Positions 1 through 4,050 of a stretch of 4,050 bases of DNA are shown one piece after another. The number at the start of each line of letters is the position of its first letter. The first letter of the stretch is position 1. The translations under genes and the position numbers were made by a program. The notes beneath the pieces are model-generated. The model ran no database searches. It had not been told where the DNA came from and saw only the letters and a list, made by a program, of their open reading frames with translations. This DNA is from Dictyostelium discoideum (lineage: Eukaryota), in NCBI GenBank assembly GCA_000004695.1, contig CH709152.1, positions 1-4,050 of the forward strand, read 5' to 3'.

Positions 1-96
1 ATCCCATGAGTTTTGTTTATTATTATTTTTAAGTCTTTTATATGTGAGATGATTATTATTAATTAAATGACTTTGAGTTTTTTTTTTTATTTTTCT

Positions 97-273
97 ATGC
101 CCAAAATTACCATATTAATTTCAGCAGCCATATTAATTTCAGCCTAAAATAGTTGGTCTGTGCATGCCAAAATTAATATGGCTGCTGAAATTAATATGGT
201 AATTCTAGCAGACATAAGTCCCATGCCAAAATTACCATATTAATTTCAGCAGCCATATTAATTTTGGCATGGG
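97..273. repeat. Cluster of three copies (A, B, C) of a ~40-55 bp palindromic element arranged direct / inverted / direct. A is a 35-bp perfect inverted repeat with B, and B is a 42-bp perfect inverted repeat with C. C is itself a palindrome with 13-bp arms.
   Basis: A at 101-139 (ccaaaattaccatattaatttcagcagccatattaattt) is identical to C at 226-264. B at 163-205 (catgccaaaattaatatggctgctgaaattaatatggtaatt) is the exact reverse complement of C at 230-271. C at 219-273 reads tcccatgccaaaatta|ccatattaatttcagcagccatat|taattttggcatggg, with perfectly complementary arms catgccaaaatta and taattttggcatg. The core contains a direct duplication ccatattaatttcagc / agccatattaatttcagc. Confidence 0.85.
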
Positions 274-697
274 ACACACACTACTACTATGATTCAACCA
301 AATCAATATTCAACATTTAAATTAGAATTAATAGTATTAAAACAAGAATTTTCATTAATGTTCATTAAATTTAGAACGTAGTTTGAAATCATAGAATCAT
401 GACCCAACCACTGACTAGTAGTTTAAATCCATTCTCAAGTAATCATTCCAAATTATCACCACCAGCACCAAATGCAACATCAACTACAACATCAAATCAG
501 CAGCATCTCAATCGAAACAATTGCAGCTCATGAATCAATTCTTACTCTTCAAATCTAGCCAGTAAATGGTATCTCTGAAAATGAGACAAAATCTCAACAA
601 GCCACCCCAGAGAATTAGATTAGAGCTCTGAAGTTGATTGATGCAACCCATTGTTATCACAGGTGGTAAATCTGTAACAATATTTTCAACCATATGG

Positions 698-862
698 TTA
701 ATATGAATAAATTTTATTATCTATAATTAAAGGTTGTTGATTTAATCTATCGTTATTATTAAATTTATCTATTGATAAATCTAGTAGTATATCTCTTATC
801 TCGTCTAATCTTTTTTTTGCAGTTTTTTGTGAAATTTTAAAAATAAATGATAAATTATCCAT
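698..862 (-). CDS. Candidate small ORF of 54 aa: MDNLSFIFKISQKTAKKRLDEIRDILLDLSIDKFNNNDRLNQQPLIIDNKIYSY. It is speculative.
   Basis: Hand translation of the minus strand from the ATG at 862..860 to the TAA at 700..698. An in-frame stop lies 18 codons upstream. The sequence is protein-like rather than homopolymeric. The ORF is below the 60-aa cut-off of the supplied track. No homology or expression evidence is available. Confidence 0.15.
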   Translation of the reverse strand: MDNLSFIFKISQKTAKKRLDEIRDILLDLSIDKFNNNDRLNQQPLIIDNKIYSY

Positions 863-1050
863 AGTAGGATAATTTTTTATAAAATAAAAAAATAATAATT
901 TGAAATTTTTATTTTATTTTATTTTTCTTCGTTTATTGATCCATATATTTTAATAAAGGAAATTTTATCTACCCAAAATAAGGAGCGAAATTCCCTTTAA
1001 TATATTCTCTAAGGAATTATATGTTTCCATTCTTTAATAATAATTCATTA

Positions 1051-1098
1051 AAATTAAAAAAAAAAAAAAAATTTAAAAAAAATAAAAAAAAAAAAAAA
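1051..1098. repeat. A-rich block containing two A15 homopolymers, at 1056-1070 and 1084-1098.
   Basis: Direct read. Confidence 0.9.
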
Positions 1099-1194
1099 CT
1101 TTTAAAATTGAATATAAAAATGGTGATAATTATGCCATTATTGAATTTGTACTCTATGATAAATTTAATGGTCAAGAAATTTTAAACAAATGGG

Positions 1195-1196
<2 letters not shown>

Positions 1197-1235
<39 letters not shown>
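1197..1235. repeat. T39 homopolymer, extendable to about 1240 with one interruption.
   Basis: Direct read of 39 consecutive T, then a, then tttt. Confidence 0.95.
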
Positions 1236-1237
<2 letters not shown>

Positions 1238-1380
1238 TTTTCTTTAATTTTACTGGCAATTAATATCTATCACACCACCAAAAAAAATACCCCATAATTT
1301 ACATTCCTTTTAAAAAATTATGTAAAATGTATGTAAATTCATATTATTTTTTGAGTAGTTTTTTAATTTTTTAAGTTGTC

Positions 1381-1614
1381 GTGGAATTTTTTTATTTTAT
1401 TTTTTTTTGTTTTTTTATTTTGTTTTTTTTTTTTTTATTTATTTTTTTTAATTTTTTATTTTCATTAATCCAAAAGGCTTTAAGTATCGATTTCTCTTTT
1501 ATTTATTCTATTATATTATGTTCTAATTTTTGTTGTAGACTTGTTCCGCAACTACAACATTAACTGTGTCACACCCAAACAAATAAAATTAAAAAAAAGA
1601 TAAAAATAATAATA
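1381..1614 (+). promoter_or_regulatory. Putative promoter and 5' UTR of the 1615 gene: an oligo(dT)-rich block at about 1383-1470, then an A-rich leader into the ATG.
   Basis: Dictyostelium promoters characteristically carry oligo(dT) stretches just upstream of the transcription start and an A-rich leader, which is established knowledge. Here T-runs span 1383-1470 and aaaaaaaagataaaaataataataATG precedes the start. A TA-rich TATA-like sequence sits at about 1318-1345 (tatgtaaaatgtatgtaaattcatatt). No exact TSS can be called. Confidence 0.3.
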
Positions 1615-3597
1615 ATGTCAACAAAAAAAAAAATTAAAACAGATAATAATAATAAAATATTTCAAGATTTTATTGATTTTGAAATTTTAAGATCTTTAAT
1701 CAATTATTTATTAATCAACAAAACAAATAATAATAATAATAATAATAATAAATATAAAATTAGTAAATTTTATTTACATAGAAATGAAATATTGAATTAT
1801 ATATTAGTTTCAAAAAAGTGGTATAATTTTATATCATTAACAATATCAAATAATATTATTAATAATAAATCATTTGAACATTGGTTAAAAATTAATAATA
1901 ATAATAATAATAAATCATTTACTAAAAATTATAATAATCAAAATCGATATGATAAAAATAATTTAATTTTTAATAACAAATATAGTAAAAATAAAATTGG
2001 TTTTAATAAAGAATTTTCAATTATAAAAATCAAAGAATCAATAATCAAAGATTATTTTAAATTCAATTTATTTTTAAGTAATATTACAATTGATGATTTT
2101 AAAGAAATTAAAAATAAATTTGAAAATAATCAATTAGTTTATAATAGAATTGTTGTTGATATTAAAACTGGCTATTATGGTGAAGGGAATCAAGATGAAA
2201 TTTTATTTAAAATACATGAATATGTATCAAATGAAAATTCAGAAATCATATCAAATTTATTTAAAATATTAGAATTAAATCATGATTTTATGATAATCGA
2301 TGACTTTCATCCAAAATCTAAAGAAGAGGATGAAGAGGATGAGGAGGATGATGAAAATGATAAAGGTAGTAAGAAATGTACTGAAATATATTTAAATAAT
2401 TTATTGGTTTCCGGTTATGATCTAACTATGGATGAGGATGAAGATAGAGAATCATTAAAGATATTCAAAATATTTAAAAGTAAAAATATATTTTATGATG
2501 GGTCTGGTATTGCTAGTGATATTCCAACACATGTCAATTATTCAGCATTGTTTGATCCTGATAATTCAGGTCAACAAGTTGAATCGATTAAAGTAAAAAA
2601 TGAACTTGAAGATCCTGATTTTGTAGAACCACTCCATTTAATCAAAGTTAATCAATTTAAAAATTTACATTCAATTACAATACCAATTAATTCATTTCAA
2701 ATATTATCAAACTTATCCGAAGAAATGGGATATTTTAGTATCGATTGTTTTAAATCTGGTTTTGGTCTTTCAGATAATATGAAATCAGAATTAAATCAAA
2801 TGATCAATTCATTCATTACAAGTAAATCTTTAAAAAATTTAAAAATAACATCTATTAGTACAAAAGAAGATCCAATTGATTATGATGCTTATTATGATGA
2901 AGGTGATCTTCAAACTTTTATGAATCAAATAAATGAACCTAAAGAATCATTTTCAAATTGTTTCAAACCATTATTTTCAGAATTAAATACATCAATTGAA
3001 AGAATTGAATTTGATTGTTGCGGTTTATTAAATATCAATACATTTTCAAATTTATTAAATAATAAATCAATTAAATATTTATATTTATATGATAGTGATT
3101 TCTTTTTTTCTTCATTAAAAACAAGTGATGGTGGTAGTGATGATTGTGGTATTGATGATGATGGTGGTAGTGATGATTGTGGTATTGATGATGATGGTGG
3201 TAGTGATGATTGTGATGCATATCAAAAAATTATTTCCATTAATCAATATCTATTTGAAAATATATTTTCATCACCATTAACATCAATTAGACATTACAGA
3301 ATTAAATTCAAAGAATTAGATGAATTAAAATTCATATTTAATTTAATATTAAATAATATTTTTAAATTACAATTATATTCATTAATATTTGAATTCAATG
3401 AAAACGAATTAGTTTATGAATTTGTTAAAGAATTTAAAAATTTAATAAATAATATTTCAATACAAGAACAACAACAACAACAACAAAAATCAAACAACAT
3501 AAATTTAAAAGAAATTAAAATTATAATAAATGATGACTGTTTAGAAGAATTAAATAATCCATATTTCAAAACAACAATAAAGAATAGCCCATATTAA
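1615..3597 (+). CDS. Asn/Gln/acidic-rich protein, 660 aa, single exon. It has an F-box-like N-terminus and loosely leucine-rich-repeat-like C-terminal segments. The product is tentative.
   Basis: Uninterrupted 1983-nt ORF in an otherwise stop-dense, AT-rich window. The start sits in an A-rich context (aataataataATGtca), which is typical of Dictyostelium. Codon usage is host-like (aat, caa, tta, aga, ggt, gat). The N-terminus, 'FEILRSLINYLL ... EILNYILVSKKWYNFIS', resembles the F-box consensus (LPxEIL..I...L ... LVCKRWxxLI), split here by an (N)8 tract. The C-terminal segments 'IERIEFDCCGLLNINTFSNLL' and 'FKNLHSITIPINSFQILSNL' have LxxLxLxxC/N-like spacing. It ends in TAA, followed by an A34 tract. 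Confidence 0.8.
   Translation: MSTKKKIKTDNNNKIFQDFIDFEILRSLINYLLINKTNNNNNNNNKYKISKFYLHRNEILNYILVSKKWYNFISLTISNNIINNKSFEHWLKINNNNNNKSFTKNYNNQNRYDKNNLIFNNKYSKNKIGFNKEFSIIKIKESIIKDYFKFNLFLSNITIDDFKEIKNKFENNQLVYNRIVVDIKTGYYGEGNQDEILFKIHEYVSNENSEIISNLFKILELNHDFMIIDDFHPKSKEEDEEDEEDDENDKGSKKCTEIYLNNLLVSGYDLTMDEDEDRESLKIFKIFKSKNIFYDGSGIASDIPTHVNYSALFDPDNSGQQVESIKVKNELEDPDFVEPLHLIKVNQFKNLHSITIPINSFQILSNLSEEMGYFSIDCFKSGFGLSDNMKSELNQMINSFITSKSLKNLKITSISTKEDPIDYDAYYDEGDLQTFMNQINEPKESFSNCFKPLFSELNTSIERIEFDCCGLLNINTFSNLLNNKSIKYLYLYDSDFFFSSLKTSDGGSDDCGIDDDGGSDDCGIDDDGGSDDCDAYQKIISINQYLFENIFSSPLTSIRHYRIKFKELDELKFIFNLILNNIFKLQLYSLIFEFNENELVYEFVKEFKNLINNISIQEQQQQQQKSNNINLKEIKIIINDDCLEELNNPYFKTTIKNSPY
1654..1842 (+). 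other. F-box-like motif region within the CDS, aa 14-76, interrupted by a poly-Asn insertion.
   Basis: aa 22-33 'FEILRSLINYLL' and aa 58-75 'EILNYILVSKKWYNFISL' match the two halves of the F-box consensus. Between them lies 'INKTNNNNNNNNKYKISKFYLHRN'. The VSKKW motif is recurrent in Dictyostelium F-box-like proteins. This rests on established knowledge of the family and no HMM search was possible. Confidence 0.4.
1726..1749 (+). repeat. (AAT)8 microsatellite in frame, encoding poly-Asn N38-N45.
   Basis: Direct read of aataataataataataataataat, in frame with the 1615 ORF. Confidence 0.9.
1894..1911 (+). repeat. (AAT)6 microsatellite in frame, encoding a second poly-Asn run.
   Basis: Direct read of attaataataataataataataaatca, translating as I N N N N N N K S. 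Confidence 0.9.
2323..2358 (+). repeat. Acidic tract EEDEEDEEDDEND, built from imperfect 9-bp gaagaggat-type repeats.
   Basis: gaagaggatgaagaggatgaggaggatgatgaaaatgat. The first two 9-mers are identical and the third differs by one base. Confidence 0.8.
3127..3216 (+). repeat. Perfect 33-bp tandem repeat, about 2.7 copies, in frame and encoding DGGSDDCGIDD three times.
   Basis: gatggtggtagtgatgattgtggtattgatgat occurs at 3127-3159 and again, identically, at 3160-3192. A third partial copy, gatggtggtagtgatgattgtgat, runs from 3193 to about 3216. The protein reads SDGGSDDCGIDDDGGSDDCGIDDDGGSDDCDAY. Confidence 0.95.
3463..3486 (+). repeat. CAA-repeat tract encoding QEQQQQQQ (short poly-Gln).
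   Basis: caagaacaacaacaacaacaacaa, in frame. Confidence 0.9.
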
Positions 3598-3606
3598 CCA
3601 TCAGTA

Positions 3607-3611
<5 letters not shown>

Positions 3612-3645
<34 letters not shown>
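3612..3645. repeat. A34 homopolymer immediately 3' of the gene's stop codon. It is encoded in the genome, not a cDNA tail.
   Basis: Direct read of 34 consecutive A starting 15 nt after the TAA. Confidence 0.95.
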
Positions 3646-3648
<3 letters not shown>

Positions 3649-3680
3649 AAACTTGTTTTCAAACATACTCTTTAATATTA

Positions 3681-3734
3681 ACAAATAATGTCAACAAATA
3701 AATTAAAAAACAGATAATAATAATACAATATTTT
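3681..3734 (+). pseudogene. Degenerate duplicate of the 5' end of the 1615 gene (leader plus first ~16 codons). It now reads ATG TCA ACA AAT AAA TTA AAA AAC AGA TAA, a 9-aa ORF.
   Basis: 3682-3734 (caaataATGtcaacaaataaattaaaaaacagataataataatacaatatttt) aligns to 1609-1670 (ataataATGtcaacaaaaaaaaaaattaaaacagataataataataaaatatttcaag). The blocks ataATGtcaacaaa, aaattaaaa and cagataataataata are shared, at roughly 85% identity. Weaker similarity extends upstream, where cttgtt...aacaaataa occurs both at 1540-1588 and at 3652-3687. Confidence 0.45.
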
Positions 3735-3839
3735 AAAATTTAATTTTTTTTTTTTTTTTTTTATATAAATAAATAATTTACCTTTTGATTTGGAAATATA
3801 ATTTATTTTATTTTGTTTGTTGTAGGGAATTTTCCATAA

Positions 3840-3900
3840 AATTTCACTACAGTAGCGTAGTGAATTTTATTATTTAATTTCACTACAGTAGCGTAGTGAA
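3840..3900. repeat. Two perfect copies of the 25-bp motif aatttcactacagtagcgtagtgaa, at 3840-3864 and 3876-3900 (period 36 bp). Each copy contains the dyad cactac-agtagc-gtagtg.
   Basis: Direct read. cactac and gtagtg are reverse complements, and ctac/gtag is nested inside. This is the only GC-containing island in an otherwise >85% AT intergenic stretch. Confidence 0.9.
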
Positions 3901-4022
3901 AAAAAAAAATCACTGACCTTAAATTTTTTTTTTTTTCAAAAAACAAATAAAGTTTATTAAATTGAAATTTTATTTTTTGTTTTAATTATTATTTTATTTA
4001 TTTTTATTATAATTATTGTTAA

Positions 4023-4050
4023 TTTTTTTTTTTTTTTTTTTTTTTTTTTT
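4023..4050. repeat. T28+ homopolymer running off the window edge.
   Basis: Direct read. Confidence 0.95.

What the first reader, a model, noticed from the sequence alone, without database searches (positions are those of the whole stretch)
97..273. Alternating-orientation triplet of a palindromic ~50-bp element: nested long perfect inverted repeats
Three copies of one element sit within 180 bp as direct, inverted and direct. This gives a 35-bp perfect inverted repeat (105-139 / 171-205, 31-bp loop) and a 42-bp perfect inverted repeat (163-205 / 230-271, about 24-bp loop). The third copy is itself a hairpin with perfect 13-bp arms. Perfect identity over more than 40 bp in a slippage-prone AT-rich genome implies either recent origin or active homogenisation. 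Such an arrangement can extrude a cruciform or double hairpin. It is the kind of structure seen at DNA-transposon termini and MITE-like elements, at replication or recombination hotspots, or as a processed hairpin-RNA precursor. I cannot match it to a named Dictyostelium element (DIRS, TRE, DDT, Tdd, thug, skipper) from memory, so it may be an unclassified small repeat family.
Basis: seen in the sequence. Interest (0 to 1): 0.6.

Follow-up and report, generated by a model that had tools for sequence, protein, structure and literature searches.

The report
Known transposon end, known microRNA hairpin
The three nested inverted repeats are the right-hand end of a truncated thug-S DNA transposon of Dictyostelium discoideum, and the hairpin they form is the already catalogued thug-S-derived small-RNA precursor mir-7131, so the structure is real but already known.

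Summary
The repeats are real and far beyond chance. Units lie at 97-145 (+), 163-210 (-) and 218-275 (+). They give perfect inverted repeats of 35 and 42 nt, and fold z-scores of -12 to -17.

They are not an unclassified family. Rfam mir-7131 (RF03716) matches 173-261 on both strands at 98.9 and 95.8 bits (gathering score 74). The published thug-S-derived small RNAs miRNA_can_D3-5p/-3p map to 177-199 and 239-259 with one mismatch each and a 2-nt 3' overhang.

A complete 1183-bp copy lies about 12 kb away on the same chromosome. It has perfect 18-nt terminal inverted repeats (TGTCCCATGCCAAAATTA), long imperfect arms and a 6-bp target-site duplication. Removing it restores an open reading frame.

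The window holds only the right-terminal ~450-520 bp of such an element, ending at position 276. Module plus the neighbouring inverted unit make the hairpin.

Novelty: already known. Interest: low.

The parts
1..96 (+). AT-rich inner part of the right arm of thug-S. It continues about 180-250 nt to the left of the window. It ends in a T-run (75-96) just before unit A.
   Evidence: Aligns with the right arm of the full element at L009 18320-19502 (element positions ~660-1183 = L001 8134-8662, 89.7% over 542 nt). Also aligns with arm fragments at L001 172-427 and 3931-4108.
97..145 (+). Unit A, made of two 18-nt subunits (110-127 and 128-145). The L009 and L006 copies have only one subunit here.
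163..210 (-). Unit B, the inverted unit (subunits 165-181 and 183-199). It is the partner arm for either A or C.
218..275 (+). Unit C, the terminal 58-nt palindromic module of thug-S. It has 17-nt arms at 218-234 / 259-275 and subunits at 235-251 and 253-269.
   Evidence: In the full element the module sits in the same orientation at both ends (positions 2-59 = 1125-1182, 100% identical).
259..276 (+). Right terminal inverted repeat TAATTTTGGCATGGGACA. The element ends at 276.
   Evidence: Four independent termini all end in GGCATGGGACA and then diverge. The full copy has a perfect 18-nt terminal inverted repeat and a 6-bp target-site duplication, CGTGAT.
173..261 (-). mir-7131 precursor hairpin (B:C). 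The minus strand scores slightly better.
   Evidence: Rfam RF03716 scores 98.9 bits (-) and 95.8 bits (+) against a gathering score of 74, over the full model with near-identical sequence. MFE is -78.3 (-) versus -70.4 (+) kcal/mol. The two DNA mismatches become G-U pairs only on the minus strand.
177..199 (+). Site matching the published thug-S small RNA miRNA_can_D3-5p (1 mismatch). The same sequence is also present on the minus strand at 235-257 and 110-132.
   Evidence: mapping of the sequence from PMC4894637 Table 2.
239..259 (+). Site matching miRNA_can_D3-3p (1 mismatch). Also at 114-134 (+) and 175-195 (-). With 177-199 it gives a 2-nt 3' overhang at the base of the duplex.
   Evidence: Pairing register i+j=434.
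87..256 (-). Annotated 25-aa gene model (MAAEINMAEINMAAEINMVILGIEK). Its 92-nt GT..AG intron (144-235) holds unit B and the loop. It is probably an artefactual ORF.
   Evidence: Gene call at L001 8473-8642(-), reconstructed. [quoted passage not shown]

Best explanation
Window 1-276, plus about 180-250 nt to its left, is the right-terminal part of a left-truncated copy of thug-S, a non-autonomous DNA transposon of Dictyostelium discoideum.

Architecture. A full thug-S is about 1.18 kb. It has no ORF longer than 55 aa lying within it. Its arms are long imperfect inverted repeats, and their outer ends are made of 18-nt subunits (CCATATTAATTT[CT][AG]GCA). It finishes in a 58-nt palindromic module whose outer 18 nt form the perfect terminal inverted repeat. 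That module lies in the same orientation at both ends. As a result, only at the right end is it inverted relative to the neighbouring unit B. There B and C form a 42-48-bp near-perfect hairpin. In this copy a duplicated subunit in unit A adds an alternative 35-bp A:B hairpin.

Function. When transcribed, the hairpin is the precursor catalogued as mir-7131. The literature reports that thug-S-derived ~21-23-nt small RNAs depend on the RbdB/DrnB microprocessor, rise in agnA- cells and are most abundant late in development.

Shown here: the anatomy, the family membership, the transposon nature (TIR, TSD, restored ORF) and the match to published small-RNA sequences.

Inferred: that this particular copy is transcribed and processed, which strand is used (minus is weakly favoured), and that the 18-nt subunits began as transposase-binding sites.
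For: RNA family and small RNAs
- Rfam RF03716 mir-7131 matches above its gathering score on both strands, with near-identical primary sequence. The same hit occurs at the right end of the full copy.
- Published thug-S small RNAs D3-5p and D3-3p map with 1 mismatch each and a 2-nt overhang.
- The literature states that thug-S carries multicopy miRNA loci.
- The 25-aa gene model has the hairpin in its intron. Its product has two accessions in one assembly, which indicates a second identical copy.

Transposon nature
- The full element is at L009 18320-19502. It has an 18-nt perfect terminal inverted repeat, arms 1-296 versus 821-1183 at 68%, and a 6-bp target-site duplication CGTGAT. Excising it restores a continuous ORF. 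It has no ORF over 55 aa wholly inside it.
- The window copy equals element positions ~660-1183 at 89.7%.
- A left-end copy lies on another contig (L006 13095-13566, 89.7%).
- Four termini share GGCATGGGACA and then diverge.

Stability
- The hairpins are very stable, with z-scores of -11 to -17.
Against: - I could not compare the sequence with the deposited thug-S consensus or with miRBase entries. The name thug-S rests on the small-RNA match, the intron description and the Rfam family.
- No expression data exist for this copy. It is truncated and differs by one base from each published mature sequence.
- A perfect 42-48-bp duplex in a transposon looks more like an siRNA-type hairpin than a canonical miRNA. 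In PMC6161686 only candidates D1 and D2 of the Meier set, not the thug-S one, met high-confidence miRNA criteria.
- The strand evidence is weak and mixed. In the L009 copy a C-to-T change in unit C keeps pairing as G-U only on the plus strand.
Confidence: 0.87

Rival explanations
1. The block is only a transposon terminus. The 18-nt subunits and the terminal palindrome exist as DNA-level binding and cleavage sites for a transposase supplied in trans. The small RNAs are siRNA-like by-products of transposon silencing, not regulatory miRNAs.
For: - The subunits are confined to both arms of the element, in nine copies in the full element. They end in a perfect terminal inverted repeat with a target-site duplication.
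- The duplex is perfect over 42 nt, which is unlike typical bulged miRNA precursors.
- The thug-S candidate was not among those meeting high-confidence miRNA criteria.
Against: - Meier et al. report that the thug-S small RNAs meet all six of their criteria, including RbdB dependence, a rise in agnA- cells and Northern detection.
- The 5p/3p pair has a 2-nt overhang in the hairpin.
- miRBase and Rfam keep the family.
- The two readings are not mutually exclusive.
Confidence: 0.3
2. A local palindromic duplication created by replication slippage or template switching in AT-rich DNA, with no family and no function.
For: The number of subunits differs between copies. Unit A has two here and one in L009 and L006, so slippage does act on the array.
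Against: - The same architecture recurs at four termini on two contigs, with conserved boundaries.
- A full copy has a terminal inverted repeat, a target-site duplication and an ORF-restoring empty site.
- There is an Rfam family match.
Confidence: 0.02
3. The hairpin block is the non-autonomous partner (MITE) of the IS5/PIF-Harbinger-like DDE transposase whose pseudogene fragment lies about 430 bp away (window 707-1027, minus strand).
For: - The two are adjacent in the window.
- A second thug-S end lies about 5 kb from another fragment of that transposase family in L006.
Against: - The element ends at 276, and 277-709 is unrelated flank.
- The target-site duplication is 6 bp, not the 3-bp TAA/TTA of PIF/Harbinger (the expectation is from general knowledge).
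- No subunit motif occurs in any of the three loci that carry this transposase family in D. citrinum or D. cf. discoideum (L002, L003, L007).
Confidence: 0.05

Closest known systems
ddi-mir-7131 (Rfam RF03716), the thug-S-derived small-RNA precursors of Dictyostelium discoideum (Avesson et al. 2012, as cited in PMC4894637 and PMC6161686)
   Same: - Full-length match at 98.9 and 95.8 bits with near-identical sequence.
- Same hairpin.
- Published mature sequences present with 1 mismatch each.
- Located in a thug-S copy.
   Different: - This copy is a truncated element.
- It carries an extra 18-nt subunit in unit A, which gives a second, alternative 35-bp hairpin.
- Expression of this copy is untested.
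thug-S DNA transposon (Glockner et al. 2001, as cited in PMC5633606)
   Same: - Multicopy and non-coding.
- Terminal inverted repeats and a target-site duplication.
- About 1.2 kb in full length.
- The miRNA hairpin lies inside the annotated thug-S gene model's intron.
   Different: - Only the right ~450-520 bp is present at this locus.
- The consensus sequence itself could not be consulted.
MITE- or TIR-derived miRNA genes, such as human miR-548 from MADE1 and plant MITE-derived miRNAs (from general knowledge)
   Same: A hairpin precursor created by inverted repeats of a non-autonomous DNA transposon, multicopy, with near-perfect arms.
   Different: Here the hairpin is not formed by the two ends of the element folding together. 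It is formed by the terminal palindromic module and an adjacent subterminal unit at one end only.
Subterminal repeat arrays of DNA transposons, such as the 12-bp motifs of En/Spm-CACTA and Harbinger Myb-binding motifs (from general knowledge)
   Same: A short motif repeated in direct and inverted orientation within a few hundred bp of both termini.
   Different: - No cognate transposase is known.
- Binding is untested.
- The 6-bp target-site duplication does not fit CACTA or Harbinger.

Membership tests
Rfam RF03716 mir-7131 | Covariance-model score at or above the curated gathering score (74 bits) over the full model | tested here: met
   98.9 bits (173-259, -) and 95.8 bits (175-261, +), model positions 1-84 of 84.
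Rfam RF03716 mir-7131 | Mature small-RNA sequences lie in opposite arms of the hairpin with Dicer-type 3' overhangs | tested here: met
   D3-5p maps to 177-199 and D3-3p to 239-259, 1 mismatch each. There is a 2-nt 3' overhang at the basal end.
Rfam RF03716 mir-7131 | This locus is expressed and processed in a DrnB/RbdB-dependent way | not testable with these tools
   Only family-level statements are available from the literature.
thug-S DNA transposon | Dispersed multicopy repeat | tested here: met
   - One full copy, L009 18320-19502.
- The right half in the window.
- A left half on another contig, L006 13095-13566.
- Two arm fragments, L001 172-427 and 3931-4108.
- A second identical 25-aa gene product.
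thug-S DNA transposon | Terminal inverted repeats and a target-site duplication | tested here: met
   The full copy has an 18-nt perfect terminal inverted repeat and a 6-bp target-site duplication CGTGAT, and the ORF is restored on excision. The window copy keeps only the right terminus (259-276), so its own target-site duplication cannot be read.
thug-S DNA transposon | Sequence match to the deposited thug-S consensus | not testable with these tools
   No eukaryotic repeat library or AX4 genome could be searched. The Glockner 2001 and Avesson 2012 papers are not held.
thug-S DNA transposon | Carries the published thug-S-derived miRNA inside the 'intron' of the thug-S gene model | tested here: met
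   The 25-aa gene model's intron (144-235, minus strand) contains unit B and the loop (PMC4894637).
MITE (miniature inverted-repeat transposable element) | Non-coding, with terminal inverted repeats and a target-site duplication, AT-rich | tested here: met
   No ORF over 55 aa lies wholly inside the element. Terminal repeat and duplication.
MITE (miniature inverted-repeat transposable element) | Miniature size (usually under ~800 bp) and derivation from a known autonomous element | tested here: not met
   The full length is 1183 bp. No autonomous partner was identified. The neighbouring transposase fragment lies outside the element.
PIF/Harbinger-IS5 superfamily | 3-bp TAA/TTA target-site duplication, and termini shared with a DDE_Tnp_4 transposase-bearing element | tested here: not met
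   The target-site duplication is 6 bp. No hairpin subunit occurs in loci with the DDE_Tnp_4 genes.

The most novel reading that the evidence does not exclude
The orientation rule seen here may be a designed asymmetry. The terminal 58-nt palindromic module is direct at both ends while the arms are inverted, so only the right end makes the mir-7131 hairpin. If so, each thug-S, and even solo right ends like this one, is a self-contained small-RNA gene.

Thug-S arm fragments are scattered beside a large, fast-evolving species-specific gene family (the DDB_G02714xx cluster). Those fragments would then make neighbouring transcripts targets of the element's own small RNAs, forming a lineage-specific regulatory network. 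The 6-bp target-site duplication and the TGTCCC termini might also place the orphan 'thug' class in a known superfamily.
Probability: 0.1. Interest if true: 0.5.

Novelty: already known. Interest (0 to 1): 0.15.

Why it matters
As found, it matters little. It re-identifies a catalogued transposon-derived small-RNA locus in a model organism.

It does show that a sequence-only reader correctly recognised both the transposon-end and the hairpin-precursor character.

The follow-up adds modest detail I did not find in the papers available to me:
- the exact terminus (TGTCCCATGCCAAAATTA);
- a 6-bp target-site duplication with an ORF-restoring empty site;
- the same-orientation terminal module, which explains why only one end of thug-S yields the mir-7131 hairpin;
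- variation in subunit number between copies.

These details could help classify the orphan thug transposon class. They could also help decide whether its small RNAs are true miRNAs or hairpin siRNAs.

Tried and rejected
Literature not available
- Avesson 2012, Glockner 2001 and Eichinger 2005 are not held.
- Supplement searches for mir-7131 or for the sequences found nothing.

Searches that found nothing
- A metagenome scan for the 30-mer gave 0 hits.
- Close relatives of the neighbouring gene (P0005 at 87%, P0007 at 80%) were fetched in the hope of an empty site. Their upstream regions are not alignable with the window beyond the proximal promoter.
- A protein search with concatenated small ORFs of 1-870 matched only the transposase N-terminus. 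Region 277-709 stayed unmatched in DNA and translated comparisons with L002/L003.
- AX4 paralogues P0062 and P0011 are not in the gene-position index.
- The P0003 look-up returned the same contig again.

Ideas dropped
- I first read the L006 copy as an inversion of the inner segment of unit C. This was rejected once the full element showed that L006 is a left end, where the terminal module naturally has that orientation.
- I considered that the IS5/Harbinger-like fragment and the hairpins belong to one element. This was rejected on boundaries and on target-site-duplication length.
- A search for terminal inverted repeats around the intact IS5-like gene in L007 was swamped by low-complexity matches.

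Full report
OBSERVATION

The window is Dictyostelium discoideum DNA. Its long ORF (1615-3597) is identical to DDB_G0271418 of strain AX4. Window 1-1400 is 99.6% identical to contig JBTAPE010000001.1 of assembly GCA_054883475.1, with window position 1 equal to L001 position 8387.

The repeat finder and direct string comparison confirm three copies of one unit.
- Unit A lies at 97-145 (+), B at 163-210 (-) and C at 218-275 (+).
- A and C share a 39-nt perfect direct repeat (101-139 = 226-264).
- A and B form a 35-nt perfect inverted repeat (105-139 / 170-204).
- B and C form a 42-nt perfect inverted repeat (163-204 / 230-271). It extends to 48 nt at 96% (163-210 / 224-271).
- Unit C is itself a hairpin with 17-nt perfect arms (218-234 / 259-275).

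Each unit is a pair of 18-nt subunits, CCATATTAATTT[CT][AG]GCA, six in all in the pattern ++ -- ++. The motif has 7 matches in the 22-kb locus against 0.01 expected. As RNA, 90-285 folds at -81.5 (+) and -92.8 (-) kcal/mol, with z-scores of -12.4 and -12.7. The B:C hairpin alone gives z-scores of -14.7 and -16.7.

WHAT IT IS: THE RNA LEVEL

A scan of the whole window against Rfam gives mir-7131 (RF03716) at 173-259 (-) with 98.9 bits and at 175-261 (+) with 95.8 bits. The gathering score is 74. The hit covers all 84 model positions with almost every consensus base identical. Other miRNA families score far below their thresholds and reflect only the generic long stem.

Meier et al. (PMC4894637) list a small-RNA pair: miRNA_can_D3-5p, UAUGGCUGCUGAAAUUAAUGUGG, and D3-3p, AUUAAUUUCGGCAGCCAUAUU.
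- It adds that thug-S-derived miRNAs had already been published by Avesson et al. 2012.
- Liao et al. [quoted passage not shown]

Both published sequences occur in the window with one mismatch each. The 5p maps to 177-199 and the 3p to 239-259 on the plus strand. Because the arms are perfectly complementary, the same sequences also lie on the minus strand and in unit A. In the B:C pairing register, the 3p end overhangs the 5' end of the 5p by 2 nt, as expected for RNase III products.

The public annotation of the matching contig carries a 25-aa gene at window 87-256 (-). Reconstructed, it reads MAAEINM|AEINMAAEINMVILGIEK, with a 92-nt GT..AG intron (144-235) that contains unit B and the loop. 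This fits the "intron of thug-S" description. The ORF is almost certainly an artefact of translating the repeats. Its exact product has two NCBI accessions in the same assembly, which indicates a second identical copy that I could not fetch.

WHAT IT IS: THE DNA LEVEL

Sampling about 110 kb of D. discoideum DNA through neighbouring and related genes turned up further copies.

The key one is a complete element at L009 18320-19502, on the same contig about 12 kb to the left of the window locus.
- It is 1183 bp long.
- It has perfect 18-nt terminal inverted repeats, TGTCCCATGCCAAAATTA / TAATTTTGGCATGGGACA.
- Its long imperfect inverted arms (1-296 versus 821-1183) are 68% identical.
- It is flanked by a 6-bp direct duplication, CGTGAT.
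- It has no ORF above 55 aa wholly inside it.
- Deleting the element and one CGTGAT joins the flanks into one continuous reading frame (...DKFEQPRDIGKSHASITL...).

It is therefore a genuine transposon insertion into coding-like sequence.

The window locus matches element positions ~660-1183 at 89.7% (L001 8134-8662). Clear similarity starts near window -180, next to an (AAT)n tract. The window therefore holds only the right-terminal part of an element that has lost its left part, and the element ends at window 276.

A left-end copy sits on a different contig (L006 13095-13566 = element positions 1-445, 89.7%). Two arm fragments lie at L001 172-427 and 3931-4108. Aligning four termini shows that all end in GGCATGGGACA and then diverge into unrelated flanks. 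Window 277-709 is therefore flank, not part of the element.

HOW THE HAIRPIN ARISES

It is present in the same orientation at both ends of the full element (positions 2-59 = 1125-1182, 100% identical). The rest of each arm is inverted.

The consequences follow directly.
- Its 17-18-nt outer arms still provide the terminal inverted repeat.
- Its inner 24 nt are inverted relative to the neighbouring unit B only at the right end.
- Right ends (the window, and L009 19399-19487) therefore form the 42-48-bp hairpin and hit Rfam mir-7131.
- No Rfam match falls on either left end (L006, and L009 18320-18440).

In the window, unit A has two subunits where the other copies have one.

Between copies there are point changes and subunit indels. 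The perfect arms in this copy therefore need no special homogenising process.

STRAND

The minus strand is weakly favoured.
- It has the higher Rfam score, and the loop matches the model in that orientation.
- The two DNA mismatches at the top of the stem are G-U pairs on the minus strand but C-A on the plus strand, giving -78.3 versus -70.4 kcal/mol.
- The annotated gene model is on the minus strand.

Two points argue the other way.
- A T-run (75-96) followed by G99 on the plus strand resembles the pri-miRNA start-site motif described in PMC6161686. Thug-S loci were excluded from that analysis.
- One substitution in the L009 copy keeps pairing only on the plus strand.

The strand remains unresolved.

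MECHANISM AND STATUS

The best-supported account is as follows. The block is a transposon terminal and subterminal repeat region. The 18-nt subunits are plausibly former transposase-binding sites, but this is an inference. When transcribed, the region folds into a long hairpin that the DrnB/RbdB microprocessor cuts into ~21-23-nt RNAs.

The family-level evidence comes from the literature: RbdB dependence, a rise in agnA- cells, Northern detection and predominance late in development. Processing of this copy is inferred.

One caveat stands. A perfect transposon hairpin resembles an siRNA precursor, and only candidates D1 and D2 of that set, not the thug-S one, met Liao et al.'s high-confidence miRNA criteria. 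Whether these are true miRNAs or hairpin siRNAs is still open.

COMPARISON AND NOVELTY

The locus passes the Rfam membership test. It also passes every thug-S feature I could test: multicopy, terminal inverted repeat, target-site duplication, non-coding, and the published small RNA in the gene model's intron. The deposited consensus could not be consulted.

It works like other TIR/MITE-derived miRNA genes, with one difference. The stem is made by the terminal module and a subterminal unit at one end, not by the two ends of the element.

It is not a PIF/Harbinger partner. The IS5/Harbinger-like DDE_Tnp_4 pseudogene fragment at 707-1027 (-) lies outside the element. The target-site duplication is 6 bp. 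Loci carrying that transposase lack the subunit motif.

Verdict: a real and striking structure that is already known. Interest is low. The only modest additions are the element's precise termini, the target-site duplication and the end asymmetry.

Noticed in passing
window 707-1027 (minus strand); L002 5749-6811; L003 5997-8172; L007 4001-4919: A pseudogenised N-terminal fragment, with frameshifts and a stop, of a short IS5/PIF-Harbinger-type DDE transposase (Pfam DDE_Tnp_4, HTH_Tnp_4).
- It is 93% identical over 54 aa to a D. citrinum protein. Window 710-1098 is 85% identical in DNA to that locus.
- Homology stops abruptly at 710.
- Outside Dictyostelium, most matches are ~255-aa HTH_Tnp_4/DDE transposases from metagenomes; the few named ones are actinobacterial.
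- A review states that Dictyostelium DNA-transposon transposases resemble no known ones (PMC5633606).
   Followed up: partly
window 277-709: A 430-bp stretch between the thug-S terminus and the transposase fragment. It has unusually high G+C for Dictyostelium intergenic DNA (30-46%). It has no ORF over 52 aa, no Rfam hit, and no protein or DNA match in anything searched.
   Followed up: partly
L009 18320-19502 and flanks: The full thug-S copy interrupts an open reading frame. Excision plus loss of one CGTGAT restores it. The annotation there instead calls a 117-aa gene on the opposite strand, running into the element.
   Followed up: yes
L001 172-427 and 3931-4108; L009; window locus: One full thug-S copy and two arm fragments lie within about 17 kb of the window's right-end copy. 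They are interleaved with members of a large, fast-evolving, species-specific gene family (DDB_G0271392-0271434 and about 90 paralogues).
   Followed up: partly
window 3845-3900: Two direct copies of a 24-nt unit, atttcactacagtagcgtagtgaa, 35 nt apart. Each contains a 7-bp stem (tcactac/gtagtga), and the pair is followed by an A-run. There is no Rfam match.
   Followed up: no
window 3121-3210: Three tandem 30-nt coding repeats inside DDB_G0271418, encoding DGGSDDCGID three times.
   Followed up: no
window 3685-3745: A degenerate partial duplicate of the 5' end of the ORF (aataatgtcaacaaa...cagataataataat) about 90 nt downstream of its stop. It is consistent with tandem duplication in this gene family.
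   Followed up: no
window 1289-1298: The motif ccccataa resembles, from memory, the Dictyostelium upstream sequence element (DUSE) found about 60 nt upstream of small non-coding RNA genes. No RNA family was detected downstream.
   Followed up: no
L003 5906-5952: A 46-nt near-perfect palindrome, cacgttgggtgctgaaaaaaagcgctttttttcagcacctaacgtg, about 50 nt upstream of the IS5-like transposase gene of D. cf. discoideum.
   Followed up: no
L007 102-6667; L003 10837-12141: In D. cf. discoideum a 283-aa IS5-like gene is flanked by two 434-aa DDE_Tnp_4 genes in the same orientation. Another 434-aa copy lies in L003. This points to a second, larger Harbinger-like family in these amoebae.
   Followed up: no

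Follow-up and report, generated by a model that had tools for sequence, protein, structure and literature searches.

Tandem repeats within a coding sequence may give a protein a new function, or may be tolerated copies of a stretch of DNA prone to slippage. Which of the two holds for the 33-bp repeat in a 4,050-nucleotide stretch of Dictyostelium discoideum DNA (the window), which is extremely AT-rich and has one long ORF? A preliminary description saw in this repeat a recently expanded, probably polymorphic series of calcium-binding loops within a putative F-box/LRR adaptor, and we have asked how far each part of that picture fits the sequence, its relatives and the predicted structure.

The repeat and its host gene

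The ORF matches DDB_G0271418 of D. discoideum AX4 with 100% identity over 100% of its length, and besides the array it contains poly-Asn, poly-Gln and acidic tracts (Table 1). No Pfam family matched the whole 660-aa protein at E <= 10. In the literature searched, no paper turned up for DDB_G0271418 or the identifiers of six paralogs, and mir-7131 was mentioned neither there nor in an Amoebozoa miRNA preprint.

Table 1. Features of the window, with positions counted from its first nucleotide
Feature	Position	Strand	Basis
Perfect 33-bp in-frame minisatellite	3126..3214	+	Tandem Repeats Finder; lag-33 scan
Hypervariable Gly/Asp/Ser-rich linker, predicted disordered	3121..3228 (residues 503-538)	+	pLDDT, family alignment
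Host ORF, 660 aa, DDB_G0271418 (hypothetical protein)	1615..3597, stop codon included	+	ORF list, identity match
LRR-type beta/alpha solenoid (predicted), interrupted by several variable loops	2047..3594 (residues ~145-660)	+	Predicted structure
Possible degenerate F-box, split by Asn-rich insert	1654..1848 (residues ~14-78)	+	Weak Pfam matches, hhalign

Tandem Repeats Finder gave the array a period of 33, 2.7 copies, 100% matches, 0% indels and a score of 178, and an independent scan at lag 33 found an exact run of 56 bases from 3126, giving the same span. The two methods thus agree with the original observation that two full copies (3126-3158 and 3159-3191) and one partial copy (3192-3214) are 100% identical. 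The product is DGGSDDCGIDD twice, then DGGSDDC, in frame as had been claimed. The first span given for the array, 3127-3216, is its codon-aligned version (codons 505-534) and runs two bases beyond the exact match, since its last codon, 534, has GAT in place of the unit's GGT. With a unit of 33 bp, or 11 codons, repeated head-to-tail inside an intact ORF, the array is a coding minisatellite. ORFs on the minus strand and in the other frames over the array (His-rich, Ile/Thr-rich and Val/Met-rich) are by-products of the repeat.

Chance can be excluded as the origin of the array. The probability of such a match is about 10^-26 at a single position and lag, or about 10^-20 when corrected for positions and lags, and when the codons of the ORF were shuffled 200 times the longest exact in-frame run was on average 11.8 bases and never exceeded 19. 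The unit is built only from the codons GAT, GGT, AGT, TGT and ATT and has an internal sub-periodicity of 15 + 18 bp with 76-80% identity, so that the unit itself derives from a cryptically simple GAT/GGT tract.

The host family

DDB_G0271418 belongs to a large paralogous family, with 84 clusters of roughly 50-87% identity drawn from D. discoideum AX4 and the newly sequenced isolates, plus a few members with 27-32%. When a profile of 62 members was run against 1.84 billion representative proteins, only 58 matched at E <= 0.001, and the distant members came from D. citrinum, D. firmibasis, D. dimigraforme and D. purpureum. This places the family in group-4 Dictyostelium alone. Its members are arranged in tandem arrays, and by our own count of cluster names about 10 clusters are AX4-named and about 40 ACTFIW-named, a several-fold difference in apparent copy number between isolates.

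The new assemblies appear to come from the work of Holland et al. 2025 (10.1101/2025.08.01.668227), who sequenced AX2-214 together with CR116C and OT3A, diverged isolates from the tropics, and M4B and S6B, which are cryptic sister species.

Age and alleles of the repeat

The closest relative of the host gene is ACTFIW_011103, with 92% nucleotide identity over the CDS. A G-patch gene lies about 10 kb downstream at both loci. The two loci cannot be aligned in their intergenic flanks, and the family is one of birth and death; ACTFIW_011103 is a candidate ortholog. At the repeat site it reads DGGSDDDGIDDD-DDEGGGNDA, one unit and a degenerate partial unit, with Asp where AX4 has Cys, and the site is 30 bp shorter. 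The perfect AX4 copies must therefore be much younger than the split from this relative (dS ~0.11), and the expansion is, as first proposed, recent.

A separate assembly, GCA_054883475.1, encodes an identical 660-aa protein with both full 33-mers and the same 2.7 copies; it is 99.75% identical to the window, with six substitutions and a 4-base change in poly-A length in 4 kb. Tandem repeats are a known cause of assembly error (PMC6868369), and the extra copies might be the product of a mis-assembled or mis-sequenced repetitive region. The recovery of the same array in this second assembly speaks against such an artefact, as do the length of the array, 89 bp, which one Sanger or long read exceeds, and an ORF that stays in frame throughout it, and we give the idea practically no credence.

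GCA_054883475.1 is probably the sister laboratory strain AX2-214. As AX2-214 has NC4 ancestry in common with AX4, the assembly would not be an independent natural sample. No more than two allelic states can be seen, and one of these belongs to the diverged isolate ACTFIW. The predicted copy-number polymorphism of the array (a VNTR) is plausible.

Between DDB_G0271418 and ACTFIW_011103, dN is 0.039, dS 0.106 and dN/dS 0.37, with values of 0.24-0.57 for separate segments of the gene; these ratios point to purifying selection on the host gene outside the loop. A dN/dS of 1.1 for DDB_G0271424 and ACTFIW_011105 was discarded because the length of the second CDS is not divisible by three, probably owing to an intron, and the codon alignment is unreliable.

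The loop that holds the repeat

In the family alignment the repeat is flanked by two of the protein's most conserved blocks, '...NKSIKYLYLYDSDFIVYSSK' and 'ISINQYLFDNIFSSPLTSIRH...'. Identity to the query is 3-22% in the loop between them compared with 91-98% in the blocks themselves, making the loop the least conserved stretch of the C-terminal half. In the predicted structure residues 503-532 have a pLDDT below 50 (40-46 in the loop) and no secondary structure, with strands at 495-501 and 535-541 on either side, and the loop is thus predicted to be disordered. Across the solenoid, length variability in the family anticorrelates with pLDDT (Spearman -0.69, p 2e-8), so the repeat sits in one of several indel-prone, disordered loops.

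Measured from anchor to anchor in 76 family linkers, the linker is 17-83 residues long with a median of 29, and 50 in AX4; a value of 96 aa for P0024 was an anchor artefact, and the true maximum is the 83 aa of P0008. Gly makes up 20% of the variable part and Asp 18%. P0008 has two arrays of its own in this same loop, a Gly-Arg-rich one of period 9 (TGGTCGTGG x7.2) and an Asp/Gly-rich one of period 18 (x6.7). The array of P0007, with period 33 and 2.5 copies at 89% identity, has a Glu-rich unit (DDDGGEEEEEE-like) that differs from that of AX4, only the core GATGATGATGGTGGT being common to both. The loop has thus undergone separate expansions in other paralogs, the periods being 9, 18 and 33 bp. 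Tandem iteration had been called unusual in such a protein; the paralog arrays show it to be the normal behaviour of this tract.

The proposed calcium and redox character of the unit

The most specific proposal for the repeat was that each 11-residue unit is an Asp-rich calcium-binding loop of thrombospondin type-3 or EF-hand-like character, with a redox-active Cys, and that iteration tunes a metal-binding or redox-sensitive patch. The composition fits, as the unit is 45% Asp, and the spacing D-x-D-G-x-x-D-x-C occurs twice in the protein, at residues 514 and 525. However, this spacing is the preliminary description's own pattern, and the true thrombospondin type-3 core is two residues longer. 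That core (DxDxDGxxDxxDxC) has no match in the protein, nor have PROSITE PS00018 (even minus its last position), DxDxDG, [DN]x[DN]x[DN]G or the RTX pattern GGxGxD. A Pfam search of the repeat fragment at E <= 10 gave only LRR_6 at noise level (E 8.7), and neither EF-hand nor TSP_3.

The relatives do not preserve the features that such a function would need. The Cys of the unit is Asp in the closest relative; Cys is present in only 16/76 family linkers and missing from the other 60/76. When DGGSDDCGIDD was sought beyond DDB_G0271418 it was absent from every other of the 136 family proteins, and among four loci examined at the nucleotide level the 33-mer was found only in L001, twice, and in none of the other three. 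A search of a 5.8-billion-protein database with the 41-aa repeat peptide gave no match at E <= 10, a weak test in which the parent protein likewise went unrecovered.

Structure and location also argue against the proposal. The segment is predicted to be disordered and no helices flank it, leaving no helix-loop-helix. Thrombospondin type-3 repeats are extracellular and disulfide-bonded. The N-terminus of DDB_G0271418 (MSTKKKIKTDNNNK), read from the sequence, is polar and basic and has no signal-peptide-like hydrophobic stretch, which argues against an extracellular, disulfide-bonded module. Taken with the missing patterns and the non-conserved Cys, this makes a dedicated calcium or redox role very improbable. 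Polyacidic stretches can weakly bind divalent cations, and so highly acidic a loop could bind cations weakly and non-specifically, although none of the results indicates that it does.

Fold and candidate F-box

AlphaFold2 with the family alignment produced a model with a pTM of 0.69, in which short strands and helices alternate regularly from residue ~145 to the C-terminus, forming the curved strand/helix solenoid that characterises LRR proteins. A Foldseek search of the PDB placed LRR proteins in all of the top 22 positions, including the LRR domains of NLRP3, NLRP9 and NLRP5, CARMIL, SKP2, FBXL3, FBXL2 and FBXL17. The TM-scores were low, 0.2-0.3, as expected between solenoids of different curvature. 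At the sequence level no Pfam LRR family matched the whole protein at E <= 10, and none was among the families matched by the 62 members. On the strength of the model and its structural matches, we take DDB_G0271418 to be an LRR solenoid protein by predicted fold.

The F-box is less certain. On the N-terminal fragment, Pfam F-box and F-box-like models matched residues 53-74 at E 0.04-0.14, below the cut-off, and four distant paralogs had an equally weak F-box match at the homologous site (E 0.02-0.27). The scores were 11.7-15.2 bits against a cut-off of 20.5. F-box is the Pfam family matched by most members, with 9/62 at E <= 1, none of which reached the cut-off.

An F-box domain is about 45 residues long. 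As a reference we aligned five canonical F-boxes and then verified the alignment by search; it recovered FBXW7, SKP2, CDC4, beta-TrCP and TIR1 (1e-18 to 1e-21) as well as a large number of further F-box proteins. Against this reference hhalign gave the family N-terminal profile a probability of 62% over 19 columns, rising to 70% over 32 columns, covering helices 1-3, once the Asn-rich insert of 12-23 residues had been excised. Neither the unspliced nor the spliced profile had a significant F-box match among PDB sequences, SKP2 appearing only at E 0.85-1.5, and the AlphaFold2 model has low confidence in this region. These matches are suggestive and do not establish an N-terminal F-box. Of the 'putative F-box/LRR adaptor' first described, the LRR part stands on the fold and the Foldseek matches, and the F-box part comes down to sub-threshold Pfam matches and an hhalign probability of 62-70%. 

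Origin of the repeat

We consider that the repeat is a young expansion of a GAT/GGT tract, by replication slippage or unequal exchange, in a disordered, acidic, Gly/Asp-rich surface loop within one repeat of an LRR solenoid protein, where it is tolerated as part of a spacer; we put the probability of this reading at about 0.8. The ancestral state, as kept in the closest relative, is about one unit followed by the degenerate partial unit. The AX4 lineage then gained one or two further 33-bp units, which are still identical. Short direct GAT-GGT-GGT seeds about 11-14 codons apart could have promoted the misalignment. The loop, as a flexible spacer under very little constraint in length or sequence, would accommodate the extra 11-22 residues. 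The repeat itself would have no specific metal-binding or redox role, and the protein would rely on its conserved LRR surface for its function, which is possibly that of an SCF-type adaptor for substrates. The array is probably neutral.

That this loop has expanded repeatedly, in many paralogs, could instead reflect selection for loop diversity. Slippage would then generate variety in length and charge on a surface used for recognition in a rapidly expanding LRR (possibly F-box) family, and so diversify specificity for substrates or partners, for instance in roles tied to conflict, immunity or kin. The loop is different in nearly every one of the 76 paralogous linkers and has undergone several separate expansions, the family is group-4-restricted and tandemly arrayed with its several-fold difference in copy number between isolates, and the fold is similar to ligand-binding NLR-type and F-box LRR domains. 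However, the composition of the loop is plain low complexity (Gly/Asp/Ser/Asn/Glu), as expected of slippage without selection, and the predicted disordered segment lies on no identified binding face. The whole-gene dN/dS does not indicate positive selection, no expression or functional report was found in the literature searched for any family member, and D. discoideum coding repeats vary like non-coding ones (PMC3460934). Selection on the loop therefore seems to us unlikely. The bolder form of the idea, in which the repeat is one event in a minisatellite-driven diversification of a surface loop in an F-box-like LRR family, whose hypervariable loops would contribute to the partner specificity of ubiquitin-ligase adaptors with conflict, immunity or kin-related roles, is a speculation that we think has little chance of being right.

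The array matters little in itself, as another coding repeat in a genome well known for such repeats, and its possible use is as a strain-typing marker. The more interesting object is the host family, which is uncharacterised and has no Pfam domain, a predicted LRR fold and several indel-prone loops.

Comparison with known systems

The unit resembles thrombospondin type-3, EF-hand and DxDxDG loops in being Asp-rich with Gly, and here has one Cys per unit. It differs from thrombospondin type-3 repeats, whose cysteines are paired and conserved, in that this single Cys is not conserved and the protein has no secretory signal, and from both these and EF-hands in having neither their defining spacings nor a profile match.

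A second comparison is with the F-box/LRR adaptors of SCF ubiquitin ligases (SKP2, FBXL2, FBXL3, FBXL17, COI1 and TIR1). DDB_G0271418 differs from them in that all its Pfam F-box and LRR matches fall below threshold and its putative F-box is broken by the Asn-rich insert, and NLRP-type and axonemal LRR proteins match it as well or better.

The other coding repeats of D. discoideum, which are exceptionally abundant, variable and largely neutral-like (Scala et al. 2012, PMC3460934), offer a further comparison, one that transfers to the 33-bp array only by analogy because that study concerned long triplet microsatellites. Like them, the array is in frame and slippage-prone in an AT-rich genome; it differs in its 33-bp, 11-codon unit and in having only 2.7 copies.

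Tandem repeats in the host gene and its paralogs

The host gene, DDB_G0271418, belongs to an uncharacterised family with an LRR fold and without a Pfam domain, found solely in group-4 Dictyostelium. Two paralogs of its protein, P0007 and P0008, carry tandem arrays in the same Gly/Asp-rich loop as the AX4 33-bp repeat, and these arrays arose independently. The P0007 unit shares the period of the AX4 unit, but is Glu-rich and different from it.

The host ORF contains further in-frame simple repeats. In the order of the coordinates tabulated below, poly-Asn is encoded by (AAT)8.7 and (TAA)7, an acidic EED tract by 3.2 copies of GAAGAGGAT, and poly-Gln by an (ACA/CAA) tract. The EED tract likewise forms a loop that has low pLDDT in the predicted model and varies in length in the family alignment.

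Repeats and other features of the window, of the family locus L001 and of paralog loci (L003, L004)
Feature	Location	Details
Third copy of hairpin arm	window 101-139	
Near-perfect hairpin	window 160-275	RF03716 matched on both strands at 173-261
54-aa ORF	window 698-862	- strand; weak Pfam HTH_Tnp_4 match
T-rich run	window 1197-1245	49 bases, 91% T; upstream of host ORF
In-frame simple repeats, host ORF	window 1726-1751, 1893-1913, 2323-2351, 3462-3499	
Pure A run	window 3612-3645	34 bases; just past host ORF stop
Decayed copy of host ORF 5' end	window 3688-3751	80% identical; ATGTCAACAAA...AAAACAGATAATAATAATA
Exact 25-nt direct repeat	window 3840-3864, 3876-3900	AATTTCACTACAGTAGCGTAGTGAA
Retrotransposon integrase gene	L001 13206-16183	
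Inverted 25-nt repeat pair	L001 17444-17501	
P0008 loop arrays	L003 1755-1937	period 9 and period 18
P0007 loop array	L004 1796-1904	period 33

Sequences flanking the host gene

Very long homopolymer runs lie on both sides of the host ORF. The pure A run is shorter by 4 bases in a second, near-identical assembly (GCA_054883475.1), and this change in length is the only indel separating the two across the window. Directly after the poly-A tract comes the decayed sequence that duplicates the 5' end of the ORF; it is probably the remnant of an adjacent tandem paralog.

Further downstream, each copy of the 25-nt direct repeat folds as a hairpin with an 8-bp stem (TTCACTAC/GTAGTGAA). The pair is found again in inverted orientation about 5 kb further downstream, enclosed in a 233-bp block of 88% identity and adjoining the next family gene on its upstream side.

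The hairpin that lies about 1.35 kb upstream of the host ORF has about 42 bp in its stem, with an energy of -70.1 kcal/mol and a z of -15. It matches the mir-7131 microRNA precursor (Rfam RF03716) with 98.9 bits, where the gathering score is 74. Directly upstream, its arm occurs a third time. The hairpin may represent a miRNA locus or, alternatively, a MITE-like inverted repeat. Between it and the host gene, the 54-aa ORF matches the helix-turn-helix of DDE transposases (HTH_Tnp_4) with an E-value of 0.013 and 15.5 bits, below the cut-off of 27; it may be a transposon relic.

Arrangement and copy number of the family

The family genes are tandemly arrayed (L001 and L002), with a retrotransposon integrase gene interspersed among them in L001. 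Counting the rows of the family match list by name, we found about 10 clusters for AX4, about 40 for isolate proteins prefixed ACTFIW and about 18 for those prefixed ACTFIR, which suggests that isolates differ widely in family copy number.

Follow-up and report, generated by a model that had tools for sequence, protein, structure and literature searches.

Ninety-one nucleotides 3' of the stop codon of the Dictyostelium discoideum gene DDB_G0271418 there is a second ATG (position 3688), which the initial annotation described as a ghost second start, a repeat of the leader and first codons of the gene about 90 bp past its stop. We asked whether the resemblance behind this ghost start is genuine, from which gene it derives, whether it could still work, and how it came to lie where it does. 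The window, that is, the whole stretch of 4,050 nt analysed here, is located on D. discoideum chromosome 2 and carries the DDB_G0271418 coding sequence (1615 to 3597, plus strand; stop codon at 3595 to 3597). This is a single open reading frame (ORF) of 660 aa from a tandem family, and its product is 100% identical to the NCBI/UniRef protein DDB_G0271418 of D. discoideum AX4.

The window was compared with several other loci. L001, identified by an exact protein match, is a second D. discoideum assembly of the same locus with 10 kb on either side, and it differs from the window by six substitutions in 4 kb and a 4-nt difference in the length of a poly-A run (L001 coordinates equal the window position plus 8386 through 3611 and plus 8382 beyond). 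It contains three paralogues in 22 kb, designated P1 (minus strand, 659 aa), P2 (DDB_G0271418 itself), and P3 (start at 17784, 572 aa; equated with DDB_G0271424 by protein length alone), all of which start with MSTxKKIKTDNNNKIF. L002 is the locus of D. cf. discoideum, L003 is the syntenic locus of the wild strain ACTFIW, and L006 comes from the strain ACTFIR. The ghost start lies in the spacer between the head-to-tail paralogues DDB_G0271418 and DDB_G0271424, and its sequence is identical in the two available, nearly identical assemblies (the window and L001).

The region around the real start (1540 to 1720) was aligned with the sequence past the gene (3600 to 4050). The best local alignment paired 1611 to 1680 with 3684 to 3752 at a score of 84 and contained a single 2-nt gap. 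None of 500 dinucleotide-preserving shuffles reached this score (mean, 32.7; standard deviation, 4.8; maximum, 53), and the match stands about 10.8 standard deviations above them. Real A/T-rich sequence was taken as a fairer null than shuffles. The next-best match of the ghost elsewhere in the window, on either strand, scored 49, and the background was likewise no higher than 49 across 22 kb of genuine flanks, with the three true paralogue starts scoring 69 to 84. Finally, an nhmmer profile that was trained on 12 real 5' ends of the family and did not include the ghost matched window positions 3681 to 3743 at E=3.4e-8 and did so at E=6e-7 when 66 kb was searched. With 80% A+T in the window and repeats of the AATAATAATAAT type in the matching blocks, a chance match between A-rich, low-complexity leaders might be suspected; set against the distance from the shuffles, the real-sequence background, and a composition-corrected profile E-value of 3e-8, such a coincidence has a negligible probability, and we discarded it. 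The initial annotation had itself named shuffled controls as the test that could overturn the duplication, and the duplicated 5' end withstood them. Judged from these alignments, the ghost is a truncated duplicate of the 5' end of a DDB_G0271418 family gene.

The duplicate consists of a leader (3646 to 3687, plus strand; GTTAAACTTGTTTTCAAACATACTCTTTAATATTAACAAATA), which is the canonical promoter-proximal leader of the family with a length of 42 nt, and a pseudo-coding part (3688 to 3743, plus strand) homologous to family codons 1 to about 18. It is framed by two homopolymer runs. An A34 run (3612 to 3645, plus strand), which begins 15 nt past the stop codon and is 4 nt shorter in L001, is the probable left junction and corresponds both to the post-stop A-run of the orthologue and to the one preceding P3-type leaders. 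A T19 run (3744 to 3762, plus strand) marks the point where homology ends and is the probable right junction. As had been described from the first reading of the sequence, the ghost ORF closes after nine codons (3688 to 3714, MSTNKLKNR; TAA at 3715 to 3717) and is followed by poly-T. Compared with the family, the ghost has lost 2 nt and its frame is shifted, and the family frame itself reads TDNNNTIF and then also ends in TAA. No remaining gene body was found 3' of the ghost, where a T-run, spacer, and a transposon follow one another and family homology is absent until P3 (L001 17784). Homology, a disabling lesion, and a missing body are the marks of a truncated, unprocessed pseudogene fragment, and the ghost has all three, in agreement with its original description as a decayed partial duplicate of a promoter leader plus first codons.

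It had also been proposed that the conserved block might be a promoter-proximal regulatory module shared with a downstream paralogue just inside or beyond the window edge. Such a paralogue does exist beyond the edge (DDB_G0271424), but the ghost is not its live promoter or first exon. GT dinucleotides occur within 3688 to 3817 only at positions 3690 and 3815, so that no GT donor is available from 3691 to 3814 and the ghost cannot serve as a first exon; DDB_G0271424, moreover, has a complete leader and ATG of its own. The ghost appears to encode nothing and to be incapable of splicing, and at most it would passively supply DDB_G0271418 with an AATAAA (3697). We infer a lack of function from the sequence alone, and the ghost is probably a nonfunctional, decayed 5' stub left by partial duplication rather than a working second start.

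The stub is not derived from the leader of its immediate neighbor. When the ghost was compared with 18 real starts from five loci, P2 ranked ninth and aligned over 64 columns, all of them coding, whereas the paralogues ranked above it aligned over 89 to 105 columns comprising leader and coding sequence. The best of the 18 was identical at 84 of 105 positions and had an exact 17-mer in common with the ghost in the leader. Scores for the leader alone were 25 to 46 for the higher-ranked paralogues versus 14 to 16 for P2 and its orthologue. Alignments of the upstream regions paired the ghost leader and the A-run before it with P3 and P1, not with P2, and TTTTCAAACATACTCTT within the leader is identical to the leader of gene 2218 in L003 and to that of a second stub. 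A 'TTTAAGATTTAYGGAGAA' box, which lies further 5' of P3 and of gene X in L003, is absent from the ghost. From these comparisons, the ghost is a generic family module of P3 type, not a copy of DDB_G0271418's own leader. The claim that the gene's leader plus first codons had been duplicated thus holds for the coding part, and the leader belongs with other paralogues.

DDB_G0271418 in fact has an atypical leader. Alignments of upstream regions revealed no canonical family leader 5' of this gene, and positions 1575 to 1612 (plus strand) were found to be a degenerate tandem copy of its own codons 3 to 14 (1621 to 1655), with a local score of 41 that none of 1000 dinucleotide shuffles reached (mean, 21.9; maximum, 37). 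It is this copy of codons 3 to 14 that gave rise to the match 'aacaaata...aaattaaaa' noted earlier upstream of the real ATG. The stated identity of order between the two 5' ends is correct for the aligned segments (1611 to 1680 and 3684 to 3752) but not for 'aacaaata', which at 1578 lies 30 nt 5' of the real ATG and is adjacent to the start in the ghost.

Two other features were observed in the 5' part of the window. A near-perfect hairpin with a 31-bp stem (173 to 261), folding at -50 kcal/mol, lies inside a repeat complex at about 99 to 290, in which a unit of about 45 nt (CCAAAATTACCATATTAATTTCAGCAGCCATATTAATTT) occurs twice in direct and once in inverted orientation. The hairpin matched the Rfam family mir-7131 (RF03716) with 98.9 bits on the minus strand and 95.8 bits on the plus strand, above the gathering score of 74. 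Between it and DDB_G0271418, adjacent ORFs of 52 and 54 aa are present on the minus strand (535 to 862), a region in which no gene is called in the second assembly (L001).

The initial annotation had further surmised that the gene belongs to a locally amplified family, and this is borne out well beyond the three paralogues of L001. Extension of the same contig to 48.5 kb brought the number of members to nine, and a protein search returned 89 homologues; with few exceptions these came from D. discoideum or D. cf. discoideum, and many were truncated. Named AX4 genes account for at least 12 of them, and a single wild isolate contributes about 50 from one numbered block. A search of 5.8 billion proteins confined the family to D. 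discoideum and D. cf. discoideum. Two long gene models from other strains each turned out to be a full member fused to a 5'-truncated one. The array is a lineage-specific, copy-number-variable tandem array of the birth-and-death kind.

What the family encodes was approached through the DDB_G0271418 protein. Its AlphaFold model (pLDDT 67) shows a confident strand-helix solenoid of the LRR type over residues 147 to 660, preceded by 146 N-terminal residues with a pLDDT below 50. In a Foldseek comparison with the PDB, the best matches were the LRR parts of NLRP, NLRC4, TIR1, and FBXL3, and FBXL2 was also found; the probabilities reached 1.0 and the E-values went down to 8e-6, with TM-scores of only about 0.3. 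The members are accordingly described here as predicted LRR-solenoid (RNI-like) proteins. The gene had been called F-box-like, a label that was not borne out and is kept as a hint: a Pfam search with the DDB_G0271418 protein gave no family at E≤1 and no F-box, and an F-box was matched in only 3 of 31 relatives, the best at E=0.02. The protein does resemble F-box/LRR proteins such as FBXL and TIR1 in the alternating strands and helices of its modelled C-terminal solenoid, and an N-terminal 'ILVSKKWYNFI' is reminiscent of the end of an F-box; it is unlike them in that its best fold matches, at low TM-scores (about 0.3), are the LRRs of NLRP and NLRC4. Within the coding sequence, a unit of about 33 nt is repeated three times in tandem (3127 to 3213) and encodes GGSDDCGIDDD, an acidic insertion present only in DDB_G0271418 and represented by a gap in the aligned paralogues; the corresponding residues (505 to 531) have low model confidence. 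Overall, the family is hypervariable and without a Pfam domain, its predicted LRR solenoid is NLR-like, and it appears to be uncharacterized. A literature search on the gene identifiers and on mir-7131 returned nothing relevant.

A close known counterpart is provided by the tgr allorecognition genes of Dictyostelium, of which AX4 has 38 together with 26 pseudogenes and many of whose homologues are truncated (PMC12745789). The ghost likewise is a partial copy of a member inside an array, with a frameshift and a stop codon as its disabling lesions, and the DDB_G0271418 family likewise varies widely in copy number among isolates and contains several kinds of fragments. The ghost differs from the tgr case in being only about 100 nt long and in comprising a promoter leader and the first codons alone. 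The recurrence of such 5'-only stubs upstream of live starts is a trait that sets the DDB_G0271418 family apart. The family is not tgr; it is unnamed, is predicted to form LRR solenoids, and has no Pfam domain.

The sequence on the 3' side of the ghost bears on its age and origin. Positions 3763 to 3812 (plus strand) are ordinary intergenic spacer, orthologous to L002 12269-12347 once joined to the far side of a transposon whose left end lies in the window. The left copy of a TTGTT target-site duplication (3813 to 3817, plus strand; right copy, L001 17527-17531) is followed by the left TIR (3818 to 3963, plus strand), which begins with TGTTGTAGGG and contains two copies of TTTCACTACAGTAGCGTAGTGAA; the remaining positions, 3964 to 4050, belong to the interior of the element. 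The TTTCACTACAGTAGCGTAGTGAA repeat at 3845 to 3904 recurs in inverted orientation 5.2 kb away, just 5' of P3, and the two TIR arms (L001 12200-12345 and 17526-17381) are identical at 141 of 146 positions. The whole element spans L001 12200-17526 (5.3 kb) and is inserted 130 nt 3' of the ghost. The matches of its ORFs to rve_3 (E=6.6e-4) and rve (E=0.012) did not reach the Pfam cut-offs, precomputed matches to Integrase_H2C2 and rve were weak, and homologues of the ORFs carry PF00665 or PF13683. Judged by its TIRs, its target-site duplication, and these weak integrase-core ORFs, the element at 3818 is best described as a Tdd-like cut-and-paste DNA transposon.

The D. discoideum elements TDD-4 and TDD-5 (Ginger2/Tdd) have TIRs, a 5-bp target duplication, and a Gypsy-like integrase (PMC2836005). 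The element described here is like them in its TIRs, its 5-bp target duplication, and a putative integrase-core-like ORF with introns, a likeness drawn from published features. Its TGTTG terminus fits the TGTNR pattern reported for Ginger1 elements and Gypsy LTRs (PMC2836005). At 5.3 kb with a TIR of 146 nt, it departs from TDD-4 and TDD-5, which are about 3.8 kb long with TIRs of 260 and 297 nt (PMC2836005). It also differs from them in its partly duplicated interior, where L001 15023-15365 and 16599-16941 match the same stretch of another locus (L007). A second copy with the same TIR was not found, L007 holding only pieces that are about 68% identical. Transfer RNA genes are the targets of other Dictyostelium mobile elements, and none was found near this one.

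When the element and one TTGTT were removed, the resulting empty site aligned across the junction with the L002 spacer at a score of 60, which none of 300 shuffles reached (maximum, 50), and the interval between the aligned block and the next family ATG was 224 nt here versus 237 nt in L002. Before the insertion, the ghost ATG stood about 390 nt 5' of the P3 ATG in a spacer of about 470 nt, the corresponding spacers being 414 nt in L003 and 646 nt in L002. As a result of the insertion, the paralogue DDB_G0271424 is now 5.7 kb away. The Tdd-like element was probably inserted later than the ghost arose. The possibility that the ghost is part of the transposon or was captured by it was considered and rejected, as 130 nt separate the ghost from the TIR and target-site duplication and the intervening spacer is present in a transposon-free locus.

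For the origin of the ghost itself, a short ectopic copy is, in our judgment, the likelier explanation and is preferred to the deletion of a whole gene. A segment of about 100 to 130 nt from the 5' end of a P3-type paralogue would have been pasted into an existing single spacer, by template switching or short-patch conversion. The left junction would have been anchored in the post-stop A-run, and the right one in the A/T microhomology ATTTT(C)AAAAT beside the T-run. A 2-nt frameshift and a CAA-to-TAA change would then have accumulated in the stub, and the Tdd-like insertion 130 nt 3' of it would later have separated it from DDB_G0271424. Ectopic copying is favored because both sides of the ghost are collinear with one single L002 spacer, at the same distance to the next ATG. 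On the left, the stop codon, CCA(TC)AGTAATATT, and the A-run follow one another in shared order, and on the right, AAAATTTAATTTTT is the point from which the window is collinear with the spacer of D. cf. discoideum. The mechanism, with its template-switch step, is inferred from this one outgroup spacer (L002) in very A/T-rich DNA and may be taken as provisional.

Alternatively, DDB_G0271418 and DDB_G0271424 might once have had a complete paralogue between them, of which the ghost would be what remained after a deletion from about codon 18 into the next spacer, a second deletion between A-runs having brought the stub to 91 nt from the stop. The family is rich in truncated members and fused fragments, and the missing 'TTTAAGATTTAYGGAGAA' box is what would be expected if sequence 5' of the A-run had been lost. 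L003, whose right end bears the same G-patch gene, even carries an extra full-length member (12367-14196) between its P2 and P3 counterparts. Gene X of L003, however, is only 13th of 18 in similarity to the ghost, and the two deletions would have had to restore, by coincidence, a spacer-like arrangement collinear on both sides with the single spacer of L002 and nearly equal to it in the distance to the next ATG. We regard a deleted gene as rather unlikely, and ectopic copying as the reading to be carried forward.

Several candidates for an older or more complete form of the ghost were sought in the related loci. The ghost is absent at the corresponding position in L002 and L003. A possible older, orthologous ghost in the L002 spacer scored 41, a value reached by 41 of 500 shuffles, and is not supported. 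An intact gene at the ghost position could be identified neither in L003, where there is an extra paralogue nearby but the spacer is not alignable with that of the window, nor in L006, which has no clear DDB_G0271418 orthologue (best match, 81%). A conserved block that is not of low complexity, GAGGTAYRGTTAAGGTTTCTGACC...ATGATT, is present shortly past the stops of the P2 orthologues in L002 (11975-12010) and L003 (11982-12035); the window lacks it and has the ghost in its place.

The ghost is not the only stub of its kind. Four further 5' stubs were detected with the same profile in about 110 kb of related arrays, all oriented as the next family gene and lying 130 to 820 nt upstream of its real start. 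One (L003 9830-9889, E=4e-7) consists of a canonical leader, an ATG, and about 7 codons and is located about 130 nt 5' of the ATG of the ACTFIW orthologue of DDB_G0271418 (P2). Another (L005 6383-6453) has an internal deletion and lies about 160 nt 5' of the real ATG. In a third (L004 12028-12089), situated about 175 to 235 nt past the DDB_G0271412 stop and about 800 nt before the next start, the ATG has become ATA. The E-values of these two are modest (2e-4 and 0.02, respectively). The last (L006 17283) has 41 intact codons and lies 370 nt 5' of the next start. The stubs thus differ in state and in the length of their coding part, which ranges from 20 to 125 nt. On the strength of these profile matches, 5' stubs are a recurrent by-product of the array, and their recurrence makes the present ghost an ordinary one. 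The two 617-aa genes flanking one of the stubs (S4) were compared in case a recent duplication there revealed the mechanism, and at only 83% identity they were uninformative. Long homopolymer runs were seen elsewhere in the window as well, namely, T39 (1197 to 1235) and T25 or more (4026 to 4050) in addition to A34 (3612 to 3645), and runs of this type flank the ghost and the other stubs.

Five stubs upstream of live starts, made up of a leader, an ATG, and 7 to 40 codons, together with a DDB_G0271418 leader that copies codons 3 to 14, led us to consider that 5' stubs are over-produced in this array and that templates switch or DNA breaks preferentially at the promoter/start module with its long flanking A- and T-runs; alternatively, the stubs could act as decoy or auxiliary promoters. 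We hold this to be improbable. If true, such a hotspot, for example, a transcription- or replication-associated one, would drive gain, loss, and promoter swapping in the family.

A related proposal is that the stub has been retained for a function, as a decoy or secondary core promoter (yielding a non-coding transcript from upstream, or a uORF, by which the paralogue is tuned) or as the region in which the 3' end of DDB_G0271418 is processed. No part of the ghost is better kept than its leader, which includes the 17-nt stretch identical to the leader of a live paralogue; all five stubs (5/5) lie upstream of a real start in the same orientation, yet head-to-tail arrays produce the same position and orientation without any function, and the stubs vary in length, state, and distance (130 to 820 nt). 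The first AATAAA past the DDB_G0271418 stop is inside the ghost (3697), but an ATTAAA directly past the stop (about 3608) could serve 3'-end formation equally well. Absence at the ghost position in L002 and L003 shows that presence varies between lineages, and the transposon now separates the ghost from DDB_G0271424. Retention for a function seems to us very unlikely, and nothing in the sequence calls for it. Rather, the ghost is, as far as these comparisons indicate, ordinary debris of a fast-duplicating cluster, an unannotated pseudogene fragment of the kind to be expected there.

For annotation, the ghost is a caution, being a false start codon equipped with a promoter-like leader, and the A34 run beside it can mis-prime oligo-dT cDNA. 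Read together with the spacer and the transposon, the stub also records in what order events took place at the DDB_G0271418/DDB_G0271424 pair. The uncharacterized, Dictyostelium-specific family of predicted LRR-solenoid proteins to which both genes belong may deserve attention in its own right.
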